Shown: in pieces, positions 1-64,000 of the stretch
Layout of the letters: every line of letters begins with the position of its first letter
Numbering within the stretch: the first letter of the stretch is position 1
Assembly (NCBI RefSeq): GCF_006345805.1
Contig: NC_043006.1
Location: 89,466,001 to 89,530,000, forward strand
DNA length: 64,000 nt
From: Octopus sinensis
Lineage: Eukaryota
Direction: 5' to 3'
The notes under the pieces: model-generated
Told to the model about the DNA's origin: nothing
The model's database searches: none
The model's input: only the letters and a program-made list of their open reading frames with translations
Program-made: the position numbers and the translations under genes

Positions 1-398
1 CAGTTGAAAGAATCCGGGGTAGAGGTAGACCCACGAAGACATGGGATGACGTGGTCAAGCATGACCTTCGAATGTTGGGCCTATTGAGTCAAGTACATCA
101 ACATCAAAATAAAAATCAAATGAAAATAATAGTTGTGATACCCATGCTAGAGGCATGTAAAAAGCACCAACTGATCGTGGCCGTTGCCAATCCCTTCTGG
201 TCCCTGTGCCGGTGGCACATAAAAAGCACCCACTACACTCACGGAGTGGTTGGCATTAGGAAGGGCATCCAGCTGTAGAAACACTGCCAGATTAGACTGG
301 AGCTTGGTGCAGCCTCCTGGCTTCCCAGACCCCGGTCAAACTGTCCAACCCATGCTAGCATGGAAAACGGACGTTAAACGATGATGATGATGATGATG
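1..398 (+). mobile_element. RTE LINE 3' fragment (ORF C-terminus plus 3' UTR, (ATG)n tail)
   Basis: 1-85 translates to RGRGRPTKTWDDVVKHDLRMLGL, matching the RTE C-terminus at 44993-45394; UTR with AGGAAGGGCATCCAGC motif and ends in (GAT)n. Confidence 0.85.
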
Positions 399-420
399 AA
401 TTGTTCAAGTCTTTCTCTAA

Positions 421-1168
421 GAGATAGTATCAAAAAGTTTCCAGACTAGTTCCATAGTGCACCAACAGATGGCAGCATGTGGTTGCATACATATTAAGAG
501 CTAGTAATGATCTTCATGAAACAGTGTGTTGAGTGACAGTGTTGTGTTTACATTGCAAGTTGTGAAATTTGTGATCATGTGTATGCTGTGGTCTGAGATT
601 TTTGCCATGGACAGCAAATAGGAACAAAGAGCCAAAGTGAAAATTTGTGTTCAACTTGTGAAGTCTGCCACAGAGACATTGAGCATTTTTGACAAGATTA
701 CGTAGATGAGGCAATGGGTCATACGCAATGTTTCAGGTGGCACAGGTGCTTCAAAAGCAGAAGAACATCCTTGGAAGATGAAGAGCAATCTTGAAGGCCT
801 GTCATGAATGCTCCCACCAGAAATGTGGAGAAAATTCATCAGCTTGTGTAAGAGGATAGTTGGAGGACAATCAGTGACATTGCTGATGCTGTTGGTCTAT
901 TGAATGGGTCTGAGCAGTCAATCCTTACATTTGCAAAGAATTGGATTCTTCTTGGCCGCAATGCACCTATCACCAAGCTTTCCTCACTCATGAGTTTCTT
1001 GACAAAAAAAAAACATGGTATCGCTTCTGCACCCGACCTATTCACCAGATTTAGCACCAGTGGACTTCCATATCTTCTCTAAGATGAAAATGCAGCTCAA
1101 AGGTTGCCGTTTTCACACTGTTGTTGTTATTAAACATAACTGTTCTGAGAACTTTTTGATACCACCTC
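421..1168 (+). mobile_element. Degenerate, internally deleted mariner (Tc1/mariner) transposon
   Basis: TIRs GAGATAGTATCAAAAAGTTT (421-440) and GAACTTTTTGATACCACCTC (1149-1168); frameshifted transposase pieces KSATET, QCFRWHRCFK, RTISDIADAVG and YSPDLAPVDFHIF..MKMQLKG (mariner YSPDLAP motif). Confidence 0.85.
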
Positions 1169-1174
1169 ATAATG

Positions 1175-1420
1175 TGTGTGTGTGTGTGTACCCTTGTCTA
1201 GACAACAAGTGATGTTTGTAAATTGACATCTTTATCATACAAGAGAGTCTGTTCATTTCCAGTCTTTTGTGGAAGCATGTATGTCTGGTCAAAGGGAAAT
1301 ATTACTTTGTTTGGAAACAGGTAAGGGTTGGCAACAGGAAGAGCGTCCAGTCATACAAAATTTACCTCAGTGAATTCCATCTGACTCATCTAAGCATGGA
1401 TGTCAAAACGATGATTGTGA
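1175..1420 (+). mobile_element. tRNA-SINE 3' half with RTE-type tail (old)
   Basis: Same body and tail as the copies at 28915-29535 and 30983-31447 (CTTGTCTAGACA...GGAAACAGGT...AGGAAGAGCGTCCAG...ATGAT). Confidence 0.65.
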
Positions 1421-2781
1421 TGTTGTAAGTATGGTTTTGAGGAAGTGAATTGGTCAGAATGTCAGAATGCTTGTATTTGTTTCAGTTCTCAACATTCTGA
1501 ATTCAAATCCCACTGAAGTCAACTTTGTCTTTCAAATTTTCTGCTAATATCAAAGTGGTGATTTTCATTCTGATCGGACCACTGTCCTGTTCCAAAACAT
1601 GGGACAATTGTGGCCTAGGGCTATACAGATACAACAGCAGAAGCTGCTACAGCTGTTACCACCGCTACCACTGTTGGTGGTGGAGTAAAAGAAAAATCAG
1701 CTTTATAAGTTAGTGAAAACATTTTTCAGTTGAACAACACTCTTGTTATCATCATCATCACTTAACATCTGTTTTCCGTGCTGGCATGGGTTTGACAAGA
1801 GCTGGTAAGGTCAGGAGCTGCACCAGACTCCATTGTTTGTTTTGGCAGGGTTTTCTATGGCTCAGTGCCCTTCTTAATGCTAACCACTTTACAGAGTGTA
1901 CTGGGTGCTTTTTACATGACTTTATTTTGCTTATACAGAGCCCTAGGTGGACTTGGCCATTTGAGTATTAAATGCCTTGGCTATGAAAGCATTGCAATAC
2001 CAGTGATAAGACAGGAAACTCAGACCTGCTGGTTTTTCTATTCCATACTTTATTGACTTGAGCTATTTGTGTTCATGTGTCATGACATACTTTCTCCATT
2101 AAAACATTTATGGTTGAAATGAAATAGTTTAGTTCCCATGTATCAAGGATGAATTACTATCATGTGACCCATTTTACTAATTATAATTACTGTCATTAGA
2201 AATCATTTGAGTGTGGAAGAGTCCACAAAAGCAAAAACAAATAAATAGTACTACTATTAACTATCCAAATAATTACAATTACATACATTTTATCCACTGT
2301 CAATTATTGGAATATTGATGGGTTCACCCTTTTTGTTTACATAATAAATAAAGCAAAAACAAAAAAAATATGTGAAAAATAGATAAAATAAATAGCAAAC
2401 ATTTGAGATAAAAAAAATGCCTTCATTCTGTAGTTGAAATGATTTTAGCATTTCAATTTATTGCATTGGTAATTTTTAAAATTTAGAACCAGAACTTGGA
2501 AGTTCAGCTCCTAAATACTTTGCAGTCTGCTATTAAAGTAATTTCTTCCTACTAAGACTGGGATCGATTTATAAATGTCAGAAATGTATTGCCTAAAATA
2601 AATGGTAGGGGAATTCTGCATCAGTTTCAATGATGATAGGTGTCCATGTGTTAGATCAACTGAATTTCCATTCATGAAATTTGAGGCTAAGACCCACTGC
2701 ATACATGCTGTCAGCTGGTATATTCTACTTTAACCATAGGTTGATCAATACCTCATTTATACATACACAAATACAAGTTCA

Positions 2782-3160
2782 CAGTCTCCTGCATATCACA
2801 GGCATTTAGTGAGGACTTGACACAAGTCCTCATTAAAGGCCTGTGATATGTAGAAGACTGATTGGAAGAGCAATGCCTGTCATTGCCACAGATGGAGGAG
2901 GCAGGTTAAGGAGGGGCCAACAGCTTTGAAAGAGCACATATTCTGCATGAAGAATTTAAGCGTGCTGCTTGAAAGTGCACTGCTAGCATAGTGAATGGGG
3001 AAAGCTTGGTTTGTAATTTTTGCAGTCATGTACGCTTGTCAAGAGCAGGGTTCATTAGCCGCCAACAGAGCCACAAATGCAAAATATAAGTTAATGCTAG
3101 AGCACACAATGTTCCTAAACGTCAGCAATGGTCTTCCTCGATCGTGAGTGGACAGCCGTC
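2782..3160 (+). mobile_element. RTE (BovB-like) 3' fragment with fold-back at its 5' end
   Basis: Translates to KSSLKACD...WRRQVKEG...LVCNFCSHVRLSRAGFISRQQSH (degenerate C-terminal Cys/His motif) followed by tail ATGGTCTTCCTCGATCGTGAGTGGACAGCC; 2782-2819 is an inverted copy of 2823-2860. Confidence 0.7.
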
Positions 3161-3184
3161 ATGTATTTATGTATGTATGTCTCT

Positions 3185-4230
3185 GGAGAGACATCAAGTC
3201 TCAGTGGAGTCCCTCAGGGAACTGTACTGAGACTACTACTGTTTGTGGTGGCTCCCTCAGACAAGCTCTCAATCATACAGTCAGCCAGTCTCACCAGCTG
3301 TGATGATGATACAAAAGTATTGCAAGTAATCAAGGACTGCAAAATGACCTGAAAGCAGTATACAAATGGGCGAATGAAAGTAACATGCAGTTCAATGCTG
3401 AGAAGTTTCAAGCCCTCCAGTATCTGCCCACAATCAGATTACAAACAGAATACATGGGACCAGGGGTTAGTGTAATCCCAGAGTCAGAGCTGATGTGTGA
3501 CCGGGGGATTCCACATGAGTAATGATGCAACATTCCATATGAACATTAGCAAGATGGTAGCATTGTGCAGACAAGCAGCTGGATGGATTCTAAGATCATT
3601 TAGAGCTGCCAGGAAAAAGGATATCATGCTACTCTTATAGAGAACTTTCATTCTTGGTCATCTGGATTATTGCTCCCAACTATGGTCACCTCAGTGTGTC
3701 GAACTGATGGCAGAGCACAAGGCAACCCAACAACACAATACAAAACAGATTGACTTGTACAACAGGTGAGCTATGAGGAAAGGCTAAAGGATCTGAAGCT
3801 CCCTAGAGAGAAGGTGTGAAAAATATACAGTGATACACATATGGAAGATTGGGAATTAAAAGCTATAACTGCCACTAAACTGGACAGTATTGAATGGTAC
3901 CAAAGATCCTATCTACTTCATCTGGAATAAGTACTGTAACAACTTGGGTTTCAAGGGTTCGGTTTCAAGGGTTCACAACTATTCATCATTCTATCAAGCA
4001 ACCTCAGAAATTTGCGAGGTGTAGATGTGGAGGTCTTCAAAGAAAATCTAGAGAAATTTTCATCAGAAAGTAGACAAACCAACATTGTGACAGGAGGCAG
4101 AAAGGAGAGCAGCTCTATCCAACTCACTAACTACTTCACCAGAAACAGTACAGGAAAGAAACCCAGTCACACTGAAAAGCAGTGCTCCAATGTGGCCTCT
4201 GCTATTGGCTGAAACCAGTAAAGGTAAAAG
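3185..4230 (+). mobile_element. CR1-type LINE, degenerate RT and 3' end
   Basis: SGVPQGTVL..LLF, DDTKV, VYKWANESNMQFNAEKFQAL, LDYCSQLWSP and FKENLEKF motifs with stops and frameshifts; tail CAGTGCTCCAATGTGGCC...GAAACCAGTAAAGGTAAAAG. Confidence 0.85.
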
Positions 4231-4242
4231 ATATATATTTAT

Positions 4243-4308
<66 letters not shown>

Positions 4309-4320
4309 ATATATATATAT

Positions 4321-4450
4321 AGAAACACTGCCAGATCTGACTGGCCTGGTGCAGCCTTCGGGCTTGCCAGACCCCAGTTGAACCGTCCAACCCATGCTAG
4401 CATGGAAAGCGGACGTTAAACGATGATGATGATGATGATGATGATGATGA
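4321..4450 (+). mobile_element. RTE 3' tail fragment between microsatellites
   Basis: AGAAACACTGCCAGA...CCAACCCATGCTAGCATGGAAAGCGGACGTTAAACG(ATG)n, flanked by (TA)n. Confidence 0.85.
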
Positions 4451-4730
4451 TATATATATATATATATATACACATGAAGGCAGCAATTTGATTTCAAGTA
4501 ATGCCATTGTTTGATTGTTCTCTTAAATATGAACAACACAGATGTGGAAATGATGGGTGCTTCTGGCAACAAGTGTTCAGAGAGCTGATCACTAGAGGGC
4601 TTAGGTAAGCAATGACTTTGAATAAGCACTGACTTTGTATGTGGTAACTAACTCAGAGTGGAGAGAAAATGTAAAACAGGGATAATGGTGTTTTATAAAT
4701 AAATAAATATGAAAAATACAAGTGGAGTTT

Positions 4731-5009
4731 AAAGATTCATGACATCTGTTTTAGCAGCATTTTTCTTTTATTTATTGATGAATAGTTCAAATACAACATG
4801 AACAGAATCCACTCTCACCAGGTGATTTTAAACATAGGTAAGAGAAAAAAATTCAAATCAACTCCTGCCTGACAAAGTGAATAGATTTGAATTTTTTCTC
4901 TTACCTATGTTTAAATTCACCTGACGAGAGTAGACTTTTTTTGTCCTGTAACCAAATTATTCATCAATGAAAAAGAATGCTGCTGTTCAAACAGCTGTCA
5001 TGAATCTTT
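4731..5009. mobile_element. Inverted pair of PLE-like termini (about 130-bp arms, 23-bp spacer) with degenerate hammerhead motifs
   Basis: 4731-4860 is the reverse complement of 4884-5009; right arm has ATTCAC-CTGACGA...TCAAAC-AGCT-GTC-ATGAAT. Confidence 0.65.
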
Positions 5010-5236
5010 AACTTGCAATTGGATTGGTAGCCTACGTGTACATGTATACACACACATATATAAATTCATATATATGTGCATATATAAATAGATGTATACA
5101 TATGATATATCTATGTATGTGTGAGACTCGACCCTTTTCTGGTGTCCTGAATGTTAAAATATTTGGATTCTAATGAATCTTAGAACTGATTATATATATA
5201 TACGGCTAAGATCAAGGTCTAATATCTACTCTTATA

Positions 5237-5467
5237 TCATCATCGTTTAACGTCCGTTTTCCGCGCTAGCACGGGTTGGACGGTTTCGACCGGGGTCTGG
5301 GGAGCTCGGGACTGCCCCAGGCTCCAGTCTAGTCTGGCAGTGTTTCTACAGCTGGATGCCCTTCCTAACGCCAACCACTCCGCGAGTGTAGTGGGTGTTT
5401 TTTACGTGCCACCTGCACAGGTGCCAGAGGGGTCTGGCATCGGCCACGTTCGGATGGTGCTTTTTAT
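5237..5467 (-). mobile_element. RTE 3' UTR fragment
   Basis: (CAT)nCGTTTAACGTCCG...GGATGCCCTTCCTAACGCCAACC, reverse complement of the RTE tail. Confidence 0.85.
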
Positions 5468-5972
5468 GGGGGGGGTGCAGAAATATAGGGGAGCACCAGT
5501 GGGAGGGGTGGTTCAGAGGACAGGTACTAGGCAAGTAGAACGTAGGATATCGAGAGAGGGGTAATGCATGGTGAAATAGCGTATTGAAGAGGGGGGTTCG
5601 TGGTGGGGGGGTGCAGAAATATAGGGGAGCACCAGTGGGAGGGGTGGTTCAGAGGACAGGTTCTAGGCAAGTAGAACGTAGGATATCGAGAGAGGGGTAA
5701 TGCATGGTGAAATAGCGTATTGAAGAGGGGGGTTCAAAGAGTAGACACCTATAATGGCGGTGGGGGGGGTGCAGAAATATAGGGGAGCACCAGTGGGAGG
5801 GGTGAGCACCAGTGGGAGGGGTGGTTCAGAGGACAGGTTCTAGGCAAGTAGAACGTAGGATATCGAGAGAGGGGTAATGCATGGTGAATAGCGTATTGAA
5901 GAGGGGGGTTCAAAGAGTAGACACCTATAATGGTGGTGGGGGGGTGCAGAAATATAGGGGAGCACCAGTGGG
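5468..5972. repeat. G-rich tandem repeat, about 3.3 copies of a 137-176-bp unit
   Basis: GGGGGGGTGCAGAAATATAGGGGAGCACCAGTGGGAGGGG... recurs at about 5468, 5604, 5762 and 5938 with near identity. Confidence 0.95.
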
Positions 5973-5999
5973 AATATATATATATATATATATATACAC

Positions 6000-6460
6000 A
6001 TATGAATTGGTAAAATGGGCAGGTAAAATCCAGGCTACATATGTTTCCTAGCTAGCAGATCCTCTGACGTAATAATTACTCAAGTGGTACTCGGCCAGCG
6101 ACTCACCAGGCTAAAGATACCTGAATTATATGAAGGTTATTTTGTCATTAAGGAATCCCAAGTTAACTCACCAAAGATATAATTTGAAATGATTAGTGAA
6201 GCTGGAAGAACAGAGCAGAAAGTCCAAATAAAAAACAAAAAAGAAAACCCACAAATGTTTGAAGAAATAAGATGGTCAGTAAGTAAGAAGCTTGAAGGAA
6301 GAGGTCAAATATTTGAGAGGGGTGGGGAGAATTGTCTGAAGTTGTTAAGGATAAATAAAATGAGATGGGGGAAGAGGAAAGATTTAGTGTAGATGGATGC
6401 TGACTTTAGGGGAAAGGTCTTTGTGAATATTGAGTGGGGGCCACTTTACTATGTCTACAG
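6000..6460 (-). mobile_element. PLE-like 3' terminus with degenerate hammerhead (6032-6113)
   Basis: Minus strand reads TAGC-CTGGTGA-GTCGCTGGC...GCTAGCTAG-GAAAC-ATAT-GTA-GCCT; abuts (TA)n. Outer boundary uncertain. Confidence 0.5.
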
Positions 6461-6549
6461 TAAACAGGTACTTTGATGCATTCACACATAATCATTTATA
6501 AAGAAACAAAAATGCACATATATACACATATGTATACATACACACACAT

Positions 6550-6592
<43 letters not shown>

Positions 6593-6598
6593 CATACA

Positions 6599-6627
<29 letters not shown>
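6550..6627. repeat. (TAGA)n(TACA)n compound microsatellite
   Basis: Direct reading. Confidence 0.95.
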
Positions 6628-6629
<2 letters not shown>

Positions 6630-7799
6630 TTATATGCATGCAGTCAAAGATGTTTATGTTAACATATTTTGTATTATTCTATGTATAAATAGAAGAAATT
6701 CAAATTCCATGAAGTTATAACCAAAAATATTGACATGTTTCAAGTGTTTACAACCTGTGTAATTTTAAAAATATCTTTTATTTATTTATTTCCTGGCTGA
6801 TGACAGATCTGTTTTTATCTTTTACAAATGCAACCAGTTTCCAGAAAGAGTTGTGTTCTGCTATGATGTATGCTTATTTTGAACAAGACTTGTGGAGTTG
6901 GCAAAATTATTAGAGCATAAACATCGATTGAAATTATGGTATTTGTGCTGCTTCTCCAAGTTCAAAACCTGCTGAGGTCAGCTTTGCCTTTCATCCTTCT
7001 AAATGAAAATGTGTGGCCTTGTGGTCAGGTTGTTGCACTCAAACTTGTAAGAGCATGGTTTCAATTCCTGGATTAAGTAATGTGATGTGTTTTTAAGCAA
7101 AACACTTCATTTCCCATTGGTCCAGCCCATTCTGCTTTAAAATGAGTTCCAGTAATAGTTGAAAAGTTAACCCTATGACAGACCAGCACCATGTTTAGAA
7201 GGAAACCGGATTAAGCTTTGGGCTTTATGAATCCCAGAGACCATGAAGGAAAAGAAAATGAAGTAGGTAGTGCAGAACTGAGGTTGTTTTCTTTCCTTCT
7301 ACAGAGATAAAATCAGCTGTGCTTATACACAAAGCTGCAGATGATTCACTGGGCTTAGGAAAATGTCCAAGACAAGTTGTATGTCATACTAGAGCACTTA
7401 AGACTCCATCAGCTTCTGAGAGCCAATGAACAGAGGGAAGAAGTAATATGAGAAAGATGTTTATTTTAATATATATGTTGTTAATTGTTTTTTAATTCTG
7501 TTAGTCTGCAGAATATTTTACATACACTCACACACATATAGGCATATATGAATACGGTATTATAAAACAAGAACCATGTTCAACCAAACAAAATTATTGG
7601 ACAGTTTATATTTGACCTTTAGCTTGACTGCAAAAAATCTCTGGTTTTACTTTTTCAGTCATCTGTTTTGTGATGTTTTCTGTTTTGTGATGTCTGATTT
7701 TACATGACAACATTTGGTAACTTTGCATGGTTCTTAATTTATAGTATTGCCCCACCCCTGCCCCATAACACACACCCATTGTAACAGGAATACAATATA

Positions 7800-9650
7800 T
7801 CATCATCATCATTTAATGTCTGCTTTCCATGCTGGTATGGGTTGGACAATTTGACAGGAGCTGGCTAGGCAGAAGATTGTACTATGCTTCCCTGTCTGTT
7901 TTGGCAAGGTTTTTTTACAGGTGGATGCTCTTCCTAACACCAACCAGCCAGCAGAGTGGACTCAGTGCTTTTTACATGACACCAGCACAAGCAAGATTAG
8001 TTTTTGCATGGCTATTTTACAGCTGGATGCCCTTGCAAATGCCAACCAGTTTGCAGTGTAGACTGGGTGCTTTTAATGTGGCACCAGCACTGGCAGGGTC
8101 ACCAAGTAACTTGCAAGACAAGGAATTTTGAGAGGGGCAGGGGCATTTGAGGAGGTGTCAGGTGATGAAAGGTTATAGTGAGACAGAAACAGGTGTCTTG
8201 CTGAAGAGGAGATACATGGTTACCTTGGTTAGAGAGAGAGAAAGAAGGAGAGGAGAGAAAGAGAGAGAGAGAGAGGAGGAGTGATCAAGATTGAGGCCAG
8301 TAACGGGTGTGTTGCTGTAGATGAGATATATGGCTAACTAGTCAGAGGGAAGAGCAAGAGAGAGAGAGAGAGAGAGAGAGAGTGAGTGAAAGAGAACAGG
8401 AGTGCAAGAGAGCAGCAGAGAGATGGTGGGGTAGGGTGTGGAAAAAAGTTTTATTGTTGTTACATGTGAGTGGGACCCACAAGGCTTCTAGAACTTAGTT
8501 TTGCTGAGGTGGGTAGGTCTTCTTTGTAAGGCACAACATCCTGAGATCAGTCCTCACCACTTCATCCTATACCTTCCTGGATCTCCCTCTTCCATAAGTG
8601 CTATCCACACTCAGTGATTGGCACTTCTTTATACAGCTTTCTTCATTCATACGCATCACATGTCCAAACCTATGTAGTCTTCTTTCTTGCATGCTGCATC
8701 TGATTCCTTTTATGCTCAACTTTTCTCTCAATAGACTTGCATTTTGTTGTACATGCATACTGATTTCACACATCCAACTACCTCCATTCCTCTCTATTCT
8801 ACGCATGTCTTCTGCATTCAAAACTCAAGTCTCACTACCATGGAGTATAGCTGTTTGTACAAAAGCATCATACAATCTACCTTTCACTCAGAGAGAAAGT
8901 CTTTTGTTGCCAATAGAACTAAAATTTCTCTGAACTTCCTCCATCCTATTCTTATTCTAGAAACAATACTTTCAGAACATCTTCCACCATTGCTCATTTG
9001 GTAACAAAAACTATCCTCATCCTCAAGAGAGCCTCCTGATCATTTGGGAGAGTCTAATTCCCTGCTACATACAAAGACAACTTTGTATGCCAAATACAAA
9101 GACAACTTTATCCATTAATCTACCTGAGATTCCACTGAACTTCTTGTGTGTCTATAGCTTATGCTGGGTGCAATGAATAGAATTCTTTCCAACACCTTTC
9201 CTACAAATTCAGCAGGGCCATTTCCCTGATGGCAAGAGAGTTTTACCTGCTTTCTTGATAACAACTTTTGTCTTTGCTAGGTTAACTTTAAGACCCCTTG
9301 ATTCCAGGTTTGATTCCATATCTGGAATTTCTTCTCCAGTTCTGCTACAGATTCTGCAATAAGAGAGAGGTCATCGATATATAGTAGTTCCTATGGGCAT
9401 CCCATTTTGAATTCCTCTGTTATGGATCGAAAACTGAATCCTGGTGTACTTTAAATTCATCACTGTATTCATGGCCAATTCTCTTCCAACTGACAGCACT
9501 ACTCCTAACTTCTTTAGAGACCACCATATAACAGAACAGGGGACTCTGTCAAAAGTTTTTGGCCAAATACTTTTCCTGCAGCTGTCTCACTTGGAAGATG
9601 GCATCTGTGGTACTCTTCCCAGGTACAAAATCAAATTACACCTCATCTAA
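7800..9650 (-). mobile_element. Old RTE LINE (RT C-terminal half plus 3' UTR)
   Basis: MQERRLHRFGHVMRMNEESCIKKC...GRGRSRKV, WELLYIDDL and FDRVPC motifs on the minus strand; (CAT)n tail at 7800. Confidence 0.85.
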
Positions 9651-10214
9651 TTTAATTCTATTCCTAGTCAATTGAGCTATAGCTCTCTCTGTATAGATAC
9701 AAGTAAAAATTGTGAAGAGTGAAATGTTAATTTCTTCAAGTGGCCAAATAAACTGAAGGGGGAAATCTCAGTTTACAGAAACTTTACAATAAATTTGACT
9801 CTATGCACAGTATTGAGTCTGCATGTTGCCAACTGTTCTGTTGTTATTCTTAAAAAAAGGTTTGAAACAATAACCTTAATTTAATGTTTACACACATTTC
9901 CACCCCACCCAAATATACTGGATATCACCAACTGGTTTCCAATGAATATAAAGCCTATGCCATTTACAGAGTGCTTTTCCCTTTTGTCTCTAAACACACT
10001 ACACACAAATACACATACACACATACACACACACATGCCGTCCAAGTGCAAATAGAGATCAGTATAAACCATCAGATGGCAAAGGACTTTCATATAGAGA
10101 AAGATGATACTAAAATTATATTTCAGGCTTCATTATATTTATCTCTCATCTAATATTCATAAAATATAATATACTTTCAATAAAAATGTCAATTGTATAT
10201 CTATCATCATCATC

Positions 10215-10248
<34 letters not shown>

Positions 10249-10261
10249 TAATAATAATAAT

Positions 10262-10731
10262 AAAAGCAACCATACTCTGGGATATGCCGATACACACAGA
10301 TAGAGAAATTAAGGCCAACAGACCAGATATAGTTGTCAGAGATCATGAAGAAAAAAAATGCTTTCTAATTGATGTATCAATTCCGGCAGATGACAACGTG
10401 TCTCTAAAAGAAATGGAGAAACTCTCAAAATACAAAGACCTGGAAATAGAGGTAACTAGAATGTGGAATCTGAAAACAGAAACAATTCCTATCATAGTAG
10501 GTGCATTAGGCATGATAAAAAAATATTCAGACAAATACATAACAAAAACACCAGGACTTACAAACACATATAACATACAGAAAATTGCACTACTAGGCAC
10601 TGCACACATCCTACGCAGAACACTTTCCATACAATAACCATCAGAGCATCACAACAAATCACAGCACATACCCAAGGCACACAGAGCTACGCTCGGTAGT
10701 GAAGTGAAAGCACGCTATAAAAATAAAACTA

Positions 10732-10735
<4 letters not shown>
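10262..10735 (+). mobile_element. 5'-truncated R4/Dong-clade non-LTR retrotransposon (restriction-like endonuclease), young
   Basis: Open ORF ILWDMPIHTDREIKANRPDIVV...FLIDVSIP...EKLSKYKDL..E..RMW...IPIIVGALG (PD-D/ExK RLE); (TAA)n on both sides (10215-10262, 10735-10768). Confidence 0.9.
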
Positions 10736-10768
<33 letters not shown>

Positions 10769-11371
10769 TTTGTCAAGCAAGGATATTACATTACAGCAAA
10801 TGTGATATAATACTATATGGAAGACGAGTTGAAGAGATCCTGGCACAAATTCATCATCATCTGTTTGGAAATAGGCTAAACTTACAGTAGCTAGAAGAGA
10901 TTTCAATTTAAGCACGTTCTCTCGTCTTCTCTGAATCAATTCTATTCTGATAATGAGTAAATAATAAATGGATACTCAATGTGGATTAAGGCAATAAGAA
11001 CTCTAAGAAGAATTGAAAGCTGTCCATTTGCGTATCATGTGAGTATGTGAGTGCATAAGCATTTATGTATTGCCAAGCAATATTATCTCTTTCACAAGCA
11101 CTGGGTTCATTACAAATAAAGATTCTGTAAGTAAAATGTCTATTATAAACATATTAACATGTATAAGACTATCCTATCAATTTGAATGTTGTATGGAAAT
11201 ATTTTTAGTAACTGTGGGTTTTATATGTGGGTACAGTTTCCGCAATGTCAAACTTACAGAAATGCATTCCAAGAAGCCGTTGCATTTAATAGTTGTTGCT
11301 GTGACACCACAAACTGCTGTTTCTGTCTCTCTGTCTGTCTCTGTCTGTCTGTCTCTCTCTCTCTCTTTAAT

Positions 11372-11548
11372 ATCATCCTCGTTTAATGTCCGTTTTCCAT
11401 GCTAGCATGGGTTGGACGGTTCGACTGGGGTTTGGGAGGCTGCATCAGGCTCCAGTCTGATTTGGCAGTGTTTCTACAGCTAGATGCCCTTCCTAACGCC
11501 AACCACTCCATGAGTGTAGTGGGTGTTTTTTACTTGCCACCGGCACAA
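11372..11548 (-). mobile_element. RTE 3' UTR fragment
   Basis: Matches RTE tail (CATGCTAGCATGGGTTGGACGG...GATGCCCTTCCTAACGCC). Confidence 0.8.
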
Positions 11549-12377
11549 CACACACACACATATATATACATTCATATATGACATATATATGAGAAAGAGA
11601 GAGTTGTATGTGCACAAATGGGTTTCCATGTATATATATATATATTACCTCTTCCCCCTGTGACTCTTATTTTCTTTCCCTTCTCCAAAACTAATATTCA
11701 TCCTTGACTCCCTTATTTGCTATTCTTTGCATCTCCTACAATCTGCATTCCCTTCCTCTCACCATATGTTACCCACCTAGCACTCTTGTGAGTTTATCTC
11801 ATCCTCTCTCACTATCCCCCACACCTGCACCAATTCCCATCCTCCTCATATTCACCCTCTTTACCCTGAAGGTACATCCCTGACACCACATCATCACCAC
11901 CATCTCTCCTTTTCTAACAGGGGTAGCCAAGTATCCCCTCTCCAGCAAAACACCTCTCCCTATATCATATACTTGCCTCTCAACACCTGGCATGAAGCCC
12001 CTCCCTTAATACTACATGAAAGGGCCTTGTCTAGCAAGTTACTGAGGGACCTGACTAGTGTTGGTGACACAAACAAAAGCACCCAGTACACTGAGTCAAG
12101 AGGTTGGCATTAGGAAGGGCTTCAAACTGCAGAAACCCTGTCGAAACAGGCAGGAGTTTGACACAGTTCTCTGACCTGCTGGATCCTATCAAATCATTCA
12201 CAAACTTGCCAGCATAGGATACATGATGACAAATGTGAATGACGGTGATAACATATATATATATATGTACATATTTTTGTTTAGGCATTGTGAAACCTGG
12301 TGTAGAACTCAATATGCATATGTTTCGGAACAAAGTTAGTTAAGTACAGACCAGTAATAATAAAATGAGATGATAGT

Positions 12378-12831
12378 GGCTCTGATGAAGCTATAAGATG
12401 TTACTCAAGGAGTGGCTGTGTGGTAAGTAGCTTGCTAACCAACCACACGGTTGCGGGTTCAGTCCCATTGCGTGGCATCTTGGGCAAGTGTCTTCTGCTA
12501 TAGCCCCGGGCCGACCAATGCCTCGTGAGTGGATTTGGTAGACGGAAACTGAAAGAAGCCTGTCGTATATATGTATATATATGTATATGTGTGTGTGTTT
12601 GTGTGTCTGTGTTTGTTCCCCTAGCATTGCTTGACAACCAATGCTGGTGTGTTTACGTCCCCGTCACTTAGCGGTTCGGCAAAAAAAGAGACCGATAGAA
12701 TAAGTACTAAAAGGTGGTGCTCCAGCATGGCCGCAGTCAAATGACAAACAAGTAAAAAGAGTAAAAAAGAGTAAAGAGTAAACATTCATCTATGAGTTCA
12801 CTGAATCTTGCAGTAGAAACAGCTGTAAGCT
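12378..12831 (+). ncRNA. Minimal type I hammerhead ribozyme interrupted by a SINE in loop 2
   Basis: GGCT-CTGATGA-AGCTATAAGAT (12378-12399) and ATCTTGCAGTA-GAAAC-AGCT-GTA-AGCT (12805-12831); stems I and II are complementary across the SINE. Confidence 0.6.
12408..12782 (+). mobile_element. Full-length young tRNA-derived SINE (family A, CR1-type tail)
   Basis: Pol III A/B-box-like TGGCTGTGTGG / GGTTCAGTCCC, internal (TA/TG)n, tail GGTGCTCCAGCATGGCCGCAGTCAAATGAC and (GAGTAAA)n. Confidence 0.9.
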
Positions 12832-13345
12832 AATGAATGTCATAAGATAATTGTTCATACCTTTGTCATCATATTTTCTTACACACACAAATATATATCT
12901 GTGTTTAGAATACCATATAAATGTGTGTATACTCATATGCGTACAAAATACATGTATAAATACACACACACATGTATATAACTACAACCACCATTTGAAA
13001 GTGAGTATGAATTAAAAGTATATATCATGGCTATGTAAGCATAAGACATAACCACCATCTTGCCCATGCCACCCTATATCGATAGAACATCCAGGATATC
13101 ACAATGAGAAAGAGAGGGAGGAGAGAGAGCTAGAGAGAGAGAGAGGGAGGAAAGAGAGAGAGAGAGGATAGCAGCAGCACTTGACAAGTAATTGTTTCAA
13201 CTGACAGACTGTTCCCTTTTAAAATGAAGTCCTTTGTCCAGGGTCATACTGGGTTGCCTGATGAAGAATCAAACTCATGATTCATACATACACAAACATG
13301 CACCTCCCCACACCCATATGTGTACGTGTGTGTGTGTGTGTGGTG

Positions 13346-13394
<49 letters not shown>

Positions 13395-13693
13395 GCACAC
13401 ACTCGATCAATAAGCCCAGCAACAGATATAGGAATCCGGTTGTCCTCTAGTTCAACCCAATTTTTGGTTTGCGTGTTTCAACCAGGATTGCTGGAAAATT
13501 TTTTGCTGCTTTGGACAAATGTTCTCCTAAATCTAATTGGTATCATGCTATTTTTAATCAACACTACGTGAAAGTATCCTACACCAACTCTGCTAATTTA
13601 GAGCAGCTTATACATCACATAAACAATAGCAAAATGCGGCAAAGGTTCAATAACCCACCCACTGGATCTAGCAAACATTTGCATCTAAATACC

Positions 13694-13921
13694 TATTTCT
13701 TTATTACCCACAAGGGGCTAAACATAGAGGGGACAAACAAGGACAGACATAGGTATTAAGTCGATTACATCGACCCCAGTGCGTAACTGGTACTTAATTT
13801 ATCGACCTCGATAGGATGAAAGGCAAAGTCGACCTCGGCGGAATTTGAACTCACAACGTAACGGCAGACGAAATACCACTAAGCATCTCGCCCGGCGTGC
13901 TAACGTTTCTGCCAGCTCGCC
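13694..13921 (-). mobile_element. tRNA-SINE family B with 17-bp TSD
   Basis: Head GGCGAGCTGGCAGAAACGTTAGC...GAGTTCAAATTCC; TSD ATTTGCATCTAAATACC (13677-13693, 13925-13941); empty site in the opposite arm near 16660. Confidence 0.92.
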
Positions 13922-14527
13922 TAAATTTGCATCTAAATACCAACCAAAGAGATGTAAACCGCATTGATAAACATCAACTTAAACCAATGTGTAGTAGTAG
14001 ATATATTCATGGTGCAGCTAGCATGGTAACAATGCCGGTAAATAGAGTCGGGACTGCCTTATATACAAATAAATACGATAAATGTTCATGCAGAGAGAAA
14101 TCAAAATGTCCTTTGATGAATCCCTGTATGAGTAGAAATCCTGTATATAAATGCACCATGCACACAAGGGGAGGGCCCAATGTTTACATTGGACAGATGG
14201 CTAATTCATTTAAGAATCGTTATCATAACCATGTTGCCAGCTTCAAGACAATCAATAAGAGACATTCAACATCTTTGCCATATTTTGTATGGTGACTGAA
14301 GGAGGATAAAATGAAGTACAGCATAAATTGGTCCATAGTAAGGTACGCGAAACCATTCAATATAATTTCCAGGTGATGTCATCTCTGCTCTGAGGAATCC
14401 CTGTCTATTCTTTGGACTAACGAGATCATTAATAAAATTTCTGAACGACTCTTGAGATACCTACATGCACAATGCAATGCAGTGAGAATGAATTTTGAGT
14501 AACTATTAACATAATTTAATTTACTTT

Positions 14528-14911
14528 GGATGGAAGCACTCCGTCAGTTCCGACGACGAGGGTTCCGGTTGATCCGATCAATGGAACAGCCTGCTCGTGA
14601 AATTAACGTGTATGTGGCTGAGCACTCCACAGACACGTGTACCCTTAACGTAGTTCTCAGGGATATTCAGCGTGACACAGAGAGTGACAAGGCCGGCCCT
14701 TTGAAATACAGGTACAACAGAAACAGGAAGTAAGAGTGAGAGAAAGTTGTGGTGAAAGAGTACAGCAGGGACCACCACCATCCCTGCCAGAGCCTCGTGG
14801 AGCTTTAGGTGTTTTCGCTCAATAAACACTCACAACGCCCAGTCTGGGAATTGAAACCGCGAGCCTACGACCGCGAGTCCGCTGCCCTAACCACTGGGCC
14901 ATTGCACCTCC
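14528..14911 (-). mobile_element. tRNA-SINE family C with 12-bp TSD
   Basis: Head GGAGGTGCAATGGCCCAGTGGTTAGGGC...GGTTTCAATTCCC; TSD TTAATTTACTTT (14516-14527, 14914-14925). Confidence 0.9.
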
Positions 14912-15300
14912 ACTTAATTTACTTTAAGGTAATGATGACTTAAGTTTACTTTTAACATTCCCATTCTTACAAAAACCAAGCAGATAGTTAATTTGCTTTG
15001 TGATCATGAGTGCACAAAACCTCACATGTGCACATGCTCACATTTCCGTAGATGCTTGTATGAGTGGGTGTACTCACGCCATGCAGCTTCCCCAAAGACG
15101 TGTATACATCCATATTTGTAAACAATTATTTTTAATACTCTTTTTGCTGGATTGTGTGTTCATTTCTCTTTTTTCCATTTATAATTTTATTTTTGATCTT
15201 CTCTATAAATGGAGATATTTCCTCCATCTGGCTGCTTTGCTTTCTAAAAAATGAGAAGTTACATTGTGGAAGTGTTATTTTAATAAGTTGCATTTATTTA

Positions 15301-15404
15301 TCACCTGACGAGATACATCTGCACTGCTGGTTGCTCCTGAACCAGTTGTTGATTGTTCCATTGATGAAGGATCAATGCTAGATGTGTCGAAACAATTGTT
15401 GTGA
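15301..15404 (+). ncRNA. Minimal type I hammerhead ribozyme (PLE pLTR)
   Basis: TCAC-CTGACGA-GATACATCT...AGATGTGTC-GAAAC-AATT-GTT-GTGA: intact core, 9-bp stem II, palindromic stem III. Confidence 0.8.
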
Positions 15405-15559
15405 CGAATAATGAATTCTCGTATATTCTACCTCCCGTCTTTCATTTGCTATATATATATATATATATATCGTAAATCGATAGAAAGACAGACAGAAAGA
15501 TGGTCAGATAAATAGAAAGATAGATGCATAAACACATGTACACACATTTATCAATATAT

Positions 15560-17180
15560 AACAAATGAAAGACAGAAGATAGAATATACGAGAATTTATT
15601 ATTAATCACAACAATTGTTTCGACACATCTAGCACCGAATCCTCTTGGGTGAGACACTCAATAAGTAGTTCAGGAGCATTTAGGTGCAGATGAATCTCGT
15701 TGGGTGATAGATAAATAAAAACAACTCGTTAAAATGAATGTTCCACAATGTAACTTTCTGTTTTGTAGAGAGGAAAACAGCCAGACAGAGGAAATAACTT
15801 CATTTATATAGAAGATCAAAAATAAAATTGCAGATGACATAAAGGAAAACGAACATGTAATCCTGTGAGAAAAGTATTGAAAATAACCGTTGGGCAAGCT
15901 GCATGGCATGAGTACACATGCTCATACAAGAATCAGTACAAACGTGAGCATACGCACACACAAGGTTTGGTGTACCCATGTCCACAAAGCGAGTTAGTTA
16001 TTTACTTGGTGTTTATAAGAATGAGGAGGTTAAAAGTAAACTTAAGTTATTAAATTAAATTAAATTAAATTAAGTTAATGGTTACTCAAAAATTCATTCC
16101 CACTGCATTGTGCCAAAGTACATTTATATGTGTGTAGGTATCTCAAGAGTCGTTCAGAAATTCTATTAATGATCTTCTCGTTAGTCCAAAGAATAGACAG
16201 GGATTCCTCAGAGCAGAGATGACATCACCTGGAAATTATATTGAATGGTTTCGCGTACCTTACTATGGACCAATTTATGCTGTACTTCATTTTATCCTCC
16301 TTCAGTCACCATACAAAATATGGCAAAGATGTTGAATGTCTCTTATTGATTGTCTTGAAGCTGGCAACATGGTTATGATAACGATTCTTAAATGAATTAG
16401 CCATCTGTCCAATGTAAACATTGGGCCCTCCCCTTGTGTGCATGGTGCATTTATATACAGGATTTCTACTCATACAGGGATTCATCAAAGGACATTTTGA
16501 TTTCTCTCTGCATGAGCATTTATCATATTTATTTGTATATAAGGCAGACCCGACTCTATTTACCGGCATTGTTACCACGCTAGCTGCACCATGAATATAT
16601 CTACTACTACACATTGGTTTAAGTTGATGTTTATCAATGCGGTTTACATCTCTTTGGTTGGTATTTAGATGCAAATATTTGCTAGATCCAGTGGGTGGGT
16701 TATTGAACCTTTGCTGCATTTTGCTATTGTTTATGTAATGTATAAGCTGCTCTAAATTAGCAGAGTTGGTGTAGGATACCTTCACGTAGTGTTGATTAAA
16801 AATAGCATGATACCAATTAGATTTAGGAGAACATTTGTCCAAAGCAGCAAAAAATTTTCCAGCAATCCTGGTTGAAACACGCGAACCAAAAATTGGGTTG
16901 AACTAGAGGACAATCAGATTCCTATATCTGCTATTTGGTTTATTTGATTGAGTGTGTAGTACAGGATTGGAACAAGCAGTTGGATTATCATGTCGCATGT
17001 GTCTATGAGTTTTTGTTGGTAGTTCATTGACATGACCAATTCTTTTTGGCCTGTTTTCTTTATCGAAGTGATTTCTCAAATGATAACATTGTGGTGGTAT
17101 ACAATGTGCATTGCAGTTGTAGGAATTATCAATGTTGGTTATGCCTGTTTCTTGTATATATTGAATTTAATCATGGTACC
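15560..17180 (-). mobile_element. Penelope-like element, second copy, tail-to-tail with 13396-15450
   Basis: ORF 16306-16842 encodes the same thumb/GIY-YIG sequence; pLTR hammerhead at about 15605-15708 has a mutated core (CCAACGA). Confidence 0.85.
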
Positions 17181-17300
17181 CAGCCCTAGCTAGAGCATCA
17201 TTCCAAGAGGACTCGATGCTAGATGTGCTGAAACAATTGTTGTGATTAATAATAAATTCTCTTATATTCCATCTTCTGTCTTTCATTTGTTATTTACCTA
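17180..17300 (+). mobile_element. Inverted partial pLTR at the 5' end of the minus-strand PLE
   Basis: CCAAGAGGACTCGATGCTAGATGTGCTGAAACAATTGTTGTGATTAATAATAAATTCTC is the reverse complement of about 15565-15650; such an inversion is typical of PLE insertions. Confidence 0.75.
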
Positions 17301-19064
17301 ACAATCACTCTGAAAGTGACCATGCTTTACCAGTAAACCATTCGCTTTATTATCCATTATATCTATCAATATATATGCATGTATGTTTGTATGATATGTA
17401 TATATGTAAGTATATATTGCATACCATAAAAAAATAATTATTGATTCCTTCTTAGAAAGAAGACAATACATTACACTTGTCTTCTGTTCTGAGTTGCATT
17501 TTAATATTTCATGAACCATCAGTAAAAAAACCTCTTTCAGTAGGATGCAGCTTGCTTGTGGCAAGTCCTACAGCAATCATTTAAAAATAAGACATGTAAA
17601 TTAAAATTTTTGTTCCTATATTTAATTTAATTACATTTTTTTTTTCCTCTTTTGAAATGCTTTAACCATGTCTGAATTGTTAAGTCAGTTGTTAATGCAG
17701 TAACACACAGGAAGAGTTCTGTTGCCTCCTTGCATTCTGCCAGAGGATGAAATAGTTTTCTATTCAATTCCATTCTGAAAAATGTCAATAGCCTATTAAC
17801 AGCTAATTACTAAGTAATGAATTTCAAATACACATTTCAAAAGAAAGTGAGAAAGTGTGAGAGAGGGAGTGAGAGAAATAGAAATGTTGAAAAAGAGAAA
17901 AAAAAACAAAGAAAAATTACAATTTTTTTCCCTTTTTAGGTTTCTACAAAAACAAAAAATAAAAGAGAAAAATATTAAAAAAATATTCCTGAGGGGAAAA
18001 TATTAGTTGTTGTCTTGGTGCAGTCATTCTTAAAAGAGCAGAACAACAATAGCAGGAGAGTTCACATGCTAATTTCTTCCATCTCTTAAGCGTTAATAAG
18101 TAATTTATTTTTCACAATGTTTTAAACTCTGATACATTGAAAGCTTCCTTCTGTTGTAATACTTGCTGCAAAATCAATTGTGATTTTTAACACTTTGTAA
18201 ATTCTCGAGTGGTAGACTGAAGTAATAATCACTGTTGTCTTATTAGAACTGAGGCTCTCGTTTACAGAATTAGCTGCATGTACCAAGTGCTGGACTGACT
18301 GTCTGCTTAGTCATGAAGTTTTAAGTTCAAATTACTTTTATTTCACTGTGGTTGTGCTGGCTGATGACTGAAGGTAATAGGACCATGGTGTTAGAGCCAG
18401 ATATGATTGTTCATTTTATAACCATGTAGTTCAGAGTTTGTTTAATGTGCAACACTTTGGGCGAGCATCATCAAACATAGCTTGAAAATGACCAAAACCT
18501 TCTGTGTGCATTTTGACAGAAAAATGTGCAGAACCCACCACTCTCACCCATGTCTCTATTGTTCATCCTTTTATCTCTCTTGCTTGTTACACTAATGCTA
18601 CTACTGCTCGTACAGTGTCTAAGCCTTGTTAATTTATGGCATGTCAAGGGCAGATATGACTGCTAACTGAGTCCATCATGAAGACTTCCTCTCTGCATGA
18701 AGATTGCCACATGGTTGGGCAAATAGATTTTCTTAGTGTGATAGCTGAGGCAAAAGAGGGTAGACACCTACCTCTTTTGTCAAGCCCTCAGATTTTTTCA
18801 AGTTCCATCTGGAAAGGAAAGTGATGATGACATAGGAAGTGCTCTCTTCTAGTGAATTTGCCACAGGGTAGTTGACTGAGGTTAGAGAGGATAGAACTAT
18901 CCCAAACATAGACAGGGTGTCCCAGAAAGACTTATCCATTGATTCAAAATAAACTTAAGGTAGGATAATGAAATTTGGCACACACGTTCTAATGTAAATT
19001 GTCAATCCATTGCAGCAATGACACAGGAAAAAGAAAAAAGAAAACCTTTACATGGGTTGTAATC

Positions 19065-20110
19065 ATTTTCATAGCAACAATGCTCTTTTCAATACGTATG
19101 ATGCACCAGTTAAAATAATCTTTTGCACTTCTTGCAGGAATGGTAAGCCAGGGATCATTCTCAGATAATTCTCTACCCCGATTTTGATTATTCCAAGTGC
19201 TTCTACAATCACTGGTATTGTAACTAGATTGTAACTACAATCACTGGTATTGTAAGGCAGCGAGCTGGCAGAAACGTTAGCATGCCGGGCGAAGTGCTTA
19301 CGGTATTTCACCTGCTGCTATGTTCTGAGTTCAAATTCTGCTAAGGTCGACTTTGCCTTTCATCCTTTCGGGGTCGATTAAATAAGTACCAGTTACGCAC
19401 TGGGGTCGATATAATCGACTTAATACGTTTGTCTGTCCTCTCTATGTTTAGCCCCTTGTGGGTAGTAAAGAAATAGGTATTGTAACTAGCTTGAGATGCC
19501 ACAGATTTTCAATTTCAGTGAACAAATCTTTATATTTTTTTGAGCATTTCAAATTCTTTTGCCAAGATATTATGATTGCAAAAAATACTCATGCTGATCA
19601 ATAAACAGACTTTATTGTTTTGGTCTTTCACAACAATATCCAGTTTACTAGCTTTGATGTATGGGAAAGTCTCAATGAATCATTACATTTTCTCTCTCAG
19701 TTACAACCTCAGGCTGGTGATTATACCGTTTGTCAACAGTTTTTTTTATTTTATAATGCCGACATATTAACTCTCAATGGCCAACTCTGTCATATGTTGA
19801 TTTATACTCCAGTGGTGCTAAGACTTTACATCCATTGTTCATCACATTGGCTTGTTAGTTTCAGGTCAATAAGCTTTGATCTTAAGCACCTAAGATTAAG
19901 CCTTCACTCTCTGCCTTTAGCTCTGAGTTCCATAGCCACTGATGGGATTCCTTCTGGTCAATAATGTCTTGTTTGCTATGGCTTACATATTTGCCATGAA
20001 CAGCCAATTTTCCACGTGACTTTTCCTTACCACACTGATTTCACCTTCTTTGCGACAACAGTTGCCACACTTCCCTCATGATGTTCAGCTTGGGTATCAT
20101 GCATGAACTC
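19065..20110 (-). mobile_element. Old R4/Dong-clade element fragment
   Basis: Minus strand has QWLWNSELKAESEGLIL..DQSL and TIPVIVEALGII..YLRMIPG..EVQKIILTGASYVLKRAL; abuts (TAT)n at 20112-20152. Confidence 0.75.
19256..19480 (+). mobile_element. tRNA-SINE family B inserted in the Dong fragment
   Basis: GGCAGCGAGCTGGCAGAAACGTTAGC...AAAGAAATA flanked by GGTATTGTAA repeats. Confidence 0.9.
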
Positions 20111-20154
20111 AATATTATTGTTGTTACTATTATTATTATTATTATTATTATTGA

Positions 20155-20362
20155 GGTGGTGAGCTGGTAGAATCATTAGTGTGTCAGACAAAATATTTAG
20201 CAGTATTTCTTCTGGCTTTTTATGTTCTGAATGCAAATCCCCACATGGTCAACTTTGCCTTTCCCTATTCATCTGTTCAAGGTGAAGTACTAGGCTTAAT
20301 GTAATCAACCAACTAACGCCATTCCCCTAAAACTGCTGACCTTGTACAAAAGTTTGAAACAA
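20155..20362 (+). mobile_element. tRNA-SINE family B, older copy
   Basis: GGTGGTGAGCTGGTAGAATCATTAG...GTCAACTTTGCCTTT...; (ATT)n flanks. Confidence 0.75.
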
Positions 20363-20511
20363 TTATTATTATTTATTGTTATTATTATTACTTTGAATTT
20401 AGGCATGAGACCAGTAGTTTTTGAGGATGTGGGGTTGTCAATACCATTGTTTCTTGACAACTTTGTTTCATTGGTTCTGTAAAAATGACAGAGGAGTTTT
20501 CAGCAGGAATC

Positions 20512-20931
20512 TGTAACAGGATCTGGAATCGGTATCACTGAAGGGGTGTCCGATCCGATCCCGTCACATTCAATTTAGTTAGATATAACAGACGAAGTCA
20601 GGTTATCTGGGAAAGATAGCAAATGTTGTTTATTACTCGTGATGGTGTACGTATTTCTGAGGGGAAACGACAGCCGAATCTTTGTACTGCTTCTTGTTGG
20701 TTGATTGAAGTGATTCGATGTGGTCCATTGCTAAGCCGGTGTAGAGTTCTCAGAGACTACCAAATGCATGTCTGTTCACGAGGGCTGAAAGGGCCAGAGA
20801 GAGTGAGTGAGTGGACTGTGCCTTAGGGGTCAGTTTCCCACACATGCGCATGGGGAAGACTTCCGGTGGCCACCCGGAAGTAGTCCCATTCTACGCATGC
20901 GCACTGAACCTAACACAGTATCATCACTACA
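20512..20931 (-). mobile_element. Solo LTR (Gypsy-type by TSD length), 420 bp
   Basis: TGTA...TACA termini, 4-bp TSD AATC (20508-20511, 20932-20935), CpG-rich, AATAAA on the minus strand near 20629; interrupts an old family B SINE. Confidence 0.8.
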
Positions 20932-23571
20932 AATCTTTACTTTCTGAGTTCAATTCCCTTCAAGGTCGACTTTTCCTTTCATAGTACCAGTCGTGTACTG
21001 GAATTGATTTAATTGACTAACCTCTCCTTCAAAATTTCAAGCCTTGTACCTATATTAGAAACATTATTAAGATCCTCACTGAACAGGGGAAGGTTAGTGT
21101 CCATAACATTTTAAGCCCTCCCACACTGGCAAAATCATTGTTGCTTAGTTTCACAGTCACTCTGACTAAGCAAACTTATGAAGGAGAGATGTATCTTGTC
21201 TTTATTTTTAAGGAATATTGTCTCTAGGACTACATTATGCTATGCATCCTTCTTTTTTGAAGAGACAGTATGATTTAAAAGAAATTTGGCTACTAATTCT
21301 AGCAGGGTAAGCAATTACATAGAGGGTTCTTCATTGGTTAGTGTAGAGGCTTGATGAGGGTGGGCCACAGCTTCTGCAAATTCAATGTTTGCAGATAAAA
21401 TTAAGGAAGTTTATTTTTAAAATTGTAGGATGTGAATTGAGGGAGATTTGTTGCATTTTCTAACATTTTGAGTAACACTGTATTGAGGGCTTCTATCGCA
21501 AGTAGGAACAGATATACAATGCACTGATATTCTATCACATTTATGTAATTCTATAAAATCAGAGTTAAGTACTGAGCTTATGTACGGCACCCAACATGAT
21601 GAAGAGGATGTTGGCAACATTCACTACTGTGTGACTGACTTTTACTATTTGTGTAATTTATAAGCAAGTGGGGCACCGGAGAGACTTCTGGTAAATGCAT
21701 TTTGAACAAGATAATATGACACGTCACTTCAAACATAAAGCTTTCAGAGCATTAGTGCTTTCATCCCTACTGAATATGTGGCAAAAATCTGAAGCTAAAG
21801 GTATTTCGTTTGATCACACATATAAAACAGCAGTAGCATGCATGTGAAGATAAGGTCGGTAAAGTTATGCTGAACACAGGAGACATGGTGTAGTAAATAA
21901 CAAAAGCATTGTTATTAGAATATATACATTTAATGCATTTAATATTATTGATTATCAGGAAATATTTTTGAGGTAAACCTCTTTATTGAGGTATATTGAT
22001 TTATAATTTCTGGCACAAATCCACAAATTTGTTCAGAAAGATAAACAGTATATAGTTGATTGGATCTAACCAGTGTATAACTGGTACTGTTGACAATCTG
22101 ATAAACCAACATTATGTGGTAACATGACATACTAGTAATAACAGTTAAATCCCTCTTAAACTACACCTTCTTGTCTTTAAAAAAGAAGCCACACAGAATC
22201 TCACTGAGGTCAACTTTGCTTTTCATCTTAACAAGATCAATAAAATTGAATACCGGTCAAGTACCAATCAAGTACTGGCATTGATTTAATTGATTAACAT
22301 CCCTTCCTCCCTCACCCCAGATTTCAGACCTTCTTTCTTATTTAAAAACAATTATATTCATCATTAACAGTCATTGAGAAGGGGCATTTGTGAGGATTAA
22401 AAATGATCGGAGCAAGCAAATTGGCATGTTTAAAAATAATTTAGTCATGTCTTTCTGTAATTCCAACTTTTAAATTTATTAAACCTCATGACTAGGAAAG
22501 GAAACAAGGAATATATAAAATCATTTTTGTCTTCTCATTAATAAAGAGGTTCATTAGGAGAGAAATTTCATTAGTGTGCTTTTTGATAGCGGAAAGGGTT
22601 TTTAAGAAATCTCTCATTGAGTAATGTAATCAGGGATTCCCTTTCTTTTATCTTTTGCTTGTTTTAGCTATTGACTACAGCCATGCTAGGGTAAAACCTT
22701 GAAGTGGAAAAAATCAACTCTGGTAAGTATTTTTAAAGTCTGTTGCAGATTCAACTGGTTTCTTTTGCCAAACTGCTAAGCAATGGGGATGTAAACAAAA
22801 CAACTTGATGCAGAGTGGGAGAGGGGGATTAAAGAGTTAATTACAAATTTTCTGTTGTTGTTTAAATCTCAGCAGTGGACCACCACTTTGTCATTCCATA
22901 AAATGTACTCATGGGGAGAAAAATATTGAAAAACCTCAATACATGACAGAGTGACAAAGAAATGAGGAAGGTACCAGGTGGTCATGAGATGTGCTAAAGA
23001 CAGCTGCTAAACTTCCCTTAAATCACACATATTTTCACCTGAAAATTATAAACTAACACAAATTACAGATTCAGACCATCCACATTTTAAAACTATGATT
23101 AAAAAAATTGGAATTTATGGAAAGGTAGGGTCACTGAAAAATAGCTTCTAAATTATGCTTCATTATCTATTTGAAAATAAAGGAACTAGAGAGATTATAA
23201 TGGTGACTGCTGATTTCTAAAAATTTTTTTTAACCCTTGAGGCTTCTCCCATTTTTTTTAAGTGTGTAGTGCAAAAAAATATTAGTCAAAATTGGTCCTG
23301 AGTTTGTTGAAAGCATACATAAATTAAAAAAACTTTTTTATTAACTGAAAAAGAATCTCTCATCATTTTTAAGTGTGTAGTGCAAAAAAACTGGATGAAA
23401 TTAGACCAGAAGGGGATGGGAGAAGAACATTTGCAAGGGTGTAGTGAAAAGAAAAAGTGAAAAATCCCCATCAAAACAGAGAAAATCCAAGTTATATGAT
23501 ATTGCTATTCCAAAAGTCCAACAAAGCTTTCTCTCACAGAAATTACTTGACAGCAACAGGATGCTCAGCTA

Positions 23572-23637
23572 ATATATATATATATACATATATGCATACA
23601 TATATACACATAAATACATATATATAAATATAAATAA

Positions 23638-23685
<48 letters not shown>

Positions 23686-23722
23686 TATATACATATGTAT
23701 ATGTATATACTTTCATCTATAC

Positions 23723-23780
<58 letters not shown>
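23572..23780. repeat. (TA)n-rich microsatellite
   Basis: Direct reading. Confidence 0.95.
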
Positions 23781-23781
<1 letters not shown>

Positions 23782-25099
23782 TATGTGGGCACAGTATGTC
23801 ACAAGATGTGTACAACAAAAAAATACGAAGTACGAGTACATGGAACATGAACTATTCTTTTGAACAACAAAAGACACAAATGGAAAACAAAACAAAGAAC
23901 ATAAAGAATGATCTTTCATCAGTTATTGGCTGTTTACCTAGTCTTGTATTTTGAGCATTTAACAATATATATTTTGATAAAACAGTTGCTCCTGCAAAGC
24001 AAATTAAATAAAATTTGGGATTTTGAGGAGGGTCGAAATTGGTAACACAAACAGGACAGTGATGTTGAGGTTGTGATGGCGAACTCATAAATCGAGCTTG
24101 GACAAGAGACAAACAAGAACATGCCTTCCTTGTTCCAGGTACAATGGAGAGAAAGAAAGATGGCCGATGTTCATGTGGGAGCAAGGGAGGAAGAGTGAGG
24201 GAGAGAGTGTGACAGAGTAATAGGATATATATAAATGTTATGTGTGTGTGTCTGTATGTATGCATGGATAAGACAGATTCATTGAGGCAGATTTCCTTGT
24301 TAGATCACAGAATGACTCAGAGAGCAAAACAATGTATTCTTTAAGTAATATTGTGGTTACATAGTTATGTGTTTGACTAGACTTTCCTGACAGGGTCTGA
24401 TAAGGTTAACATATCTCCAAACGTGTTCCCATAACTGTCAAACATCAGGTTCATGCTCCTTCTCACAGTGTCATTTATTTAATTTTTTATCAATTTAAAT
24501 TTGAGAGTGCTCTACCTTATTCTTTTTGAAAAGAATTTCCATTAACACCCATGATTTTCATTTTTGCTACAATTATAATTTCAAGTTATCTCTTGCCACC
24601 GTATTACACATATTAACCTAAATTTAAATATTTATTATAACAGTACCATGTTAGCAGTGATCCATAGTTGCAACAAGTCTCTGTTTGGTACTGGTAAATG
24701 GAAACTGTGTGGAAGCTTGTTGTATGTGTGTGTGTCCCTGTCACAGCTTGACAACAAGTGTTGTTTTGTTTTAACAGTTCAACAATAAATCTCAACAGAA
24801 TCAGCACCAGACTTAAATAATGAATACTGGAGTGGTTTACTTGACTAAAACCGTTCAAGGCAGTGCCCTAGTATGGCCAGAGTCCAATGACTGAGAAAAG
24901 GGAAAAAATGAAAAACATTGTTACGGTTGGAAAGCCTTTGACCAAAGGTTTGCTCAATGAAGCTAATCTAGGTCTATATAAAAACGACCACAGGTATTGC
25001 TCTATTTAATTGCATTCATTTCACAACAACATTTCATTCAAATAATTCATTACACGGCCACAGACATTTCACTAGATAACTACAGATATCATATTACAT

Positions 25100-25553
25100 G
25101 AATTCATGGCTCACAGGATGGCCTGCTGTGCTAACCTTGGATCGTAGAGTGACCCGCTGTTCTTGAGGAGACCTACTGAGTCAAGTAAGTCAACATCAAA
25201 ATAAAAATCAAATGGAAATTGTAGTTAAGACACCCGTGCCGGTGACACATAAAAAGCACCATCCGAATGTGGCAGATGCCAGCACCACCTGACTGGCATC
25301 TGTGTCGGTGACATGTAAAAGCACCAACCGATTGTGGCCATTTGCCAGCCTGCTCTGGCCCCTGTGCCGGTGGCACGTAAAAATCACCCACTACACTCAT
25401 GGAGTGGTTGACATTAGGAGGGGCATCCAGCTGTAGAAACACTGTTAAATCAGACTGGAACCTGGTGCAGCCTCCTGGCTTCCCAGACCCTGGTCGAACC
25501 GTCCAACTCAAGCTAGCATGGAAAACGGATGTTAAACGATGATGATGATGATG
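25100..25553 (+). mobile_element. RTE 3' UTR with about three internal 60-65-bp modules
   Basis: Repeated GTGCCGGTGRCACRTAAAAGCACC units then AGGAGGGGCATCCAGC and (GAT)n. Confidence 0.85.
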
Positions 25554-28500
25554 AATAGAGATACCTCACTACAAGGCCACATATATCTCATAACACTACA
25601 ACAGCAGTTCTGAACTATGGCTCTCAGGGCCTCATGTGGCCCTCAAGCAACCTTCCATCAGCCCTCAACAGTATTCTCTCAATAAATCGAATCAATTTTT
25701 CTTTTACTGATTTGTGTTTTATATTTTTTGGTGCAGCCCCTGAAAAAAATCCAGGTTTTGTATCTGGCCCTGACATTAAAAGAAAGGTTGTGAACAACAG
25801 CTGTACAATCACAAATCACTTTATAGGTGAAGACATTACAATTACTATATCATCATCATCATCATCATTTAACGCCTTCTTTCCATGCTGGCATGGGTTG
25901 GACGTGAAAATGGATACAATCTTTCATACAGAAATTTTACAAGATGGCAACACATTCAGTACCACAGGCATTCTATGCAAGCAAGCATGACTTGGTGGCA
26001 TACACTACACATTTGTTATTATTTTAAATGCCTATGTACAAGTTGCAAACAGATACAGACTCCCATTTAAACTTGACTTGGCAAAACATCCAGAATGTGA
26101 AAGCAGAAAGGGTAAGAGCCACACCAGCACTTGGCTGGTACTCATTTCATGTTGTTGAATAGATGAGAGCAACATGAAATAAAGTGTCTTGCTCAAGAAC
26201 ACAATGTACTGTCCAGTTCAGAAATTGAACTCACAATCTTATGGTTATGAGGTGAACACTTTGACAAATAGGCCACATACATCATCATCTTGATAATTTA
26301 ACATATGTTTGGTTTCATGCTGACATGGGTTGGACAGTTCAAGAGGATGATTTTCCCACTTTGCAGCATGTACTGGGTGCTTTGAACATAGCTTTGGCAC
26401 TTGTGAGGTTACTGAGTAAGTCACAAAACAGAGCCACAGTTGAGGGGGTAAAAATATCAAGGAAGGTGGCTTTATGCTAGATAATGAGAGGTTGGAAAAA
26501 GGAAAAGATGATGTGTCAGAGCACACCCTCAAGGTCATAAAGGTGAATATAAGAGAATTGGTATGGTTGTTTAGACGGGGTGAATGGGTAGGTGAGCTGA
26601 AGAGAGGGTGGAAGGAGAGTGGCAGATCAATAGAAATGAAGATAGAGATCAATGCTGCAAATGGTAAACATGGGTAGACACCTTTACTACAAAATACTGT
26701 GAGCTACAGCTATCCCATTATAATCTAATTGAAAATATGCGTGTGTGTGTGCATGCATGCATGTGTGTATTCATCATACTATACCACAAATACCTTGTTA
26801 AATCACTGATGTTACATCTACATCTCTAGATATATCCTCATGCATCCTTACATGCCTAAACACACTGACCAAGCAATCTGAAAATCCCTCACCACCTATA
26901 CTCTGTTGTATTATGAGTATTCCCTCACTGAGTGCCTACAGAGGCTTGTTTATGCTGCATATTAAAGGTAGATTCGTCAGATCAGGCATTATTCATGCAA
27001 ATAAAGAGGGACTGGTCCCCTGAATTAAAGAATCAACATTTTCACCATGTACCACACCAATTTATTCACTCCTTTCAAATAACAACTCTCCATTGCTGAT
27101 CTTGATAGTCATACATCTTCAAGATTCTCCTCCTTTAAACAAAACCCTTTCTCAGTAAACAAAACCTTTCTGGCCATATTACTTTGCCATTTTATAGCAA
27201 TATTTTTGAATCAATTTTCATTACTATTCTTCCTTCGTTGAATGCCCAAAGGCAATACAGATGCAGACAAGTGAAGTTTTTCTTCATCTAAATTTACTGA
27301 TTGGCTGACAAAACTCATTTTTCTTTTCTCTTCAAGTGATATATCTTAAAGTGATAAATCTTGCTAAAATATCTTGGTTTGAATTTAATAACAGCAGGTC
27401 TTCTAGAGCAGCACATACACACACATTTTCTAATATTCCTGAGTATATACATGCATGCACACATATATATATATATATATAGCATTTCCCTCAAGCCATT
27501 CAGCAATATGACATATTGTTGTTAAAGTCAATTTTTGAATGCTGTAGTGTTGGTTTCTGTATGACAGAAAAATACAAAAGACAAAAAAATCTTACCCCTA
27601 CAGCAAATATAGTCTAGTTTGGTCTCTGATACTTATTTATCTTGGTTAATCTTTCAAGAAGAACTGGTACCATAATACAGAATAGGTACCAGATAAAGTA
27701 AGGCAAGTAAAATAAAGTTAAGTAACTTGCTCAAGGATCATCATTCATTATCATTGTTTTAACATTCCCATTTCCATGCTTTCATGATTCATGTGAGATT
27801 TGCTGAAGCAGCAGAATTTCTCTGGCTGTCGGCTGTTCCTGCTACTAACCCTCAAGCAAGGTAATATGTCATCTAGTTCCTCAAACATGAACAGCACAGT
27901 GGCTGGGACATGATCGCGTGGATGACTGCAAAGAGATGTCACTGTTTTATGTGAGTGTGATGTTTATTTATAATTAGTGCAAGGTATCAGGACAAGGGGA
28001 CATGAACACACACACACATCACACATACAGACACACACATATACGATAGACTTTCAGTTTCTATCTACCAAATTCACAAACAAGGCTTTGGGAAGTGAGC
28101 TTCTTCACAACAGTCGTTCCAGCACCAAAAATATAACATTAATTGCAACAATGTCTATAAATGTTTGGGATTTTTGAGTGCGGGGTTCAAATATCTAATT
28201 CTTTGAGTGCTTTTACCTGTGCTCATCCATTACAAGCTAAATATTCTGTTTAAAATGAGACCAGTTCATTAAAACTTCTGTCAAGAATTCTGTGTTTAGC
28301 AAGTCTGTGTAATATCTAAGCTTCCATACATTCATGAACGCAGGGTAAATTCTAGCAAAGTCTTTCAAGTATAGGCTGTCTATTTTGGGATTATATAAAT
28401 GAGAATATAGTTTCACAGTATCGATTGCAGTATTTTATTACTTTGTAACGATTGATTATTTCACTCAGCAATTTATTGTGCTCAGATGGATTTTCTGGAA

Positions 28501-28914
28501 TTTTCCAAGATGGCAAGCATCTCTCAAAGGTACCTGTTACATCTTTGTTTATGCAAACAATGGTTAACATTCAATATGTGAGGCTCAGGCTCATTTTTCA
28601 TTGTTGTAGTTATTCAACCTTTTCTTTAAGATTTCTCCTCCTGCATTTGTAGAAAAAGATATTAACAATCTGCCTCGTTGATGGATTTATCAATAACAAT
28701 CTTGGACAATATGCTGTCCCAAAGTCAGAATTCCATCAAAATAATCTCAATATTATTTATACACGCCGCATGCATTCTAACAATATTGATTTATGGAATA
28801 ACAGCGTTGGTTTTTTTTCTTTTGTGCATTTGTTCATTTAAGGCCTGCCGTTCCATACAAAAAGAGGTTGGATGGGAACAGTATTTCAGACAGGAATTTA
28901 TTTTTGGCTGTAGG

Positions 28915-29535
28915 TGTAGGAATGGCAGAATAGTTAAGTAGTTTGCTTTGCAATCACTTGGGTTTGAGTTCAGTTCCACAGCACAGTATCTTGGACTAGA
29001 CAAGTGTGTTCTACTATAGCCTTGGGCTGACCAAAGCCTTGTGAGTGGATTTGGTAGACAGACACTTTAACAAGTCATGTGCATGTGTGTGTGTGTGTGT
29101 GTGTGTGTGCACATGTGTGTGTGTATGTATGTGTGTATGTACACATCTGTGTGTGTTTGTTTGTAGGTATGTATGCATGTGTGTGCATATGTATGCATCT
29201 GTGTTTGTTTGTGGGTTTGTATGCATGTGAGTGTGTATGTGCATGTGTGTATGTATGCATCTGTGTTTGTTTGTGTGAGGGTATGTATGCATGTGTGTGT
29301 GTGTTTGGGCATACCCTTGTCTCAGTGAAGGTTGTAAATGAACATCAGTCATACAAGCAAAGTTGTTCATTTCTAGCTTTACATGAAAAGCATGTCTGGC
29401 CACAGGGAAATATCACCTTATTTGGAAACAGGTGAGGCTTAGCGACAGGAAGGGCATCCAGCCATAGAAAATCTACTTCAACATATTCCATCTGACTCAT
29501 GCAAGCATGGAACAGTGGACATTTGATGATGTTGA
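28915..29535 (+). mobile_element. tRNA-SINE (family A head) with expanded internal microsatellite and RTE-type tail
   Basis: Head/core CTACTATAGCCTTGGGCTGACCAAAGCCTTGTGAGTGGATTTGGTAGAC; tail AGGAAGGGCATCCAGCC...CATGCAAGCATGGAA...GATGAT. Confidence 0.8.
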
Positions 29536-29794
29536 TGATGGCTGATTTATTTAATTTATGGAATTTAATAAAAAAGCAACAATGATTAATTTATTTTGTA
29601 TCTTTTAATATTAATTATTTGAAATGCTGATATCAAGACATAAACTTTAAGGGAAGGGTATTAGTTAATTACATCAACCCTAGTAGGTGACTGGTATTTT
29701 ATTTTATCAACATCAGTAGGAACTGAACTCAAAACAAAAAGGGCCAGAACAAATAGCACAAGGCACTTAGTTTCACACTCTAATGATTTGGTAA

Positions 29795-29935
29795 ACTCCA
29801 TGAAAATTATGGAGGAAGTTAGAGTTCCATTAATTAGGAACATAATTAGTCTAGAAGAGATGCAGTTTGGGGTTTTGCGCCAAGGAGAAGGTACTACTGA
29901 TGCCATCTTCGTAGTAAGACGACCAAAGTATCTCA
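29795..29935 (+). mobile_element. RTE RT fragment
   Basis: MKIMEEV...EMQFGV..GEGTTDAIFVVR, an RTE RT subdomain motif. Confidence 0.7.
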
Positions 29936-29937
29936 CT

Positions 29938-30174
29938 CAGCAGAGTCCTCAACCCTTTTTTTGCCTATGGATCCTTTTGATTCCTATTTTACTCTACTGG
30001 ACCCTAATAAACATTTGAAAAGTCCCAATATAGTTTTATAATTAAATATAATTAGGAATTGTTGAAATATTTTGTGTGTTGTAAAAGTAAAACCAGTTTA
30101 TTGCAGATAAATTTTAACAACAAAATCTTATGTGGACCCACAAGGGCCATGTGGACCCCAGTTGAGAACTGCTG
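29938..30174. mobile_element. hAT-like MITE
   Basis: Imperfect termini CAGCAGAGTCCTCAACC and GTTGAGAACTGCTG with subterminal GGACCC motifs; possible degraded 8-bp TSD. Confidence 0.5.
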
Positions 30175-30982
30175 ATCCACCTAAGTCATGGTACTTGGCA
30201 TTTATTAACACTTTCCCCATTTTGTCTGTTGCAACCATGAAGCAGTCTGAATTACAGGAAACTGAGAGCATGTAAGAATTTCGTAGCTTACTACATATAC
30301 AAGCATCTCAGAGGCTATTACATATAGATAGCAGGACATACTGGTAGCAGCTAAATGATGTGTGTGTGCGGCTAATATTCTGTTAAAGAAAGTCTCAACC
30401 GATTACAGGGTCAGACAAAAATTTTGACAGAAACCAGAAAAGATAACCTAAAAAATTACAGAAACTTTTGTATATTTTAACTTTTTGTTGTCTTACACGC
30501 ACTTGTGTGTGTGTGTGTATATTTGTGTATTACTACAGAGCCAAAATGGCTGAGACGTTAGTGTGGTGGGAGGCATCAGTGATGATGAAGGTAGTGATGG
30601 TAGTTGTGGCATTTGTAAATCATTCATTCTGTTTGGATAATAAAAGAGAGTATTGTAATCTTTTTCTGAAGACCCCAAGATGAGAGAGCAATTATGATTT
30701 CTGACAAACCTAATTAGGAATATACCACAGGATATCCTGACCTGCATATCTATTTCCATTGTGTTGTAATTAATGTCAGGCCTCTAAAGGTTTTGTTGAT
30801 GAATAACAGCTGGGAAAGTGTTGACACTACATTGAGAAGGATAAGTGTTGAAAGAGGCTAAGTCGCCTGGACAATAGTCAACAAGTCAGAATATCAACAT
30901 CAATAATCATTAGATAAATAAGTGACCAAAAGGTGTAGTGTGTGTGTCCAACTTCTTATCCACATAGCCATACCTGTGCCAG

Positions 30983-31447
30983 GCATGGCTATGTGGATAA
31001 GAAGTTTGCTTCCCAACCACATGGCTCCATGTTCAATTCCATTGCATGGCACCCTTGGCAATTGTCTTTTACCATAGCCCCAGGTTGACCAAAGCATTGA
31101 GAGTGAATTTGGTAAAGGGAAACTGAAAGAAGCCAGTTGAAACTCTGTGTGTGAGTGGGGGGGAGGTGCATGTGTGCATACACATGTAAAATATATGTGT
31201 GCATTTGTGAGATTCTTAGCTTGACACCATACACTAGTGGTAAACAAGTACCACCATCTTAAGAGTAGTGTTGTTTATTTCCAATCTTGCTGAAAATTGT
31301 GTCCAGCCATAGGAAAATATTACCTTACTCGGAAATGAGTGAGGGTTGGCCAAAGGAGGGGCATCTAGTCATAGAAAATTTGTTTTCATAAATTCTGTTT
31401 GACCCATGCCAACAAAGAAAAGTAGATGCTGAAACAATGATGGTGAT
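30983..31447 (+). mobile_element. tRNA-SINE (family A head) with RTE-type tail
   Basis: GCATGGCTATGTGGATAAGAAGTTTGCTTCC head; tail GGAGGGGCATCTAG...GACCCATGC...ATGATG. Confidence 0.8.
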
Positions 31448-32352
31448 ACATACACATATGTATATTAATCTTTATACTATGATGATGATGATGACTACAC
31501 AGAACTATAAATCTACTTCAGCTGATCTTTATCAGTTTCACACATGAATTAAGCAATTAGGTGATAAACTATGATGGCACTCATCTAAGTGGGGATATGG
31601 AAAACATGCCAACAGATCTCTGATACAGGAGGCCACCAAGTGTCTCATCCTGTTTAGCTCCAGCTTGCCTAATTCATGAGTTAAACCAATTGGTAAAATG
31701 CCCTTTGCCTCAAACGACCATGCTAAAAATAAGTGATGCTTGATGATTTTCCTAGCCAACAAGTCAACCTCTAACTCTATGCTTTTGAAAATAAACGAAA
31801 CCATAAAATCTCATACTTGAAAAACAGCGAAGGGTTACCATCAAAAAGGGCATTGAACTATTAAAACAATAAAATATTTTTGTCCAGTCAATGTCCAAGA
31901 AGCCATTCTGTGATTCAGAAATCAAAACCATATGGCTACTAAATGAACTACCGAGGCAGACAGCTTGCACCTTATATAATATTTATATAAAATACTAGTG
32001 GATATATATATATATATATATATAATATATATATATATATACCTCAGACACAGCATGGTGATGAAGTTAAGAAGCTTGCTTCCCAATCATGTGGTCTCAG
32101 GTTCAGTCCTACTGTGAAACACCTTGGGCATGCCCTGAGGCCAATCAAAGCCTTATGAGTAGAATTGGTAGATGGCAACTGAAAGAAACGCATTGTTGAT
32201 ATATATATGTTATTGATAACACTCAGAAGAAGGTGGTTCTTTTCTACTCACCAAAGTGAATGGGGCTTTGGTCAGGAGGAATTGATGCCATCAGATGGTA
32301 TTCAATGATCATCAGGCTGAGATATATGTATATATATATATATATATATATA

Positions 32353-32743
32353 AGAATGTTTTGCGTGATAAGATAAAAAAACCAAGGCTGTATAGATATT
32401 AGAGCATTTATAGATAGAAGGTCTTACAGCTGTTTCCAGGATATTTATTAATTATATCCCTTCATCAGAGATGGTGTGAGAGGAAAAATTAAGTCATAGT
32501 TAGTGTCGATGTGATACAAAATAGAGAGTGGGGTGGAGGAAAGAAAATAGATGTAAGTTATGTATGGGTATTGAATTTGTAAATCTGCTTTATAGGCATA
32601 ATGGTATATATGCAATATTCCAATATCCTTTGAGTAAAATCCAAAAGTCCAACAGAGTTTAATATGAGTCCTTCCAAATATAGAGTTATAAGCAATGTAA
32701 GATTCCCTTATGAGTGAGAGATTTTTAAAAACTTGGTCATTCC

Positions 32744-32748
<5 letters not shown>
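32353..32748 (-). mobile_element. PLE-like 3' end embedded in (TA)n
   Basis: Contains hammerhead 32421-32472; (TA)n on both flanks. Confidence 0.65.
32421..32472 (-). ncRNA. Minimal type I hammerhead ribozyme
   Basis: Minus strand: ATCT-CTGATGA-AGGGATAT-aattaataa-ATATCCTG-GAAAC-AGCT-GTA-AGAC. Confidence 0.8.
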
Positions 32749-32792
<44 letters not shown>

Positions 32793-33285
32793 TCTTCATC
32801 ATTTAATGTCCAATTTTTTGCATGTTACCATGATATGATTGTCTCACTTTCACAAACAAGATCTCTGATCAGCTCACTAAACAAGCACAACACTGAAATA
32901 TTGTATTGTTTTAGTATTATCATAATTATTAAATTTAATTAATATTATATTGTATATTTATTTCTCTCTGAATTATGGTATGTTGTTGTAGCCATCTGAA
33001 AACGTATCTGCAGTTTGGTTGCAGCAGTTACTTTTATTGTTGTTACTGTTTTTGTTCCTGCAGCTTGCAATGTAATCCCATTTATCATTGTATCTCTCAG
33101 TTAATAAATGTGAATTGAAATTAATTGAATGATGCTAAATAAATCATTTTGATGATGTCGTAGTATATTTATCTGTTAATGGGAATGATCTATCAAAATG
33201 TTTTCCTTTCTTGCAACCAGGAATAAACGACTGCTCTGTTTGTAAGCAGACAGATTAAAATGTTACACTTGGTGTTTTACAAATA

Positions 33286-33590
33286 CAGTGGAACCTTGGC
33301 CTATGAATGTTGCTCATCATGAACAAATCGGCTTATGAACCATTTTTTGAACATGAAATATCTCAGGTAACAAATGGTGTCTCAGCTAATGTACATGCAA
33401 GTCAGCAACAAAAGATAGGCTGGTGGTATTAGTGGAAGAGTATCAGTTGGTATCTAGCTTTCACTCAGTACAAATCCCTGCTTGAATCTGCCTTGAATTC
33501 CCTATGAAAAAAATTATTTGGGTTTACAAATATCTTGGGTGCTGAACAGGCTTCAGGAATGAATTAAATTCATAAACGAAGGTGCCACTT
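33286..33590. mobile_element. Tigger/pogo-type MITE
   Basis: TA-flanked imperfect TIRs CAGTGGAACCTTGGCCTATGAA and TTCATAAACGAAGGTGCCACTT. Confidence 0.7.
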
Positions 33591-34954
33591 TATAAGTATG
33601 TGCGTGTGTGTTAGTGACTTTGTATCACAAGCACTGGACTCTACCTTTATATAGTACCTTTTAAAGCTTGGTAGACTGGGTACAGGAGTCAACCATATTT
33701 CCATAGGGTACACATCTTCAACAAATGGACTGGGTACAGCTACAAACTGTACCTCTACATTGGGCTCATACATGCCTAGGTAGACTAGGTACACTTGTTA
33801 ACTGCATCTCTATACTGTATCTATTATTGCTATTATCGTTTAGCACCAAGTGAAGACTGATCCAGCAGACCAATGACCAGAAGTGCTCTATGACCATCCC
33901 ATCTGTTATTCTATGGTTAAAACTACAGTATTCCAACTGTCATTCTGTTAAAAAACAAAGAAACAAAATCTAATTGTAAAATTTTCTTTCAGTTTTATAT
34001 TCTTTATTTGTTTTGTTTATTTTATGTTTTTATGAAGCTCAGCTTAAATCATTTTTCTAGATGGATGCAATAATTCAGAGTGATTCAAAATTCCTGAATC
34101 AATTAAAGTCTAGCAGAGTCTTAATAAAAATATAATGAATTCATGTGATTGTATTTATTTTGGGTCCTAATAAACTTGGGTAAGGATGATCACTGCTGTT
34201 ATTTTCATCTAAATTCCTCAACTGATATTAGCTTTTTTCTACATTTCAAATTAAATTTAATCAATGTTTTTGTATTCTTTCAAAAAGGTATTTTGTGGTG
34301 TAGAGCTGGCAGAGTGGGGACGAAATACTTAGTGGCAATTTTTCTGACTCATTGTGCTCTGGGGTGTGTGGGGACAGGCACATCAAAGAATAGCCCAATG
34401 TTTCCTCTATGTGTCGTAAAAGGCTAGTAAAAGAGGTTCAGATAGGGATTTGCACTCTGGCCCCATAAAACCCTCAACAGAGTTTTACAGACCTATGAGT
34501 CATCACTGGTATTTGTTCCAGCTGTGCCATTTGAGATCAAATCCCACCACATTCTATTTGAGTGGTAGACTTAATCCTGATTTAACACCACCATCTGGCA
34601 GTTTGGATACCTTTTGCAGATTTCACTCCATTGCAAGAATTCATAGGTCTTCCATTTGGCAAAACTTTCCTCCCTCTATCTTGTTTTGCAAGATTTGTAA
34701 AGATCATGGATATTGTCTTGCCACCTGATTAAATGATTACAAACAAAAAAATGTTATGTCTTTATGCCAAATATTTTCACAACATAATGGTTCAGAAATG
34801 TTGTTACAGGCTTTTCTGTTTTTTCCTAATTTCCTCTAAATATTTCATTTGTTTTCTTCATTCACTAATTTCAAGGTCTTTTTTTTTTTTTAATGCAGGT
34901 ACAGGTTGGACAGATGCCTATTTCAGGCAGCATTTTGCAATTAAGTGCTGCAGG

Positions 34955-35290
34955 CGCAGGCATGGTTGTGTAGTTAAGGAGTTTGCTAGCAAATCATATG
35001 GTTTTAGGTTCAGTCCCACTGCATGACACCCTGGGAAAATATTTTCTACTACAGACCTGGGCCAACAAAAGCCTTGCGAGTGGATTTGATGGACAGAAAA
35101 TGAAAGAAGCCTGTTTTATATATATGTGTGTGTGTGTGTGTATTTACATACATATATATTTATATATGTATATATATCTGTATGTATACATGTGAGTAAA
35201 TAAGGGTAAGTTTGCATCTCCTTGCTTTGACATCATGTGAAAGTTATAAATGAGCGTCACAGTCATACAAACAGTGTTGTTCAATTCTGA
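34955..35290 (+). mobile_element. tRNA-SINE family A, old copy
   Basis: GCAGGCATGGTTGTGTAGTTAAGGAGTTTGCT...GGTTCAGTCCCACTG head and shared core. Confidence 0.75.
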
Positions 35291-35539
35291 TACACAGTCT
35301 CTGCGACTTACAACCACAAAAAATAACAAATAAAACAAATAAATTAAAAAATCAATGTTGAGCAGTGGTGCGTATGATAACTATGGCAGCATCCAGCAAT
35401 GCAGGCCCCTCCCCTCAGACCACAGGCATCTACTGTCTCTCACTCAGTCACTTTCAAACATCAGCTGCATGTGGATGTGTTACAGTTGTATTTGAAATAC
35501 CCCTAGAATGACTGGTAGAAGGAAAATGCTTTCAGTACA

Positions 35540-36050
35540 GATGTGCTAGCTAAGAAGTTGAGGAAGGCTTTTGATTTAGACTGTGAAATGAAAATTATCT
35601 GGCAGTATGAAGGTGAGAAAAAAGGTGAATAGCACACATCATTGATGATACTTAAGGACAAAGTAGAATTTGTGAAAGGTTCTGCACCAATGAAGCTTAC
35701 AATTTTAACAAAACAACGACAGGGTCCCATTCATGGAATGGAGAAATTGTTATTCATGTGGATGGAAGATTTAATACAGAAAAAGACACCCATGAGCCTT
35801 GACACAGGGCAAACAAAGGATAGAAGTCTGTTTCAGACTTTAAAATCATGCTTCAGAGATAATTACACACAAGATTTTTCAGGCTAGTAATGGATGATTT
35901 ATGCATTTTAAAAAATAGATTTGCTTTGCATAATGTACATGTAATAGGAGAAACAGGAACTGCAGATGAAGATGGAGTGCAAAAATTCAATGATAGCTTT
36001 GACGAATTAATTGAAGAAGGTTATCTACCAGAACAAATATTCAACAAATA
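35540..36050 (+). pseudogene. Tigger/pogo transposase remnant (CENP-B-type HTH, start of DDE)
   Basis: RKAFDL..MKII, GSAPMK..LTKQRQGPIHGMEKLLFMWMED, FKNRFALHNV.V.GE..TAD, EEGYLPEQIFN. Confidence 0.85.
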
Positions 36051-37198
36051 ATTAAAGTACAGTAGAGTACATATTATGTATTTTCCCATTATGTACAATA
36101 ATTATGGATTAAATGTTGGTGTTTTAATGTTTTTATAAACTATTTGAATGAAAATAGTGTCAAAAAATATAAATCCAACAAATGACCAGATCAACATAGG
36201 ACCTGTTAGAATGGAACTGGGTCGTAAGGAGAAGAAGGTGTATTCTGCAAAACCATGTCTGGCCAGAAATGTTACTGAGAAGGCTGGCAGCAGGAAGAGA
36301 ATCCAATAGCAGAAAGCCTGGCTCAATAAACTCCATCTGACCCATGCAGGTGTGGGGAAAGCAGCCAGTAAAATGATGCTGGTGATGATGATGATGATGA
36401 TGATGACCTTTCTGTCACCAACACCTTCCTTCTCTCTTGTGTCTATCTCTCACTTAACCATCCCTCACATTACGTCTCTCTCAAATTCTGTCTCACTTGT
36501 ACTTTACCCATTCTATTCTATCCCACCCCTCTCTCTCTCTTTCTCTCTCTCAATACTCTTTCATTTCTGCCTCTCACTCTCACCATTCTTGTTTTCATTT
36601 AACACTGCTCCCTCCCTCTACCTATCTCACACACACACAAACCCTCTGCTCTCTTTCCTTGTTTTCATCTCTCTTAATTAACAATCTACTCCACATCCCC
36701 ACCATCGACTCCACTGGTTTTTTTCCATGGTAGCCTCTCTTTTTCTCTCAACCTTTCAGCTATTCTCTCTCCTCCCCACTTTCTCTCTCAGTTTCTCTTA
36801 CATTTGTTCTATCGTTTCTTTCTTTTCCTTCACCTCTCTTTGATTTACTCTTTCATTTTCTACCTCTTTCCATTTATCATACCTTCTTATATCCTCTCTC
36901 ATCCTCTTCTCTTTTTCTCTGTTGGAGGTTTCCAGTTTTAGTCTATAACTATCATCCTATGAACCAATTAGACATTTCTTTTTCTTCAGGAATACAGCAG
37001 CAGCAGCATTGAATTGTAAATATAGCCAAAGGTAACAAAATAAAAATTAAACATGAACATTTTTTACTTTTGTTTGTTTTTGTTCTCTCTTTTATTATGC
37101 TTATCCTTATTATTTCATTTTCACACAAATATTGCTGTAACGTATACACACAAATGAGTGTGTGTGTGTGTGTTCATGCACATACATACATACATATG

Positions 37199-37231
<33 letters not shown>

Positions 37232-37659
37232 TTGTGTAGATTAGATGATGAAATTGCATGAGAATGCACACAGTTCAGTCTTCATTAGCTGGCTACAAAC
37301 TGCTATTCACACATGTCTTCACACATTAGAAGAAGCTATGATACAAACTATGTATTTTTTCACACACTACAGGAAATGCCAAGTGCATATTATTATCTCT
37401 CATTTACTCTTCAAAACCTACACAAAACTGCACATGAGTTTAGGCAAGGCTGTGTGGCCCAAAATTTGTTGCACAATTACAGGGTTCTGCATTCAATCCA
37501 GCTCTGATCACTCTGACCAACTGTCTTCTACTATAGCCTTTGGTTGACATATAACTTGTGGTGGATGGAAACTGTGCAGAAGCTGTGCATAGTAAATGCA
37601 GATATCTCTCGCTCAGTCTCTTTTTCTCTGTTTAAATATCATCATTGTCATCATCATTC

Positions 37660-38400
37660 TTACTATCATCATCATCATCTTTTAAAGTCTATCCTCCATG
37701 CTGGCATGAGTTGGACAGTTTGACCATCTGGAGAGCTGCCTTGGTCCCATTTGTTTGTTTTGGTAGGCTTTCTATGGCTGGATGCCCTTCCTAATTCCAG
37801 CCACTTTACAGAGTGTACAAGGTGCTTTTATGTGAAACTAGTACAGGTGTTTATGTGGTACCAGCATGGGTGCTTCGATGCGGTACCAGCACTCACATGT
37901 CTGCAAGACTGGATGAGGGAGCGATGTGCAGGACATGCCTGGACAACCACAATTTTACTTAGTTTGACATATCTTCTCAAGTACAACAAAGACTTGGTCC
38001 TTTGTCATATCCTCTGTGAGGCCCAACATCTGAAAATTCTTTCTTATTTCTTCATCCCACATCTTCTTGTGTCTACCCCTTCCACATGTTCCCTCCATAA
38101 TTAGAAGTCGGCACATCTTGATGAAGCTATCCTCATCCATATGCATTACACGATTACATCAGCACAGTCATTTCTCTTGCCCACTACAATTGATGCCTCA
38201 AATAACCCAATTTTTCTGTTAAATCCTTTACACTCTGTCATACATGCACACTGGCATTAACCATCCAGCAGATTATGCTGGCTTTATTTCTTTCGAGCAA
38301 GTCTTCAGTAGTCACAGCCCATGTCTCACTACCAGCAGCACAGCTGTTCATACACAAGTATCATACAATCTGCTTTTCACTCTGAGGGAGAGGCCCTTTG
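37660..38400 (-). mobile_element. Old RTE 3' fragment
   Basis: EGTCGRGRHKKMWDEEIRKNFQMLGLTEDMTKD and TKGLSLRVKSRLYDTCV plus RTE UTR and (CAT)n tail. Confidence 0.8.
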
Positions 38401-40522
38401 TTACCATACTCTCACACACACATATATGTATAAATTTGTGAATACACACACACACAAACATAGTTTTTCCATATATCAATGGTGGCAAAGAAGATTTGGC
38501 TAGTATGTGGTGAGTGGATCTCTTGGTGGTGAAGTGCAAACACACTAAAATCACATGATGCAGCAGTACCCTGTGCTTCTTAGCACCAAACATTTATATG
38601 AGAGGATTTTTCAAGGCAAATACTACAATACTATGGTATTCAAACAATGTATCCATGTTAAGTAGTTTATAAAGATGGTCATTTGGTATTAATACTACTT
38701 TCGTCACTACTACTTGATATATATGTGTGTGTGTATGAATATATGTATGTATGTATGTGTGAGTGTATGTATGTATGTAAGTATGTGTGAGTGTGTGGTT
38801 ATGTAAGTATAGAGGGAACACTGATAACTGAAAACAGAAACACACAGCCACAGAAAAGCTCTGCAGTATTTCTTGATTATATCCTCTTACATCAATCTCT
38901 ACTTTGCATTGTGTGTCTTTGACAAACAATGAAATAAATACCAAAGTAGTTGGGTTGACAGAAATTGACTAAAATGTTTCAAGGCATTGCCCTAGCAAGG
39001 CCACAGTCCAATGAATGAAATCATAAAAAATATAAAGAACACAGAGAAAAACATAAGCACATGCATGAACGCACACATCTGTATGCGTGCAGACAAGAAT
39101 CAAAATCGATACATGCATGCACACACCCCTACAATGTTAGACATAGATTTACAAATACGTTTTGCTTGAAATGACTGAAGAAAGTGGATGATTGTGTAAT
39201 TGCTTATTATGTAACCACTTGATATGTGCATATCATAAAATGTATTTTAAATACAATTGGTTTCTGTTGTTATTCAAATATCATGGAGCTCATGTTTCTG
39301 ACAATCTAGCATACCACTGCATAGATAATTTAATTGCAATGGTATACAGGTATAGAAGTGGCATGTCTAAGTAAATATTGAGTATGAGATATTTAGTAAT
39401 ATGAACCGCATTAAAACAAACTACTGAATATATGTGTATTTCATCTTTCACTGTCCTTGTCTAGTTGTTTCTTCCATTATATATTTTTCCCATTCTCCTC
39501 ATAACTCATCCTTATTTACTATTTGGCCTAAAGACCATTTTTTTCTACTTATTCATCTATAATGTCTGCTCATTTTTACTCCAGTAGCTAATGTTGTTAA
39601 CACTGCCAAATGGAACAATGTTGCTGGAAGATGTCAAAATTGTGCTGACATTTAGTCAATGACTGATGAGGGGTTGAGTCATGTTGATGTGTATTTTCTG
39701 TTTTTATATGCTTCTTTGTCATCACCATTCCCAGCGCCACATTTTCCATGACCGAATATATGTATATAATACACATGTATATATACATACCTAAAAACAT
39801 TCATGCATAGATACAAACACACACACACTCACGCGCAAGTGCAATATATATCCTTAAAACAATATGGTGAGAGAAATGAGACTTAGATAGAGAGGTAATA
39901 GCAGAATGCAGATGATGTAAGAGAACAGAAAAGTTAAATTGGAAGCATTTTTGAACAAGCTGGAATTTTGTAGAACAGAGGACTTTTTGAAGTAGCTGCT
40001 TTTCAGAGTTGTGGCTCTTTAACAGGTTGTTTTCATCTCCAGTTATCTAATGCTTCCTTTAGTTTTTTTGCTTTATAATTTAAAAAAATGTTCATAGTCT
40101 CTGTTAAGATACATAGAGAGCATCTTATTAAATGAAATTGGGGAACAAAAATCAGTGAGAATTTACTGAACATAACACATTTGCTTTGAAACAGTAATTT
40201 TAAAATAATGTCCCCCTTCTCAGTAAAAAACATACTTCTTAAACTTTCAAATAGTTATCGATAAATAACTAAATATATTGACTATACTAGATTAAATTTA
40301 TTAACAGAAAAATTTTTAATTATTGAACTGGCATACCTGAGGCACTGGAGACCGCATTAGCTGAGTTTTATAGTGTTTTTAAATAACTGAACTACAGTTG
40401 CAAATACCTCATGGGAAAGAATAGAAGCTTTCAAAAGCGAAGTGCATGGAAACTCCCTTGTTAATTACTCCTCAGAAAATGCAGCCCTCTTTCATTTCAA
40501 ATGTGCAATGGGACTATTGTTT

Positions 40523-40725
40523 ACATATGTATGTATGTATGTATGTATGTGTGTATGTATGTACGTATGTATGTATGTGTGTGTGTGCGTGTTTATGTAT
40601 GTATTTATGTATGCTTGTATGTATGTATGCGTGTATGTATGTATGTATGTGTGTTTGTGTTTATGTATGTATGTATGTATTTATGTATGTATGTACATAT
40701 GTATGTGTGTGTGTGTGTGCATACA
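40523..40725. repeat. (TATG)n/(TG)n microsatellite
   Basis: Direct reading. Confidence 0.95.
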
Positions 40726-41139
40726 TGCTGCTGCATTGTCTTTGTCATTTTATGTTGTTGCTTTCCTTTCCTAGGACGGCAAGGGTTAGGGTTAGGGTCT
40801 GGTCTTGTATGGTATCTCACCACTTGTTCCATTCTGTTGCAATCAGAGATAGTCATCCTCTGTTCACCCTTTACCTTCAATCATTGAACTGCAGTCCTGC
40901 CGCCAACTTGGAAGAGTTTTAGTGAAACGAAGTGACTCTAGTAAAATCTTTTTGAAAGTCTGTTACTTATTCTGTTGATCTTCTTTTGCCGAACTGCATA
41001 GTCATGAGGACATAAAGAAAACGCTAGTTTTCAAGTAATGTTGGTGGAGGCAAACACAAACACACATGTATACACACACAACACACCTCTATATGACAAG
41101 CTTCTGCCCAGTTTCCATCACAAGGTATTGATTGGATCA

Positions 41140-41240
41140 AAGTCGACCTTGGCGGAATTTGAACTCAAAACATAACGGCAGATGAAATATAGCTACGCAT
41201 TTCGCCCGGTGTGCTATCGATTCTGCCAGCTCGTCACCTA
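41140..41240 (-). mobile_element. tRNA-SINE family B 5' fragment
   Basis: AAAGTCGACCTTGGCGGAATTTGAACTC...TTCTGCCAGCTCGTCACC. Confidence 0.8.
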
Positions 41241-42294
41241 AAACTCTACCATACCACTAATACAAGGTATGGAGACTAAAGAGCCACCTTTACTTTGTAT
41301 AAGATTTTATTCCAAGTTTTTGCTCTTCTGTATTGGTTGCCTTCACTGCCACTTGTAGAAACTATCTCTTACATTTCTTCCTTCTTTTTCAATATTATTT
41401 CTGCAAAGCTCTTATGAAATGACACCCTTTTTGTTACCGACTATTTTACAGATTTGACTGGGTGCAGTTTCTTAATATGTGCAAGTGTGGATGAATTTGA
41501 AAATAAGGTTTAAACTGTGACGTTTCAGAATCCTTTTCAGATGAACTTGGATTCAAGCAATCAAAATAAATGGCTTAACTAAAGAGTTTGGAATTGCTAA
41601 GATGCACAAAACTGCTGCAACAGGGACACGATGCTTTGTTAGTGACAGATCTATTTGTTTAGAGATGGAAATACCTTAATAAAATGTGCAAGAGCTTATT
41701 CAACACACACAGACACAACACACACACACAGACACAACACACACACACACACACACATTATTGGGACATATTTTTGAGTTGTAAAATGTTCCATTGTGAG
41801 AAAGTGGTTCCTGCTCAAATGTTCCCAGACAGTGAAGCATAAATTAGGTGAGATGTTTCTCTAAACATTACTTACACTTTTGAGTTTTTTCAGTTTTTCT
41901 AAATTGGGCTTTAGTTAATCACTTGATTAATTACACCTAATAATACATACAAAACACGCACACAAACACATACACACACATGTATACACAGAATAGGCTT
42001 CCTGCAGTTTCTATCTACCAGCTTCCCTCATATGCCAGTGGTTTGTCTGGGGAGGGAGTAGAGGATACCCAAGGTCCTGTACAGTGGGACTGAACCTGAA
42101 TCTACATGGTTATGAAATGAACTTAAACATATATGTATATATATACAAAGTATGGGGGTTTAGTTCAGAGGTAATCTAAATGATTAGGTACACAAAGTAA
42201 GTGCTGCAGTGGATTACTAGGTCTCCAAGATTATAGCTGAGACAGCAGTTATGGAGCCATTACATGCAGCAGATATATGATTGTTAATCATTAC

Positions 42295-42508
42295 TGTATT
42301 TATTTTGAGATGTTCTTTGTTTCTTTCAATTAATTTTAAATCTAACAAAGGATTTAGTAAAATAACTTAGTTATCATTCAGCTAGTGTTAGGAGCATAAA
42401 TTGTGACTAAAGTTTGGTGGAAGATTTTAATTCAAAACTTATGAAAACAAGACATTTGTTCTACTGAGCCAGAGCCGGTTTCAGCCGGGTTGGTAATGAA
42501 AGGGTTAA
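42295..42508. mobile_element. Possible piggyBac-like MITE terminus
   Basis: Ends in AAAGGG followed by TTAA with a subterminal CCGG..CCGG hairpin; the other end was not found nearby. Confidence 0.4.
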
Positions 42509-42581
42509 GGAGGACAACAAACACTAAGGCAAGGCAAACATTTCAAGTCATATACAATATTATTATAAGAAAAAATTCAAA

Positions 42582-42638
42582 GTTTTACAGCTGTTTCTGG
42601 GATATCCCCAAGTATGGGGTATCATGTCATCAGAGATA
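42582..42638 (-). ncRNA. Minimal hammerhead ribozyme, stems partly decayed (PLE-like element about 42570-43635)
   Basis: Minus strand: ATCT-CTGATGA-CATGATACCCCA-tact-TGGGGATATCCCA-GAAAC-AGCT-GTA-AAAC. Confidence 0.65.
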
Positions 42639-43639
42639 AACAGGGAAAAATTGGGAAAATGAGAAATGTATATATTAATGAGATGACGACATAGAGGAAG
42701 GGAGTCAAGGAATAAGGAGATGGAGAGAAAGAAGAAAAAAGAAGCATAAAAGTTCATAGATGTTGTAGAAACAAGAGCATAAGTCCTTAGGTGCAATCCT
42801 GCATAGATCCATGTAGGTTAAAATCCTGATATAATATACATCCAGAGAAAATTGATGTGAACATATCAGCATTCAATAACAGAATGGTAGCAGAGGTGGC
42901 TATTAAGTGGTAAAAGGAAAGAAAAGAAATAGAAACAGAAGTAGATAGAGTGAGGGGGGGATTTAAGGATGGGCTTTAGGATAAAGTAAGGTGTATAGGT
43001 GTATGGTGCCTAAGAATTGTGTACAGGGTAGTCAAGAAGATAAGAGAGAGGATGAGGAGGTAGAGGAAGATAGAGTAAAAAAAAAAATAGGGCAAAATGA
43101 AAGGAATTTAAAGAGAGCTGTAGGTGTTTGTGGTAGTCTTAAAGTCTATACATGTTAAGGAGGAAATCTAGTAGTAAATACTTGTGTCCTTTCTGGCTAA
43201 GGTCAGTGGCTGTAGAGTTTAATTTTAGCAATGGGGTTATGGGTGTGTAGGTAGTCGAGAATGGAGGAGCTAGTTGAATGTTTATTTATGTGTGGGAGTT
43301 AGATATTAGGGGATTTATTGGGTTGAGGATTAAAAATGAATTAAGGATAAATTATAGAATATTTATCTCATAAGGTGAAATGGTAAGGGAGATAAAAGAG
43401 ATATAAATGGTAAGGTAGATAAAAGAGATATAAGATATAAGGTAGAAATAAGAGATATAGAAATATAAGGAGATATAGAAGAGAGGAATGTGTTAATGAT
43501 CATTGGTTTGTATGTGGGTGATATTCGGGGGGGGGGGGGTGAACTTTTAGATTTATGAAAGAATTTAAAAGTGCAGAAGAATTTGTGCTTACACAGTGAA
43601 GGGCTCATATTTATTAAGCAATTGTAGTAAGTTGTGGGT

Positions 43640-43800
43640 TATATATATATATATACATATATATACATACATACATATATATACATACATACATATATAT
43701 ACATACATACATATATATATATATATACATATATATATACATACATATATACATATATATATATACATACAAACATATATAAATATATATATATATATAA
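43640..43800. repeat. (TA)n/(TACA)n microsatellite
   Basis: Direct reading. Confidence 0.95.
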
Positions 43801-43974
43801 AATTAGAAAAAAACACCTTTTATCAATTCAAAATGAACAATTAAATTACACCATCTAGAAAATTACATATAACAGAAATATTAAAATTAAAATAACAATA
43901 AAATGTCAATGATTAAGTAAATTGCAAAAAAATAATAAAAACATATATAATTGGATTTTGTATTATTTTTGTAT

Positions 43975-44019
<45 letters not shown>

Positions 44020-44039
44020 ATATATATATACATACATCA

Positions 44040-44515
44040 GAAAGCAGAACCAAACTCGAAGTCGATCAACATCAGTGGATATTGCAGCTGTGATACCAGT
44101 GCCGGTGACAAGTAAGCGAACCATCCAATCGTGGCCGTTGCCAGCGCCACACAGACTGACCTCCATAAAAAGCACCATCCGTTCGTGGCCGTTGCCAGCC
44201 TCGCCTGGCCCCCGTGCCGGTGGCACGTAAAAAGCACCATCCAATCGTGGCCATTGCCAGCCTCGCCTGGCACCCGTGCCGGTGGCATGTAAAAAGCACC
44301 ATCTGTCCGTGGCCATTTGTCAGCCCCGTCTGGCATGTAAAAACACCCACTACACTCACAGAGTGGTTGGCATTAGGAAGGGCATCCAGCCGTAGAAACA
44401 CTGCCAGATCAGACTGGGCCTGATGCAGCCTTCTTGCTTCCCAGACCCCAGTTGAACCGTCCAACCCATGCTAGCATGGAAAGCGGACGCTAAATGATGA
44501 TGATGATGATGATGA
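44040..44515 (+). mobile_element. RTE 3' UTR copy with about four internal modules
   Basis: Same family as the minus-strand RTE it abuts; ends in (ATG)n. Confidence 0.9.
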
Positions 44516-47500
44516 TCATCATCATCATCATCGTTTAGCGTCCGCTTTCCATGCTAGCATGGGTTGGATGGTTCAACTGGGGTCTGGGAAGCCAGAAGGC
44601 TGCACCAGGCCCAGTCTGATTTGGCAATATTTCTACGGTTGGATGCCCTTCCTAATGCCAACCACTCCGAGAGTGTAGTGGGTGCTTTTTTACGTGCCAC
44701 TGGCACGGAGGCCAAGCGAGGCTGGCAATGGCCACGATTGGATGGTGCTTTTTACGTGCTACTGGCACGGAAGCCAGTCGGGGCGGCACTGGCAACGGCC
44801 ACGATCAGATGGTTTTCTTACGTGCCACCGGCACTGGTATCACAGCTACAATTTCCATTCATGTTGATTGATTTTGATTTTGATTTTCACTTGCTTCAAC
44901 AGGTCTTTGCAAGTAGAGTTTTGTGTCCCAAGAAGGAAAGGTATGCATAAGTGGACTGGCTACATCCCAGGTAGAGGCCATGGGTTATGATCTCACTTGT
45001 CCTGCCGGGTCTTCTCACGCACAGCATACTTCCAAAGGTCTCGGTCTCTAGTCATCTCCTCGGTGAGACCTAAAGTTCGAAGGTCATGCTTCACCACCTC
45101 GTCCCAGGTTTTCCTGGGTCTACCTATTCCACAGGTTCCCTCAACCGCTAGGGTGTGGCACTTTTTCACACAACTATCTTCATCCATTCTCGCCACATGA
45201 CCATACCAGCGCAAATGTCTCTCTTGCACACCACAACTGATGCTTCTTAGGTCCAACTTTTCTCTCAAGGTACTTACACTCTGTCGAGTATGAACATTGA
45301 CATTACACATCCATCGGAGCATACTGGCTTCATTTCTTGCGAGCTTACGCATATCCTCAGCAGTCACGGCCCATGTTACACTGCCATGTAGCATGACTGT
45401 TCGTACACATGCGTCATAGTCTGCCTTTTACTCTGAGCGAGAGGCCTTTTGTCACCAGCAGAGGTAAGAGCTCTCTGAACTTTGCCCAAGCTATTCTTAC
45501 TCTAGCAGTTACACTTTCAGCACACCCGCCCCCGCTACTGACTTGGTCACCTAGGTAACGGAAGCTATCAACTACTAGTTTTTCTCCCTGGATTGTGGCA
45601 AAGTTGGTCTCTGTGCATTTTCAATGTTTATTGCTCCTGAGCATCTGCCACATACAAAAACTATCTTCCTAGTTAGCCTTCGTTTGACATTGCTGCGCCT
45701 CTTATGTGTCCATAGCTTACACTTGGAGCATCTTATAGAGTTTCTACCTACGCCTTTTCTACAGATCGAGCAGGGCCATCTACTTGAAGGTGTTTGTGAT
45801 TTGTCTATCTTCCTACTTATTAGGACTTTGGTTTTAGCTAGGTTGACTCTAAGGCCGTTCGATTCTAATCCTTGTTTCCACACCTGAAACTTCTTCTCCA
45901 GTTCTGATAGTGACTCAGCAATTAGAGCAAGGTCATCAGCATAGAGGAGCTCCCAGGGGCATTCTGTCTTGAATTCCTCCTATATTGCCTGGAGGACTAT
46001 GATAAATAGGAGGGGGCTGAGGACTGAACCTTGGTGGACCCCTACCTCTACCCGGAATTCTTCACTGTACTCGTCGCCAACCCTCACCTTACTAACAGCG
46101 TCCCTGTACATGGCTTGCACAGCTCTCACTAACCATTCATCTATCCCTAGTTTCCTCATTGACCACAAGACAAGGGATCAGGGCACCCTGTCGAAGGGTA
46201 CCATCATCCATGCGAACACATCACGATTCTCTCTCACACACTGTCTTGCAACATGAAATACCTCAAATCTTTGGTCCTTGCGGTGCAGAACATTGGCAAA
46301 TTTTTTCTTATCTGCTTTCCCTCTGGCTAAATAAACCTGTCTCCTAGCTTCTCTTTTGGCAGTCTGATATAATTCCCTGCTACCTCCATTCTTCCAGTCC
46401 TTCCAAGCCTGTCTCTTTTCTCTAATGGCCCTGTCTACAACATTGTTCCACCATCACGTTATTTTGGGTCAAGAGAGGACTTTGCACCATCCACAGATCT
46501 GGTCAGTGGCTCTCAGCAGGTTGTCCTGTAGAAACCTCCAGTTGTCTTCTACACTATGTGAATGTATATCCTCATCTATTTCGTCAAAGGTTTCGAGTAA
46601 TATGTCTCTAAATCTCTGTCCATTCGCAAGATCTTTAAGCTTCCAGACCCTTCTTTTCCATGTTGGTCATCTTCTGAGCGTCCACTTAGTCCTGATCTTA
46701 AAGTCACTAACTACCAGTCTATGTTGTGGGGTACATTCTTCACCTGGGAAGGTTTTGGCATTTATAAGCAACCATCTTTCTCTTTTTCTGGCAAGGATGT
46801 AGTCAATTTGGCTAGTATATCGGCCCAATTGGTAGGTGACTAGGTGACTGGTAGCTTTCCTGAAGTTAGTATTGCAAACCATAAGATCATTTGCATCGCA
46901 GAACTCCAGCAGCCTGGTTCCCTCCTCGTTGCAGGAACCATAGCCGTAGCCTCCATGTACGCCATGGAAGCCCCCTGTATGCTGTCCAACATGTCCATTG
47001 AAGTCACCAGCCACAAAAAGAAGGTCCCTGTCGTTCGTCAACGAGGTAGTCTGCAGTAGGGTGTCATAGAATTGGTGTTTCTATCCATCGGCTGAGGGGC
47101 ATAGGCCGATATAATAGTTGCTAACCCATGGTGAAGCATTAATCTAATCTTAAGTATTCTGTCGCATACACTGACTACCTCAATTACTTTATCTACCCAT
47201 TTTTCAGAAAGAAATATACCAACACCCCCGACCCCGTCAGTGTTCCCTGCCCAGAAAATCTTGTACCTGCGTTCTTTGCCTGTGAGGAACCTAGCAGAAC
47301 CTCCTCTCCACCTTACTTCTTGGATGCAGCATATATCAACACATCTCCATTCAAGCATCTCAATAATCTCACTAGACCTACCTTTCAGTGTGCCAACGTT
47401 GAGAGTGCCAACCCTGAGGGTGTGGGAGGTATGGGCCCGTAAGACCCTGTGGTGGGGGACACTAGCTTCAAGTACCTGAAAAGAAAACTCGCATTTGGCA

Positions 47501-47555
47501 GAATAGAAAATTCACATTTGGCAGAATGTTCGCATTTGGCAGAATACTCGCATTT

Positions 47556-47560
<5 letters not shown>
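44516..47560 (-). mobile_element. Near full-length RTE LINE (APE endonuclease plus RT), internally deleted and frameshifted
   Basis: APE motifs TLNV, CIQEVRW, SAYAPQ, GDFNGHVG, SQIDYIL, QHRLVV; RT motifs FDRVP, GVHQGSVLSPLLF, LLYADDL; C-terminus WYGHV..GRPRKTW; jump from CVRMDDGT to FDRVP near 46195 marks loss of the first RT subdomains. Confidence 0.95.
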
Positions 47561-47607
<47 letters not shown>

Positions 47608-47609
47608 TA

Positions 47610-48855
47610 TACAAAATAAGAAAATGGAGAAATACACCTTAATCAATAATCAACTACCAGATAATACCCATTCACATAATTTATTAACCAACTAAATAAG
47701 AACATAAAGGTCAAATATAATAGTACAGAACAAAACAGTGCACATCAATGAGTAACTTACTACTATATATATATCACCGTCAAAACTCTGACTTGTATGC
47801 GTTTATATGCATGTACACTTCTGGATTTTGCTATGATGTAAATCAATATTTTTCCTTTTTCATTTTATATGTGATTGCTGATCTATAATGTTTTGTATTG
47901 TACTGTATTATTAGTATTATTATGTTACTATTTTACTATATTATGCTGTTGATGTATTCTATGGGATTTTTTCCATGTAATATGTACTGTGAACGGCGTG
48001 ATGCACATATTATTTTACTGGTATTATTATTATTATTAATAATAATAATAATATTAATAATATTAATGGCATTTTGTAACTTGATATAATGAACTCTTGA
48101 CTTTGTATATGTACATTTGCATATGGATATGTGTATGTTTGTATATTGTAATATTCTAATATATTGATTTGACTAACTGTAACCTTATATATATATGTAT
48201 GTATGTTATTATACATTATTATGTATATACGTATATATATATATAGGTGCATGTGTATATACACTTATATGTATGTGTATATTATGTATATGTACTTATT
48301 CTTGTATGGGTGTACCTTCTCTGATATTCATATTTAGATTGTACTTTATAATCTCTGAAGAGGCCTTGGCATATATTTGTAAGTGTCTCATTTATAACCA
48401 CATATTAACTTATCACACCTGGCTAATATGAGCATAATGAGATACTCATATCTATATGGCTGAAACAGCTGTAAGATAAAGTTTATATTAATATTTATTT
48501 ATATTTATTTATACATATTGTACTTATTGTATCATATTACTCATTGATGTGCACTGTTTTGTTCTGTACTATTATGTTTGACCTTGATGTTCATATGTAG
48601 TTGGTTAATAAATTATGTGAATGGGTATTATCTGGTAGTTGATTATTGATTAAGGTATATTTCTCCATTTTCTTATTTTGTATTATGAATTTGTGGTAAA
48701 ACATTTTACCTTCATAATACTATAAATGAATTAACTGCATCGCAATTCTTAACATTTATGTATTAACTTTGTTGGGTGCTTTACTGGCAGTATATTGGAT
48801 ATATGTTATCCTATGGTGGGTTGCACTCACAACCCTATCTCAATTTGTAATTTTA
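47610..48855 (+). mobile_element. Non-coding PLE-like / retrozyme-like element with inverted 146-bp arms and a hammerhead
   Basis: 47610-47755 is the reverse complement of 48537-48682; hammerhead at 48351-48477; (TA)n on both flanks; no recognisable ORF. Confidence 0.7.
48351..48477 (+). ncRNA. Type I hammerhead ribozyme with long stem II extension
   Basis: ATCT-CTGAAGA-GGCC...(GTGTCTCATT/AATGAGATAC)...GGCT-GAAAC-AGCT-GTA-AGAT; all core positions intact. Confidence 0.8.
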
Positions 48856-48886
48856 TACATATATATATATATACATATATATATAC

Positions 48887-48925
<39 letters not shown>

Positions 48926-48968
48926 CATACATATATATGTACATACATATATAAAAATATATATATAC

Positions 48969-49001
<33 letters not shown>

Positions 49002-49062
49002 CATACATCCATATATACATACATATATATACATACATACATATATATACATACATACATAC

Positions 49063-49096
<34 letters not shown>

Positions 49097-49114
49097 GTAT
49101 AAATCCTTAAAAAT

Positions 49115-49308
49115 GTTTTAGCCCGAAGGCTGCGGCCATGCTGGGGAACCACCGCTGAATGAGCTACACTAATATATGAATCCACCTCTGATACGTGGTA
49201 CTTGGTCAACAAGAGAGTTCAATGCTGCTGCCTGCATCTGTGTCTCCTGTCGTGAGGTAGGTTCATCTGGGACCCCCGACAAGAAGAGATCCAGTTTAGT
49301 TTTAAAGA
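49115..49308 (-). mobile_element. CR1-type LINE extreme 3' end
   Basis: Minus strand FKTKLDLFLSGVPDEPT...NSLVDQ, then tail GCGGTGGTTCCCCAGCATGGCCGCAGCC...GCTAAAAC. Confidence 0.75.
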
Positions 49309-50024
49309 AACACAGTGGTCGACATTAGGAAGGGCATCCAATAATAGAAACCATGCCAAAGCTGACATGAAGCATGATGCAACCCTGCGGCTGACTGGAT
49401 TTTGTCAGACCATCCAACTCTCACCAGCAAGGAAGATAAATGTTAAATGATAATGACGAGGATGATGATGAGATATCTATGCATACATACAAAATAAAGT
49501 TGTATGCAATTTCCATTCACAAAATATTGTTCAGAAAGCATTATTCAGTCTGAATCTTGCCTAAAGTGTTTGCTGTGCAATAGGATTGAACCGGGAACCA
49601 TACAGAAACAATCTTCTAAATTCTATGGCCATAAAAATTTATAAAATTTTTCCTTTAAATAAGAATCTCTAAAAGTAAGACTTTTTACTAATCAAAGTAA
49701 ATCTAAAACTAATAATAAGCAAATATTTCTGAAATATTTCTTTTCTTACATCGAATTACTTTTCTTGCAGTTTGATAAACCTTAACCTCTTTAGTTAATT
49801 ATGACACAGCAAAATTATAAAATCTGGCAGCCACATTCATTAATTAGCTATTTAGGCCTATTAAGGTAGACTTTAAGTCCGGAACTTTCTTATTGATGTT
49901 TCAGCAAAGTGGCTTGTTATTGCAGTTATTGTTGTTGCTGTTATTGTAATGGTAAATGTGACTTGTTATTGCAATTCTGGTAATAAAGGTGATAATTACA
50001 ATTATTTCTGAGAGTTCAACCTCA

Positions 50025-50280
50025 ACACCATCACTGCCACCACCACCACAGCCATTATTGTACCACAACCACCATTGCTGCCACCAACCATCACTAACAT
50101 CGGCACCATTACCAACAGAACACTACTATTTCTGTTATCATCACCATCACCATCACTAACTTAACCTCTACTATTGTCATCACACCACTATTTCTATCAC
50201 CACTATCTCTACCACCACACACCACAATCACCATCCCCACCCCCATCATCATCATCATTTCTGTAACCATCACTTCATCT
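50025..50280. repeat. (CAC)/(CAT) low-complexity tract
   Basis: Direct reading. Confidence 0.85.
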
Positions 50281-50639
50281 CTAGAAGAATAATTCTCACG
50301 ACTGTCTCCTTCTCCTTTTCTTTCACCTCCCAAAACTAATTGTAAGGATTTTGATATAAGAAAAAAAAAATTGTAAACAGAAAACTGAAATGTTGTCTTT
50401 GAATAAATGAAAACCTACTGCATGGGCATTGCAAAAATTGCCTTTGTCTAACATATGCCCCACCTGAATATTTAGTGGAGATGGTCACTGATGGAACAAC
50501 TTGAAGAATAGGTCTTCTAAACCAATGCTGACCAGCAACTAAACAACTGCAGACTAAAATAAAAATAAAAAAAAAGAAACCTTCTCAATGTAACTTTATC
50601 TTCAAAATATTATTTTGAGAGCAAAGTCAATATTTTTAA

Positions 50640-50835
50640 AGTGTTAGCATGCTGGGCAAAATGCTTAGCGGTATTTTGTCTGTCTTTATGTTCTGAGTTC
50701 ACATTCCACGAAGGTCAACTTTGCCTTTCATCCTTTTGGGGTTGATAAATTAAGTACCAGTTGTGTACTCGGGTTGATCTAATCGATTGGCCCCTCACCC
50801 AAAATTTTGGGCCTTGTGCCTAGAGTAGAAAAGAA
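50640..50835 (+). mobile_element. tRNA-SINE family B
   Basis: GTTAGCATGCTGGGCAAAATGCTTAGCGG...GTCAACTTTGCCTTTCATCC...GGCCTTGTGCCTAGAGTAGAAAAG. Confidence 0.85.
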
Positions 50836-51149
50836 TATTTTTAATGCTTACATTACTAATATAGAGTGAATACAAAAGTTGTTGGCTAGACTCATATGCA
50901 GAGAAATTGTCTTGCACGATAACAAAGTTTTATCTGGTGATGGATGAAATCAGTAGTAATGAAATAGACAGTCTCTGTAAGTTATCACCAAGAATTTCCA
51001 AGGCTAATCAATAATGGTGACCCACAACTAGTTTTTTATTATCTTTACCAAATGAAAAGGAAGTGATGTAAAGAGTAAATTCATACACGCGTCTGAAATC
51101 TCATGCTCTCTCTCTCTCTCCATAAATCCAACAGTTTCCAACATAAACT

Positions 51150-52235
51150 ACAAACCTACCTTGAACCTTTTAAACCATTCCCAAACACATTTATTGAAGC
51201 ACATAAAACAAAGACTGCTCATAAGGTAAACAACCACACACATAGCAAATTACTAACCAATAACATAACCAAAATATATAAGAAAACAAACCCCACCATT
51301 TATAATTTAATCAATGTTGAGGCAAAAAATTTCACTATAAAGCTACAAATCAATGACAGAATGACTCATTCCATGACATCCTTTTGTAAGATCATAAAGA
51401 CAATTTTACACAAAACCCTTACTGTAGATTGATAATTCCTACAAAAAGTGAAATAGGTAATCTATATTAACATCATATAACACATCAAAGCCTCCTCAAA
51501 TCTTACTCACTGGATATGTAGCAGTGCAACTATTAAATGGTTTAAGAAAATTGAAGAAAATCCCAAATGCAAATTTATCCAATTTGACATGATGGAGTTT
51601 TACCCTTCAATCTTGAAAACCTTGCTCCAAAAGGCACTTGAGTTTAGTAAAGCATATGTTACCATAACTAATACTGGTATAGATATAAATATGAATGCAA
51701 GGAAGTCATTAATTTTCATGATAATCCCTACTAGGTAAAAAAGAATAGGGATGAACTATTTGATGTCTTGATGGAGAGCTATGATGGTGCAGAAATAATA
51801 GGTCTAGATATCCTTAAAAAGGGAATAAAAGCTGACATAGGATTATATAGGGACAATGACTTAGGAGTGATGCAGATCAAAAATGGACACGATATGAGTA
51901 GGATATGGAAAAAATTAAGGAGAATATATTTTTCTTTCTCTAGTTTCAGCTCAGAGCTGTGGCCATGCTGATGCCCCGCTGTTAAGGATATTTACGCAAC
52001 TAAATCTAAGAACCACAATACTAATCTTAAAGAAGTCAATTTCTTAGGTGTTAACAAAAACCTTAGTACAAACAAATTTAAACCATACCACAAACCAAAT
52101 GAGGATACCTCATACATTGACATAAATTCCAACCACCCACTGTCAATCATAAAACAATTAGGTAATGACATTAGCAAGCACATTTCTAATCTATCCTCTG
52201 ATAAAATCACTATAACACTGCATTAGAAAGGACCA
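51150..52235 (+). pseudogene. Penelope-like (Nematis-type) reverse transcriptase remnant
   Basis: KFIQFDMMEFYPSI, FDVLMESYDGAEI, IGLYRDNDLG, VNFLGV, KPYHKPN..YIDINSNHP..IIKQL motifs with stops and frameshifts. Confidence 0.85.
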
Positions 52236-52744
52236 TGATCGAATGCCATGCATCCACTTCCAAGTAAGTTTTATCTTAATAATTATGATGCGCACTCTTA
52301 ACTTTACTTTTCTTCTTCTGTCTGTCTCTCTCACTCTCTGCACCTATGAATTTTTCCTTTTTTTTCTTTTTTCTTTTATTTTTATTTGTCCTTTTGCTCT
52401 ATACAACTTGTTGATCTTGTTACAGTCAACCATTGTTCTTGTTTCAAGGCTGTACAAGACAGCCATCAGCAGTTCCGTAAGCACTGTTATGATATAATTT
52501 TATGCACAGTTAAGCAGATGTCATTAAACTCTTTGATAAAGTCACAGAATGACATTTCTCATGGCACCAACAAACAAAACAGAAAAGGCGTTGCCTCAGA
52601 GGATGGATAGGGAGATGTGCTCAAACAGCCATTCTCACTCATAGGGCTTGCCCTTGCAGACAGCAATCTCCACTCTGATAGCAGGGAACAGGGATATGGT
52701 CCGGGGATGGGGGGGGGGAAAGAATGTTGGGGGTCTCAAATGTC

Positions 52745-53240
52745 ACAAGCTTAGCCATAAATTGTTGGTGAGTGATCAATATCTTGACAGTTTGTTTTTC
52801 TCAGCCTGATAAACAATGGAGGCTGGGATGGTGGTTGACAACACCAAGTTGCCTCTGGAAATGTTACAATATGTGGCATCCCAGGTGAGGTGCCTACTAC
52901 CAAAGAATTTGAAAATTGTAATACTGTCCAACCTTTTACCATCCCCTCGGTCTAACTCCACTGGCTCAAGCTGGGCAGGGAATCCTGTGATGTCAAAGCT
53001 CTGCTTTAGGATCTTGTTAAGGTAGGATAGCAGGGAAGACAGCCAGCACTATGATGGCAGGGCAGTGGGTAGGGGCTGAAAGAATCCACAGAGGATCTGC
53101 AGTGGCATTTATGAGGCTCATGGATCTGGAGACCACACCATAGGGAAAGGCCAATACAAAGGTAGTCACTATCCCTGAAGAAAAGGAAAATCTGTTTTGA
53201 TAGGTAACCTGAATGAAGCAAAGTTAAGGGACTCACTCAC
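52745..53240 (-). mobile_element. CRE-like non-LTR retrotransposon remnant (zinc knuckle plus RLE)
   Basis: EPHKCHC.SSVD....PL.C..SAG, LEPVELDRGDGKRLDSITI, LTWDAT, QAEKNKLSRY resemble the CRE-clade C-terminus. Confidence 0.7.
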
Positions 53241-54319
53241 TCAGGAACACAACATTTGTCATAAGTAATCCAGCATCTTAATCTTCCTGTCATTTGAGTT
53301 TGATAATTAGAATCACTGCCAGCAACTAAAGAGTATTGGGCAATAAGAACAGAATAACAAACAGCAATTCTAAGACAACAGTAAGCAAAATAAAAAGCAA
53401 TTCTAGGACAACAGCTAGCAAGTACAGGATGACAGCAAGCAACTATTGGGCAATACAAAGCATGTATATGATAACAATAAGCAAATGAAGGCTACCAGAA
53501 AGCAACTACCAGACAAATAGACTTTTTTGAAGTGAGGTAGGTGAGGTGCTGTAGTGCAACAGAGACAGGAAATTTAAGAAAAAAGAAGGAAGCTGTAGAG
53601 GGTGTATGAGAAGAAAAATGTTAAATCAGTCAATATAATTTTTAAGAACAGTATAATAAGCGATTCTATAGAAGTTAGAAAGCAAAATGTTAGCCATATA
53701 TAGATGTATGGCTAATTTTTTTCCTTTTTTATGCAATACACACACACACATGGTGAGACAGAGACATAGACAGAGAAAAAAGAAATTAGTGGAGAAGTCT
53801 AAAAGAAAGAAATCATTATTGAATAATCTCCTAAATACAATTGAGTTATATGTTCCAAAGAAAACTTTGCATATTTTTCCATTGCAAGTAAGTGGATCTA
53901 GCAAAGATTGCACAGATAGAAGAGAATTAATTGCCATTCACAACTAATCTCTTCTATATTGACTTTACTTAGTATGAAGAAAGAATGCAGTCAATTATAT
54001 AACTATTTAATCACTTTTTCCTGTAAAAGAACCAGTAGACTTTATAACATTTCACATTGATATTGAGGTTGGAATTCTAATATAGATTGTGTTTTTATTT
54101 TTTTTCTATTTTGTGTTCTAAGTAGGATCAAAAGATCTATATTTGATGAAGTGTGAGGAAACAGGAAATGAGAGGTTGTGGCATTCATGCCCTTTCCAGA
54201 CAAGCAGCTTTCTGAAGAAGCATGCACATGCAGAACTCACTGAGTCATGGCTAAAGGCTTCGGGTGATTAAAGGAAGTATGCTTTGCTAATTGTGCATAG
54301 AAAGGTCGATGCTAAAATG

Positions 54320-54695
54320 ATGATGTGTGGCAAGAAGTTTGCTTCCCATCTGCATGGTTTCAGATTCAGCCTCACTGGGTGGCACCTTGGGTGTCTTCTA
54401 CTATAAACAGAGACTAACCAAAGCTTTGTAAGTGAATTTGGTCGATGGAAAGTGAAAGAAACCCATTGTGTATATATATGTGTGTGGGGGGGTGTATGTA
54501 TGTGTGTGTCTTTGTGTCTAGGTCTGTCCCCCACCACCAACACTTGACAACTGGTGTTGGTGTGTTTATGTCCCTGTAACATAGCAGTTCAGTAGGTGAG
54601 ATTGATAAAATAAGCACCAGTCTTTAAAAAATAACTTCTGGGGCCAGTTCATTCAAGTAAAAATCTTCAAGGCTCCACCATGGTCACAGTCTGTA
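54320..54695 (+). mobile_element. tRNA-SINE family A, old copy
   Basis: Homologous throughout to 57177-57554. Confidence 0.8.
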
Positions 54696-54704
54696 TCAGC
54701 CTTT

Positions 54705-54786
54705 TTTTACCAAACCGCTAAGTTACAGGGATGTTGTCAAGCAATGTTGGTGGGGGGACAAATACAGACACACACACCCAAAATAT

Positions 54787-54820
<34 letters not shown>

Positions 54821-54930
54821 ATATATATATATATATACGATGAGCTTCTTTCAGTTTCTGTCTGCCAAATCCACTCACAAAGCTTTGGTCAGCTCGTGGC
54901 TGTAGTAGAAGACACTTGCCCAAGGTGCCA
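54705..54930 (-). mobile_element. tRNA-SINE family A fragment
   Basis: Reverse complement of the family A core (AAATCCACTCACAAAGCTTTGGTC...GACACTTGCCCAAGGTGCCA). Confidence 0.8.
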
Positions 54931-55221
54931 AATTTTTGGGTACTATTTATTTTCCATTACATGTGTTTCATTTTCTATTAGGAATCACAAAGCTTCATTG
55001 TGATGCCTATTAGAAAATGAAACACATGTAATGGAGAATAAATAATACCAACGTTTTCCCATTTTCTTTATTCAACAACTCTGCAAATAATATTTCCATA
55101 ATCTCAATTTCAATATGTGCTTTGATTTACATACAACAATAATAATGGATACATATTGATTGTAATAATGGAGTAAGCAGATGTATTTTGAGAGAAAACA
55201 GCTGGGATTTACCCTAAACAC

Positions 55222-55550
55222 CTATGGCTCAGTGGTTAGAATTTTGGACTCACAATCAAGAGGTAGTGAGTTTGATTCCTGAATCAAGCTGTGTGTTGGC
55301 TTCTTGAGCAAGACATATTACTTTTCATGTTGCTCCAGTTCATTCAGCTGTAGCAGTGAGCTGTAACCAAGCTGAAGTGGACTTTACCTTCCCTTAGATA
55401 ACATTGGTGGTTTGGAGAGGAGAGGCTGGTAGTACGGACAACTGCTGGTCTTCCATAAAAACCTTGCCTGGACTTGTGCCTTGGATGGAAACTTTCTAAG
55501 TACAATTCCATGGTCATTCATGACCGAAGAGGCTCTTTCCCTTTTACCAT
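55222..55550 (+). mobile_element. tRNA-derived SINE (further family)
   Basis: TGGCTCAGTGGTTAGA A box, GTTTGATTCC B box, CTTGAGCAAGACA core. Confidence 0.7.
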
Positions 55551-57176
55551 GGCACTGGCTGGGACATTTTTCCCCAGGGAAATTTCTCAAAGAAATTTGC
55601 ATGTTAAAAAAAAATTGTCATTATTCCACAAAAATCTCATTTTTCTGCACAGAAGTATAAATGTACTATAGTGTAGGTGAAAATATTAACAAAAAAAATT
55701 TTTTAATACTCTAAACAAAAAATGAAAAGCTTTGCAATGAACTAACACGTGGCTCATAAGCATGTCAAAATTTTAAAAAGTATAGTGAAGAAAAATGGTG
55801 TCTTACACATGGTACACAAACATTCTGTCTGTCTGTGTGTGTGTGTGTGTTTTGTGTGTAATGGTTTTTAGTTCCTGCCTTTTTTTTATTGAAGCTGCTG
55901 CATGAATATGCTTACAGTACATGTATTTGTTTTTTCTCATTTTTTTTTTCTTTTCTTTGTGTTCTTCCTCTGTGAAGTCTACACTCAAAAGCTAAAGAAT
56001 AACAGAAATGGAAAAGGAAGAACTCACAAAGTAAAAACCTTTTGGCATTAGATAAGACTGCAAAATCTCAATATGGAATCATTTAGGTATTGTTTTACAT
56101 TTCCAATAACTATATAAATATATAAATAAAATAAAAATGGAACAGCTGAAACATTCCACACAAATTGTCATTAAACGTAGATGATGATGAGAGAGAGAGA
56201 GTCTAGGTTATTTAGTGCAAAGAAATATTATTTCCAAATATAGCACAACAGCCCATTTGTATAAGAAATTTCTTTGTTTTTTCTCTTACTCTTCTGATAA
56301 AAATCAAACTTTGAAATATGAAGTTTGGAAGATCCAAAAGATAAAACGAATATGGTAGAAAATATATAAAATGTTTAATTTGTAAAAAACAAAGTATTTA
56401 TTTATAATCTTCTGAAAGAACACTGCTAAAAGTAAAAATGTTGATTTGATGAATAGAGAAATTATTTTAAAAGTAAAATAAAAAATAAAACTGTAAACTA
56501 TTTAAATCATATTTTGAAATATAAAAGTGCATCAGATTCTTCTTGAATAATCTAAGAAAAAATAAGGAAAAAAAAATCCAAGACTTCAAATAAAGGATAG
56601 AAAGTGGGAGCCATTGAAGTCATATCTCTTTAGTTGTGTCACTAATGTTCTCATGAAAGGCATCAATGCCACATAATCTCATTAATTCTTGTCTATAAAT
56701 ATCTTGCATGGAGCAAGTCTTTCTACTTTTCAAGACAGCCTACTATTTTCTTTTAATTTAATGTGGGCTACTTTCTAATTTAAAATTTCTAATTGTCAGC
56801 AAAGGAAATCTTTTCTGATACAACCTGCAACTTTACAAGCATTTACTGAAATTGATCTGGCAAGCTGAGTGTCCCTTACAAGTTTCATTTACATCACCCA
56901 CTTGTCCACCCAACCTACTCCTCCACCTTTTATTATCCTTGTTCTATCTAACATCCCCTCCTCCCTGGCTTTGCCTTAACTATTATTCCTTATCCTTCCT
57001 CCCCAAAATATCAGCTCTCAGGAATCCTCTTCTTGTTCATGTCTTTGATCTGTAACAATTTCAATGAATGGCTTTAACTCACGGGCCTCAGAGGGTAAGC
57101 AGAGACCATGCACACTGCCCCTACCTCCAGATTTATCAAGGGAAAAAAAAATTATAAATAAATTATAATAGGCACT

Positions 57177-57554
57177 GGAGTGGCTGTGTGGTAAGTAGCT
57201 CATTTACCAACCACATGGTTCTGGGTTCATTCCTACTGCATGGCACCTTGGGCAAATGTCTTCTATTATAGCCTTGGGCCAACCAAAGCCTTGTGAGTGG
57301 ATTTGGTAGATGGAAACTGAAAGAAGCCCGTCGTATATATGTATGTGTGTGTATGTTTGTGTGTCTGTGCTTGTCCCCCCAACATCACTTGACAACCGAT
57401 GCTGGTGTGTTTGCATCCCTGTAACTTAGCGGTTTGGCAAAAGAGACCGATAGAATATGTACTAGGCTTACAAAGAAAAAGTCCTGGGGTCGATTTGCTC
57501 GACTAAAGATGGTGCTCCAGCATGGCCGCAGTCAAATGACTGAAACAAGTAAAA
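57177..57554 (+). mobile_element. Full-length tRNA-SINE family A (CR1-type tail)
   Basis: Near-collinear with 12408-12782; tail GGTGCTCCAGCATGGCCGCAGTCAAATGACTGAAACAAGTAAAAG. Confidence 0.9.
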
Positions 57555-60262
57555 GCGTATATGAGGAGTTGTACCTGTCTAAAAAAGGCTCCTGAAGAAG
57601 TAATATGCATCCTTCAGTTTAAAAAATATGAGAATAAGATTTGGAAGTTGGTATATTTATTTTCAGGTTGAGAGCCATGATTTGGCATAAATTAATGATG
57701 GCAATGACATGGTAGATACTACACAACAAACCATATTATTCTTCTTATAACAACCTAAGACATAGTCTATGAAACAACTGCAGCTGTAGTGCACCTGCAG
57801 TTACAATGGTTATTTCTGCGGGGGAAAAAATAACATTGGAGTGTTCTTATTAAATTGTATATAAATTTAAAATTACATTTACTTGTCTCTGTCACTCTTT
57901 CTACATAACTAATAATTAAAAAAAAAAACTTCTTCCTAATGAAATGCAGCATACATCATAGAGCTTTCCTAACTTTCTCTTTGCCAAAATATTTTCTTTT
58001 TTCTTTCTTTCCTTAATGAAATGATATAGTACAATTGATAAAGCCTTAGTTGTTTTGTACTGAAGAGAATCGCAATAGCAGTTATACAATGAATATTAAA
58101 GGACTTTATAGTTGAAACAAAGAAGAAGAGAAAATTAAATAAAATAAATGCATCCAAATTATATGATATACTACTTTCCATCAAACTTAAATTTGCTCCA
58201 GAAAAAAAAATAAGAAAGAAAGAACAGTTAGTTGTGGCATGATGTCTTTCCCTTAACAACCAATGAACCGATACAATTATTTTTTTGTAATATAATTATA
58301 AGTGTTATTCTCCTGTGCCTCATTGCAAGGAAATACCATCTGTTAATTTTCTACAGGCTTTCCTTTAATGAGAGATAGGCTTCTTAGAGTGAAAAACAGA
58401 TTTCTATGCTACAGGTTTTTACCACATCATGTGAGAGATATCAATCATTTCAAATAGACAACAATAAACAAAAGATTACACGAATCTACTTAATATTTTT
58501 TATGGGTTAATAATCGTTTTGAAACAGTATTATCGAGAAAGGAAAAAACATAAGCCTGAAGCATAGCATTATAAATGCAACAATAAAAAATCATTTTTTT
58601 TTTTTTTGTTATCACCGAGACAGAGAGAAATACTTAAAGTAATCAAGTAATCAAACCACGAAATTCTGAAATATACAGAAATGGTAGAAGCCAGATTGAA
58701 AACTGGCAATAAATAAATAAAACAAGAAATAAAAAGATGAAGAAAAACAGGAAAATGAAACAAATAAAAATAATGAAAATTAAAGTCCACAGTAAAGAAA
58801 GTATTGTTAAGAAATCTGAAAAGAATACAGCTTCAATAGAAAGAGGAAAGGAAAAGGTAGAAAGGTAAAACAAGAGCAATGCAGCTTGAAAAAGATGTTT
58901 GGAAGATAATAAAAGTTCCACTTCATAGTAATTTGTGTTGCACTTAGATATTAGCTCAGTAAGTCAAAAGTACTGAGCTAAAAATCTGAGATTGTTTTTC
59001 TCTACAGAACTCTATCTGACCAAATGAGACTGAATGAAAAAAAAAAAAGTCTGGTTAAAAGATATTTTCTAGTTATATTTTACGGTTGGAGGAATCACAT
59101 AAACCAGAACTCTTTTCGTGATAGGGCATCTTCAAATCAATATATTGGGTAGAGTGAATATTTCAATCAGTTTAACACCACTGATTGGCCTGTGGGTACC
59201 CTAAGTGGAACCCAACTCAGTTGCAAGCATTCAAGCAAGGTCTCTGGTTTGAGAAGACCTTCTTCCTTCCATCATTCCCACCAGTCTTGGAGATCCTTTA
59301 CGGAATCCTAAGCTCTACCCTCTCTCCAGACTAAATGAAGAATCTTCACAAGCAAACTTATCAAAAATGAACAAATTTAACTCTTTTCAATACCAATCCA
59401 CTTGAAACTACTTTTAGTTCATTTTAAAGTTTTGCACTCGCATTAATTCTTCCTATCATATTTTAGTGTTAGAATCTCTTTGTTAAATTATGTTCCAAAT
59501 AGTAACTTATTAATTACAAAATATTTATGTAGGTACTGATGTACTGAATGACAGATGCAAACAATTCTCAATGAATTCAAACTTGCTTCCTACTTGGAGA
59601 ATGGAAAACAAAATCTAGCTGCAATTCTTAGTGACTTTCCAAAGTAAAATAAAAAAAGAAGGTATTTTCAAGAAATAAGAACTAATTTCAATGAAAATTT
59701 AATTTTTATGCTTAATTGAGAAAATAACATGTTAGTTATTTAACTAATTTCTTGATTTTCTCAACATAAATAAATAAAAAACCCTAGACATTGTATTTCA
59801 TTTGAAATATAGCACAATTACTGTAGCACAGTGGTTTTTAACAGGAGTGTAGCTCCCTTAAAAGTATTATGAGCTCACAGGGAGCATTATGTGCTTGGTG
59901 TTTTGAGGAAAGGAATCATGATTTTCTTAGAAATAAAATATTTAAAGGAAATGTAACATTTCTATTTTAAGCATATTAAGAAAATCTTTACCAAGATTAA
60001 AACCCAAATCAAAATGTTATCAGTGAGCAGAAGCATTACTAATGGTCCAGAAAGATTTCATTACATAAGGCCTTGCGAGTCTTCAAAATTTACCATAGTC
60101 ACATTAATATCTAAAAAGTGACACAAATTGGATGGGTTAATAGTAAACTCTAATGGGATAATATACCCTAATGCAAAACCAGTTTCTGTTGGATAAGGGT
60201 AATCTACTGATTAAGATAATCTACTGTGTTTATTGTTTTACTTTTGGAAATTCTGTGACAGG

Positions 60263-61056
60263 GGATCTTTTCCTTTTGAACGGCACTTTTCAACACAATT
60301 TCTAGTTAACTAAACACTTTTAAACTTCGTATACTGGTAGAATGTGTTTATAAAACATCATTTTTTCTTGGCTTTATTGAGAAAATTCTATATGTTGTAA
60401 CATATTTTGTCTTCAATTTTGAGCATTTTGGCAATTTTAACCAATCACTGACCTCCATTTACGTAAATAACATTCTGTGCATTCTGTCCCTCCTTTAAGA
60501 AACAGATTGGGTTTATTTACATTTGTCAAGAAAAAAGATACCTTTCCCCCACCCCTAACCCTAAATCTAAAATAGATTGAAATGCAATAGATTGATACTA
60601 GGGTTACAAATATGGGTGACAATTTCATACGACACTGCTACTGAAAATGGGATTTTTTTTCTAGCGGTGTCAAATGAAAATGTCACCCATAATTATGGCC
60701 CTAGTATCGATCTATTGCATTTCAATCTATTTTAGAGTTAGGGTTAGTTAGGGTTAGGGGTTGAGGAAGGGTATCTTTTTTTCTTCACAAATGTAAATAA
60801 ACCCAATCTGTTTCTTAAAGGGGGGACATATTCATTATGCACAGAATGTTATTTACCTAAATGGAGGTCAGCGATTGGTTAAAATTGCCGAAATGCTCGA
60901 AATTAAAGACGAAATATGTTACAACATATAGAATTTTCTCAATAAAGCCAAGAGAAAATGATGTTTTATAAACACATTCTACCAGTATACGAAGTTTAAA
61001 ACTTTTTAGTTACCTAGAAATTATGTTACAAAGTGCTGTTCAAAATGAAAAGATCC
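60263..61056. mobile_element. Foldback MITE, long TIRs (about 370 bp), 8-bp TSD
   Basis: GGATCTTTT...AAAAGATCC termini, arms complementary over most of their length, TSD GTGACAGG (60255-60262, 61057-61064). Confidence 0.92.
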
Positions 61057-61075
61057 GTGACAGGAATATTTGTAA

Positions 61076-63903
61076 CTAGCAGTATCGCCCGGCATTGCTC
61101 GGGTTTGTAAGGGAAATAACTATATAAGCATTTTTAGAGAGTTATAGCAAAAAAATAGCAAAAAAATGCATTAAAAATGGAAAAAAAATTATGGTAAATT
61201 TTTTTTTAAATCGTTGACTCATCATTACTTATATAATAGCGAAAAAAATGCATTAAAATGGAAAAAGTGATGGTAAATTTTTTTTTAAATAGTAGACTCA
61301 TCATAAACGCGTGCTAATACCCAGAAGGGCTTGATATGAATCACGACTATAAGATACCCGGTTTTGGTTAAACTGCACCGCAAAATGTGGGAGTAGTTAG
61401 GAATCTAAATCGTAGGAGACAGACACACAACCTCTCTTTTATATATAAAGACTAGCAGTATCGCCCGGCGTTGCTCGGGTTTGTAAGGGAAATAACTATA
61501 TAAGCATTTTTAGAGAGTTATAGCAAAAAAATAGCAAAGAAATGCATTAAAAATGGAATAAAAAATGTTGGTAATTTTTTTTTTAATCGTTGACTCATCG
61601 TAGGCATTTTTAGAGAGTTACTTCCCTTATATAATAGCCAAAAAATGCATTAAAATGGAAAAAATGATGGTAAATTTTTTTTAAATCGTAGACTCATCGT
61701 AGATGCGCGCTAATACCCAGAAGGGCTCAATATGAATCACGACTATAAGATACCCGGTTTTGGTTAAACTGCACCGCAAAATGTGGGAGTAGTTAGGAAT
61801 CTAAATCGTAGGAGGCAGACACACAACCTCTCTTTTATATATAAAGACTAGCAGTATCGCCCGGCGTTGCTCGGGTTTGTAAGGGAAATAACTATATAAG
61901 CATTTTTAGAGAGTTATAGCAAAAAAATAGCAAAGAAATGCATTAAAAATGGAATAAAAAATGTTGGTAATTTTTTTTTTAAATCGTTGACTCATCGTAG
62001 GCATTTTTAGAGAGTTACTTCCCTTATATAATAGCCAAAAAATGCATTAAAATGGAAAAAATGATGGTAAATTTCTTTTAAATCGTAGACTCATCGTAGA
62101 TGCGCGCTAATACCCAGAAGGGCTCAATATGAATCACGACTATAAGATACCCGGTTTTGGTTAAACTGCACCGCAAAATGTGGGAGTAGTTAGGAATCTA
62201 AATCGTAGGAGACAGACACACAACTTCACTTTTATATATAAAGATTTGTGCAACAACTAAAACATTCGGTTGTGCAAATTGTTTGCACAGGAAACCTGCC
62301 CTGTGTGGCGGTTTTTGCTGTTTTTGTGGATCTGTTTCAGCTTTTTTAGCGATTTCTGTTTTGGCGACTTCAAGCCATGAAGTCGTTGTTCTAAAAGAAC
62401 GCTGGTCTCCTTGACAACGCTTTACGACGTTGATTTCCCTACCCTGCCTTCCCCACAGCTTCACGAGGGAGGGAAGAAGGGGAGGAGCTACACAGGTGCA
62501 GGTGCGAGCATGAACGCCAACACCGCCACCGACACACAAAAAAATTGGAAGAACCCAGACGACAGCTTCAGCCACCACCACCACCACCACGACCAACACC
62601 ATCACCACTACCACCATGACCACCACCACCACTACGCCCATGACCATCACCACCACCATCATCACCACGACCACCACCACCACCATCATCACTACTCCCA
62701 CCACCCCCACCACCACTACAAACACGACGACCACCACGACCATGACCACCATCACCACTACCAGCACCACCGCTGCGACTACCACCGCCTCCACACTATG
62801 CCTCTGCTCTCTCCTTTTGGCTACTAAATCCATTACCATATTTCACAAGTACCATCGCCATACAATATTGCCTTCAAAAGTTTGTGTTTGGATAATATTT
62901 TTTAAGTAAAAGTTGTGCAACAACTATAACATTCGGTTGTGCAAATTATTTGCACAGGAAACCTTCCCTGTGTGGCGTGTTTCCCGATTTTGTAGAATTT
63001 GCTTTCGGGCTTTCTTAGCCATTTCTGTTTTGGTGTCTTCAAGCCATGAAGTCGTTGTTCTAAAAGAACGCTGGTCTCCTTGACAACGCTTTACGACGTT
63101 GATTTCCTTACACTCCCTTCCCCACAGCTTCACGAGGGAGGGAAGAAGGGGGAGAAGCAACACAGGTGCAGGTGTGAGCCCTTTATTTAAAAAATATGCG
63201 TTAAAATGGAAAAAAATTATGGTAAATTATTTCGTAGACGCGCGCTAATACCCAGACGGGCTCGATATGAATCACGACTATAAGATACCCGAATTTGGTT
63301 AAACTGCACCGCAAAATGTGGGAGTAGTTAGGAATCTAAATCGTAGGAGACAGATACTCACACAACTTCATTTTTATATATATAGACTAGCAGTATCGCC
63401 CGGCGTTGCTCGGGTTTGTAAGGGAAATAACTATATAAGCATTTTTAGAGACTTACTTCCCTTATAGATGCCAATTCGGGCTTTCTTAGCCATTTCTGTT
63501 TTGGTGTCTTCAAGCCATGAAGTCGTTGTTCTAAAAGAACGCTGGTCTCCTCGACAACGCATTACGACGTTGATTTCCTTAAACTCCCTTCCCCACAGCT
63601 TCACGAGGGAGGGAAGAAGGGGGAGAAGCAAACACAGGTGCAGGTGTTTGAGCGTGGACGCCAACTCCGCCGCCATCGACACACGAAAAATTATGCATTA
63701 AAATGGAATAAAAAATTATGTTAAATTATTTTTAAAATCGTAGACTCATCGTAGACGCGCGCTAATAGCCAGACGGGCTCGATATTAATCACGACTATAA
63801 GATACCCGAATTTGGTTAAACTGCACCGCAAAATGTGGGAGGAGTTAGGAATCTAAATCGTAGGAGACAGACACTCACACAACTACAGTTTTATATATAT
63901 AGA
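61076..63903 (-). mobile_element. Tandem head-to-tail array of non-autonomous Helitrons (five units)
   Basis: Minus-strand units begin TC(T/A)TATATATAAAA and end CCCGAGCAACGCCGGG hairpin + GATACTG-CTAG; units 61076-61451, 61452-61847, 61848-62244, 62245-63386 (no own CTAG end), 63387-63903; inserted between A and T with no TSD. Confidence 0.88.
62570..62795. repeat. (ACC)n-rich low-complexity tract inside a Helitron unit
   Basis: Direct reading; source of the His/Thr/Val-rich ORFs. Confidence 0.9.
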
Positions 63904-64000
63904 TATGCCTTTCTGTGAAAGGAAGTGCTGAACTATAAAATGATTGAAATGGACAGCTTTTGAGTTACTAGAACTGAAACACATGATCAAAAGGAGAGAC

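What the first reader, a model, noticed from the sequence alone, without database searches (positions are those of the whole stretch)
13396..16958. 3.5-kb tail-to-tail Penelope palindrome with much higher identity in outer than inner arms
Seen: 13396-15450 (+) mirrors 15560-16958 (-) around a short (TA)/(TAGA) spacer. The coding parts (about 13425-14465 vs 16135-16930) are nearly identical and share the same in-frame stops, whereas the 3' UTR/pLTR parts differ at roughly one base in four or five by eye. Both SINE insertions are in the left arm only. Inference: an old inverted pair whose outer arms were later homogenised by gene conversion or inversion repair, before the 13694 SINE inserted; if transcribed it yields long dsRNA.
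Basis: partly seen in the sequence, partly recalled or inferred. Interest (0 to 1): 0.7.

Follow-up and report, generated by a model that had tools for sequence, protein, structure and literature searches.

The report
Inverted retrotransposon pair, outer arms overwritten
Two dead jumping-gene copies of different subfamilies sit tail to tail, and about 0.8 kb of their outer arms is 98.6% identical while the inner arms are 79% identical, most likely because one arm was later copied onto the other, a known DNA-repair process that makes old repeats look young.

Summary
Confirmed. The arms are two truncated, dead Penelope-like copies with Hydra-clade motifs. Outer arms differ at 11 of 778 sites, inner arms at 104 of 492. 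All other scored family copies are 83-89% identical to the outer arm. Outer arms share 43 derived changes against 8 private; inner arms share 4 against 92. Inner arms belong to different subfamilies, so these were two insertions. The left outer arm mostly carries the right arm's subfamily alleles, so copying ran mainly right to left, with no net inversion. Short-read contigs from three runs show the identical tract at about double depth, which argues against a polishing artefact; one run appears homogenised further than this assembly. Four other family loci show similar homogenised inverted arms; in one the outer arm is the UTR, so coding versus UTR is not the cause. A preference for loops above 1 kb is suggestive only. 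Transcription and dsRNA are untested. This is ordinary non-allelic gene conversion; the scan found similar cases in other genomes.

The parts
13350..13391 (.). (TA)21 microsatellite flanking the 5' end of the left element (likely target site)
   Evidence: sequence
13397..15455 (+). Left 5'-truncated, dead Penelope-like copy (linker, GIY-YIG endonuclease, 3' pLTR); inner part subfamily B
13397..13439 (+). Unconverted outer edge of the left arm
   Evidence: 9 mismatches in first 50 columns; 1 shared, 9 private or double
13440..14465 (+). Homogenised tract, left arm (about 780 bp without the SINE)
   Evidence: 98.6% to 16135-16913; 43 shared-derived vs 8 private
13694..13924 (-). Very young short interspersed repeat (SINE1), 17-bp TSD at 13677-13693 and 13925-13941
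   Evidence: 100% identical copy elsewhere, 0 of 228 from the majority of 19 nearest copies; pol III A/B-box-like motifs read by eye, motif recalled
14086..14434 (+). Stretch with no substitution between arms (one 3-bp indel); possibly a more recent tract
   Evidence: P=0.017 for so long a run, post hoc; double depth in X1, X2, X3
14528..14913 (-). Older short interspersed repeat (SINE2), 12-bp TSD at 14516-14527 and 14914-14925
   Evidence: 10 of 383 from the majority of 19 nearest copies
14926..15455 (+). Unconverted inner left arm (3' UTR/pLTR)
   Evidence: 18 of 21 diagnostic sites subfamily B
15305..15392 (+). Hammerhead-core-like motif (CUGANGA ... GAAA, long stem II); first half mutated in the right arm
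   Evidence: pattern match and fold; no Rfam hammerhead hit
15456..15554 (.). About 100-bp spacer with (TA)n and degenerate (TAGA)n
   Evidence: sequence
15555..17202 (-). Right 5'-truncated, dead Penelope-like copy (RT thumb end, linker, GIY-YIG, pLTR); subfamily A; likely main donor
16135..16913 (-). Homogenised tract, right arm
17203..17296 (+). Inverted 94-bp copy of the right element's own 3' end (typical PLE 5' inverted copy)
   Evidence: 92.6% to 15555-15648, 84% to the left 3' end; A allele at 4 of 4 diagnostic sites

Best explanation
Two dead Penelope-like copies from different subfamilies lie tail to tail 100 bp apart, and about 780 bp of their outer arms was likely overwritten by non-reciprocal arm-to-arm gene conversion, mainly right to left, without flipping the middle. 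Inferred steps: both copies inserted independently into TA-rich sequence; a break or stalled fork in one outer arm was repaired by synthesis on the nearby inverted arm (same chromatid or sister); once the outer arms were alike, further tracts became easier, while the inner arms, more diverged and closer to the centre, were never converted. SINE1 probably inserted after the main event. The structure most likely has no function.
For: Shown: 98.6% vs 78.9% identity; best other copy 89% among 40 scored of 853 candidates; 43 shared vs 8 private changes outside, 4 vs 92 inside (p=3e-24), with 17 of the 43 absent from all 28 other copies; tract bounded by diverged homology on both sides; trees join the arms only in the outer part (support 1.0) and place the pair in the right arm's subfamily (0.95); diagnostic sites: left inner 3A:18B, left outer 13A:5B (p=0.0003), right unique 5' part 12A:4B; zero-mismatch short-read contigs carrying pair-specific alleles at about twice single-arm depth in X1 (132 and 102 vs 56) and X3 (105 vs 49), double depth also in X2 (95 vs 36-48), plus arm-specific junction contigs. 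Same signature at L005, with an internal control (outer 41 shared vs 24 private; centre 0 vs 15; p=4e-6).
Against: Direction is clear only for R16517-16699; R16135-16339 and R16700-16913 are ambiguous, so part may have run left to right. Subfamilies A and B were defined on the inner tree, so the inner counts are circular; supports there are 0.84-0.90 (FastTree). Single versus repeated events cannot be separated from one genome. No long reads were seen, and no contig spans the structure. The repair pathway is not observed. Only top-scoring candidates were scored in each genome search.
Confidence: 0.86

Rival explanations
1. Assembly or polishing artefact: reads of one arm were used to correct the other.
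For: Long inverted repeats are a known assembly problem for PLEs (PMC8557442, passages); no contig spans the whole stretch.
Against: Short-read contigs from three runs in three studies carry pair-specific alleles at about double depth, and arm-specific junctions match the window with 0 differences. One of those runs may be the source sample; at most one of the two organism labels can be. 79%-identical neighbours would not cross-polish.
Confidence: 0.03
2. One or more inversions by crossover between the outer arms, with long conversion tracts, produced the identity.
For: Inverted repeats 1.7-3.5 kb apart are crossover substrates; rare inversions accompany conversion in human Y palindrome P6 (PMC3723533, abstract).
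Against: The right unique 5' part (12A:4B), its inverted end copy (4 of 4 A) and the right inner arm (20 of 20 A) belong together, so there is no net flip in this assembly. Reciprocal exchange alone swaps but does not homogenise. An even number of flips, or a segregating inverted allele, is not excluded.
Confidence: 0.06
3. Both arms are recent insertions of a recombinant source element, or the coding part is kept alike by selection.
For: The tract coincides with the end of the ORF; the family's coding part is somewhat more conserved than its UTR (87.8% vs 84.2%).
Against: No other scored copy exceeds 89.8% in the tract or 84% BLAST identity over the full inner left arm; shared stops make the ORF dead; silent sites are identical too; in L005 the homogenised arm is the UTR side and the unconverted centre is coding.
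Confidence: 0.03
4. SINE2 acted as the barrier that kept conversion out of the inner arms.
For: The tract ends about 50 bp before SINE2, and SINE2 (2.6%) is older than the residual arm divergence (0.7% per arm).
Against: The inner arms show no sharing at all (4 of 479) and 9-11% divergence each from the family majority, much older than SINE2, so they escaped conversion before it inserted. The tract actually stops at a ~15-bp indel (R16111-16126). It may limit recent tracts only.
Confidence: 0.15

Closest known systems
Non-allelic gene conversion between neighbouring transposon copies (Alu; PMC6598467, passages, citing Aleshin and Zhi 2010, which was not held)
   Same: Mosaic of subfamily-diagnostic sites, reduced divergence, copies within 10 kb.
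   Different: Longer tract (~780 bp), Penelope-like element in an invertebrate, inverted orientation, sharp unconverted inner zone.
Arm-to-arm conversion in human Y palindromes (P6; PMC3723533, abstract)
   Same: Inverted arms homogenised by non-crossover conversion, kilobase tracts, variants that segregate among individuals, inversions rare.
   Different: Arms are 1.4 kb rather than tens of kb, came from two independent insertions, 21% diverged where unconverted, no genes.
Hydra-clade Penelope-like elements (Craig et al. 2021, PMC8557442, passages)
   Same: C-terminal GIY-YIG, CxCX5C linker, no CCHH, CxxC beside the conserved E, DKT in a relative's RT, (TA)n targets, 5' truncation, inverted 5' copy.
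   Different: The typical inverted structure is one insertion, head to head; here the palindrome is tail to tail and made of two insertions.
Template switching between short inverted repeats (PMC8604942, passages)
   Same: Arm homogenisation with or without spacer inversion.
   Different: Described for arms of 7-16 bp and spacers up to 70 bp, two orders of magnitude smaller.

Membership tests
Non-allelic (arm-to-arm) gene conversion | Paralogues more alike in a tract than in flanking homology | tested here: met
   98.6% vs 78.9% and a diverged outer edge
Non-allelic (arm-to-arm) gene conversion | Shared derived changes and tree incongruence between tract and flanks | tested here: met
   43:8 vs 4:92; trees and AU p=0.027
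Non-allelic (arm-to-arm) gene conversion | Non-reciprocal transfer with flanks not exchanged | tested here: met
   Left outer carries A alleles 13:5 while right 5' part, end copy and inner arm stay A; direction ambiguous in two sub-segments
Non-allelic (arm-to-arm) gene conversion | Orthologous unconverted state in an outgroup, or segregating tracts | tested here: inconclusive
   X1 has one right-type contig at 2.1x depth over three arm differences (expected 1.25x), X3 single depth; organism E gave no locus-specific contig
EN+ Penelope-like element | RT followed by C-terminal GIY-YIG endonuclease in one ORF | tested here: met
   Atlas feature hits 0.96 to clusters with GIY-YIG PF01541 on 18% and 27% of members; RT-like motifs upstream in relative L017, read by eye; Pfam itself gave no hit
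EN+ Penelope-like element | 5' truncation, pLTR, inverted 5' copy | tested here: met
   17203-17296 and loci L005, L011, L019
EN+ Penelope-like element | Hammerhead ribozyme in the pLTR | tested here: inconclusive
   Core-like motif in the left arm; strict pattern in 2 of 42 copies; no Rfam hit
Hydra clade | CxCX5C linker; CCHH absent; CxxC next to conserved E | tested here: met
   Cys at R16518, 16512, 16494 in 36 of 38-40 copies; one Cys inside the GIY-YIG core; Cys at 16224 and 16215 in 29 and 33 of 39
Hydra clade | DKT motif in RT; (TA)n targets | tested here: met
   ADKT in L017; TA runs on both sides of the left copy
Hydra clade | RWK motif and RT phylogeny with reference Hydra elements | not tested
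   No reference sequences in session; supplements of PMC8557442 not opened

The most novel reading that the evidence does not exclude
In this genome, inverted Penelope-like arms are still being homogenised in a geometry-dependent way: inverted but not direct copies are converted, mainly where paired bases are more than about 1 kb apart, leaving a blind zone at the palindrome centre, and the tracts segregate among individuals. The thousands of Penelope inverted structures would then be a natural genome-wide assay for the loop-size limit of intrachromatid repair, and arm identity would misdate these elements.
Probability: 0.25. Interest if true: 0.55.

Novelty: new member of a known kind. Interest (0 to 1): 0.3.

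Why it matters
As a locus it is junk DNA with no sign of function. Its value is as a clean, directional example of conversion between two transposon copies that were already well diverged, and as a warning that arm identity in Penelope-like inverted structures does not date the insertion. If the orientation and distance pattern in the small family survey holds genome-wide, it would make the loop-size dependence of intrachromatid conversion testable in an invertebrate. Near-perfect 0.8-kb arms would form long dsRNA if the region is transcribed, which is untested.

Tried and rejected
Pfam found nothing relevant for the arm ORFs or the L017 RT piece; PDB sequence search found nothing; Rfam gave only TA-repeat noise, all below gathering score. 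Host gene: 23 of the longer stop-to-stop frames (194 found; one of the 23 from L017) were scanned; only LINE RT/endonuclease hits at 45.6-47.1 kb, no host exon, which does not exclude an intronic position. Organism E (X12, X13) gave only short family-type contigs; organism D (X7) was at depth 5-18, with one 168-bp contig 5 differences from the right arm, uninterpretable. An X1 contig at R16115-16169 with double depth has no pair-specific allele and was discarded. Selenocysteine reading of the shared TGA codons rejected: the family has CGA/AGA there. Other short high-identity inverted repeats nearby are no evidence of conversion: 2 of 2 tested are multi-copy repeat ends with 93-97% relatives. 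Short inverted SINE pairs within 10 kb show no clear excess identity over distant copies in 264 kb (by inspection); the SINE palindrome at 44339-44689 is 93.7%, the same as its best distant copy (93.5%), 2 shared vs 5 private. Blind-zone test not significant: 4 of 7 segments at 1 kb or more vs 1 of 7 closer (L121, which straddles, left out), p=0.27; inverted loci 5 of 11 vs direct pairs 0 of 4 (one search was run with 12 in place of 11 by my miscount, p=0.24). Aleshin and Zhi 2010 was not held. Searches listed no paper on conversion between inverted Penelope arms; only listings were seen, and subscription journals are missing.

Full report
Observation. The window is G000:C10:89466001-89530000 in a 2.72-Gb animal genome. 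Self-BLAST shows the inverted pair in three blocks broken by two insertions in the left arm. A global alignment shows three zones: an outer edge of about 45 bp with 9 mismatches in 50 columns, a tract 13440-14465 / 16913-16135 that is nearly identical, and inner arms at about one mismatch in five. In a family alignment the outer arms are 98.6% identical (11 of 778) and the inner arms 78.9% (104 of 492) (p=8e-34).

What the element is. The 198-aa frame in the right arm has Atlas feature hits of 0.96 to clusters in which 18% and 27% of members carry GIY-YIG PF01541; Pfam and PDB searches gave nothing. A longer relative, L017, continues upstream into RT-like sequence with a DKT motif, read by eye. 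The CxCX5C linker, single Cys in the nuclease core and C-terminal CxxC are conserved across the family. These features, and (TA)n targets, are those given for the Hydra clade of Penelope-like elements (PMC8557442, passages). RT phylogeny was not run, so the clade assignment rests on motifs. Both copies are dead: three shared in-frame stops, where the family has TGG, CGA and AGA.

Is the identity more than the family gives? Yes. Of 40 scored candidates (853 found), all other copies are 83-89% identical to the right outer arm; 28 aligned copies average 87.8% among themselves in the outer part and 84.2% in the inner part. Full-length hits to the inner arms reach 84% and 83%. Against the column majority, the outer arms share 43 derived changes (17 seen in none of the 28 others) and have 8 private ones; the inner arms share 4 and have 92 private or double changes (p=3e-24). 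Changes gained after insertion were therefore copied between the outer arms.

Two insertions, and a direction. With 40 other copies that cover both parts (of 75 unique loci), the inner tree puts the left arm with six B copies (support 0.90) and the right arm with A copies (0.84); the outer tree joins the arms (1.0) inside the A group (0.95). Monophyly of the inner arms is rejected (AU p=0.027). At A/B diagnostic sites the left arm is 3A:18B inside but 13A:5B in the tract (p=0.0003), like the right element's unpaired 5' part (12A:4B). The groups were defined on the inner tree, so only the outer and 5' counts are independent. The right-to-left signal is clear at R16517-16699 and ambiguous at R16135-16339 and R16700-16913. 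The right 5' part, its inverted end copy (4 of 4 A) and the right inner arm (20 of 20 A) agree, so the middle has not been flipped on balance.

Artefact test. Short-read contigs were laid on each arm. Zero-mismatch contigs in the tract have about double depth: X1 132 and 102 against 56 for a right-specific junction; X3 105 against 49; X2 95 against 36-48. The X1 and X3 contigs carry 7, 3 and 1 alleles found in at most 2 of 28 other copies. Arm-specific contigs match the window exactly (X2 13393-13500 and 14429-14515; X1, X3, X7 from R16089-16090). One run may be the source sample; none spans the structure. In X1 one 110-bp right-type contig (R16709-16818, three pair-specific alleles) has depth 115 across three sites where the window's arms differ; 1.25x would be expected if the left arm were as assembled, and X3 shows single depth there (48). 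This suggests a tract that segregates among samples of organism A, but it rests on one contig.

Timing. SINE1 has a perfect 17-bp TSD and 0 of 228 differences from its nearest relatives (95% upper limit 1.6%); SINE2 has 10 of 383 (1.3-4.7%); the arms differ by 1.4% (0.7-2.5%), or 0.7% each. The order SINE2, main homogenisation, SINE1 fits best, but SINE1 and the tract overlap in interval. A 349-bp run without substitution (P=0.017, post hoc) hints at a later tract. The inner arms are each 9-11% from the majority with almost no sharing, so they escaped conversion long before SINE2.

Why the outer arms? I screened 75 unique loci and 96 further, partly overlapping loci for family pairs, and scored 16 inverted segments at 11 loci, the window included, and 4 direct pairs. 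Homogenised: window outer, L005 outer (95.9%), L011 (96.3%), L019 (97.1%) and L252 (97.7%). Not homogenised: window inner, window end copy, L005 centre, L026a, L026b, L121, L100, L129, L006, L244 and all 4 direct pairs (82-91%). L005 is head to head: its homogenised outer arm is the 3' part with the UTR, its unconverted centre is coding (41:24 vs 0:15, p=4e-6), so position rather than coding status goes with the pattern. Against a strict rule: L252 is homogenised at under 400 bp, and L026a, L244 and the window end copy are not at over 1.4 kb; the pooled tests are not significant (p=0.27 and 0.24). At L011, L019 and L252 shared rare alleles could be inherited from the source element at insertion. 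Loci were chosen by similarity search, not at random.

Mechanism. Shown: two insertions, a bounded tract of shared derived changes, mainly right-type, no net inversion, two real copies. Inferred: repair synthesis on the nearby inverted arm (synthesis-dependent strand annealing or a fork template switch; established knowledge), self-reinforcing once identity is high, with the more diverged and tightly looped inner arms left out. No function is indicated. No host exon was found in a partial scan and no RNA holder was listed, so dsRNA remains a possibility only.

Comparison and verdict. Conversion between neighbouring transposon copies with mosaic subfamily sites is known for Alu (PMC6598467, passages), and arm-to-arm conversion for Y palindromes (PMC3723533, abstract). 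Six paper searches listed no report for inverted Penelope arms (listings only). Earlier scan notes describe similar cases in other genomes and Hydra-type elements in this one; they are unchecked AI notes and are not counted as support. This is a real, well-resolved, ordinary case: a new member of a known kind, interest 0.3, with a modest lead on geometry-dependent conversion.

Noticed in passing
L005 (G000:C5:66403235-66407026), 904-3364: Head-to-head copy of the same family with 730-bp outer arms at 95.9% and an unconverted centre: the same pattern with opposite polarity.
   Followed up: yes
L011, L019, L252: Inverted family arms at 96-98% with 4-12 rare shared changes each; in L019 the private changes cluster nearest the centre. 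Inheritance from the source element not excluded.
   Followed up: partly
window 60263-61056: 794-bp element with long inverted arms (83-98% per 50 bp) flanked by a direct GTGACAGG duplication: looks like a foldback or MITE-type DNA transposon.
   Followed up: partly
window 47609-48683: 147-bp terminal inverted repeats (96.6%) of a multi-copy element, 1382 candidates genome-wide, nested in a LINE-rich, TA-flanked site.
   Followed up: yes
window 44211-44837: Near zero-spacer palindrome of a common short repeat; arms 93.7%, no better than the best distant copy.
   Followed up: yes
window 61066-63907: Tandem array of ~396-bp units (86-97%) mixed with (ACC)n runs.
   Followed up: no
264 kb around the window (L131-L150): At least 10 short-range inverted repeats with 92-99% arms, about one per 25 kb; two tested are multi-copy repeat ends; two (window-relative 81338-82530 and 148351-149160) are related at 94-97%.
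   Followed up: partly
window 45040-47511 (-): Degraded LINE with RT (RVT_1, E=7e-7) and endonuclease (E=5e-5) frames; further pieces at 8522-9417 and 37993-38406.
   Followed up: partly
window 51481-51968 (+): Frames resembling another Penelope-type RT by eye (QFDMMEFYPSI, YRDNDLG); no Pfam support.
   Followed up: no
L109, L110, L111 (G000:C9, 14.70-15.61 Mb): Three family copies sharing long exact stretches, probably a local segmental duplication; counted once.
   Followed up: no
L022 261-521 / 836-1095: 261-bp inverted repeat at 97.7% beside a family copy, not part of the family.
   Followed up: no
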